The notes beneath the pieces are model-generated. The model made no database searches, had not been told where the DNA came from, and was given only the letters and a program-made list of their open reading frames with translations. A stretch of 64,000 nucleotides of DNA. Source: Eledone cirrhosa (taxonomy: Eukaryota). This document shows, in pieces, positions 1 through 64,000 of the stretch; position 1 is the stretch's first letter, and each line of letters opens with the position of its first letter. Position numbers and translations under genes: made by a program. The stretch spans positions 39,060,001-39,124,000 of the forward strand of contig OZ024743.1 of NCBI GenBank assembly GCA_964016885.1. Direction: 5' to 3'.

Positions 1-1736
1 TCAGTGGTCTCAAGTAAACGTATTTAAGACTATTCAACAGAATTCGTAATATAATCGGCTTGTCGCCCCACACCCCGGTGGACAGAATGGAGAAGTCGTT
101 TCCCTGGAGGACAGCAAGGGAGACGCGCTGGTAAAACCACTCCAACTCGCGAGGCTCACACCTGCGGCTGGCCAGCTCGGCGCCTATGGTGGTGAGTAGG
201 GAGGTAACATTCAGTACTGCATGTTCAAGATATTTATTTCGACGTTCTATGACATTTTAGTTCAATATTAACCGGTAACTTTTATGAAACTATAAACACC
301 TTATTTGGAAGTAGTTTGAGTTGTCTTATTCGCTGGTTTAAGCTGCACAAGCTTTGATAAGGCATCAATATACCTTTGAAATGAGATGAAAATACAAATT
401 TTGCTTCGTGGTCAATTATTTTTCGCAATGACCAGATTGCCAGACTGCCGGATTGACGAGATCAAGCATGTACTTGTATTAAAAATATATCAATTAATAA
501 TTAATTTAATATATTTTTAATATCACATTCAGTTATGGTATTAAAAAGGCAAAGGAAGCACAAGCCAGGTCATTGAACATTATTTATAAAGTAAAACACA
601 GGAGCAAGATATTAAAATGACATTACATCCTACTGAAAATACAAGTTTCAATTAATTTAAAATCAATAAATACTAATATATTTATTATCACCGGGATTCG
701 TGTCTATAAACCGTAAATGAAATTGGAAAATAATAAATATTAAATCGCTATTAAGTACTATACTCTTATTGTTCCTCCCTATAGTGTTAATGTTTTCCCT
801 CTTAGGGTCAAGGAAACTACTATTATTATTATTTGAGTTTATCCTATTCATTCAGTTATGATTCATTGTTCTTGCCGAGTCTCTTCTCGTCAACTAGGGT
901 AGCTAATCTCTCTGTATACATTCTTACGTCAAACACTCCTGATGTGTTCATGTCACACATTTTACATGGTTACAGGTGTATAACTTGCTTTATAGATGTG
1001 CATATAGTATAGTCTGTTTGACATCATATTTACAACAGAAAGATATTCAATCATATTCGAGTGCTCCTCAACTAATTACAACTTACATAATTATGGAATA
1101 TAAGCTAATAAAGTTAATTTTAAAATATTACATACATAATTATCTTTCTTACGGCGATAGTCCTCTTCATGTGCCGTACCTGGCAAATATTTTTTATGCA
1201 TTTCTTACATTAAGAGTAAGCCAGGAATCATTATAATATCATCTTTTCTCATATTTTTATAATCCTTGTGCCCTGCAATCACAAAGATACCACATTTATT
1301 CAATTTCAATCTGTAAGTCAAATTCTTTTGCCACATTAGTTTAATGGCATGCGATGCACATATGAATCCATAAACATACGTTATTATAATTATTATTATT
1401 TGAAACTTCCATTGAATTCAGCTTCATTCCCATATCTTGACATGTGTCAATCTGGCACCTGAGGCAAAATCTGTTACTACTCACATTCTACAATCAATTT
1501 TCTTACAAAGACACAACAATAGTAAGTGACTTTGTAAGGATTTTATGTTTTTAAATGGATTATGCTTTTCTCAGGACATTGACAGTGAAATTCAGCACGA
1601 TTTTCTGTATCACTTGCAGAGATGGCTTCCCGGCTTGAAGTCCTGTCGTAGTATGAAGTCATTGTGTCATCAATATAATACTTCATATTTCGGTCTCCCG
1701 ACTTATGAACATATATATCTTTTTAGTTAAACAAAA

Positions 1737-1932
1737 CGGGCTGTGGATTAGCAGTATCAGTAGAGCGTCAGACACTAAGCTTTGCAGCATAGAGTTATGG
1801 CCCTTTATCGTCATAGTTCAAATCCCTCCGAGGTTAGCTTTGCCTTTCATCCGTACAGGGTCGATAAAATAAAATACCAGTGATGCACTGGGTTAATTGC
1901 TGGCCTCGTGCCTAAAGTAGAAACAATGATTG
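1737..1932 (+). mobile_element. tRNA-derived SINE with Meta/MESC-like central domain (family A)
   Basis: B-box-like agttcaaatcc, central gcctttcatccgtacagggtcgataaaataaaataccag, tail ggcctcgtgcctaaagtagaaacaat; homologous to copies at 7027, 9871, 19895 and 42057. Confidence 0.8.
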
Positions 1933-3927
1933 TCAAAATGTGACTAGTTGTTTGTTGGTATTCCTATCACGTGATCATAGTATATCGTTATTTTCCTCAG
2001 TATGTAATGATGGATTTCATGTCCCCACCATTTGCATGATGTTGTTGTTCCTGATTACATATCGTCTGATTTTGTTAGCCATCTTCATGTAATCTACCAC
2101 ATTTAAGAAGGTGAAAACATGCTTTAATATTTCAATTGATACAACTTATTATAATTATACAGTGAATGTAGTTTACACCTTGCATTTCTCATTCGATCAA
2201 GTTTTCAGTGAAATATCAGACAGCGATCTTCTTGCTATCCCAGTAATTTATCGTCACAAACAGATTAAATTCTAATATTTGAGTAATAATATGTTACTTA
2301 TGCTGTGGTACTGGACTAGTTATTTTAAGTACAGATTTTCTATTGCCTGACATTCAGAAAATGTCTCATATGCCTTACTGTCCCTACATATGACTTACAG
2401 AATGGAATACATTCGGATATCAACGGCATACATTAAAATAGCTAAGGCATTGTAAATAGTGTAATGCTTCCCACCTGAACTTAGGGGATCTCCGAAATAA
2501 CCCCATATGTTTGATAGAATAAATTTCGACAACTACAACGTAGGTTAATATGAAATATCATGAATATAATTACATTTCGGCTATGGATAGCAGCGGAAAA
2601 CTGATGTATATTGATAGAAACAGTACATTGGCATATATCAGCATTTTTAGCAGGCTCTGAGGTCATTGCCTGGTAACACAATGGTTCTTAGTTTCTGTCG
2701 AAGTTCATATTCGAAATCTTGCTGTTTTCAATGTCAATATTAAAAAAACACCATCGATAGCAATATCTGATCGACACTATGGTGATATATATTATCAATA
2801 TATCGCATGCAGTTGCTTTGATTTTTTGCGGAATTTTCATTATTGTGATTCATAACAGCAAATGGACGAGGAAGCTTTAATATTAGGAATTATGGATTTC
2901 TGTTTCCTCTTAGATTTGTCATCTAAATAAGATCACTGAAATCTTATAGCGTAGCTGTGAAAATCCATTATATTAGATTTCAATTATATCATTTTATTTC
3001 TAACCCCCGTTCTGTCGCAATAAAACGTTTTCTTCAATATATGAATAATACAATAATTTCATAAATTATTCTACTTTTTCTGTTCATGGTAATTTCAACT
3101 GACATTTTTGTTTTCATTTTATATCCTCGATATGGTGGAATATGATTAATATCCCTAATAATCATAGCATTGTGCTATTCTGATTCCATTGGCCTGGTAT
3201 CACCATCGCATTTTATTTATTTTATTCATGTAAAAATGAAGTCCTTCTTGTGATGTCTTCATCATGTAATGTCAAACATAATGGCAATATCCGGTGTCCG
3301 GACCTAACTTCCCCTTTCAATATGCGCCATATCACATAGCATTCGTAAAATTGGTTGGTTACAAACATGGAATAGAAAAGAAAATGTACTAAATGGCTTA
3401 GCTAATTGACATCGTAGAAAAGGAAATTTACTCGTGCATTGCAAAACCGCTATTACTGATGAATATGATCAGTTTAAATCACTGGTATTCATACATTATT
3501 CTATCTTACTAATGACTATGTCAGTTGACTACAATCGTAAACAACTTTAAAGAAATTTACGTGTTTGCAAGCTCAGATATGGGATTAAATAGGAAAACCA
3601 ATTTATAAACAAGTATTTCAATAAACAATATTCAATACACGTTTATTTGATGAATAATTTATGCATACTTTATGCACGGTGCTAAGTTTTACATAGAGTG
3701 TATATGTAGAAAAGCTCGGTGTGTATAATTGTTATATTAATTTTATAAGAAGCACAACCTAGATTTTGTTAGCGACTTTAACTGGCAGCGATTGTATGTG
3801 CATGTACATAAACTACACACAAAGACACACACACACGCATACACATATATATATGTATATATATATGTGTGTCTGTGTGTGTCTATATATACATATATAT
3901 ATATATGTGCACAGAGACAAACACATC

Positions 3928-3992
<65 letters not shown>

Positions 3993-5123
3993 GAATGTAT
4001 GTAGGTAGGTATGTTGAAGCGAGTGTGTGTGTGTATGTGTGTGGATGTGAGGATGAGCGTGAGTGAATAAGAGAAAGAGTACGCGGTAGAGAAAACAGCC
4101 AGTGGCTGTCTATGATCATCGAATTATGGAAATAAATTTTCTGAAACAAATTTAATCATCACCGTTGTTTAATTGTCTCTTCTTAAGAAGTTTATCGTTG
4201 TTACCCAACATATTTGGTGTAGGGGGACACACTTAAAATACTTCTTTCCACTATGTTGCAAGAAACATCAACATTGTCAACTCGTGTAAATTGGTGTCAA
4301 ACTGAAATTTATATATCAGATTTATAACACCTACCCCGATTCTAAGGCTAAATACAACATCCCTCACCGCCCTGCGTTCCAATCCAGCCTTTGTTTACCC
4401 GGGTACTAAAACAAATAAAGATTGGATATCGTTTGCAGCGTATTTTCGGTTACAAGTATTCAGTCGAGTAGTCCGGTAACAACATGCTTTGTGCGTTAAC
4501 TCCTGTATGGCAGAGCCTGACACGGTCCAAAGATACGGGCCCTTTTCTTTGTATACACTATAGGAACAATACAATTCGCAAATTCTGTACCAACAATGAC
4601 TAGAAAATATTTTCTACTCTAAATGGAATCTCATAAGAATTATGTATTAATCAATATATTCCAAAATACAAATAAACTTTACTTATCTTGTAAAAACAAA
4701 GAATCAAACATGATCGAGACATAGGATCCCACCATGCCAGAACATCTTTAAACAACATCACGTATGTTTGTAACCTCAATTCTGTAACGCAAAAGAATCA
4801 AACGGGGAATCGCAATATAACTTCTTATTAGGCTTCTATTAAACTGTTAATAACAGAATACATTTAACCAGTCACATAACTGATAAATAAGCTAGATGTT
4901 ACTGAAATTAATAAGTGAACACTCGTCCTAAATTATTGACGTCTTTATTCCCCATTCGCAAAATCAATACCTCCTAGTGAATGCCTGCAAATTTACCATT
5001 ATTCCATAAATACATATATGTGTTTGAGTAAACACACATAACACACACACTCTATCTATCTATCTATCTATAATTATTTCTCTTTTTTGTCTATCTAGCT
5101 ATATATCTATACACACACACACA

Positions 5124-5169
<46 letters not shown>

Positions 5170-5174
5170 TACAT

Positions 5175-5235
<61 letters not shown>

Positions 5236-5240
5236 TACAT

Positions 5241-5286
<46 letters not shown>

Positions 5287-5774
5287 AACAGGCTGCAATG
5301 AATAGGAAGTAGAAGCAAGTCCCGAGATGAAATTGCTGCTGCCAATTTAAAACCCAGAGCTTAATAAAATGAAAATAACCTTAAGCCACTGATGTAACTT
5401 TGACAGATGTCAAACAAGAGGGGTTTTCGTTCCAAATGAATAATCATTTACCCTCTTATAGGAAATTTTCCAAAATGGTTTGTCCCTAATTAAGTCACCT
5501 ACTCAATCTGACAGATAATTTAATCTTCTTATCACTTGGGCTATAGTGTAATTACTTACCCAAATATATTGAAAAATATATTATTATATGATACATTGTT
5601 TCTTGACAAATAACTTTCAATGTGGATAAATAGGATGTAAATTTCGAGCAAATCTTCCCATTTATATAATGAAGTATAGGGGCGTATTTGTATACATATA
5701 TATATGCATATGCATAAAATAGCACATATACATACACACACACGCACACATATACCCACACACATATACGCACA

Positions 5775-5818
<44 letters not shown>

Positions 5819-6419
5819 TGTGTGTGTGTGTATACATGTATGTGTATTCAGGTGTTGAATGTTATAAATTGATAAAGGGACAGTCTGTCCGTGTGATTAC
5901 ATAAACGATATATTTATCAAAACTGAATTCTATTTTAGCAACTCTCGTTTCACATAACTACTAAAGTCCCCAGAGGAGGACTGTCACAGGACAGTTTCAC
6001 AACTTTGATCTATGGTTATACATTTCTCTTTACTTTTTTATTGTTATTTTATCGGGACGTACCATTTCTTAAAGACAATATGCTTTAGAAAATGCTGGAG
6101 GTTCTGATTAAGTTTTTTATTGTAACTTTTTAATGGCCGGTTCAATATTGCTCAGTTATTCTTTTAAATAAATGCATTTTCAGATAAACTAGTTAAGTCA
6201 TTATTTCTGTGTAAATAATTATCAATCATGAAGTCAGAATTAAATAGATTCATGCTTAATTAAAACGAAATAGGTTAAAGCATTTAACTCAGGCACGACA
6301 CATTTAATTTCTGTAAGTTTAATTGTGCATAAATTAAATGTTTCTCTCTTTTTTTTCTTTTTTCTAAATTTGTTTTGAAGTTATTTCTTTTTTAATATGC
6401 AACCGTGTGTTGAAAGAGA

Positions 6420-6500
6420 TATTATTATATTTGGGGAGGGTCATGTTGTCCTCGTATTGCCAAAACATATAACAATACATTTAGATTATTCGTACCTCGT
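6420..6500 (-). repeat. Fragment of the repeat family ending in 'tatttggggagggtcat' (same family as 44333 and 56684)
   Basis: attatatttggggagggtcatgttgtcctcgtattgcc matches 44335-44375. Confidence 0.5.
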
Positions 6501-7026
6501 CTGTATGTCTACGTTTGATTAAGACACTGCCTTGTTTACTGGTGTCGTCACCTTTGTCGTAAACAGATTAAATGTTTATCTTGTTTAGTTTTTTAATCTC
6601 TGTCTTTTTATGGAAGAACCAATTAAATATTAGCAATTTTGAAAACGCAGTTTGGTCACCTATTTGAGTATTTCAAGTCTATTTATGAACAGAAAAGGAC
6701 AACACATGTTGTGGACATCCTTATAACGTCTGGAATGTGATTAATAAGTCTAGAAGCACGTTGAAGAAAGGCAACCTTCAGGAATAACGTTGTTATTTAA
6801 AATCACTAATATTTGATATTTTGAAGGAATGTTTTGTTAGTTCATAGTTTCGATAATTATATTTATCTGTATTCTACATTGTATTAAACTATATTGAATA
6901 ACATTGATTTTAAACTACATTAAACTACATTGAATTTAAACTACATTAAAGTATATTAAACTACATTGAATAATTAAACACATTCTGACAAATTTGACAT
7001 GTAAACTTCACTCAATCATACATGAA

Positions 7027-7213
7027 ATAATTGTTTCTACTGTTGGCACAAGGCCAGCAATTATCCCAGTGCATTACTGGTACTTTATTTTATCTACCCC
7101 GTAAGGATGAAAAGCAAAGTTAACTTCGGCGGGATTTGAACTCAGACCACAAAGGGCCGTAACTCTTTGCTGCAGAGCATGGCGTCAGACCTTCGACCGA
7201 TACTGCCAATCTA
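7027..7213 (-). mobile_element. tRNA-derived SINE, family A
   Basis: Reverse complement of the 1737 and 19895 type (ggatttgaactc B-box complement; ggatgaaaagcaaag). Confidence 0.85.
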
Positions 7214-7384
7214 TCGAAAATAATGTTACTTATTATTAAACAATTTTACGTTTCCAGTTTGTCGTTGTTCTTTAATATGCCAAAGTGTAAATATTGAAAT
7301 TAAGCTAACGGCTAAGATAGTATCGTATTTCTTCTCATCCCACTCATCCTCCTTCTTCTTTTTCTTCTTCTATTATTATTATCA

Positions 7385-9290
7385 TTGGGCGTCGCATGAG
7401 GCAAATTATTTTGGAAGCTCCCTCAGTTATTGAATTAAAGTTGTTGTTTGTTTTTATTTGTATTGGATATTTTATTGTTTCTAACGGGTTCTAAGACTTC
7501 CTTCTGTGTCGCGTGAAGAGGAAAATGTATAAAATGTGGGCCTTTTGGTTCACATATTTGAACATTGTATTTTTCTTTACGTAAAAATATGGACGAGACA
7601 CGCCCCAGTTCTAAGTCTACCGTCTTGTAACAGCAACATAAACTTTGAGAGGAGGGACAGAAGTATTACAACTACAAACACCACACACAAAAAAATGAAC
7701 TTAGCAACACCACCACAAACAACATGAATAATGACAGCAATATCAAAAACAATAAAACATAAGGAAAACAACGACAAGAACAACTCCAACGTAATTAAAA
7801 ACAATAACAACAACTGGAACAACTAAAACAAAAACAATAGCACCTAGAACAACACTGACAACAACTCCAATAATGTCGACAACACCATCAACAACAGCAA
7901 CAACGACAACAGCAACGATAACAACAGCACCAAAAATAACGAAGAGAAAAAAAGGTGATATGTCAAAAATGACGACCAGCAACAACAGCTATAACAACAT
8001 CGTCAACAATAGTTCATTCCCAGTTGTGGCTAGAGCGGGTAAGCTGCAGTTGTGGCTAGGGCGGGTAAGCTGCAACACAAAAGAGGAGTATGCATTTTGC
8101 TGTATTTCAGTGCAGACGGAACTCACCAGCCAGACAAAGTTAGAAGTTGCAATGAAATCAACGAAAAATGACATTGAACACAAAGCAAGAGCCAGGCAAT
8201 TTGGCACCAGCTTGGTGCTGTTCAAAACTGAGGCCTTTTGTTGTTAAGCAGTCGTGTCCCCCTACATAAATTACTGCATACTTATGCACCCGTCCTACAT
8301 TGGCAAAAGAACTGTCAAGGGCCGCATTCCCAGGATTTCGCCAGTATTGAACCAATGGAGGCTCCAGATTGCGTGGTCGAGGATTGTGCCAACAGTACCC
8401 AAATAGAAGTGCGAAAACCAGAGAGGAAACACAAGTCCGGGAGCTACTCTCCAAATAAACCCGGAACAACTAAACAACATCCCGTTCCACGTGCGTCTTC
8501 AGGATGGGTCCACGGAAGAATTGGCCACTGAAGGAGGACGGCCACACTGCTTCATCTGCGGTTAAGCAACACATCTGCGAGCCTTCTGTCCTCATCTAAA
8601 AAAATGCAGTTGACCGTAAGCTACCGTTGCTGCCAACGCCAGTTCTGGGACGAAAAGCTCCACCGGCAGTCCCACCAAAAGCAGCAATACCAGTCAAACC
8701 ACCACCACCACCACCAACACCAAAACGAACCCAAGAGGAAAACGAGGAAAGCTCTTTTATGCACCCTCCCCCTAAAAAAAAAAAGATATATATATATATA
8801 TACGCATTGACACAAACACAGACAAATCAAAAAGAGATTTCATCGTAACGTGGGAAGCCCGAACGTGAAACCAACATCTATACTTTTAAAGGGGTTCCCC
8901 ACAACCAAAGAGGTTGAACCACCTTGCCTTCATGTAGGGACGGGCGTGCCGTGTCAAATGATGTGCAAATATTTGCTAATGTTGTGGTATCTCCAGATAT
9001 TCTGCCTAAACGGTGATCAGGCTGCCTAATTTGAGGAGGAGGAGGAGCAAGGTTCCCCTGCCGGGTGCACTCGAAGCATCTGGTGGTTCAGGATTGGTGA
9101 GGTACCTGAGTCAACCATGGTCAGTCATACACCCTATTGGGGAATTTTCATTGTCGTACTTTTCTTGTTATCTTGTAATTGTTATTTACATTCTTTACAC
9201 GTATATATATATAATCCCCACTATCCCTGTCTTTTGTATTGTCCCCTATATGTCGCCTCTTTGTGGCCAATAAAGAAATCATTAACATTA
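7385..9290 (+). mobile_element. Tx1-clade derivative: degraded ORF1 (gag-like, CCHC knuckle) followed directly by a 3' UTR with AATAAA; no ORF2
   Basis: 8528-8592 reads EG.RPHCFICG*ATHLRAFC versus EGKRPKCFRCRSKTHLRAFC in the 32708 ORF. HPSYIGKRTVK aligns with LSYCGKKIVR. gtggccAATAAAgaaatcatt at 9263-9283. Confidence 0.7.
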
Positions 9291-9299
9291 TTGGCACTT

Positions 9300-9742
9300 T
9301 CCGCTTCGGTGATGCTCTCATTAACCTTTTAAAATTTTACCTGAAAAGGAAAATCAGGGTGGAGAGGGGCGTGCTGCTTCTCTGCTAGTTTTTTTAAAGA
9401 TGGGTGAGAGAGGCAAAAATAGCATGTGTGAATGAGCCAACCCTGAGCATGTACATGGAGTATTTAAGGATGACAACTGGGAGAGGCGACTTGTCCTAGT
9501 GGTCTGAGAGCCCGTGGCTTTTATGGGCTTTCTCCACAAATAACGCTTGGAGTTTCCTCACCTTTTGGGAATATGTGGTGTTTGTTTTATCTAAACGTTT
9601 ATTTTCTTAATCTCTGTTATAAATTCTGTTTTACACAGATAACACTACCCCCACCCCCCAAAAAAACACAGTATATTGTCCTGGACCCTCTTTAATGTCT
9701 ACTTAATATGAGCCCGGAGTGGCCAATAAAGGAATTATTAAC
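9300..9742 (+). mobile_element. 5'-truncated Tx1-like LINE end (probable ORF2 C-terminus plus 3' UTR)
   Basis: Reads GDALINLLKFYLKRKIRVERG..RWVREAK. Ends in gtggccAATAAAggaattatta, the same terminus as the element ending at ~9285. Confidence 0.55.
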
Positions 9743-9751
9743 TTTCCCTAT

Positions 9752-9982
9752 CTTCATTACGGGATCGTTAAAATAATGTACCAGTCACACACTGGGGTCG
9801 ATTTAATCGACTCTCCCCATCCCCAAAATGACTGGCCTTGTGCCTATATAAGAAACCATTATTATTATTCGTCCGCCAAGGTTAACTTTGCATTTCATCC
9901 TTACGGGGTCGATAAAATAAGGTACCAGTAATGCACTGGGATAAGTGCTGGCCTTGTGCCAAAAGTAGAAACGACTATTATT
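9752..9982 (+). mobile_element. Two tandem 5'-truncated SINE copies (family A and a related subfamily) with (ATT)n tails
   Basis: 9752-9870 and 9871-9982 both carry the gataaaata..gtaccag domain and the ggccttgtgcc..agaaac..attatt tail. Confidence 0.75.
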
Positions 9983-10774
9983 CGTAACGCGTTTATTCGC
10001 GCAGATGTTATTACGACACTATAGCAAAAGACCGAGTAATTGCCAGAGGACAATGGAGCGTTGACTCATTTATTTTCCTTCATCATTCCCACACCTTTGT
10101 TAAAATTATTGCTGTTCCCAGCAATGGTTTTCTGCAACTATCACGTCCTGGTGTTAACTCTTAGCTTCTATATCCATGCATCCATCCTTCTACCAACTGA
10201 GTAACATGTAAACAAAGAAATGCAGCAGGTCAACTACACCCACATAGTTTACCCCCTTACTCTGAAATCTACGTTCCTCACTACACATATACACTTACAA
10301 CCACGCTCACACTTACATACACCCTATACATACTCACACCTACACACATATACATTTTACTCCCTTACCTTGAAATATGCGCTCCTCACTATACATGCAC
10401 ACTTAAACCCGAGGTACACATGTACATATATTATACACATATTAATGCACGATTTTCCCTCACATGAGCAAACACAATGCTTCAACTTTTTTTCATTTAT
10501 TCAAATTAAATCGACCAGACATCAACTACTCTTCTCAGATTGCTCTATCATAAGACGCTCTTGAGAGTGGATAGTGAATCCGAAAATATTTGTTATCATT
10601 AAAATTGATAAGGTAAAAGTCTGCCTTGTTTTACGCTTTTCTCAGTTCTATTGCCCTGATTTCTATAATTGCCTTGGTACTTATAATCCCACATGCATTT
10701 TCAGGCTTCCAAATAATTAAACTTATTTTCTAGTTATGATTGTGTTATATATATATATTATATATATAACAAAA

Positions 10775-10805
<31 letters not shown>

Positions 10806-10850
10806 GTGACGAAATATACGTCAATTGCATGAACTCATAATCCTTGATTT

Positions 10851-10906
10851 ACTGCTATATATATTTTGATGATAACCATTGAATTGCTATGACCTCATCA
10901 GGCAGT
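10851..10906 (-). ncRNA. Type I hammerhead ribozyme, degenerate (GAAA>AAAA), in a pLTR fragment related to 52350-52900
   Basis: Minus strand: actgc CTGATGA ggtcatagc..ggttatcatc AAAA tatata TA gcagt. Confidence 0.65.
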
Positions 10907-10974
10907 TAGTCAGTTCTAAGATATGCCAGCTCTGTGTTTATGGTGTTGATGGTATCAGAGTCTTCGGACATATA

Positions 10975-11710
10975 TATATATATTTGGCAATATACTGTAT
11001 GTTTAATTTAAAACACTTAGTAAACCATTCGCTATGAGTTTTAAAGTAGTGACTATGTCTCTTATGTATTCTCGGCAAATAACAACAGAGAGTGATCGAC
11101 AGACAGTCTGTTCCTCGCTTGTGAACGTTTATCAAGAGCTCACACTCCCCTGCCATTGCCGAGAATGATAGTAGCTGCATTCTTATAGAATACCAGAAAT
11201 AATAAGGAGCTACTTATACAGAGAGATTGTCGGTCCAGGAAACGTTAGGTATTAGTATTGGTGCTCTGAAATAGCGATGTGTACACGATTATATATGTAT
11301 AGTATATTTGGTAATATACTGTATGTTTAATTAAAATCATTCAGAAGGCAATTGACAACATAGAGTGATCACCAGACAGTCTGTTTCCACTTTGCCAAAT
11401 ATACTATACATACATCGCTATTTCAGAGCACCAACACTAATACCTAATGTTTGCTGGACTGCCAATCACTCTGTATAATCAGCTCCTTATTATTAATAGG
11501 ATTTCTATAATAATCCAGCTTCTATAATTCTCGGCAAAGGCAGCGGAGCGTCTGGTCTTGATAAACGCTCACAAACCAGAAACAGGCTGCCTATCGATCT
11601 CACTACTTTGAAACTCATAAATATTTTAAATTAAACATACAGAATATTCCCGAATATACTATACATACAGTCATGTATACATCGCTATTTCAGCGTACCA
11701 ATACTAATTT
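10975..11710. mobile_element. Old retrozyme-like array: ~322-bp unit, minus-strand tandem then inverted copy, with HHRs
   Basis: tatatttgg.aatatactgtatgttt at 10981 and 11303; inversion at ~11390. HHR-like motifs at 11090-11147(-) and 11554-11599(+) with TTGATAA core. Shares atcgctatttcagagca and aaacatacagaatatt with the 23907 array. Confidence 0.7.
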
Positions 11711-11712
11711 TT

Positions 11713-14094
<2,382 letters not shown>

Positions 14095-15998
14095 TGATTA
14101 AATATCGAGAGAGAGAAGATGGGCGATACATATATTTAGTTGCCAATAGTTTGTGCATATGTGCTCAATACTCGTGCCTACAGGGTTAAATATTAGAGGT
14201 GTCAATATTTAGTGGGCGAGAAAAAATAAGCAGAGCGATTATAAAGGAAATTAATACAAATAGTTAGAACATGTTTATATAATAGTGCGCCTATATAATA
14301 GTGCACTTACGTACTAATCAATGGCATGGAAAGCAAAATAATGATCAATATAGGACCCAGGAGGGAATTCACGGTAAAATTAACATCATCGTTCATTGTG
14401 CCCCTCGTCTAGACACATATAAAAAGTACGGAGGTAAGGCGCCCCTACCTGAGCATAAAGTAATGGGAACGCATAACCGGCTACAGCACAGGAACAACCG
14501 TAATTACTGTCAAGGAAGCACAAGTACTGTCAAGGACGCACAACCTGTAACAAACCCAATGTAAAGCGGAAACGCCACCGTAATATCATATGGTTCCACC
14601 TCCACCCCCTACTCTCGGAGTGTGGCCTCCGACGTACCGACGATATTCTTCGAAGCCTTGGAGAGGAATTTCCCACCTAATCATAAATACAGATAAATAC
14701 TTCACAGGAACAGTATCACAATATCCTTTTCTACCACCCCCAATTTACCTGACATCATTAGGAGCAACTAATCACTGTAAGATCAACAAAATACTACTCC
14801 TTAGCTAGATACATCTAGACCTGACAACAACACTAATAACCTTAACATCCCCATAACAGCACCAAATAGTGTTGATGGCCGCTCCGGCAGACGAAACCTA
14901 CGTAACCAGGGCGTGATTGGAGAATATACCGGCGACCCACACGCGTCACCCTCCGGCAGCAGAACGGGCTGCGGCGTGCGGAATAATAATGGTACAACAC
15001 CGCACGCCTTGAGAGATAACAGTACCAATGACAGAGTTAGAGACAGAGATAGCAACATAGATAGCAATAGTAATAGCTTTACTTCAGGTACTAGGATCGA
15101 CCGTGACGGAAAATGCAACTGTCGTGACAGGGGAAGCTGCCCTCTCAGGGGAAAATGTCTGACTGATAAGGTTATTTAAAGGTGCACCGTAACTAGCCAT
15201 ATCGTTATAGAAGCCACCTCTGGCCAGTTTAAAACGAAATTTAGAACGCATCTCCACTCTTTCAGGAACAAACAACTCAGGCACTCCACATCGCTTGCCA
15301 ACTACGTCACCACATTGCAAGACGCCAACATAAGAATCTCCACACACTGGGATATTGTCGGTAGAGCTTCCCCCTACACCTTCAGGGGGAAATGCCAGCT
15401 CTGCCTCATGGAGCTATACTACATCATAAGACCACTCCACGAGCTCATAAACAGCCGAGGAGTATCAGTTATTAATTGTAAACACCGGGTACAGGCGTCG
15501 TATTTTGCCAGGGAGGCGACTGTGACATGAAAACTACGAACCCTGCCCGAACCATAACACCCTGGTGGGCAGGCAGTATAAACAAACATCTGTGAACCAA
15601 ATATACAAGGCAGACCATACTCGAACAAACATTAGTGAAGCAACATCCACTAAATAATAAATGTACACCCGAAACCCGACCAGTACTGGCACTAGTGAAA
15701 CAACACACATAATATAAAGATGCTAAACACCAGCATATGAACAGGTATAAAGATCCACATGGGACTGATTGTTTGAACACCGGCCAGAGTTACTCCCCCT
15801 GCTCTGTGATAATAAAAACACATGCACAGAGGGTAAAAATGAACGATGATGTTGATTTAACCGTGAATTCCCTCCTGGGTCCTATATTGATCATTATTTT
15901 GCTTTCCATGCCCTTGATAAGCCCATTCCGTATATAAAGGAAATGAATACAAAGAGTTTAAAACCGATAGAATTGCGCCTACGTACGTTTCGCCCGAA

Positions 15999-16005
<7 letters not shown>
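14095..16005 (+). mobile_element. 5'-truncated Penelope-like (Naiad-type) element with inverted 5' pLTR
   Basis: WF..PPYS..V...IFFEALERNFP linker at ~14590. CNCRDRGSCPLRGKC at 15114. GIY-YIG C-terminus CQLCLMELYYI..CKHR ending 15530. 14322-14407 is the reverse complement of 15830-15912. Confidence 0.85.
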
Positions 16006-16048
<43 letters not shown>

Positions 16049-16054
16049 GTATAT

Positions 16055-18231
16055 AACGTTGATAGATTTCGGCCACTATTGGCCCAGGCCATGTCTAACT
16101 TAACAGCACCAACTGGCGAAGTATTACGAATCAGTATTTGGGCACCATGGCCCACTCGAGCAGAGAGTTATTGTTTACGGAGGCATATCTGGGTGTAGGA
16201 GGCTTATCCGGGATTTCTTGAAGGAATTTATCCAAAGACTTCTTGAACTTGATGGGGTCTGTCTCTGCTTTGATGTGTCTTGGTGTAATGTTAAAGAGTG
16301 CAGGGCCAATTGAGGTGAAATAATTGTGCCATATTGTTGTTAAGTGATACGAGTGAGATTTTTGTCGTGGGCGAATACCACGGGGCCCAAGCCTTGGGTG
16401 TACACTAAAGGAGATGCAAACATCATTTGGGCAAAGCTGATGGAATATGTTCCATATCATACAGATAATGTAGCGCTCAAGGCGAGGTTAGAGAGAATAA
16501 AGTTTGAGCTTTTCTAATCGACTCCAATAGTCAAGGCCTGTCATGCCAACTATCATTTTTGTAATTGACCTTTGGGGTGCTTCAACTTTCATGATACTTT
16601 GCTTCGTGTGGGGTGACCTCAGTGGACAACAGTATTCAAGGTGGGGTCGGGCAGTATTGTTTCTGCAGTATCTCGCCGATGGCTTTGGCATTGTCCTGGA
16701 GTGTGCCATTTCCATCAACTAGGGCGCCAACAGTGGATGGGTGACCTTGTGTTTTTTAGCAAATGAAAAGAACACTTTGGGGTTGAGTTTGATTTTCTCA
16801 ATGGCCCCACCTCTCTTCAGCTATTCTCTGGTCATTGTTGATGGTCATCATGTATTGCTGGAGGTTATATTTTTTTGACTCAAGCAGGGTGATAGCAATT
16901 GAATGTGTGTGTTGCTGTTGGCAGTATTTTAGTGTGTTAAATTTTTTATTTGTTCTTTTTTTTTCTGATAATTGTTTTTCTGTTTTGGGGCATATTGCAC
17001 TTGGTTTTTTGTTCACAGGTTTTGGTGGGGTGTGTTTTGTTCATATATTTTTGACAGTGTCTACAAAGATCTGCCAAGATGTTTTGATGTTGGTGGAAGT
17101 GTGTGCGTGTGTAAAAGACCAGTCGACATGTGATAGTTCGTTCATAATTGCATCCCAGTTGGTATTGTAGAGATCCATGTTATCAAATGGGTGGGCTGGA
17201 GAGAGGGCACTGGGATTAGCTTTCGGCTGGTGGAATCACAGGTTACAAAGAACCATGTCATGGTCTGAGAGAAGGGTTTTTTTCACTGTAATAGTATGTA
17301 TTGTGTTAGAGTGGTTACTTAACACTAGATCCAGAATGTTCTTCTGATGCCTAGATGGTGCAAGGACAAGTTGGGACAAAAAGAACTCATTCATGAAGTG
17401 AAGAGGGTGACTTGACAGCCTCTTTGTCAGTGGTTGAGGCTGTGGAGCCTGGTTTCAAACTACATGTAGACCAATCGACACAGGGTAGATTAAATTCTCC
17501 CATCAAAAGTATGTTGCTAGAATGGCACTTTTTAATAAATCAGTTAATACTGTTGATGCACTCTTTGAAGCAGATTATGGTTCTTTGCGGTGGACTATAG
17601 AGCCCAACTAATGTCAGGTCATTGGTTTTATTCTGCACAGTGACTGATTCAAAGTATCCATTAGAGAATGTTGTGTTTCCATCTGCCGTAAAGGAAACAT
17701 GCAAGAAAATTGCAGTTCCACCCTTCCTTCTGCCAACACGATCTGCACGGATGGCTGTGAAATTTCTCACTCTTACTTCGGCCCCCAAGCGGGAGTTGTC
17801 AAGGTGGGTCTCAGTTAGAATGAAGAAGGGGATGTGAAATGGATGGTTACCAACCTAATTCTCAATGAATTGGAACTTCCATTTCTGTGCATTGATGGAT
17901 GGGCTGATACCTTGTGTATTGAGTAAGAATGTGGAGGCTAGTGTGGTGGCTGGCTATGACTGTTGCAGAGGGATTGTTTTGTGATTGTATGTTAGTGACA
18001 GCAAGGATGGTGTTGGGTGATGACTAACATGTTTTTCCTCTATCTCTTTTGCCAGGTACATGACTAAAGAAGAAAGATTTTTTTTTTGTTCAGGGAGCAG
18101 TTTTTGATAGGATTTGTGGTTACAACATTGGATAGGGTTGCAGTTCCCTCTTTTGTTGTTGTTGTTGTATTTGTTGTAGTTGTGTCTTTGTGAAAAGACT
18201 GGAGCAGCATTACATTTGTTATTTTTGTTGT
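16055..18231 (-). mobile_element. CR1-like LINE with APE endonuclease and post-RT C-terminus; RT core deleted at ~16651
   Basis: LLNTQGI..LTETHLD..RADRVGRRKGGTAIF (APE motifs). RPHLEYCCPL.SPH..EAPQRSITK..RLEKLKLYSL (CR1-type C-terminus). Stops and frameshifts present. Confidence 0.8.
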
Positions 18232-19812
18232 TGTGGCTTAGAAAATTCAAAATTGACTGGCTTAGGTGCTGGAGACGACAAACCACTGGATGTAGGGGAT
18301 TCAACAAGAAAAGTTGTTCGTGTCCACTGATTACTAGGTGTTGTGGGGGATAATCTTTTCAAAGAACTTCCAGGGTGTAGATCAGCAGCAAATGGTTCAT
18401 TTTTACCGTTGGTCAGTTTGGAATAAGGCATCAATGATACAGGTATGTGATCAGGTAATCCAATCTCATAGCGGCGTAAAATTACTAGGTGCATAACAGT
18501 GCAGAATGTGTCTAATGATAGTGCACCATCTCGATTTAAATCAGAAAGTTACCAAATCTTTGAGAGTTCATGAACAGGCAACTTCGATTTTCAAAAACTT
18601 CTTTAGCAATTCTTCCTAGTATTACTCCATTTTCTTCGGGTTGCATTGTTTTGCATTGTTTTAGATAGTATTCTCTCTGTTCTTTAGATATAGTCCACAC
18701 ATCATCAATACTTTCATTTTCAGAATTAATTGATGAAGAATCAACACCCTTACTTTCCATATTTTCCCAAGACATTTTGTTGGCTGCTCCCGTATCTAAT
18801 AGACCTTTACTTTCTTGATCTTCAAAGGATGCCCATCCTGAGACATCATGCGCGAAGTTAGTATAAATAGATGGTGATTGAGCAACAGCAGCAGCAGTGA
18901 CAAGATCTGGTAAACAACATCCACTAACCACTGTCCCCGCTGGGACTGCACTGCCAGTTGTTGTGTTTGTCACAGGTGTGGTAGTTGCAGGGGTTGTAGT
19001 TACAAACTGGGAAGGCATTGCTGGATAAACTGTAGCTACTCGTGTCACTTGTCCGACTTGTCCAACACCTCCTGCATTGGCTGCTACATTGATCCCTGAA
19101 CTAGTCATGCTGGTATTGACAGATCCAGGAGCTGTTTGCTGCTTTCCGTTCGTAGCTAATTTCACTCTTTTGGTAGGAGACGTAGGTGGTGACTGTTTTG
19201 GAGGAAATGGTGGTGATTTACTATCAAGAGGAGACTCATCCCGGCCCTGTGAATTTTGTGAGGGCTTATCAGGTAAACTGCGGTATTGGCCAGAGAGATT
19301 ACGAACATGGGACTTCTTAATAACTGTCCCGTGGGTTGTGGAAGGGCTGGTTGTGAAGTTGTGCGAGATGAAGTAACTTGGTTGCCACTGTTTGCATTTA
19401 CAGGACATACACCATCATAATAGTAGTGGCATCAGACTCTCCAGATATCACATTCCTAGAAATAGTTGGGATAGCCTGGTTTTTCCATTTTGTCGTATCC
19501 ATTTGACCGATGAAATTTTGGTAAAGAAACCACCATTGCCAGATTGAGGTTATCTAATTTGGCGGGAAGACCATCCTGAACAGCAGCAATCAGTTTCAAA
19601 GCAATATAAAATTGACTTCGACCAAAATGACCTAGTCTTTTAGCTTCACATAGCTCAGAAATCTGTTGGAGAACGTCTAGGCTAAGTCCTGACAACTTAA
19701 ACAAATCCAATGCTTTGGAGCGGGTTACTCTTCCAGACCCTTCGACCTCGCAGGTCTGGAGAAGTTCACCGTAATACCGCTTATCTTGGTCACATAGCTT
19801 TAAACTTTCCAT
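18232..19812 (-). pseudogene. REPS1: Intronless, 3'-truncated processed pseudogene of RalBP1-associated Eps-homology domain protein (REPS1/2)
   Basis: MESLKLCDQDKRYY..ELCEAKRLGHFGRSQFYIALKLIA (REPS N-terminal EH-like domain). WTISKEQREYYLKQ..LSD.NRDGAL..FCTVMHLVILRRYEIGLPDHIP (EH domain). Contiguous without introns; stops and frameshifts. Confidence 0.85.
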
Positions 19813-19894
19813 TGGTGAATCTAGAAAAGGAGGAAGGCAGATTCTTTGTCTTTATTCCTCTGCTGAAACAGTAATGGTCCGGTTGACAAATAAT

Positions 19895-20079
19895 TGTTTC
19901 TACTTTTTGGCACAAGGCCAGCAATTATCCCAGTACATTACTGGTACTTTATTTTATCGACCCCGTAAGGATGAAAGGCAAAGTTAACATCGGCGGGATT
20001 TGAACTCAGATCGTAAAGGGACGTAACTAAGCTGGAAAGCATAATCCAACCCTCTACCGATACTGCCAATTCACCGCCC
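19895..20079 (-). mobile_element. Full-length family A SINE with 12-bp target-site duplication
   Basis: TSD ttgacaaataat at 19883-19894 and 20080-20091. Confidence 0.92.
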
Positions 20080-20294
20080 TTGACAAATAATATAACTTGA
20101 GGTCCAACATATAAACAATGATAGAATTGAAATAAGATAGTTAATTACTAGCTAACAGCAGTTAGTTTAAAACAAGCGAATTATGTTCTTGCCAATATGC
20201 TATACCATGTATTATCACAGGAATAAACATATGACAGGAGATTTTGTAACTATCTGTACATCTGGACAACAACGATAGCAAGACATGCCTTTTA

Positions 20295-20322
20295 CATACA
20301 TGTATGTATATATATATATAGT

Positions 20323-20367
<45 letters not shown>

Positions 20368-20683
20368 GTATATATGTATATACATATATACATACGTATA
20401 TACATATATATATATACACATATATATGTATGTATATATGTATTTATATAGATATGTATGTATATATATATAGGTATGTATATATGTATATATATATGTA
20501 TGTATGTATATACATATGTATGTATATCTATATGTATGTATATACATATGTATGTATATCTATATGTATGTATATATATATATATATGTATGTATATATA
20601 TATATATATGTATATATGTATATATATATATTTATATATATATATACATATATACATACATATATATAAATATATAAGTATAA

Positions 20684-20714
<31 letters not shown>

Positions 20715-20811
20715 TATATTTATACATGCATATATATATATATGCATACACACAGTTATTCATACATATGTATATATATATATATATGTACATATATATA
20801 ATAATACATTT

Positions 20812-20862
<51 letters not shown>
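20295..20862. repeat. (TA)n/(TATG)n compound microsatellite
   Basis: Direct reading. Confidence 0.95.
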
Positions 20863-20863
<1 letters not shown>

Positions 20864-20866
<3 letters not shown>

Positions 20867-21022
20867 CGACTCCCATGTACGTCAATGCTCGTCTTTTTTC
20901 CATTTATCTGAGGGTTCCAAACCCAATTATCAGGCTAAACATTTCTTTACTCTAAAATACGGTGAAAGCTATTCTATTTTCTAATTTCAAACCTGCTCAC
21001 TGTTTCAAAACATACTTATTTG

Positions 21023-21024
<2 letters not shown>
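20864..21024 (+). mobile_element. 5'-truncated copy of the tRNA-headed element (family T, see 58645) between (TA)n tracts
   Basis: gttcgactcccatgtac...caggctaaa...tttcaaacc.gctc.ctgtttc aligns with 58782-58950. Confidence 0.75.
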
Positions 21025-21092
<68 letters not shown>

Positions 21093-21098
<6 letters not shown>

Positions 21099-22813
21099 CA
21101 GGAAAGAAGGTTTACATGGTTTGCTATACAAAAAATTTTTAATCACATACCTTACATTTGTTTCACTGTGCTGGTATGTCTAGAGATCGCTATCCGCCTA
21201 ATTTTGCGTCACTCGATCGCCAATACAGAATTATAACCAGTCAGATCTTCGGAGCATGCGAGAATGAAAAAAATATACAGGCAAGAAAATAAAAGAAAAT
21301 ATGGAGTAGTTATGGCATTCAATATTACGATGGGTTCAAATGATTCTGCGCAAATTACAGATATCGTGGGGCTATTCATAGCACACAACCTACATAAGGA
21401 ATTCAGTAACCTCCAAGGAGGAATTTATAGGGACGACACGTTACTTATAGCTAGGAACCTAAACAACCAGAGCATGGAAAGACTAAGGACAAATATTAGA
21501 ATATTCTTCAAAAAACTAGGCCTAAGTATTACCTACGAACTAAACCATAAGAAGGTAAATTTTCTAGATGTAACTCTAAATTTAAATACTGGATTAATAG
21601 AACCTTTCCACAAAAATAATGAAAATCTTGCCTACATTAGTTACAACTCAAATCACCCCAAATCCATAATTAAATCCATAGCACGTAGTATATCCCTCCG
21701 AATATCCCGCCTATCCTCAAACCTAGAAATCTTTAACGAGCATGCTGACTATTATAATGCAGCATTAAGTAGGGCCGGTCATAAAGATAAACTACAGTAT
21801 ATAGTGAATAAGGACAACATAAACAATCCTAGTAATTTCTACTCCAACCACTCACATAATAATAGGAATAGCTTGACTAGACATAGGGTTAGACATGTAA
21901 CACCTAGAGTAAACGGCCAAAACACTAATAACGTAAACCCTAGAAACAATAGAAGAAACAGATAAAGAAAATGCCTATGGTTCAACCCAATATTCAACTC
22001 CTCTATAAAAACTAGACTGCCCTCTATATTCTTTAAACTAATAGATAAACACTTCCCTATCTCGCATAGATATCACAAAATACTCAATAGATCTACTATA
22101 AAACTCTCTTTCTCAACAGCAGCTAACATAGAATCACACATACGCAAGATCAACCGCAGAAATATCTCAAGTAAATCAATTGCACCTATACATAAGCACA
22201 AACTCATCACAACATCACAACCACAAGCGCATACAAACGCGCAGCAGCAAAACCCCATTGGGCATATATCACAACCCACTTATAACAGGGTACTAAATAG
22301 GAATGTAAAAGCTGCACATAATAGCGCCTCAAACTGCAACTGTCACCTCCCAGATAGGTGCCCATTGGCGAACAGATGTCTCGATTCGAGCCTGGTGTAC
22401 ATGTGCACTGTCATCTCGGGTAACTCCACTTGGAATTACATAGGATCCACCGCGGGTTCTTTTAAGAAAAGATGGTATGTGCACAGGCACTCGATGAAAA
22501 ACCGAGCTCTTATGGGTTCCACCACCCTCGCCAGAAAAATATGGGAATTGAAGGACTGCAACGCTAGCTACACTATCAACTGGTCGAAGTTGTCGACTGC
22601 TAAAACCTATAGTACAGGTATGTCCTATTGCGGGCTGTGTGATCTTGAGCTATTGTATATCCTTAGAAATGTTAAAAGGCTACTTAATAATAAGTTAGAA
22701 AGATCTATCTTCTGCAGACATAGAATAGCCACTAAATTCATAAGATTCAAACCTCCGTGAATCGAACCAACATAACATAGCTTTAAATTAGGATACCTAC
22801 TATCCACTAAAAA

Positions 22814-22847
<34 letters not shown>

Positions 22848-23118
22848 TTCATTAAGTATACTATTTCCTTCACAAGTCGATACCACACAATAGTCTGTAA
22901 ATACCTCATCTACCAACAATCTTACTCCTTATCAGCTGCTGCAATCATTTGATCCTAGATCCTAGTTTTTCTCATTTCACTACTACAATGTTACTTTACC
23001 TTCTTTTTGCCATATTACAATTAGCACGCTTTTCTCTTTGCATGTATGTATATTTTTGTACGAGTGTATATTAATGTGTATGTATGTGTCTATGTACACA
23101 TATATGTGTATATATATT

Positions 23119-23169
<51 letters not shown>

Positions 23170-23858
23170 AGATATATGCGTATATTAATTCGTTAACCTC
23201 TGTATTAACTCTACAACTATTGAGCTTTGACAGTGGTCCCACTCATGTATACTGTTGAAGATGATGAGAAAGACTGTAAAAACTAGCTTATCTTTATAAT
23301 TTAAAATTGATACACACTACGATACTTTTTGCCTTATGACAGCTGGTTTTCACGCCGTAACATTAGATACATTATATACCCCCCACCTAAGTAATGTCAG
23401 GGTCTCCTTAAATAGTTTATTGATAGCATTGTTGTAATAATTGTTGTTGTTATTGTTCTACTTGAATGCCATAACTACTCCATATTTTCTTTTATTTTCT
23501 TGCCTGTGTATTTTCTTCATTCTCGCATGCTCCGAAGATCTGACTGGTTATAATTCTGTATTGGCGATCGAGTGACGCAAAATGAGGCGGATAGCGATCT
23601 CTAGACATACCAGCTCAGTGAAACAAATGTAAGCTATGTGATTAAAAATGTTTTGTATAGCAAACCATGTAAACCTTCTTTCCTGATTTATTATTACTCC
23701 AAGTGTTTACAACATAGGAATTACAGCATACCCACAGCATCACTATGAAAACGCCTTGTTGAGTCAAACCAAGCCAAGCGTTAATATCATCCACTACCTG
23801 GAATACCATAACTGGACTTCACCTAAGTGGACTGCATTTAACTATTATTTGTTAATCC

Positions 23859-23860
<2 letters not shown>
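21093..23860 (+). mobile_element. 5'-truncated Naiad-type PLE with inverted 5' pLTR
   Basis: FNITMGSNDSAQITDIVG..IYRDD..VNFLDVTLNL..SNHP; CNCHLPDRCPLANRC; VY..YIGST GIY-YIG ending 22760. 21093-21322 is the inverted repeat of 23462-23691. Confidence 0.92.
23526..23638 (+). ncRNA. Type I HHR with CCGAAGA core and large loop II (antisense copy at ~21146-21258)
   Basis: catgct CCGAAGA tctgactgg..ccagctcagt GAAAC aaat GTA agctatg. Confidence 0.65.
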
Positions 23861-23906
<46 letters not shown>

Positions 23907-23909
<3 letters not shown>

Positions 23910-25349
23910 GACAAACATAGAATATTCGAAAATATTCTGTATGTTTATAATAAACATTTCGAAGACCCAATCGCTATAGAATAGAATACGTCACGTATTA
24001 CAATTTGAGATTCTCGATAAAAGCAAGGGAAGTAACCTACGCGTTTCATTCTTATTAGAAATCATCAGGATTACATATCCAGTGCTTTTATCGAGAATGA
24101 CACAGCTAGAGACTTATAGAATACTTAGCTGTGTACAGGAACTGATTTGAAAGAGCGGTTGCCGGTCCGGCAGAAATTAGAATTTGGATATAATGCTCTG
24201 AAATAGCGATATATACGTGAAGACAAACATAGAATATTCGAAAATATTCTGTATGTTTATAATAAACATTTCGAAGACCCAATCGCTATAGAATAGAATA
24301 CGTCACGTATTACAATTTGAGATTCTCGATAAAAGCAAGGGAAGTAACCTACGCGTTTCATTCTTATTAGAAATCATCAGGATTACATATCCAGTACTTT
24401 TATCGAGAATGACACAGCCAGAGACTTATAGAATACTTAGCTGTGTACAGGAACTGATTTGAAAGAGCGGTTGCCGGTCCGGCAGAATTTAGAATTTGGA
24501 TATAATGCTCTGAAATAGCGATATATATGTGAAGACAAACATAGAATATTCGAAAATATTCTGTATGTTTATAATAAACATTTCGAAGACCCAATCGCTA
24601 TAGAATAGAATACGTCACGTATTACAATTTGAGATTCTCGATAAAAGCAAGGGAAGTAACCTACGCGTTTCATTCTTATTAGAAATCATCAGGATTACAT
24701 ATCCAGTGCTTTTATCGAGAATGACACAGCTAGAGACAGCAACCGCTCTTTCAAATCAGTTCCTGTACACAGCTAAGTATTCTATAAGTCTCTAGCTGTG
24801 TCATTCTCGATAAAAGCACTGGATATGTAATCCTGATGATTTCTAATAAGAATGAAACGCGTAGGTTACTTCCCTTGCTTTTATCGAGAATCTCAAATTG
24901 TAATACGTGACGTATTCTATTCTATAGCGATTGGGTCTTCGAAATGTTTATTATAAACATACAGAATATTTTCGAATATTCTATGTTAGTCTTCACATAT
25001 ATATCGCTATTTCAGAGCATTATATCCAAATTCTAATTTCTGCCGGACCGGCAACCGCTCTTTCAAATCAGTTCCTGTACACAGCTAAGTATTCTATAAG
25101 TCTCTAGCTGTGTCATTCTCGATAAAAGCACTGGATATGTAATCCTGATGATTTCTAATAAGAATGAAACGCGTAGGTTACTTCCCTTGCTTTTATCGAG
25201 AATCTCAAATTGTAAGACGTGACGTATTCTATTCTATAGCGATTGGGTCTTCGAAATGTTTATTATAAACATACAGAATATTTTCGAATATTCTATGTTT
25301 GTCTTCACATATATATCGCTATTTCAGAGCATTATATCCAAATTCTAAT
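23907..25349. mobile_element. Young retrozyme-like array: 312-bp units, ~2.7 on minus then ~2 on plus, in (TA)n
   Basis: Unit markers at 23907, 24219 and 24531; inversion at ~24738; plus units at 24739 and 25051; copies nearly identical; one HHR per unit. Confidence 0.92.
24827..24869 (+). ncRNA. Minimal type I HHR (also 25139-25181 on plus; 24032-24074, 24344-24386 and 24656-24698 on minus)
   Basis: gtaatc CTGATGA tttct aata agaat GAAAC GC GTA ggttac. Palindromic stem III ACGCGT. Flanked by the perfect 16-bp helix attctcgataaaagca/tgcttttatcgagaat. Confidence 0.9.
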
Positions 25350-25409
25350 ATATATATATATATATGTGTGTGTATGTATGTATGTATGCGTGTGTATATA
25401 TATATATAT

Positions 25410-25606
25410 GCATGTGTCGGACAGCTTAAACGCGCTTTTGGCCCACTTGATACCATTCACATGCCATTTGTTAACACCAGAGTAGGAGTAGAATACACTT
25501 GCACAAGATTGCAGGCATTGTGATTGCACGGACGTCAACGTGGTTGCAAATCAATGTTGCGTTTGCACTCATAATTTCTCAGTTGCACAGCCATACCTGC
25601 ACCTAC
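25410..25606 (-). mobile_element. Diverged tRNA/CORE-type SINE head
   Basis: Minus strand ggtgcaggtatggctgtg..caaccacg..tcttgtgcaagtgtattctact resembles an octopus CORE-type SINE 5' region (recognition from memory only). Confidence 0.45.
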
Positions 25607-27745
25607 ATGGTACAAATATTAAACAAAACAAATCAAATGAAGTTCTGGTAATTCTATAACACAATATCTCTAATTGTGCTTCATCAGCAACGCGTGTGAT
25701 TATATTTATTCATTAAGACCATTAATTATTTCATTAATAATCTAAAACAGAGTATCACTCCAGACATCATTTCGAAGTTATACTAAATTTAATCTATTCT
25801 TCCTTTATTCTATTTTCTATATAATTTCTTCAAGTATTGACTACTTGATTTAATGAAATATGAATTCATGGATAATTCTTGTTAAATGTTCTTCAGTATT
25901 CTAATTGATATCCAAATATTTAAGTTGATATTCAGCCAAAAGTAAACTAATCGCAATAAATAAGGAAACTACATTACAATAATGCACTAGAGAAAAGACA
26001 GACGTTTAGAAAAAAGATAGATGCTTCGAAAATGAAAACGATCTTCCTAGAAAGATATTACATGTCAATTATTTCTCAGAGGTTACTGGACAAAATAATT
26101 TGTATATTTCGTATTTCGTTTTATTATAATATTTCATGTCTAAGATGCAACATGTTACATAATGAAATAAATATTAGATGTAACTTCTTTCAATTACCTT
26201 GTGTTGTCAAATGATGTGGCGTAAAGCCTTGTTCAGGCTTTGTGGGGGTGGGGCACGATATGTAATATGAATTCATGTAAGTGCATGTGAAGTATTAAGG
26301 AATAATCTGCGTGTGTATGTGTGATTGTTTAATATGTGAAAAGTTTGCCAGTGTCAATGTATTCGTATGGAGATTAGTTGTGACTTTACTGAAGTGAAAT
26401 AACTCTAAAGTGAATTAATGTATGTTAATGTAGGCGGTAGTGATATTCGGTGTTCAAAATTAGTAAGATTTATGTGGGAGGTGTCATTGTCTAGCGCGTG
26501 CAAGTGGAGTGGATCTGTGAAAGAAAATCCTAGTACGTTGCTCTACAATGTAGAAATGTAGGAGTTGAAGAGTGAATGGTGCGTGTGAGCATACAGGGTT
26601 TGTAGATATATATAAGGGATTAAGGAAGCGCGGAAATGATGGGTGTGTGCTCATGGTAATTGACCACCATCGGATACGAATTACATTGTTTAATGTTCTT
26701 AATATAGATTGACTTGTTTGCACTGCATATACCAATTATATCGCTTAATGATCGTGAAATAAACTTATTTGTGCTATTATCCTCACTTGGATTATTATTA
26801 TCACTGCGTTACTTTGTCTTTTAAACCTTCTTGAAGTAATTGAAATATTTGTTAAGATACCAATTATTTCCAGCAGCAACGGGTAATTCATCTATGATGT
26901 TATACTCCGCTTTGTCAGTTGCCTATGTCTATGATATACTACTGTTAGATAATTATCTACAGAAATTCATAAGATTAATGTACTTCTTGGATCTCAGCAT
27001 AAAAGCTTTAATTTGAAATATGGAGAGGGAAGGAATTCTAGTTAGTTGATATTGTATGGAAGAAGAACCAGAGATACTGGTGTGGTGAGTGAAAGGTATG
27101 ATTCCTGGGAGTAGAGTGAGTAGAGTCATGAGAGCATATGTAATGCCATGACCAGAATATTCATTTCCTAACCGATGAGCAGGGGGTTTAACAAAAAACG
27201 GTTAGATAGCCAGAATGAAATGATATCAAATAAGAAAGTTAGTATGTGAAAGGACATGAATTCATGCGATACATTTTACATAACGTCTTTTGAATAACAC
27301 ATTCTCTGAATTAAATCAAGCTAAAATATTTCTAAATTACAACGCCACGGTGAAATTTTTACAAAATCATTATACGTCATCGTACTATGGAACAATAAAA
27401 AAAAAACATTGTTTGTTATTTAACTTCTAATGCCAAAGGATAAAAAGACCATATGTTATCAAAACTTTTAATACTTTAGTAAGATATAATACGTGTGAGA
27501 AAAAATAATGCCTCTCGCATTAGAGATGTAAACATAAATATTTTCCCAATATATGTTTGTGTGTAAGTGAAAAAAGTTTATGAGACTCTCTGAAATGACA
27601 AAATATGGAGCTTCTTGTTAATATTATCCTGGTATGTGTATTATGCACGATAAACATAACAATCAATACGCTACGAGGATAGTATTTTCGGTATTATCTG
27701 TCTGTATAAACCAATTGCAAAGACGTTTTGATTTAAAAATGTAAA

Positions 27746-27822
27746 ATATGTAAAGGTTATTGGATGTGAATGATCTAGTTTCAAGTTTTAGCATTAATAT
27801 AGAAAGAATGTGTGTGTGTGTT

Positions 27823-27885
<63 letters not shown>

Positions 27886-27918
27886 GTATATATATATAAA
27901 TATATATATATGTATATG

Positions 27919-27949
<31 letters not shown>

Positions 27950-27956
27950 GTATATG

Positions 27957-28005
<49 letters not shown>

Positions 28006-28012
28006 GTATATG

Positions 28013-28045
<33 letters not shown>

Positions 28046-28088
28046 GTATATGTATATATATATAAATGTATATATATATATATATGTG

Positions 28089-28120
<32 letters not shown>

Positions 28121-28183
28121 TTCTGTCTATATTAATGATACAACTTGAAACTAGATACTTCATATCCAATAACCTTTGCATAT
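27746..28183. repeat. ~65-bp imperfect inverted repeats flanking a (TG)/(TA)/(CA) microsatellite
   Basis: atatgtaaaggttattggatgtgaa..tctagtttcaagtt versus aacttgaaactaga..ttcatatccaataacctttgcatat. Confidence 0.8.
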
Positions 28184-28200
28184 ATATATATATATATATA

Positions 28201-31140
28201 TGTATAAGTATTGAAATTTCTGTTGAAAATTGAAAAAGTCAGGAGTAAAGAGTGCTCTATGTAAGTACCAGAGCTAAATTTAATGTATAATAAACAATAC
28301 AATATAATTACCTCATTACCAGAGGTTTCCCGAATAAGACGGACACGAAAAAAGGCCTCATTCGTTCATCGGACAAGGCAGTTTAAAACAAAGTGAAATA
28401 TTTGAAAAATCTCCTCAAGAAAGGCAAGAGTTTGGTGGGCAATAAAAATAAAGCAAGAGATATATAAAATAAAGGAAATATAGTTCGGGTATGTGTATAA
28501 AGTGTATATATTCATTCACAAATGTACATATGTGTGTATGTACAAATGCATGTATATAGTGAAAATGTGTGTGCGTAAGACGTATATGAGGGCAAGCATA
28601 ATAGCCTGTGTGTGACCAATACGTATATAATATTAGTTGAAAAATATTGTACAACCAGATTCGATGTCTCAATGGGTTCTTTTGGCAGTTCTGATGTTTG
28701 TGATTTAGTCGGCCTATTCCTCCTACACACACTTAAAGAAAAATTCCCTAACTATATCTTTGGACTTCGCGACGATGGTCTAATACTTTCCCATACGACC
28801 ATAGGCCAAAACTTAGATAGATTAAGAAAAGACTTAATAAAAACCTTCGCTAGTTTTAATCTTAAAATTGCTATTGACACTAACCTTTCCAATGTTAATT
28901 TTTTAGATATAAACCTAGATCTGCCTACTGCATATTATAAACCGTACCATAAACCTAATGAACATTTAAAATATATAAATATAAATATAAAGGCTCTTGC
29001 CATCCTCCTATAGTTTTTAAAAACCTTATCCCTCCACCCTCTCTTCCTCAGAAGCTATTTTCAATAAGGCATCCCCCTACTATAATAAAGCCCTTCAAAA
29101 TAGCGTATTTGGTGAACCGATTAAGTACATACACAACAATACTAACTCCTTTAAACATAATAATAGGAAAAGAAAGATATTCTGGTTCACCCCCCCCCCC
29201 TACTCTCTAGCAGTTAAAACTAATATAGGCAAACAATTCCTAGAGCTCTTAGATAAACATTTCCCTAGAATAGATAGATACTATAAGATCTTCAATAGAA
29301 ACTGTGTCAAAATTAGCTACTCCTGCGGTCCCCCTATTAAATCTTATATCATCAATAAAAAAACACCCAGAGAACATCAAAATTGCTCCTGTAGAGTCAA
29401 ATGTGAATGCCCATTACAAGGTAAATGCAACACCAAAGCCATTGTATATGCGGCTAACGTGACAACCATCAGCAACAACCTACCAGCCACCAGCGAACGA
29501 TATGTGGGTATGACACAAGACAAATTCAAAACGCGTTATTACTCACATGTCGCATCTTTCCGACATCCAGAAAAAAGATTTACAACAGCTCTGGCTAACA
29601 GAATATGGGATTTGAAAGACCAAGGTATCCAACATAAATTGGATTGGTCAATTTTGAACCAATCTAAAGAATATGCAAGAGGAACAAGAAGATGCACACT
29701 CTGCATAAGTGAAAAATATTGGAATTTACAGAACCTTAAATCACCAAAAACCTGCCTAAATACAAAAACACAAATGTTCACCAGTTGCCCACACATGAAA
29801 TCACACTTGCTTTCCAGTTCATATAAACTTAACTCACTTTCAGATACTTATCCCCCATAAACTCTTGTTCTTCAATTTCCTTAAATTATCCTTTTACAGA
29901 CTTCTCTTTCTGATTTACTTTCATTTTTAACTTTATTTTCATCTTTATTTTTATTTTCACTTCACATCCACCAGTGAACCCACCCCTCCTCCTACTTTTT
30001 TATTCGCTTACCTAATATCTTCACATTCCACACTTTCTTTCCCATTTTCTTTCATTCCTTGATACCATATGTCACTTGCGTTTTCAACTCCAGATATATT
30101 CTGTTGTTTCGCAGCCGTTTTATATTTGTATTTCTTTTTTTCATATGGCTGCTCTATATTTTGTATCTATGCGTGTGAGTGTGCATGCGCCTCCGTATGT
30201 GTGCGTGTATGTGTGTTTATGTGTGAGCATGTGTGTTTTTATATCTATATTTATACGAGTGTGTATATGTGGGTGAACGTATGTATATAAGTATGTGTAT
30301 ATATATATGTATATGCATATGTATGTATGTGTGTGTATGCATATATGTATATATATAGTCGCGTACGTACGTGTGCTTAGATATACGTGTGTCGATATAC
30401 GTATATATATGTGTGCTTCATGTGTATGTATGTATGTACGTATGCATGCGCTTTTGCCTGTACGTATTCATATATATATATTTCTTTTATATGTATATGC
30501 CCGTACGTGCGAATCTATGTTTGTTTTCTTTTTCTCTAGTGTTAATTTATAATTGATAACCCCTCCTTCTTACTTCCTCTTTGATTGAAACAAAATTATT
30601 TTCTTTCTCATATATTGTTTCATTTATATATGTATCGAATATGACACACTTTTTGACTAATACACTCACTTCCCTTTTTATCTACCGCATATAAATGATC
30701 GCGCGTGTGTGTTTATACGTGTGCTTTCATACTTGTATGTGTATATATTTAATACCTAAATCTGGATGTACAATAGTTTTCAACTTATATTATATACGTA
30801 TTGGTCACACATATTCTAGTATGATTCCCCTCATATACGTACTTACGCACACACATATTTTCACTATACACATGCATTTGTACATACACACATATGTACA
30901 TTTGTGAGTGAATATATACACATTTATACACATACCCTAACTATATTTCCTTATTTTTATATATCAATGCTTTATTTTTTTGCCCGTTATACTCTTGCCA
31001 TTCTTGGGGAGATTTTTCAAATATTTCACTATGTTCAAATTGCCTTGACCGATGAACGAATGAGGACGTTTTTCGTATTAGTCTTATTCGGGAAACCTCT
31101 GCTAATGAGGTAATTATATTGTATTGTTTATTATACATTA
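28201..31140 (+). mobile_element. 5'-truncated Naiad-type PLE with inverted 5' pLTR
   Basis: FDVSMGSFGSSDVCDLVG..RDD..VNFLDINLDL; CSCRVKCECPLQGKC; VY..YVGMT..CTLCISEK ending 29860. 28281-28661 is the inverted repeat of 30759-31140. Confidence 0.9.
31044..31118 (+). ncRNA. HHR-like motif (CCGATGA core; good stems II and III, weak stem I)
   Basis: CCGATGA acgaatgaggac..gtcttattcgg GAAA cctc tgctaat gag GTA; antisense copy at ~28305-28378. Confidence 0.5.
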
Positions 31141-31164
31141 TATATATACATATATATATATATT

Positions 31165-31500
31165 ACGTTTTGTCTTTGCGTGTAATTGTTTTTCACCGCT
31201 CCAAATAATGACGTATTATATTCCTTTTTTCCCGTTCTTTGCCACGGAACGTTTCCACGAACCAAAGTATCGTCTTCATGTCTTTCCCCGGTTTCAACGT
31301 ATTTTGAAATATTCACTACTGCGTTCACAGATTGACTTGTAAGTTTCAGAAAATCCCGTTAAGGGTGAAAGCAGCGATTCTTTGGTTAAATTAAATCTGT
31401 TATTCTAATAAATATTTGCTCTACGGTCTTTATATATTTGATATACATTTATCCTTATCGAGCCCTCTTTGGATTTTAGTCTTCAAATTTATTATTATTA
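31165..31500 (+). mobile_element. Solo pLTR of the 60080-62220 PLE family, with mutated HHR
   Basis: Reverse complement of 60080-60325, plus the same tail as 62140-62220. Confidence 0.8.
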
Positions 31501-31501
31501 C

Positions 31502-31559
<58 letters not shown>

Positions 31560-31560
31560 A
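31489..31560. repeat. (TTA)n microsatellite immediately 5' of the Tx1 element
   Basis: Direct reading. Confidence 0.95.
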
Positions 31561-31777
31561 TTGAATGCTATGGTTGACGGAGGATCAGCTCTGTAAGGTA
31601 TTGTAAATTTTGACCGCTATAAAAATTGTAAATTGTTTAAAATTTTAACCAAATTGTAGACAGAAACACCCTCCTCCTCGTGAGAGGGGTCTTTCTGCCC
31701 GTTATTTGGCCCTTCTGGGTTAAATAACCACTTATTGGGTTTTTTTGCTCAATATTTATTTTAAACAAAAAAAAAAC

Positions 31778-33840
31778 ATGGCTACGAAAAAGAATTTTCA
31801 TAGGTCACTCCCACTCATTCCTTCTTCTTCCTCAATCGTCACTACAGCAGAGAGAAGATTGTCTCTCTCCCTCCCTTCTCTAAATGGGTCTCTCTCCCTC
31901 GCTTCTCTTTCGCAAGCGACGCCAGAAAAGAAAAATCACGTGCAAAGCGTGCAAGATTTCTCCACGACGACGACGACAACGACGAGAAAGGTGTGCGGGA
32001 AATACGAAAACCGATTTCATTCGTCTGACGTCAGGAATAATAGCAGTAGCAGCCGTAATAACAGCAGCAACAGCAACAGTGATAAGGAAAACAACAGTTG
32101 CAGCTGCAACAGCATCAGCAGCAGCATAAACAACAACAGCATTAGCAGCAACTGCCACAACGACAGCAGCAGTACAACAACAACCACAGCAACAGCGGCG
32201 GCGGCAGTAGTCGTAGTACCTGCAGCAACAACAAAAGTAACAGCAGCTCTGACGACAACAAAAACAAAAAGAGCAGCAAAGAAAAACCAATCTCGTTTGC
32301 AGGTATCGCAAAGAACCTGGAAACCATCCTCATAAAAAATGAGGAATTAGAGGAAGCGAAGAAGATGGTGACGAAAATCGGACACCGAGCAATCTGCAAG
32401 GCAGCCGAACATTTTTTCGAAACCCAACAGCACTGTACGGTCACGTACCGTACAGTAAGTACAAAATCCCCTCGAGTTGAAAGAGCCACAGAGGCTCAAA
32501 TACGAAAAGCCTTAGGGTCTGTGTGGCAGCGGAAAACGCACATCACGCGAGGCAAGAAATATGCCACCGTAGACGTGCTTTTTGCCACACCCCAGGAAGC
32601 AAAGGCTCAATCCTTAGCGGCCCTAAGGAGCGAGGAAATCGTGTTGGTGCTCTCCTACTGCGGGAAAAAAATTGTGAGGGTCAAACTAACCCACGTGCCC
32701 CCAGTGAATGGCCCCTTCTTGGCTGGCCGCGTCTGTCCTCGTCGGAATCGAGGACAAAACAACTGTACTGCAAGAACAGAAAAAAGTAAGAGAAGATTGG
32801 GTCGGCACCTCCATTGAGATGTTAATCAAAATCAGCAAGGAGTGCAACGAAGCTATCCCGGATGTGATAGACTTCGATAGACTTAACGTCACTCAACTGC
32901 CCATAAGTATTGAGGGAAAACGCCCGAAATGCTTTCGCTGTCGATCGAAGACTCACCTCAGGGCCTTCTGCAACGAGAAGACCCTGAGAAAGGAAAACAA
33001 AAACCTCCTTCCGAAACCGGCTCCACGGCTACCAGCAACAAGTCAATCGGCAACCAGGAACGATAGGTCCGTGGCACCCATACACACGCCACGGAAATCA
33101 AGAACAGCAGCAGCAGTGAAAGTATTAACAACAACAACAGCAATACCAAATGCAGCTGCAGCAGAGACTCCACTGCAAACATCACCAACAACAAGTGAAA
33201 GAGTGGAGCTGGTTCCCCTACCCGACCTCACAGAACCAGACATGGAGTGTGAGGTGGGCGAGGGATGGCAAAAGGTCGTAAGAAGGCACAAACGCAGAAG
33301 CAGCGCATCGTCGCCTTCGAAAAGGGAGGAAAGAAATGAAAAAAAGGGTAAAGGCTACAGCAAAGAGACTCACAGCAGCAACACCACCAACACCATCACC
33401 GCCTACACTAGCACCACCATCACTACCGGCGATAACCCCACCGCCAACAACAACAACACCTTCAACACCACCACCACAAGCACCAACATCGCAAACACAA
33501 CAACAAAACACAGACACCCAGCAACAACGACAAGAAAATAGCAGAACCACACCCCACCCCCAGAAAAAAAATGCATGGCAAAAATACACACAACAAGAAA
33601 CTACTGACTTACATAATTGAAAACACAGATATTTCACAACACGACGACATAATACCAGCACCAATCAAAACGCCAACGAACATAAGACTGCTAAAGATAG
33701 CACAGAAACAATACACAAACACTAAAACGAAATTCCCCAACGCAGTTGGTGATTTCAGAAACCTAGGAGGGACTCTCAACCGGAAAGTATATTCGGACAT
33801 ACTCATAGAAGAGCCGACGACCAGCCGAAGGGACGATTAA
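31778..33840 (+). pseudogene. Tx1 ORF1 (gag-like RNA-binding protein with CCHC knuckle), disrupted
   Basis: ORF pieces at 31745, 32365, 32708 and 33571; CX2CX4HX4C at ~32930-32971. Confidence 0.75.
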
Positions 33841-33947
33841 ACGGTCCCTTCACCAGACGATCAAGTGAAAAGGGATGGACAAACCATCCTTCCTCTACAA
33901 AAAGTAGGGTAAGTGGTCTTTCCCATCTTTTCCACTCTCTTTTATAC

Positions 33948-36900
33948 ATGACCTCACTCAAAATAGGCAGCATAAATGCGCGTGGCTTGGTGTCGTCATG
34001 GAAGCAGGGTCACCTGCTCAACGACCTCAGGTCACTAAACATAGATGTAGTGGACATCAGCGAGACCAGATCTCAGAAGCACGGGCCTTCGCGCCCATCT
34101 TCGGCGGCTACAATGTGTACGCATCTCCCAGCCGTCCGGGATCGGGGGGAGGAGTTGCTGTGCTTTTTCGGAGAAGTTTGGATCTCACCATACGGGCCAT
34201 CTTCCTGGACCCAGAGGGTAAGTTGGTGGTACTGGACGGGACCAGCGGAGAGGGGCAAGCTTTCAGGCTAGTGGCCGTCTATGCCCCGACAGGAGCAGGG
34301 CGGCCTGATTTCTTCCGGCGTCTGGAGACCTTTCTTGGAACGTCCCGCTCTTTAGTGTTAGTCGGCAACTGGAACGGGATCTTAGATGCACGCTGGGACT
34401 GTGTAGGATTAGCGGAGAGGGGTGTAGGGTGCATGAGCCTCAGCAACCTGCTCAGGCGTTTTGAACTCTCTGAAAGCTACCGATTGGATTTCCCGAATGT
34501 GCCAATGTGGACTTGGACAAATCGCATAGGGTCATCCAGATCATATCTAGATAGAGTATTTTGTAGGGAAATAGATAGGTCTAGAATAAGCTGTCCACAA
34601 TTCAAGATAGTCAGCTACACGGACCACAAATTCGTGATCTGTGTGCTTGACTTAGATAGGCTTCATAGACGAGGACCCGACTACTGGAAGCTAAACGCGT
34701 CCTTACCAGCGCGCAAAGCCTACAGAGACCGGATTAGCGAAATAGTTAAGCGGGCGTTGACGGGGGCCATCGTCAACAACAAGTGGTGGTTTGCTCTGAA
34801 AAGAGCAATTAGAATAGAATCCATTACGTTTAGTAAGGCTTTAGCAATAGAGATAAATAGAGCAGAGGGAGAACTAGTTAGAAAATTAGACGAGGCGCTT
34901 AGCAAAGACATGAGACCGACGTGCTTGCGGCGAAATTAGCCCTTGACCTATTCTTCAATGCAAAGCCCGAAGGCTGCGTTGTCAGAGCTAGGGTGCGTGC
35001 TCTCAGACACGAGAGGACGAAAGCCGTTCAATGGGCCCGAGTGGCGGAGGCGCGTCGTGGCAACAAAGCAACGATCCGGTCTTTGGTGGACCACGACGGG
35101 CGTATGCTACTTGATCCCGGGGAAATGTGTGAAGCTTTTCAGCGACATTTCGCTCAGCTGTTCGGGGCCAGCGGTGGACCGGGTCGAGGGATGGACTTTA
35201 GTGTCTACCTCGACGGACTGCCGAGGCTCTCGGCCACTGAGGCGGAGTGTTGCGAAAAGCCGATAACAGCAGCTGAAGTACGGGAAGCAATGACTGGCTG
35301 CACAAGGGGTAAATCGCCTGGTTTGGAGGGTCTGCCCTATGAACTTTACGTACAGATGCCAGACTTGTTCGGAGGCCTCTTGGCGGACGTCTACTGCAAC
35401 TGGCAACAGAACGGGAGAATTCCCATCTCTGTGAGCCGAGGACCGGTGGCACTGCTGAGAAAGGATCCGAACAAGGGGGATAACATAGATAATTTCAGGC
35501 CCATAACTCTGATAAACACAGAGTTCAAGATTTTGGCCAAGGTGCTAGCAAAGAGGTTGGCGCTTGTTGTTGGTGGTTTGGTGGGAGAGGCGCAGACATG
35601 CGCCATTCCCGACAGATCCATCCACGACAACCTCCACCTCATGCAATACATCGTAGAGAGAGTAAATAGGGAACCTGGCATGGGTGGGTCCTTGATCAAT
35701 TTAGATCAGTCGAAAGCTTTCGATAGAGTCAACCATTGTTACCTAGCAGCAGTCCTGAGGGCGGCTCGCTTTGGGCCCGTCTTCAGAGGCTGGATCGCTG
35801 CCATGTACAGCTATATATGCTCTGTGGTGAGAGTGAACGGTCACCTTTCAGAACCGTTCAACATCATGCGCTCGGTCCGCCAAGGATGTCCTCTCTCGTC
35901 CCCCTTGTTTGTATTGACTCTCGAGCCATTACTGCATAAACTGGAGACGTTGAGGGAGGTCCCGCGCGAACTAGGATGCGGAAGATCGTGTCAGCATATG
36001 CGGACGATGTCACCGTAGTGGTGTCTAACGCCCAAACACATCGAGGCAATCGGCACTACACTAAGACAATACGAAGCGGTGACAGGAGCAATGATCAACC
36101 AGGAAAAGTCAGTGGGCCTACAGCTCAGCACCTGGAGAGGCAGGTCCATGCCGTCCAATAGCGTCGTCGGACGCTGGACGGAGGGACTGGTTAAATTGCT
36201 AGGGGTCTGGTTCGGTCCGGACTCCAGACGGACAAAAACTGGGACGAGGTGACGAGCAGGGTGGCTTCTCTCACCCAGAAATGGGCGGAGAGGAAGCTAT
36301 CCCTGAAAGGTCGAGTGGAGGTGGCTAACGCGTACATCGCGTCTGTCATCTGCTACCGCCTGACCGTTGTACCTTGTCCTAAGCCCCGCCTGACTGCGCT
36401 GGAGCATTTGCTCTTTCGCTTTTTGTGGAAGGGACGCGTTCCGATGATTAGGCGGTCCATCTGCTGTCAAAACCCGCTACGTGGAGGGCTGGGAACGGCG
36501 TGGCTGATGATGCGCAGACACGCGCTCAGGCTACGACATCTCCACCTCTTCCTCGACGGTGATCAGGTGTGGTCGCCGTTTGCTAGACACGTATTTCCCC
36601 AGCTTGTTTCCTTGACGGAGCTGCAGTCCTGGGTCAAGCGAAGACCGAGAGGGAGCGCCTGGAGACTGGAATGTCTTCAGGCGCTCCCAGTCCTCGACCA
36701 ATCGGGCAATGTGATCGGTGGAAACTCCACCTCGGCGTTCTATAGAGGATTAGTGGAGGGGAAGAGCGACGACGTACTTGGCGAATATCTAGCCGTCGAC
36801 GAAAATCAACTAGCCAATCTCTTCGGAAGAACTTTCGGGCCGGGACCTATGGATAACTCCCATAAATCTCTGGCCTGGCAGTGCTACCGAGGAGCTTTGC

Positions 36901-37010
36901 CAGTTTGGGATAAACTCTACAGGCATGGAGGTGCCGTCAGCCGGGTATGTCCGAGATGCGCGTAGGGCGACGAAATCCACCGGCACGCACTCGTCCAGTG
37001 TCCGAGCAAT
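33948..37010 (+). pseudogene. Tx1 ORF2 (APE endonuclease plus reverse transcriptase), frameshifted
   Basis: SINARGL, VYAP, SYLDRVF, TDH; KSPGLEGLP, FRPITLIN, DQSKAFDRV, VRQGCPLS, AYADDV; LSLKGRVEVAN. Confidence 0.92.
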
Positions 37011-37584
37011 CCCTTTTCTCTTGACCACTATCTCTCCATTGTCATAACATTCACTATAAAGACTACAGAATAGTTTTCCAAATAAGGGCGCAAAAATGTA
37101 ATGAAAACTTGTTCACGTGACAGCCAAATTTCATTTATAACCAACCAAAAAAAAGCCTTCGTGAGCCTCTTTTTTCAAGTAAAAAGAAATTCAAACACTC
37201 ATATATGAAAAAAACAACCTGTGACAACCCCCCCCCTCTCTTATTTGAAGAACTATTGTAACGCGAACTGGCGCGAAATTTATTATTATTATTGACAAAC
37301 CAATCAAATTACTTCTCGAAAAACCTGGCATTTCGAGCCACTTTTTCCATATAAAACAAGTAACATTCAGAGACCAACCAGATGTGATGAAAACCACAGA
37401 CCCTCCATCTCAACTCACCTTTTGAAAAGCAGAAGAACTGCGAAACCGGTAAAGGAACCAAATTAATATATATTTTTAAAAAAAATAAGACTCCAGTTGC
37501 ATTTTCGATTTCATCTCTTTTTCTTTATACTTTCACTCGTGTAGGACACCTCGGTTATTTTCCATTTTGTAAAAAAAACCTCAC

Positions 37585-37660
<76 letters not shown>

Positions 37661-37662
<2 letters not shown>

Positions 37663-40600
37663 TTAGATGTTGTATTTAATTTGTTGGAAGTCCGACACAA
37701 ACATAAATGTTTATAACAGATTTAGAGCACTCAACAATATTACTGGAGTACATATTACATGATTTTAAATAAATGGAAACTATATATATACAAAACATCG
37801 AATCCAAGAAAAAAGAATCTGCAGGCCGGGAATACCTTAAAAGTCTTAAGCCTAATATAGACAATCTTGAAAAAACTAAGAATATCTTCGTAAAATCTGA
37901 CAAAACTAACAATCTATGCGGAATGCAAAAGGACGAATAGAATAACCTTATATTGAAAGAACTAAGGAAAACATACAAAATTACAACCAATGAAGACCTG
38001 GAAATGGTAAATAGAGAAGCTTCTGAAATAATTCATAAATTAGGCATCGAAAATAAGACCGAACCCTTTATATCTAGAAAACCAAAAATTAACCTGAAAG
38101 ACCACGAAAGAAACTTTGAAATAGAACTACCAGTTAGACTTATAGCACCATCTAAATCAGACTTAGGCATAGTTAGTAAATGTATATTAGATAGAATCAT
38201 ACCGCAACTTAAATAAATATCTTACCTAAAACTATGGAACTGTACTAATGAAGTTATAGATTGGTTCAATAACATAACATTTAAACATAACAACAAATTC
38301 ATTCAATTGGATATTGCAAATTATTACTCCTCTATTACTCCTAATTTACTTAATAAAGCCCTTATCTATGCATCTAAACATCCATATTTATCTAGCGAAG
38401 AAATGCATATCATTTTAACCGCACGGAAAACTTTAATTGAATTCAACAATCATCTCTGGACTAGAGCTGATAGAAAAAATAATTTTGATATCACCATGGG
38501 GTCATTGGACTCGGCGCAAAGAACGGATCTTGTGGGACTATTTATTTATAATACACTACATAGAAAAATATCGGAGATGACCGGTGATTTATATCGTGAT
38601 GATATGCTTCTTCGAATTGAAAATCATAGTAAATGTGAAATTAATAGAAAAGAAAATCCATAAATCTTAAGTTAGAAAAAGAGAATAACTATAAAATTGT
38701 TAACTTTTTAGATCTAACATTAAACCGTAACACAGGGCTCTACTATCCATTCCATAAAATTAATGAGCATCTAAACTATGTAAGCTTCAACTCTAATCAT
38801 CCTAGATCTATCAAGAACACTATTGTAAATTCTATCCAACAACGTATTTCACGAATCTCCGCTAATAAAAACATTTTTGACGATAATATTGAATATTATA
38901 ATGAAGCTTTAAATAGAGCAGGCTATATAAATAAGATTAAATACATCGACAACAGTGATAAAGCAAATAACCCTACTATTAATTATAATTACAATAAAAA
39001 ACCTAACTTAAACTCTAAAACTAACAAAAGAAATAGAACTAGAAATATAATTTGGTATTCACCTCCATTTTCATTAAGCGTTAAAACACCTTTAGCTAAG
39101 CTATTCTTTAAAACACTAGATACATGTTTCCCTAAAGCCCATAGATACCACACAATCTTTAACAGACAAACAATAAAAATGTCTTACTCTACTACTATGA
39201 ACATAGCACAAAATATAAATAGAATCAATAATAGAAATTTAAACCATAAGCAAAATAGCAGTAATATCGCTCGCATATCCAACATAATAGTACCGTTCCA
39301 AATAACATCAACTCCGCTAAATGTAATTGTAGAATTAAATCAAACTGTCCTTTAAAAACTAAGTGCTTAGATAAGGATGTGGTCTATAAATGCACAGTCA
39401 AAACCAGTGATAATATATTTAACTATGTAGGTTCAACTTCTACAGACTTTAAAATTCGTTCGAATAATGAAAAAATGCTCGTTCAATAAACTTGATAAAA
39501 AAATCTTCAACTTCTCTATCAAACCTGATACGGACTATTCTTTAACTTGGGAAATAATTTTTACAGCACCTGCCTACCGAATCACAGCTTTATCTAGATT
39601 TTGCCAATTGTGTGTTTAGGAAATTTTATTCATACTTAAATGTAAGAACTCTATTAATCTAAGAACGAATTTATTTAGTTCTTGTAAAACATAGCCTAAA
39701 TTCAACGTTTAGAACTATATGTAAATTATAATTACTCTTATAATATTTCTACTTATTCCCATTACAATCCTATCCACTCTATTTCAATATATTGTTTGCT
39801 ATAATCTCACTTCTTATAATTTCACTTATTAAAATTTCTTAGATTATATACATGATCCTAAATTTTTAAATTCTAACTTTTCATTTTAACTTTAATTTTA
39901 ACTTTAATTATGTTTTAAGTGTTTTTAATTCTTTATCTTTTATTTTTATTTTTTACTTCTTAAATTTTTCATTGTTAACTTCTTAAATCTTTCATATAAT
40001 TAAAAAATTGCCTATTTTTTAGAAATCACTTTTTTTTTTAAATCTACTTATCTCTCATGAAATAGTTTTTAAAGTTTTATAAATTTTTTTTTAAATTTAA
40101 AAAAATGTTTTTAAATGTTTTGAGAATTAAAAAATATTTTTTTGAGAATTACAAAATTTGTATTTTTTAATTTTCCCGAATTTTTAATATTTTTATTATT
40201 TTTTCTAACATTTTTTAATATCCTTTATTAGATATATAACCACTAGCTAATTCAGGCTAAATATATCTTTCAACATTTATATCTTTAACATTTAAAATTA
40301 TTTTCACATAATGGTCTCATGCTAACTAATAAATAAACAAAACTGGATTTTTTTCCGTACCTCCCAATTTAAAACATTTAAAATCTATAAATATAAATAT
40401 CCTTATTAACTCAGTTAAATTAATTACTTACATTAAATATAAACCAATATCCCACATAAATCATAAAAACAATTATCTAAAACACGATATACCCATATAT
40501 CCATTTATATATCTATTTCTCTATTTATCTATTTATTGATTTATTCTTTTATTTTTCTATTTATTTCTCTATTTATTTTCTATTTATTTATCTATCTATC

Positions 40601-41148
40601 TATTTTCCTATCTATATTTTCTATCTATTTACTTTTCCATATATGTTTCTATCTAACTTTTATATATATCTTTTCTATCTACTTATAACACGAAATATTA
40701 TATTAGAAAAGAATTCTAACAAATAAATAATAGTAAATATACGTAACATTAGTAGATATAAAGTTAAACTGTATTCCCCATATTTACGTTACATGACTTC
40801 TATTCATTCTCTTGTGAATTTCTTCTCTCTATCTATCTTGCAATATTAATATCTTTTTCGCTCTATCTCTTTCTTCCCTATCTTTCTCCAGTGTCATTTA
40901 AATAAACGGTTATATTTTCAAGTATTTATACATTCATTTTCATATTCGCACACAAGTTTAAATAATCCTTAACATGTTTCCACTACCCAGTGAATTTCCA
41001 ACCGATAAGGTTTGTCTTTCATGGGTACGTCTTTATTTATAAAACAAACTTTCATGAAAGCGAACCAATGTTGTCTTGGTTGCCCTTGAAATATATATGA
41101 TAAATTAATGTGGTTTTATAAATATAGTTTCAATTTATTTAATATCAT

Positions 41149-41150
<2 letters not shown>
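37661..41150 (+). mobile_element. Degenerate near-full-length Naiad-type PLE with inverted 5' pLTR and long AT-rich 3' UTR
   Basis: VKSDKTNNL, LKDHE..RLIAPSKSDLG, FDITMGSLDSAQ, LYRDD, CNCRIKSNCPLKTKC, VY..YVGST (37790-39720). 37661-37790 is an inverted pLTR end homologous to 59300-59410. Degenerate HHR at ~41047-41105. Confidence 0.88.
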
Positions 41151-41197
<47 letters not shown>

Positions 41198-41201
<4 letters not shown>

Positions 41202-41334
41202 ATAATAATAAATTTGAAGACTAAAATCCAAAGAGGGCTCGATAAGGACCGTAGAGCAAATATTTATTAAAATAACAGATTAAAGTTTAAGCAGCGATTC
41301 TTTGCTTAAACTTTAATCTGTTATTTTAATAAAA

Positions 41335-41335
<1 letters not shown>
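41198..41335. repeat. Fold-back pLTR relic (60080 family) turning at HHR stem III
   Basis: Perfect arms 41263-41293 and 41303-41333 around loop gcgattctt. Confidence 0.85.
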
Positions 41336-41418
<83 letters not shown>

Positions 41419-41636
41419 CATTTGTGTGTGTGCATGTGTGTGTATTTGTGTGTATATGTATGTGTGTGTGTGTGTGGGTGTGTCTAAGTAAAAGGTAATA
41501 GGAAATAAAACAAAAGACAGTGTACGAAGGAAATGTGTTAGTTTAACGCTTGAACTAACAAGAAGAGAGTCTTAACGTATCGGAAACTAATTCTCCATTA
41601 GAAGATAGAGTTAGGAATAGAAGATATTTATATACC

Positions 41637-41692
<56 letters not shown>

Positions 41693-41697
<5 letters not shown>

Positions 41698-41843
41698 AAA
41701 AGAGTAAGATCCCGAGAGAAGAGTCCAAGCCGTTCCGACGGCGATTTCTGGACGTCCAGATATTGCCGTCGAAACGGCTTGAGCTCAGCCGTCGAGGTCT
41801 TACTTTCTCCTATTTCCCACTCTACTACCCTAACTATTGATTA

Positions 41844-41848
<5 letters not shown>
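41693..41848. repeat. Fold-back relic containing the 3' half of an HHR
   Basis: Palindrome centred on tctggac|gtccaga (41753/41754); right arm cgtc GAAA cggct tgagctc agcc GTC gagg. Confidence 0.75.
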
Positions 41849-41900
<52 letters not shown>

Positions 41901-41901
41901 G

Positions 41902-41941
<40 letters not shown>

Positions 41942-42056
41942 TTAGTTAAGCAGAGCAAGACCACCAATTTCACAAGGAAGTTATTATTAAAAGATTGTCA
42001 ACATATATTAGTTTGATGTAAGGGATGTAGAGAATAATAATAATAATATTAATAAT

Positions 42057-42178
42057 AATTGTTTCTATTTCAGACACAAGGCCAGCAATTACTCAGTGCA
42101 TTACTGGTACTTTATTTTATCGACCCTGTAAGGATGAAAGGCAAAGTCAACCACGGCGGGATTTGAACTCAGATCGTA
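42057..42178 (-). mobile_element. 5'-truncated family A SINE in (TAA)n
   Basis: Matches 19895-20015. Confidence 0.85.
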
Positions 42179-42599
42179 TAATATTAATAATAATATTAAT
42201 AATAATAATATCCGTTTACAATTGTTTCGCCACTCCATATAATATTAATAATAATATTAATATAATAATTTAATAATAATATTAATAATAATAATGTCCG
42301 TTTACAATTGTTTCGCTACTCCATACATTATTTCTGGATCAGATGACTATATATCATAATTGATCTGCTTCAGTTGAAAATAATGAACATATTTAAAAGA
42401 CAAAGCGGCTCATCAGAACTTCAAAGGAATATAAATTATAATAATGAGAGAATGTTACATAATATAATGTTCCATATACTGGTTTTTACTATGGTGTCTT
42501 GGTTGCATCAGTTGTCAGCCATAATGAAGCAGTATTCATCTGTCGATGCTGCATTGTGTGAGATCTGCCTATGGGTAACAAGATGGCTGCCAAAGGGCA

Positions 42600-44095
42600 T
42601 ATTTACCTTACTATTTAGAGGGTGGTTTCAGGGGAAGTAACTCCTCGAGAGATTAGAAATTGTGGGTGTTTATAGTTAAGTGCTAATATTTAAATTTGTT
42701 TAATTGTGAGACAATGCAGGGTAGGTAACTTATAATTATCCAAGTTGTTCATAGCAATTTAACTTATTAGCTACAAGTAAAAATGGGGCTACATGACTAG
42801 GTTGGGTCAAATATGCTATTGGCGAAGGAATTAGCCCTTCGATGTTGACAGCTAATAGTTACCTCCGTTCTATCGTTAATCGGTAGAGGTCGTGATAGAG
42901 TTATGTAATATGCTTCCGTAATACAGAGATCACAAGATTTTCTTCGTCCATTGAACGGTTGGGCCCTAGTCACGATATCCCATTTTAGTGAGTGTTGAAC
43001 GTTGTTTAATTTAAGGTTTTTAATGAGCCTAGCTAGCGATGTGGAACATCTGTTGCTAGGGTCTCGGAAGGAAAAAGAGTAAGCGTTATAGCGTACCTTA
43101 AAAGGGTTAGAGGTAGAACCGATATTAAGAGCTGGCATTCGAATCAGTTTTAACCGTGCACCTATAGACTATGTTGGGTGTCAGGCAGTGTCCATTTAAT
43201 GGGCATGCATTGGGGGTAACGGCAGTTGCAGTTGCTTCTGCGGTTAGTGAGAGTAGGGTAGTTTAACCTAAGCGGTAGGTCCGTGCTAGAAGGATTAGAT
43301 GGGGAAGGTTTGCTACTAGAGTATTTATTGGTGTAGTGGCGTGGTGTATTTGATAGGGCCGGTGGTACCGCGGTGTGGGTTATACTGTCTTAGCTTATGA
43401 TGGTTATTGAATGCGATGTGGCTAGATAGGTTAGGTGTTGTGGAGAATGAGATTTTAATGTTATTTTTATTAAAGAGTTTGTAATATATGTGGTTGGGGG
43501 TGGGGGGTGTTAAGATAGGATAGAGAAGAAGCGTTTGGGGATATTAGGGGCTAGATTAGATGAGAATGGGGGGTTATGCCAGGTGATATTTCTAGGTCTA
43601 TTCCTTCTAGGGGTTCTAGTGGAGGTGGTAGGGGCCTTCCTAGGGTTAGTATTACCTGGGGATTTGTTATTTCTCATCCCATGTCTCATTCCTATTCTAG
43701 GGTTGATTTTTAGCTGCTACTTGGAGTGGGGAGCAGGCCGCTGCAACCATTGACTTTCCCTGTATAGGTGCTGTTACTGCTAAAATTCCGGCGAATCTGG
43801 CTATATGCTGAGGTATTTCTAGTTCTAGTTTTAAGTTTATTATGGTGAATTGGTGTGTAATGGCATTTAGGTATGTAATAAATTCATTGTTCATAACCAG
43901 ATTCAGAAAGAGCCTTATTATAATATTGTGCGTGGTTTTTAAATATCTCCTCATTTGCTGATAGCATTGAGATGCTATATGAGATAGATTTGATTACTGC
44001 TCTGATGACTGCCGGTGGGTGGGTAGAGTGTGGGCTAATATATGTCAGTATTTCCCCTTACCATAAACCAGGTGAAATACGCTTTGGCTTCTAAC
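42600..44095 (-). mobile_element. Degenerate 5'-truncated Naiad-type PLE
   Basis: YISPHSTHPP, ITWHNPPFS, CNCR..NACPLNGHC, IGSTSNPFKVRY..CDLCITEAYYI..CQHR ending 42797. Confidence 0.85.
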
Positions 44096-44168
44096 TATTT
44101 CTCCAACCTCTCCTCTCATATCTCCTCTCCTATCTCCATCTCTCTCTTTAAGATTGGTTACTCTTGAA

Positions 44169-44620
<452 letters not shown>

Positions 44621-44626
44621 CATATA

Positions 44627-44971
44627 TCTTCTATATATATAAAAGTGAGGATGTGCGTGTCTGTGTACACATTTGGATACCTAAGTATTTTACAATTACC
44701 AACTGAATTTGACTAAATTTTCTGTGCCCGTTGCACAGGTCGCTAAGATGGTAACATCACAAACATTTATTTAAATCGACCCACGTTGAGCAATAAGAAA
44801 TGGATATCAAAATTATCGGTAGCAAAATTGATCTAAAGGAGATAACCAACTTTATTGACAGAAATATAAATATGAGATACATTTGAAGATAAATCACTAA
44901 TATTATCGCTTGTTTATTGTCTATACTTTGTTGCATTTCAAACCCCGTGTAACGCCGGGTAAATCTGCTAG
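44627..44971 (+). mobile_element. Non-autonomous Helitron-like element
   Basis: 5' end A|TCttctatatatataaaagtg; 3' GC hairpin cccgtgtaacgccggg followed by CTAG|T. Confidence 0.7.
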
Positions 44972-45168
44972 TATATATATATATATAATAAATATATTTA
45001 AATATATATATATATACATATATGCATGTATTTATATATATATATATACATATATATATGTATATATATATATATAATATGTATATATATAAATATATAT
45101 ATATATATATGTATACATAAATATATTTATATACATACATATATATATACATAAATATATTTGTATAC

Positions 45169-45205
<37 letters not shown>

Positions 45206-45241
45206 AATATATTTATATACATAAATATATTTATATACATA

Positions 45242-45333
<92 letters not shown>

Positions 45334-45533
45334 GAGAAGAAAGAAGAATACTGCGTGGTTGCACATGGGTTACATATGATAAAATTAGTCCCTCGTCAGT
45401 GATTTGCCAACCATCATTGATATTTCATCGCATTCAAAATCATACACCTCTGGTAGGTGCGAGCAATAACTAAAATAAGCTATTGGGACAAGTAAATCGC
45501 GAAAAGCGAGTGGGACAAGTAAACAACATAGAA

Positions 45534-45627
<94 letters not shown>

Positions 45628-46081
45628 GGGAGAAATTAGCTAAAACCCAAAGCTTTTCCAGGAGCCAAAATTTCTGCAAATTGTGTAATCTTGAGATATA
45701 TTACATAATCACACACAAGAAGAAACTGCTGAATAACAGAATTGAACGAACATTATTCTGCCGTCACAGAACTAAAACCCTTTTTTCCCACTACAAGCCG
45801 AATATTACATAAAAGAGAGACATCCCCCAACTATATAAACCTTAATCTAGTTAGAAAAATATAAAAACTATCTCTTCTCAACATATATTAATAACCTTAA
45901 ATTACCACACTAATAATGGAAAGATATGCTGATGAGAATAGGTGCAAATATGCGATAATGAATGTGTCTAAAAACGTCCATAAGTATGTATATATATGTG
46001 AAAATGTATATAAATAAGTAAATATATATATATGTTTGATGTGTATAGTTAGATGTAAGTGTATTCATGTATTAAAGTGCT

Positions 46082-46141
<60 letters not shown>

Positions 46142-46697
46142 ATATGTGTATATAGATGTGTATGTATGTGTATGTGTGTACACATGGACTAGAGTATGTA
46201 TGTATATATGTGTGTGTCTATACGTGTGTATATAAAGATAAGTTGAGTATGAAAATGTATACACACGAGCGCGTATGTATGTACATGAATACATGTGTGT
46301 ATATATATGTGTATGCATGTGTATATATATGTAAGTATGAATATGTGAATTGTGAGTTTATGTATCTTGTAGAGGTGTGCAAATATATTTGTGTGTGAAT
46401 GCGTGGGTGAAAGGATACGTACACTTGAAAGAAAAATTTAAGTCTGAATGTTAATTAAGTGCAAACACAAAACCAACCACGCATATCTTTACTATCTCTA
46501 ATCCTTCTATAGATTTAGAAAAATAACCAATAATATATTCTATAAAAAATGTCAAAACAACAGATGGGAATCTAATTACTCACTGCCACCAAGAATTCTC
46601 ACTGCTATCGAAAAACCACTCCTTCAACTATTCTTCTAACAACTTCACCCCTCCCTCCTAATATTCTCTATAAAAACTAAATAGGTCCTCAGTAATA

Positions 46698-46817
46698 TTA
46701 TTCCGATGAAATGACAGTAAATAATAACATTGAAATATTGAATGTCTGCATAACTAAAAGTGTGTAGATAGCAGCTGTTTTAGGTTATGTAACTGTTATA
46801 GAAACACGTGTCAATAA
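46698..46817 (+). ncRNA. Type I HHR with CCGATGA core and branched loop II, ~200 nt upstream of the PLE ATG
   Basis: ttatt CCGATGA aatgacagt..actgttata GAAA cacgt GTC aataa; palindromic stem III ACACGTGT. Confidence 0.8.
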
Positions 46818-47021
46818 ATTCCTTTCAACTAAACTGTATCCATTCAAATCTTTCTATTTTTCTCCGGATTACTTTTGGAACTACAACTGGAACCGTCGAG
46901 CAAACTCTACGTGAGCTGATAATCTACTGTGTGTAATATTTATATTACAACACAACGGAAAATACTGTATATTTACCTCCTGTAAAGTCGAGCAACCCAC
47001 ACAGCAAACGCAACCACAACA

Positions 47022-49344
47022 ATGGAAAAACACAATCTGGATATGTCACTCAAAAACATACCAACCCAAGGTAGAAAGGAATATTTGTTGAGTATGATTC
47101 AAAAAACTAATGAATTCCTTCGACGTGTCAGGTGGAAAACGCTCCACTATGATAGAAGCCGTATGAACTCAACATTAGAAAGTGGTGTAAACAACAAATT
47201 CGGTTTTAGGACTTGTAAAAACCCACCCACCAACCCACTATTAGATGCATTTGAGCAGGACCTTATGAACTTAATCCTTAAAATTAAATTCAAAGGACGC
47301 AACACCAGCAGCAAATTACAGAAAGATATAAAAATACTACTGGACGACCTTAAAAACACCAAAGGAATTGTAGTAAAAGCGGACAAAACATCAAACCTGT
47401 ACACTATGGATTGCACTACATACAACAACTTCATTCGAAAAGAATTACATAAAAAATATAGAAAAACGAGTGAAGTAACCCTTAAGCACATCAATGATGA
47501 GGCATGCGAAATAGTGAAAAATCTCGGAATCGAAGATAGGACAGGACCACTCTTACCGGCGGTACCCACCTTCAATCTTAAGGACCACAAGGTAAACTTT
47601 GATAATGACCCTAAAATTAGATTAATCTGCCCCTCTAAATCAGATATAGGTAAAATAAGCAAATATATCTTAGATAGAATCATCCCCCAAATTAAGGCTA
47701 AGGTTAACATTAAACTCTGGGGGAAGACCCAAGAAGCAATAAGATGGTTTAATAGCATTAGCAATAAGAATAAATCTAAGTTTATCCAGTTTGATATCGA
47801 TGAATATTACTCATCGATATCACCTGAAACTTTGAATAGAGCCATTAAGTTTGCTAAGGATAACTGTGACCTTACAAACGATGAAATTAAGATTATATTA
47901 GAAGCTAGGAAAACTATAGTCAAATTTGAGAACAGTTATTGGGTACGTAAAGATAGACCCTCTAACTTTGACATAACAATGGGCTCTAACGATTCGGCGG
48001 AAATAACTGATATTGTGGGGTTATTTATCGCCTTTAGACTCCAGGAAAAATTCAGCAATCTCCACGGCGGAATATACCGCGACGATGTTCTCCTCCTAGC
48101 TAAAAACCTTAATAACCAAAAACTAGAAAAGCTACGCAAAGATATAAGAAAACTACTACTCGAAATAGGACTAAATATAACATATGAATACAACCTTAAA
48201 GTAGTTAACTTCCTGGATGTCACACTCAATTTAAACTCTGGTTTGATTAAACCGTTTCATAAATTGAATGAAAATCTCAAATACGTAAATGTTGGGTCTA
48301 ACCACCCCATCTCTATAATTAAATCTATCCCTAAAAATATTTCCCTTAGAATCTCGGGTCTATCTTCTAACATACAAGTATTTAAGGAACACGCCGAGTA
48401 CTACGATAACGCCCTTAGTAAAGCAGGCTACCTCAACAAAATAGAGTACATAGATGGGAACAATCAAAACACCCAAAATAAATCCCACATAGGTAGATAT
48501 AATAACACAACACCAAACCACACTTACTACCATAGTATGCACACCAGTAAACCAACAAACAAAACTAATAGAAAGCGATGCAAAGAGTACTTATGGTATA
48601 ACCCCGAATACAATAGTTCCATTAGTACAAATTTAACAGTACTCTTCTTTAAAATAATTAAAAGACATTTTCCTACATCACACAAATACCACAAAATCCT
48701 AAACCCTACCACTATAAGACTGTCATACTCTACAGCGTTAAACCTTGAACAACACATAAAAAAGATCAATACTAGAAGGTTAAACGAAGACACTAAAAAC
48801 TTAAGTACAAAGAACACAAAAAAAACAGTAGACAATACACTACAGAACATAAATAAACCACACCTAAGTTCGTCCGCAATACTACTCCAGAGAAAACCCA
48901 ACGTACACAACTGTAACTGCACCTATCCTGACAACTGCCCCCTCGGCAATAACTGCCTGGAGAAAAATAATATTTATAAGTGTACCATTAAATCCGGAGG
49001 CAACGAGTGATATTACGTGGGATCAACGGCAACATCGTTTAAATCTCGATTGTATAGGCATTCTTACTCAATAAAACACCAGAGCCAAAGAAATGTAACA
49101 ACTTTGGCAGAAAAAGCTTGGACGCTCAGGGATAGCGATCAAAAGTTTACCCTAAAATGGGAGAAATTAGCTAAAACCCAAAGCTTTTCCAGGAGCCAAA
49201 ATTTCTGCAAATTGTGTAATCTTGAGATTTATTACATAATCACACACAAGAAGAAACTGCTGAATAACAGAATTGAACGAACATTATTCTGCCGTCACAG
49301 AACTAAAACCCTTTTTTTCCCACTACAAGCCGAATATTACATAA
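47022..49344 (+). CDS. PLE polyprotein (RT, CxCx5Cx5C linker, GIY-YIG endonuclease), ~770 aa, with one in-frame TGA (49008) and one extra T in a homopolymer (~49312)
   Basis: SLKNIP, KADKT, LKDHK..RLICPSKSDIG, FDIDEYYSSI, TMGSNDSAEITDIVG, IYRDD, FLDVTL, CNCTYPDNCPLGNNC, IY..YVGST, CKLCNLE, CRHR. The upstream copy gives the unshifted C-terminus LFSHYKPNIT*. Confidence 0.9.
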
Positions 49345-49611
49345 AAGAGAGACATCCCCCAACTATATAAACCTTAATCTAGTTAGAAAAATATAAAAAC
49401 TATCTCTTCTCAACATATATTAATAACCTTAAATTACCACACTAATAATGGAAAGATATGCTGATGAGAATAGGTGCAAATATGCGATAATGAATGAGTC
49501 TAAAAACGTCCATAAGTATGTATATATATGTGAAAATGTATATAAATAAGTAAATATATATATACGTTTGATGTGTATAGTTAGATGTAAGTGTATTCAT
49601 GTATTAAAGTG

Positions 49612-49673
<62 letters not shown>

Positions 49674-49941
49674 GTATGTATATATGTGTATATAGATGTG
49701 TATGTATGTGTATGTGTGTACACATGGACTAGAGTATGTATATATGTGTGTGTCTATACGTGTGTATATAAAGATAAGTTAAGTATGAAAATGTATACAC
49801 ATGAGCGCGTATGTATGTACATGAATACATGTGTGTATATATGTGTGTATGCATGTGTATATATATGTATGTATATATATAAGTATATATATATATATGT
49901 ATATATATATGTATATATATATATATGTATATATATATATG

Positions 49942-50005
<64 letters not shown>

Positions 50006-50067
50006 CATGCATGTATGTATATATATATGTATATATATATATATATATGTATACAAGTATATATATT

Positions 50068-50157
<90 letters not shown>

Positions 50158-50160
<3 letters not shown>

Positions 50161-52285
50161 TTAGAAACACACAGATACATGCGGACACACACATATACAT
50201 GAATGCATCCACATCCAACCGTGAGTTAATGGTGCCAACCTTACCGATGTTGCTCAATGAATGACTGGGACAGACCTATCCGGTTGAACTAGACTGAACC
50301 AGTATCAGAGTTAAAAATACATTATGAAGAGAGAAGGAACATTTAGATATAATTAGTAATAAAATGTATCATACCTAAACTGCTCCTAGATTCCTCGACT
50401 ACGTAGTTTCGTGGCATAAAAAAAACAGTGCATCATAAAGATATAGAGCCCTTGCGAGGTCTGCCGACTTATCAAGAGGATACCTCATTTTACTAGCTTC
50501 AAGAACGCGTCTACACGACGTGAGAAAGAATCCCAAAAGGCGGAGGGGAGATAGTCACGCGATATAACGGTCGAGAAACAGAGCTAAGCCTCTTATAACC
50601 CCGAAGAAAATACCCCGGAGGCGGAGGGGTTATTTATATCGAAGCCGTAGAAGAGGTGGTAAAGGAGGCGAGAAGTATGAGTAATGGCAGCTTTCCAGCG
50701 GTCACAACACTTCAAAGATTACTCGACCAGAGGGAGTTATGAACAATATATTTAGAAACACACAGATACATGCGGACACACACATATACATGAATGCATC
50801 CACATCCAACCGTGAGTTAATGGTGCCAACCATACCGATGTTGCTCAATGAATGACTGGGACAGACCAATCCGGTTGAACTAGACTGAACCAGTATGAGA
50901 GTTAAAAATACATTATGATGAGAGAAGAAACATTTAGATATAATTAGTAATAACATGTATCATACCTAAACTGCTCCTAGATTCCTCGACTACGTAGTTT
51001 CGTGGCATAAACAAAAACAGTACATCATAAAGATATAGAGCCCTTGCGAGGTCTGCCAACTTATCAAGAGGATACCTCATTTTACTAGCTTCAAGAACGC
51101 GTCTACACGACGTGAGAAAGGAAATCCCAAAAGGCGGAGGGGGAGATAGTCACGCGGTATAACGGTCGAGAAACAGAGCTAAGCCTCTTATAACCCCGAA
51201 GAAAATACCACGGAGGCGGAGGGGGTATTTATATCGAAGCCGTAGAAGAGGTGGTAAAGGAGGCGAGAAGTGTGAGTAATGGCAGCTTTTCAGCAGTCAC
51301 CACACTTCAAAGATTACTCGACCAGAGGGACTTATGAACAATATATTTAGAAACACACAGATACATGCGGACACACACATATACATGAATGCATCCACAT
51401 CCAACCGTGAGTTAATGGTGCCAACCTTACCGATGTTGCTCAATGAATGACTGGGACAGACCAATCCGGTTGAACTAGACTGAACCAGTATCAGAGTTAA
51501 AAATACATTATGAGGAGAGAAGGAACATTTAGATATAATTAGTAATAAAATGTATCATACCTAAACTGCTCCTAGATTCCTCGACTACGTAGTTTCGTGG
51601 CATAAACAAAAACAGTACATCATAAAGATATAGAGCCCTTGGGAGGTCTGCCGACTTATAAAGCCGACTTATAATGCCGACTTAATAATGTATTTTTAAC
51701 TCTGATACTGGTTCAGTCTAGTTCAACCGGATTGGTCTGTCCCAGTCATTCATTGAGCAACATCGGTAAGGTTGGCACCATTAACTCACGGTTGGATGTG
51801 ATGCATTCATGTATATGTGTGTGTCCGCATGTATCTGTGTGTTTCTAAATATATTGTTCATAACTCCCTCTGGTCGAGTAATCTTTGAAGTGTGGTGACT
51901 GCTGGAAAGCTGCCATTACACATACTTCTCGCCTCCTTTACCACCTCTTCTACAGCTTCGATATAAATACCTCCTCCGCCTCCGTGGTATTTTCTTCGGG
52001 GTTATAAGAGGCTTAGCTCTGTTTCTCGACCGTTATATCGCGTGACTATCTCCCCCTCCGCCTTTTTGGATTCTTTCTCACGTCGTGTAGACGCGTTCTT
52101 GAAGCTAGTAAAATGAGATATCCTCTTGATAAGTCGGCAGACCTCGCAAGGGCTCTATATCTTTATGATGTACTGTTTTTGTTTATGCCACAAATCTACG
52201 TAGTCGAGGAATCTAGGAGCATTTTAGGTATGATACATTTCATTACTAATTATATCTAAATGTTCCTTCTCTCTTCATAATGTAT
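50158..52285. mobile_element. Retrozyme-like array: ~591-bp units, 2.5 on minus then one inverted unit, in (TA)n
   Basis: Unit markers at 50161, 50752 and 51347; inverted unit 51685-52285; one HHR per unit; no ORF. Confidence 0.9.
50392..50480 (-). ncRNA. Type I HHR with U3-A8 core (also 50983-51072 on minus, truncated 51578-51659 on minus, mutated 52121-52210 on plus)
   Basis: tcctc TTGATAA gtcggca..tgccac GAAA ctacgta GTC gagga; palindromic stem III ACTACGTAGT. Confidence 0.82.
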
Positions 52286-52288
52286 ATA

Positions 52289-52345
<57 letters not shown>

Positions 52346-52349
52346 TGAG

Positions 52350-54440
52350 ATTTTGAGTATATGTTGGTTGTATACCAACACCTCAGTATGCAGGCTGGAG
52401 CACTCGACGAAGTGCGCAGGTTGGATTTGGTTACTCCTGAATAATGTAAAATAAAGCTAAATAAAAAGTAAAATGATTAAAATTTAGCTTCGTTTATTAC
52501 TGCTATATATATTTCAGTGACAGCCATCTTTGGTTGTGACCTCTTCAGGAAGTTTGAATTAGTGTGGTATAGACAAGTACATATGTTGTTGAGGTGTATA
52601 ATGTTGTCAATACTCTGACATGCCCAGTTCCTGGTTGGGTTGTTATTTCACTGAGGAACTGGAATCATATGCATTCAAACAAACGGATTTCAGTGTCAAA
52701 GGCCTCTTTTCCTCTCATTGGTCAGTTATTAGAACATTCCTCATTCTAAGTGTTGTTATTGTTGGAGTTAGCTTTAAAAATTGATAAAGTGGTAGAAGGG
52801 ACAAGGTGTTAAAGGAACAAAATAACAAAACAAGTTTCAAACTTCCCTTTGGTCAGTTCTGAGAGCATTCCTCAGTCAGAAATCTATAGAATTCTTTTTG
52901 GGGTGAGGCTCCCTGTAATGTGTGTGTGCTATTGTTAACTACATTTGACCTGTACCACTATTTTAGTAGTGTTGTTGGTGTTGTGGTCAGCTTATGTCTT
53001 GCAGCTGCTGACAATTAGAAGTATCCAGTGTGTGTTTTTTCTTCACCCTTCCTGCCACCATCTCTCATAGTGGTGGTGGTGGGGGTGGGGTTGGGGGGCG
53101 GGGGGGGGGGGGGTAATTCCATGTATATGAAGAAATATGAGGCAATAAATGAAGAAAACAGAAAATAAAGAATATAATAAAATAATTAATATAATTTGTA
53201 TAATTTAAAAATAAATAAATAGAGAATAAAGAATAAAGAATAAATGAAAAATTGGTGAAAAAGTAATGAAAATGAATATGGAGAAGTGAAAAATAATGTA
53301 GGATAAAGTGTGTGTGCTATAACCAATCTCAAAGTCAGAAATATGTTGGATAGATTGGTATGAGAAACAAGATGTTAAAATAGGATAATCAAACAAAATG
53401 TCTTGTGTTATAATCAATCTCAACTTAAAAATTAATATAAGGTGATACAGTGATGAGGGCAGAAAACAAATAACAAATTAATAAGGAGAAATCAAGATTT
53501 AAAATTGGAACTTGAAAATCAGAAATCAAGTACATTAAAAAATGTTTGTGTTATATAGATCTTGGCCAAATTATAATGGCTGTGTCCGATTCAATCTCTA
53601 GGCTATCATGATGTCTGCTCAGCCTGGGTTGTTCCCTAGGGCTTGAGGGGAGTTCACAACCTAGGGTGTTGTTACTACCCATATAGCTTGAGGGAGGTCT
53701 GGCCGAGAGGTGTTTACATGTTCTGTAGAAGTCCCTATAGCTTGAGGGGAGTTCACATCTTCTTGTGTTGCTACTGTCCATATATCTTGAGGAAAGTCCC
53801 GGCTCTAAGGTGCCTGCATGTCCCGAAGAAGTCGGTTCTGAGGTTTATCAGGCCGCTTCCACCTCTTAGTATCTCGAGGGTCTCATTCAGGCATAGTTTG
53901 CATATGCAAAATCCCCCTTTATCGGGTGGTACTTTCCTGATTATGTACCAGGACAGAGAGTACGGGGTCCTGTCCAGCTTAAGCTTCCAGATCAGGTTGG
54001 AGAGAGCCGTGCTTTTCCTTTTGGCCTCCTTATTGAATGAATCGCAATGGTTGTACCAGCGGTCTTTAAAGCTCGTTGATTTGGCTCCTATGTAGAGGTG
54101 TTCGGAGTTGGGCGTTTTAACCCTACAACCGTATACTAGGTTCTTCTTGAGGCATTCATTACCAAGGGGGCATGATTCGGGGTTTCTGCAGTTGCAGAGG
54201 GTGGTCGGCCTCTGCGTGTCTAGATTACGGTTCCCGTTATGTGTTAAATGTTGGTCTTCCCCGAAGCTCGGTGGGGGGGGCACCAGGTCTGTTTGGGTTT
54301 CTTGGGTGGGCTCTGGGTCCCCCCTTCCCCCCTTTCACATGGTTCTACTGAGTGTTTGTATTGCCATCTTCAGGTTGTGTGTGGTTTTTAAGCCTACTCA
54401 TGTTGATGCTAGCTATGTGTTGGGCCAATATGAAGGAATT
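52350..54440 (-). mobile_element. 5'-truncated Naiad-type PLE (GIY-YIG ORF 53771-54283, 3' UTR and pLTR)
   Basis: CNCRNPESCPLGNEC..VY..YIGAKSTSFKDRW..CKLCLNE..CRH; HHR at 52499-52553. Confidence 0.85.
52499..52553 (-). ncRNA. Type I HHR
   Basis: acttc CTGAAGA ggtcacaacc aaagat ggctgtcact GAAA tatata TA gcagt. Confidence 0.7.
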
Positions 54441-54459
54441 GGTGTCAGTTATAACTTTA

Positions 54460-56036
54460 CATTCGTAAAAAACAAAACAGAAAAAAATTTAATCTACGAA
54501 TGTAAAGTTATAACTGACACCAATTCCTTTACCTATTTTGGCTCCACTTCCATCTCCTTTAAAGCTCGTCTTTATAATCATCATCCGACTTAAATACCAA
54601 CTTAAAAGAGAACCAACACGGCACTCTCAGAACTCATAAGGTCCTTGAAAGACAAACATATTAACTATAACATCTCTTGGAAGAAGTTTTGTTCTGCTTC
54701 TCCATACTTCAATAGTTCTCTATACATGCAATCTCTGTTTATGTGAACAATTTACCATTATATCTAATTTAGATTCTATAATAAATAGACGCACTGACTT
54801 GTTTTCTCTCTGCTTGCATAAATTCCACAGAACATTCCTAAAGTATACAGATAATTTCTAATACTTTATCAATTTAAAATCCTTTTTCTCAAAGGCACAC
54901 ATATATATATACATATATATTCCTTTAAAAATATACCCATCTTTCTACCTTATTTCAATGTTATTTATTATATATTATACAATACTAATTACTCATTCTA
55001 TATCACTCCTATTTATCACTTCCCTTTCTTTCTTTTTTCCTTTTCTCTTTCCATTTTTTCATTTTCTTTTAATTTCTAACCCCTAATCTGTACCTTTCTT
55101 CCTAGAAACTTCTCAATTATCATTGTGCCTAACGTAGAAACAATTATTACTCAGCACAATATATTCTTACTTTATATCACCTTGAAAAAATCCTTCGTAA
55201 ACATAAATATGTTTTTGACGTTAGATTATTCATCCTCAATTCATTATTTGTTTCTCCCTTTCATGCTCATCTAACTTATACATATTACACTTATTCATCC
55301 ACTCTTCTACTTCTTTCACAATAAAATCCTTAATTACATTACTATTGCTATATTTTTATATTTTTTAATAATACATATCAACAATTTCTTTCCATCGCAC
55401 ATATTATTAAACCCCTAAATATTATTCTTAATACATATTAACAATTTCTTTTCATCGCACATATTATTAAACCCTTAAATATACAAACCTTAATTTAACA
55501 TTGTTCTATTTTTTTCTCTTCGTTAATTTTCAAATTCTTTTAATTTATGTATTATCTTCCAACGGTTTTTCAACCTCTAATATGTAAAACAATATATTTT
55601 TCTCAGTTATAAAAGCTATCTCTCTCTCTATCACCCATCTCTCCTCCTATCTCATCCTTCTTCATTATACTCCTCCCCCTCCACGTTTTACTCTCGTCTC
55701 CTCCTTTTTGTCACCCCCCCCCCCCCCCACCCCCTCATTTTTTTCCCAATATCACACATCAATCTAAAACTACTTTTCATATGTTGATTTAAAACTGCAC
55801 TATTCACAATTGTGTTTTAACCTTCATATCATGTCTCCCTATTTTATCTGAAGAAAACGCAAATGTTATTGTATGATGATATTTGTTTTTGAAATGCGCA
55901 TAATAAAATACATGGGACTCTTTTAAAAATCTTTTGATCTCATATATTATTTATACTCCAGTCCTACAAACTGTAGAGTGCTACTTATCCGATATCTGCA
56001 TTGCTTTATTGTACTACAATAAAACTCACCTCCTAC
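54460..56036 (+). mobile_element. Short 5'-truncated PLE (GIY-YIG remnant 54480-54862, 3' UTR and pLTR)
   Basis: KNLIYECKVITDTNSFTYFGSTSISFKARLYNH; same family as 62340-64000; HHR at 55841. Confidence 0.8.
55841..55909 (+). ncRNA. Canonical type I HHR
   Basis: attttat CTGAAGA aaacgcaaatgttat..atgatatttgttttt GAAA tgcgc ATA ataaaat; 7-bp stem I; palindrome ATGCGCAT. Confidence 0.88.
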
Positions 56037-56048
56037 ATATATATATAT

Positions 56049-56418
<370 letters not shown>

Positions 56419-56619
56419 TGTGTGCGTGCGCGCGTGTATACATATAATTATATAAAAGTATATAAATAAATAAATACGTATATAACAAGCGCACACACGT
56501 ATCTACATGTAAATACACATATGTTCAGAGACGAACGTCAACCAAAACACAAAGTACACATATACACATCCCCTACCAACCCGCATACTCACACAGACGC
56601 AAAACGCACGTATACACAT

Positions 56620-56660
<41 letters not shown>

Positions 56661-56683
56661 TGTTGCGAGGTTTTTGATATGAA

Positions 56684-57427
56684 ATATTGTCATACTTGGA
56701 GAGCGTCATATTTGTGTAATAATATTGCCAGAATTATATAATTCAGTACTATACGAACATGCCAGACAATAACACGACGGTAACATCGACACCATATAAA
56801 TTAGAATATTATCTAAACATAGAAATGACCCAGCAGATAGGCAAATCAGAGAGGCCAGCGAAATAGAACATAGAAGCCCAAGGCTAAACAGAAAAAAATG
56901 AATGGAATAACAAAAACACCCAAACAAACAACACTGACCTAAGTGAAGTATAAATAAATAAATAAATCAATACACAAGCACAATAACAACAAACACATAT
57001 AAACACACACTAGTAAACTCGGATAGAATGCAATAACCAATACACAGTCACCCAAACAAGAACACACATCAAATAAAACACTATACACACACGCAAACGC
57101 ATGCGCAGAGAAGACAAAAAAAAAACAACAAATAAATAAATAAATAAACAGACTGAATAAAGATGGTGTAGGCATACAATGTAACGGGAGGAAAGATAAT
57201 AGTACCACTGACGATGTTGCAGATGTACAACGAAAGAACTTTGTTAGACTATATATATGTGTTTGTGTCTGTATTTTTGACCGTTGGTCAGTCAATGGCA
57301 ACATTGAGGACCGAATAAATTAAATTTACCGATAAAAAAGATACAGAAGCGAAAACCAACCAAACAATGAGTGTGTTGTTATTAATTCTGGCAATATTAT
57401 TACACAAATATGATCCTCCCCAAGTAT

Positions 57428-57434
<7 letters not shown>
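56684..57434 (+). mobile_element. Non-coding element with ~52-bp inverted ends and an HHR-like core (57208-57235)
   Basis: 56684-56736 is the reverse complement of 57383-57434; CTGACGA tgttgcagatgtacaac GAAA. Confidence 0.65.
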
Positions 57435-57504
<70 letters not shown>

Positions 57505-57508
<4 letters not shown>

Positions 57509-57845
57509 AGTACAGGGATATTTAATTTATTGGTAATTCAATAAATATATATATATTTATAACTAACACGAAGCACTCCACAAGTTTTCTGGAGTATAAC
57601 ATCAAATATATTAATAAGTGGAAACTATATTTATTAAATCATATTTATTCTATTATATATATTTCAAGGCTACGAAACTTTGGTACGCTCTCATCAGATA
57701 AAATACAAAGTTTGTTACATAAATATTGACAAACTTTTATTTTATCTGATGAGACCGTAGCAAAGTTTTGGTACCCTTGAAATATATATAATAGAATAAA
57801 TATGGTTTTGTAAATATAGTTTCCAATTATTAATATCATTGATAT
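57505..57845. repeat. Fold-back solo pLTR with an HHR in each arm (57649-57702 on minus, 57741-57795 on plus)
   Basis: tttat CTGATGA ga.cgta.caaagttt..gta.cctt GAAA tatata TA ataga; centre ~57722. Confidence 0.85.
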
Positions 57846-57960
57846 ATATATATATAGAACTCATAACATTAAGTTCATATGTAGATATGTCACTATATGA
57901 AAACACATTTTTGTATTTTATTTGATGAGAGCGTACCAAAACAAGGGTACTTTTGGAATA

Positions 57961-58524
57961 TATGGTACCATGTGATGACAAGTGCGGAGAGATCTCCAGA
58001 TATAAAGCAATGCATGTGCAGTGAAGCTTTTATAGTGAGCAAAGGCATTGCACAAAGCCAGTCCCACTCTCTTAACCAATATGATATTTACCAAAAAGAA
58101 GAACAATTCAACATCATTGGATACCATCAGGGTTACAGGTGTTATATGACAGTTTTCTTTCTCGTAGAATTCTGCCTTGACAAAGGCTAAGGGGTCATCT
58201 CTCCCGGTGATTTGGGATGGCCATTGACTCTTAAGAGCTCCTTTGCCCTTTGACAGGTTTTGTTTTTAGTCCTGCAGGATGTCCAAAGTCACCCTCCTCA
58301 CCAAGATACCTTGGTGGGGTAGCCAGTTTAGTCGCCAACGACGCGACCACGGGACAGGTTGTACTGGGATACATGTTACCAGTAGCACCAACTGGTGACC
58401 TTTCAAATATATATACATACATGGTGGCTGCCAACTCGTTTTCGAGTACGGCCACTACATTATATCCATGTAGGAGAACCCCTACCGAGTCGCTGAACGA
58501 GTAGCACCGAGTGGTGACCTAACA
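57961..58524 (-). mobile_element. Partial copy (57961-58401) and ~100-bp internally deleted mini-copy (58421-58524) of the 12593 element, next to (CATA)n
   Basis: Direct similarity to 12760-13200 and to 12593-12674. Confidence 0.85.
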
Positions 58525-58592
58525 TAAATACATACATACATACATACATACATACATACATACATACATACATACATACATACATACATACA

Positions 58593-58628
<36 letters not shown>

Positions 58629-58644
58629 TATATTTTTTTTTTTT

Positions 58645-58947
58645 TTTACTAAAGAAATTAAAGAAATTATTTAGCCTGATTGTGGGGTTAAGAACCCTCG
58701 GAGAAATGGAAAAAGATGAGTATTGACGTACATGTGTTGGTGTAAATGTTAGCACAGTGGTCCGGATAACCACAGGTGTGGGTTCGACTCCCATGTACTT
58801 TAATACGCATCTTTTTCCATTTCTCCGAGGGTCCTTAACCTCACTTTCAGGCTAAATAATTTCTGTCATTTCTTTAGTCAAAATACAGCGATAGCTTACA
58901 TTTCTAATAATTTCAAACCGACTCGCTGTTTCGAAAATATTCTTACT

Positions 58948-58950
<3 letters not shown>
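58645..58950 (+). mobile_element. tRNA-headed element (family T) with an inverted copy of its body at the 5' side
   Basis: A-box tggtgtaaatg at 58738; arm gtggt/accac; B-box ggttcgactcc at 58781. 58645-58734 is the inverted repeat of 58792-58882. Confidence 0.75.
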
Positions 58951-59040
<90 letters not shown>

Positions 59041-59046
<6 letters not shown>

Positions 59047-59412
59047 ATATTAACAAAAGGAAACTATATTTATAAAACCATATTTATTTCATTATACATA
59101 TCAAGGGCCACCAAGGCAAACTATTGTGCGCTTTCATCAGATAAACTATAATATAGGTTAGTTGTAATGGTTGCATTTTTTAAGGGTATGTCAATATTTA
59201 TTTATAAATCTAACCTAAATTATATTTTATCTGATGAAAGCCCACCATAGTTTGCCTTGGTGGCCCTTGAAATATGTATAATGAAATATATACGGTTTTA
59301 TAAATATAGTTTCCATTTGTTAATATGTTGTATATTTACTCCAATAATTTGTTGAGTGCTTTATATCAGTTATAAAAATATTTCGCTTGTTGTACCCCAA
59401 CAAATTAAATAT
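59041..59412. repeat. Fold-back solo pLTR with HHRs (59226-59285 on plus, intact; 59088-59145 on minus, mutated); related to 37661 and 57505
   Basis: tttat CTGATGA aagcccacca..tggtggccctt GAAA tatgt ATA atgaa. Confidence 0.85.
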
Positions 59413-59418
59413 AACCTC

Positions 59419-59464
<46 letters not shown>

Positions 59465-59550
59465 TGTGTGTGTGTGTGTGTGTATGTGTGTGTGTGTGTG
59501 TATGTGTGTGCGTGTGTGTGTGCGTGTGTGTGTGTGTGTGTGTGTATATA

Positions 59551-60045
59551 TATTACAAAATAATAGGAGGCATGTTCCTGTGTAATTCCTTGAAAGGTTT
59601 ATTTTACTATGATCATTTCAATGACCGGGTTCAATATGATTCCTGTGAGATAATAAGGAAATTCTAAATATAACGAAGGAATATATCAGGGGGCGGTCGA
59701 CGTGGATACACGTCGCTAAAATACCGGTGCCCTCTTATCTCTGATTTAAACACCAAAGATTTTCATCTGATATATTCCTTAAATATATTTTGAATTACCT
59801 GATGATGTCACAGGATTCATACTGAACCCGGTCATTGAAATGATCATATTAAAATAAACATTTCAAGGATTTACACCAGAACATGTCTCCAGGTATTTTG
59901 TAATAATCAACTCCGTACTCGCACCCCCAACTACACAGACGAAGACGGGTTGTTACATAACGTTGAGTGCTTACCATAAGATTACATCGTGGCTGACCAC
60001 ACAGAATGACCAGTTCAATCTAGTGGTGAACCAAAACCCAAATAA
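59551..60045. repeat. Fold-back pLTR-like relic of another family with HHR at 59795-59852 (+)
   Basis: Arms 59551-59689 and 59767-59905; ttac CTGATGA..GAAA tgatc ATA; palindrome ATGATCAT. Confidence 0.75.
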
Positions 60046-60079
60046 ATATATATGTATATATATATATACATATATATAT

Positions 60080-62218
60080 TTATTAAAATAACAGATTAAA
60101 GTTTAAGCAAAGAATCGCTGCTTTCACCCTTAACGGGATCTTCTGAAACTAACAAAATCAATCTGTAAACGCAGAACTGGATATTTCAAAAAACGTTGCA
60201 ATCGGAGGAAGACAGGAAGACGATACTTTGGTTCGTGGTAACGTTCGCTGGCAAAGAACGGGAAAAAACGAATAATACGTCATTAATAGGAGCGGTGACA
60301 AACAATTACGCGTAAAGACAAAACCACGTTTATGGAATAAAAGAGGTCGTAGACTAATGTTCTCTTAGGTGGTGCATAGAGACGTTCTCTGGCAATGAAC
60401 GAAAAAACGACGATAATAAGTCATATGTGGAGCGTAGAGAACAATAGCACGCAAAGACAAAACAAAGTAAATGGTATAGCAGAAATCGTAGACTAAAATT
60501 CTAACTAGGAGACCAAATGAATCTCCGCTACAGAGTTAAGAACAAAGTAAATAAATACAATACAGAAGTAATAGAAACAAATAAATACATACACTCAAAC
60601 AGATACGTACATACACAAGCATACGCAAAACCTTACCATGGGTATACAAAACCACGCACATATAAATATGTGTGTGTGTGTATGCTTGTGTACAAATAAA
60701 TAAATAATTATATAAACGTATATTAGTAAATAAATACGTATATAACAAGCGCACACGCATACCTACATATAAATACACGAATGATCGGAGACGTAAGTCA
60801 ACTAAAACAAGAAGTACACATATACACACACCCACCATAAGTACGAACTTGCACACTCACGCGGACGCAAAACTCCCGTATACAAATAGCCAAACCCTAA
60901 ATACCAGAATATGTAAAAGTTATACGCTATAACAGTCAAATATACGTACGAGAAGGTATACATACCTTCACAAAACATACGGTTAATATATACTTACCTA
61001 TGCAAATAAGTAAAGGAATAGAGAAAACATATACTTAGCTCCCAAATCAAGACGTAAAATATCCACGTATAGATCGTGCTATCCGTTAGGGTATAACGTG
61101 GTGCTGTAATACAGGAAAGTTTTGTGCAATTTATGTTTACAAGCCGAAATTGCCTCAGATTTTTTGTTTAAGATGTGGTCTGTAGCGTAGAGTATTTCCA
61201 GGGCCTCAGCGGCGCAGAGGTCACATGGTCTTTTATTTCCGTTATACGATCTAGCCCTAGCTAGGATCTCCCAGTGTAACTTATATTGGGTGTGGTTGTC
61301 TTTTAGACTCCAGATATAAGCTGAAAGTGACGTCATATTCCTTCTTAGAGGGTAACGAAAAGAATGGATATGCATGTAAAGACGCTGCTTGAAACTATTG
61401 GCGGTTAACCCTATGTAGGCCCTACGGGACGTGGGTGTTAAAACCTTACATTTGTAGACAATGTTACTAGAGAGGCATTTCCCGGATAGGGGGCAATCAG
61501 CCCGATTCCTACAATTACAGTTAGTACTAACTACAGGGTTGCACGTGTTCCTACGGCTAGGTAGTTTAGCTAAATTTGAAGCTGTGATGTTATGTGCAAG
61601 GTAAGGAGTCGTAGAGTAAGAAATTTTAATAGTATTTCTATTAAAAATTTTACTATATTTATGTGTAGGGGAAAAAGCTTCGTAATCAGGGAAAGAAAGA
61701 TCTTAGCTAATGGTGTGGCCACCTCCATATTATATGGTGGGTTAAACCAACAAATGCGACGGGATCTATTTCTTCTAGGTCTATTTTCGTACTCTGTATA
61801 TGCTACCTTATCGACAAATCCACTTCGAGCAACAGCTTCATTGTAATAAGTGGAATGGTCGTTTAAAATGCGCTCGTTGGTGAAAAGACGGGAAAGCCTC
61901 AACGAAACGTTTCTTACCAGGTTCTTGGTTATGCTGGCAGGATGGTTGGAATGCTTACTTATGTAATTAAGCGTATCATTCGGTATTTCTATACGGGTAA
62001 TACAACCCATTCAATAAATTGAGGGTAACGTCGAGGTAATCAACGACCGAGAGATTGGCCTCAACCTGTATAGAGAGGTTGAAGCCTTTAAAGAAGGCTG
62101 TGAGTTCTTTTCTGAACCTGTCGCAAGCACGAGGTCCGCACGGTTCTTATATATTTGATATATATTTTCCTTATCGAGCCCTCTTTAGATTTTAGTCTTC
62201 AATTTTATTATTATTACT

Positions 62219-62220
<2 letters not shown>
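60080..62220 (-). mobile_element. 5'-truncated Naiad-type PLE with inverted pLTR tip at 62140-62220
   Basis: DRFRKELTAFFKGFNL..YLDVTLNL, HSNHP, WFNPPYN, CNCRNRADCPLSGKC, VY..YIGLT, CDLCAAE..CKH ending 61079. Confidence 0.9.
60100..60150 (-). ncRNA. Type I HHR variant (CAGAAGA core, CUU cleavage triplet)
   Basis: agttt CAGAAGA tccc gttaa gggt GAAA gca gcgattctt tg CTT aaact. Confidence 0.65.
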
Positions 62221-62308
<88 letters not shown>

Positions 62309-62339
62309 ATCCCGAGTTCAATTAGGAGTAACAACTGTA

Positions 62340-64000
62340 AGTAAGGTACTCAATACATAGCAGAGTATAAATATTAAGTATAGAAATTACTTCTACAGGA
62401 CTAGAACTATTTTATCCTTTCATCCGAAGGAAATCCTCAGTATTTCCTTTGAATAAAACAGTTCTATTTATACTAAGATCTTTAATAAACATACAAATGA
62501 ATTCTCTTATTCCACCACTTCCAACATCTCTAACATTAACTCAAAACATAATACTAAAATATTAAATAATAAATCATATCCATCCAACCCTGAGCGACAT
62601 AGTAATAACACTAAAAGGCCCGACGTCAATGTCAACTCTAAACAAGATTACTTAAATATAAATACTACGTCAAACGTAATTTCGTTGAATGCTCCTAATA
62701 CTAATCTAAATCAGGAAATATTAGCACCTCTTGTAGGTAATTTCTCCACTACAATTCCATCTATAAATAATTCAGGGCCACTTGCAAATTACTCTATTAA
62801 TAACATTAATCATTAATGCAATTGCCCTAATAGAACTAAATGTTCTCTGAATAATCACTGTCTCGATAAAAATTTAGTATACGAATGTAAGGCGATAACT
62901 AGTACCAATTATTATACCTACTTTCGCTCTACTTCTACTTCCTTTAAGGCAAGATTATGTAACCATTATTCGTCTTTTAAATGCCGACTTAAAAGAAGAA
63001 ACACTGCACTTTCAGAACTTATCTGGTCCTTAAAAGACATAAATATTAATTACAAAATTTCTTGGAGAAACATTTGCAACATTCTCCTTATTCCAATGCT
63101 TCCCTATCCAGAACTTGTAATTTATGCCTAGCGGAAAAATTTACCATTATCTCTAATTTTAACTCTATAATATCGCACAGATTTATTTTCGCTTTGCATC
63201 CATAAATCGCTTAGGTCATTTCACAGAATATACAGCTAATATCTTACTCCATAATTAAGATTAAAAACTTTCTCTCACACATATATATATATCTTTTTTT
63301 ACACATATACCCCTTTTTTCTACCATATTTCAGTACATTCTACAAAGATCATTCAAAGATCTGACGTTTTTGGTACCCTAATTTTAAAATTTTTAAATTT
63401 TTTAGTTTTTCAATTTTTTCAATATAAACAATTTTTTTAAACTTTTAATCCACTATAGCAAATTCCTCTATCTTCTTGGGGATACCAATTTCTTTTAAAT
63501 AGTTCATCTTTATATCATTTTTTCTCAACATTACTTTTTTTAAGCCGCTATATTTCCCAATTTTTTTACTTCAAATCTATTAATATTAGCATTAGGTGAA
63601 TTTTGTAAACAAATTTTTGACGTATTATTTTCTTCCTCGTATTTTTCTTTATTCTCTCTTTCCATGCTTGTATTAACTTAAATAATTACTTTTCTATTAC
63701 AATCTATTGAAACAGAGTAGGACCCTATATCGTCTTCTAAGCTTATTTTACTTTATTTTATCTTAATAATACATTTTAATAAATGTTTCGCACATCTTAA
63801 TAAATCCTTCACTATATAAAACCTAAATATATAAACCCTAAATAAATAGTATAATTAATTTCTATATCTGTAATCATAAACATACTCATTCATAAACCTC
63901 ATTAACTTTATTTTTTTATTTTTTTATTTATTTATAAATGTACAACCGTTTTTTCAGTTATTTCTCTGTGGAGACAGCGTTTCTCAGTTTAAATGTTTAT
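62340..64000 (+). mobile_element. Degenerate 5'-truncated PLE (linker and GIY-YIG to ~63240, then 3' UTR running off the window)
   Basis: CNCPNRTKCSLNNHCLDKNLVYECK..YF.STSTSFKARL..CNLCLAEK. Confidence 0.8.

Follow-up and report, generated by a model that had tools for sequence, protein, structure and literature searches.

A non-coding hammerhead repeat inserted in two arms into a (TA)n tract of Eledone cirrhosa: a putative new family of animal non-LTR retrozymes

The window, i.e., the whole stretch of 64,000 nucleotides of Eledone cirrhosa DNA that was analysed (GCA_964016885.1, contig OZ024743.1, positions 39,060,001 to 39,124,000 of the forward strand; coordinates below are those of the window), contains at 50155-52285 an array of a 591-bp unit in two arms. 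The best explanation is the insertion of a non-coding animal non-LTR retrozyme, likely copied into (TA)n by a Hydra-clade Penelope-like element, through its reverse transcriptase and endonuclease; its probability is estimated at about 75%. Judged on its letters, the locus would be one copy of an abundant, protein-free mobile repeat with a predicted self-cleaving RNA motif, and the array a putative new family within animal non-LTR retrozymes, i.e., of a kind already known. The features of the array that had been flagged as unusual are all either published or at chance level. The target and the layout make the link with Hydra-clade Penelope elements likely.

Layout of the array and predicted hammerheads

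The direct arm (50155-51663, minus strand) is made of 2.55 tandem units: (i) unit 1, full, 591 bp (50155-50745); (ii) unit 2, full, 595 bp (50746-51340); (iii) a partial unit 3 (51341-51663), 5'-truncated inside the hammerhead core. The arm junction (51649-51690) contains 3.2 repeats of a 13-bp motif, read as a scar of slippage or templated end-joining. The inverted arm (51685-52285, plus strand) lies head-to-head with the direct one. Its 601 bp correspond to a permuted unit of 592 bp plus 9 nt (1.02 unit lengths), with ATAATGTAT at both ends (51685 and 52277), as the sequence-only reading had it when it equated this arm with about one permuted unit. The inner ends of the arms are unequal 5' truncations, with the slippage scar. 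The examination for a target-site duplication found (TA)n on both flanks: a TA-rich tract on the left (49614-50160), composed of the 3' tail of the neighbouring Hydra-like element and of the (TA)n target, and a (TA)n flank on the right (52283-52330). The pairwise identity of the window copies is 96.3-98.4%, the GC content of the unit is 42.6%, and the 64-kb window has no further copy of the unit outside the array.

Two consecutive hammerheads, of type I and on the minus strand, are predicted to be intact, i.e., that of unit 1 at 50392-50480 (core from 50475, C17 at 50397, predicted cut after 50397) and that of unit 2 at 50983-51072 (core from 51067, C17 at 50988, predicted cut after 50988). 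Two others are broken: the core is cut in unit 3, and the motif of the inverted arm (52121-52210, plus strand) is decayed by G12>A at 52192 and A15.1>T at 52195. The initial description of the locus as a non-coding hammerhead array of about 591 bp, with a U3-A8 core and a palindromic stem III, is borne out by the 2.55 units and the two intact predicted motifs. The motif consists of the core UUGAUAA (U3-A8), followed by GAAA, the palindrome ACUACGUAGU and the cleavage triplet GUC. Stem I has 5 Watson-Crick pairs, plus 4 bp beyond a bulge. Stem II has 6 bp with one bulge and closes a loop of about 45 nt, the spacing from core to GAAA being 58-59 nt. This loop II has its own hairpins and a possible pseudoknot partner of 5-6 bp (ACCUC in the loop, with which a GAGGU located upstream of stem I might pair), and canonical loop contacts are not evident. 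Within a single motif the stem III palindrome can pair over 3 bp; from one motif to another it can form a duplex of 10 bp (-12.9 kcal/mol). Dimeric Penelope hammerheads are reportedly the subject of a 2017 paper.

A relaxed hammerhead descriptor matched 0 of 3000 dinucleotide shuffles of the unit; this descriptor is not exhaustive, as it missed the hammerhead of a 312-bp unit elsewhere in the window, which has U-U at the base of stem II. The Rfam search of the window gave no hammerhead match, either at the gathering threshold or at E<=10. The constrained hammerhead fold lies 1.1-1.6 kcal/mol above the free minimum of the isolated motif, which counts against the best explanation, and the stability of the isolated hammerhead region of 126 nt is not out of the ordinary (z=+0.78). 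Folded as a circle in the ribozyme strand, the 591-nt monomer between the intact sites reaches -157.9 kcal/mol (z=-3.2, 62% paired); none of 60 shuffles folded as well, and the opposite strand has z=-0.3. Among the variants listed for the contigs of public runs (40 of 41), no family variant at >=15% affects the core, GAAA or stem III, hence U3-A8 is considered as the family state. The listed variants that lie in or beside the motif concern loop II, the stem II bulge (private to unit 2) and one C>U, which leaves a distal stem I pair as G-U.

The array can be compared with the animal non-LTR retrozymes defined in PMC7229834, where Penelope elements are proposed as their movers. The likenesses are tandem units that are non-coding and each carry one type I hammerhead, a GC content below 50%, two consecutive complete motifs, a predicted self-paired circle and Penelope elements in the same genome. 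The differences are: (i) a 591-bp unit, which exceeds the circles of 170-400 nt experimentally shown (PMC7229834); (ii) the U3-A8 core and the long loop II without evident canonical contacts; (iii) the head-to-head inverted arm in (TA)n. In a literature search that covered the main text of PMC7229834 and of 10.64898/2026.07.22.740005, this two-armed layout was not found described for retrozymes. The unit had been called unusually long; it is not, since the family consensus lengths given in 10.64898/2026.07.22.740005 extend from 51 to 972 bp, with a mean of 650 bp in ray-finned fish. According to the same source, only one of nine predicted Xenopus dimers cleaved in vitro, a point against the best explanation.

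Natural U3-A8 covariation and an enlarged or bulged helix II are also described for Penelope-associated hammerheads (PMC4209133, PMC3088659). About 1,300 U3-A8 motifs are reported in Schistosoma mansoni (PMC4209133). PMC3088659 likewise reports a natural U3-A8 and, for Aedes aegypti, a 10-bp dimer stem made by a palindromic helix III. The present motif differs from these by a stem III that also exists with 3 bp as a monomer, and by the size, hairpins and possible pseudoknot of its loop II.

Template of the two arms and ends of the family

The window copies differ in 32 alignment columns, none of which is split 2:2, and in the three-copy region the private events are distributed 5/5/5. The unit was also compared with a contig of a public sequencing run (X7), 27 substitutions being counted and one, beside a deletion, left out: 20 of the 27 are common to all window copies, and each of the other 7 is explained by a change in a single copy. 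As the changes that distinguish the window copies are private, and as these copies all share 20 of the 27 substitutions against X7, both arms come from one unit sequence, and each copy has since acquired about 1.5% of private changes. It must be added that the allele of unit 2 at the equivalent of 50337 matches the family majority and not its sister copies, which counts against the best explanation.

A single template is compatible with a circle, and also with a young homogeneous multimer. The proposal, made from the letters, of a copying around a circular RNA is thus retained as far as it is compatible with one template; the one-lap arm, on which it was built, is weak evidence for it and does not amount to a rule. 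An arm of one lap is expected by chance in about 3% of cases if ends are uniform (19 of 592 positions), and in about 1 case in 5 if the join requires an ATAA microhomology. ATAA is found 5 times per unit, as well as in the slippage scar. As a sign of a circular template, the one-lap arm is suggestive only.

Alternatively, the template of the same retrozyme may have been a linear multimer, transcribed from a young homogeneous array and left uncleaved, with a weak or regulated hammerhead. This is a serious possibility, if short of a probable one; taken as a variant of the best explanation at this one step, a linear multimer and a circle have about even odds. It agrees with cleavage sites that are read through without scars in both arms, with the poor in vitro cleavage of Penelope-type hammerheads (PMC4209133) and with non-integral arm lengths (2.55 for the direct arm; 2.67 and 1.96 for the 312-bp array). 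However, an aged source array would leave variants common to the inverted arm and one direct unit, and the 32 differing columns contain none; moreover, coral, mussel and axolotl contain retrozyme circles in abundance (PMC7229834).

Public runs contain relatives at up to 0.34 of the sampled words, none of these runs being recorded as RNA. In X1, 1434 contigs (a contig count, not a copy number) map onto one unit, with several flanks and inversion joints. The family is dispersed and multi-copy. The unit joins head to tail in contigs of X1, X7 and X11 (three studies); in X7 it is a single 620-nt contig that closes on itself, as readily expected from a low-cover DNA tandem as from an RNA circle. 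A metagenome scan with a 22-mer gave 0 matches, and the viral contigs likewise 0. The sole metagenome match to the gapped pattern (L001) was discarded as due to chance, having neither similarity to the unit nor a stem I.

Both outer ends of the array are 3' ends in the ribozyme sense. End A (50155) lies 242 nt past the cleavage site and passes by a TG-rich tract into (TA)n; it is followed by TA/TG repeats in X1 (6 contigs), X4, X18 (153 reads) and X19 (164 reads), and is well supported as a recurrent TA-joined end. End B (52285), the outer end of the inverted arm, lies 80 nt past the cleavage site, which in unit coordinates places it upstream of end A by about 163 nt. Two X1 contigs enter TA at its equivalent, 50318, with a flank different from that of the window locus; with the window locus, they weakly support end B as recurrent. 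Whether genomic copies start at permuted positions had been put forward as a check; the reads indicate a recurrent end and not freely permuted ends.

These ends bear on a local origin of the array as a minisatellite, i.e., from one inserted monomer by unequal crossover and fold-back inversion, with no RNA step. Such an origin, which would likewise yield units identical at birth, is in line with the local amplification proposed for retrozyme arrays (10.64898/2026.07.22.740005). It is nevertheless very improbable, for three reasons: on either side the array finishes with a 3' end in the ribozyme sense, joined to TA where other loci also end; inside it, the two arms are unequally truncated in 5' and meet at a slippage scar; and the 312-bp family of the window has the same two-armed layout, with an end offset of 40 nt.

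Three other inversion joints are found in RAD reads (50214/50490, 51062/51444 and 50173/50572), with 1-7 read starts each and an ambiguous orientation; none of the three is at the end-B lap boundary. The 5' truncation falls at or inside the hammerhead core in the window locus (51663) and in one other (joint 51062, X18/X19), and a third joint precedes the core by 14 nt; from these three cases, the core is possibly a stall site of the reverse transcriptase. Other apparent ends were rejected: (i) the large piles of RAD loose ends at 50283/50284 and 50354 are interpreted as restriction-site artefacts, as family variants create AATT there; (ii) the «opposite strand» joints 50669/51941 and 51246/51933 are mapping artefacts between equivalent unit positions.

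Coding capacity and neighbouring Penelope elements

The longest ATG frames of the unit (84 and 48 aa) have no similarity to Penelope, and no ATG frame beyond about 50 aa is conserved across copies. The 84-aa frame was rejected as a gene since it is opened by changes private to unit 2. The unit lacks an ORF with reverse transcriptase and C-terminal GIY-YIG. Its six frames did not match either the Penelope endonuclease-end profile, built from nine Penelope ends of the window, or the neighbouring protein (E>=0.33; positive control, neighbouring pLTR, 1.4e-25). The «SCRR» frame upstream of the hammerhead, tried as an endonuclease remnant, had no profile match. The early statement that the unit has no ORF is upheld in the sense that none is conserved.

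The TATA-like GATATAAATA, which had been pointed out upstream of the hammerhead, is indeed present about 157 nt upstream of the core (51960-51969, plus strand; minus-strand occurrences at 50631 and 51226); it is at chance level, as 639 of 3000 shuffles contain TATAAA on a given strand, and is not the common allele of the family, since X7, X11 and the deeper X1 contigs read GATATGAATA at this site. It was consequently not kept as a promoter. Concerning Pol III signals, the unit contains no tRNA, no B box and only loose A-box matches.

A near-complete Hydra-clade Penelope element is found next to the array (45624-49880; frame of 782 codons). Its ORF (47022-49370, one in-frame TGA at 49008) carries the RWK, DKT and CxCx5C motifs, which PMC8557442 describes as marks of the Hydra clade, a clade that inserts in (TA)n and carries hammerheads. 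Its 730-bp pLTRs (45624-46344 and 49155-49880) contain a decayed hammerhead core of C3-G8 type and, unlike the 591-bp unit, the endonuclease end. The array lies tail to tail with this element and has only microsatellite-like sequence in common with it. About ten related Penelope remnants are present in the window. The 64-kb window contains no autonomous partner with sequence similarity to the unit, which counts against the best explanation, and no ORF-linked copy of the unit was found in it or among the loose ends listed.

According to PMC8557442, Hydra-clade elements share with the array the (TA)n target, the 5' truncation and a hammerhead near the 3' end, and a partial tandem with an inverted 5'-truncated copy is the signature layout of Penelope. 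The differences are that the array has no ORF, the whole element being the repeat, and that its ends are offset by about 163 nt, versus a tail of 30-40 bp in Penelope-like elements (PMC8557442).

This resemblance in layout and target is also what would be expected if a coding Penelope-like family had the unit as its pLTR or 3' untranslated end, the locus being a 5'-truncated tandem and inverted insertion of this family. For 24 of 57 Xenopus retrozyme families, a match to annotated elements, nearly all Penelope termini, is reported (10.64898/2026.07.22.740005); a Hydra-like copy at 15910-15999 bears both halves of a U3-A8 hammerhead at its 3' end; and the summed contig depth, a poor measure, is lowest just past end A. 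This explanation is nonetheless judged improbable: no ORF remnant is found in six frames while the neighbouring 730-bp pLTR contains an endonuclease end, the 2.55 units are uninterrupted, the unit loops on itself in three studies, and the loose ends listed (30 letters each) include no recurring exit into unique sequence.

The insertion of a non-coding retrozyme by a Penelope-like enzyme, i.e., the preferred explanation, might proceed as follows. Tandem loci would be transcribed, and a 591-nt monomer would be cut out by paired hammerheads, which may dimerise through their palindromic stem III; this monomer may be ligated into a circle. Each nicked strand of the target would prime a cDNA, the two starting points being end A and end B. 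Synthesis would proceed for 2.55 and 1.02 unit lengths through uncut ribozyme sites, and the cDNA ends would be joined head to head, leaving the slippage scar. After insertion, about 1.5% of private changes would have accrued per copy. In the literature compared here, the mobilisation of retrozymes by Penelope-like elements from circular RNA is proposed, not demonstrated; circular templates are proposed for Penelope tandems in PMC4209133, and PMC8557442 calls the mechanism of tandem and inverted Penelope insertions an open task.

A more specific version, in which a Hydra-clade enzyme performs rolling-circle reverse transcription of one small RNA circle from both strands of the cut TA tract, at two fixed sites 163 nt apart, is tentative and rather unlikely. 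If true, the unit would be a minimal substrate of 591 nt for this unsolved Penelope insertion mechanism, and a dimer- or pseudoknot-controlled U3-A8 hammerhead would keep the circle closed. The value of the locus lies in its insertion footprint; a substrate that is short and non-coding, and whose ends are defined, lends itself well to tests.

Other elements of the window

A second retrozyme-like array (23897-25349), also in (TA)n, has a 312-bp unit, with 2.67 direct and 1.96 inverted units and outer ends offset by 40 nt. Its unit contains a canonical C3-G8 hammerhead, with an ACGCGT stem III and U-U at the base of stem II, and has a circle fold of z=-4.7.

A truncated Hydra-like element, with an ORF remnant at 14586-15548, has its 3' end at 15910-15999. 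A U3-A8 hammerhead is divided there between the strands, its 5' half being on the plus strand and its 3' half, which includes a palindromic stem III, on the minus strand; the arrangement looks like the product of a terminal inversion of about 72 bp.

A group of four related type I hammerheads, all short and with A/T-rich stems, is located at 55848, 57697 (minus strand), 57746 and 59231, with the pattern TATTTTAT CTGA.. GAAA .. ATAAAATA-like; two of them form an inverted pair (57601-57843).

The window also includes a frameshifted non-LTR element (33753-36965), in which an endonuclease-like frame and an RVT_1 frame are recognised; a gag-like frame precedes it (about 32146-33541). Lastly, a tRNA-like Rfam match (58731-58802, 34.6 bits) lies inside a self-inverted repeat (58643-58883), which recurs near 20864-21098 and is probably a tRNA-derived short repeat.
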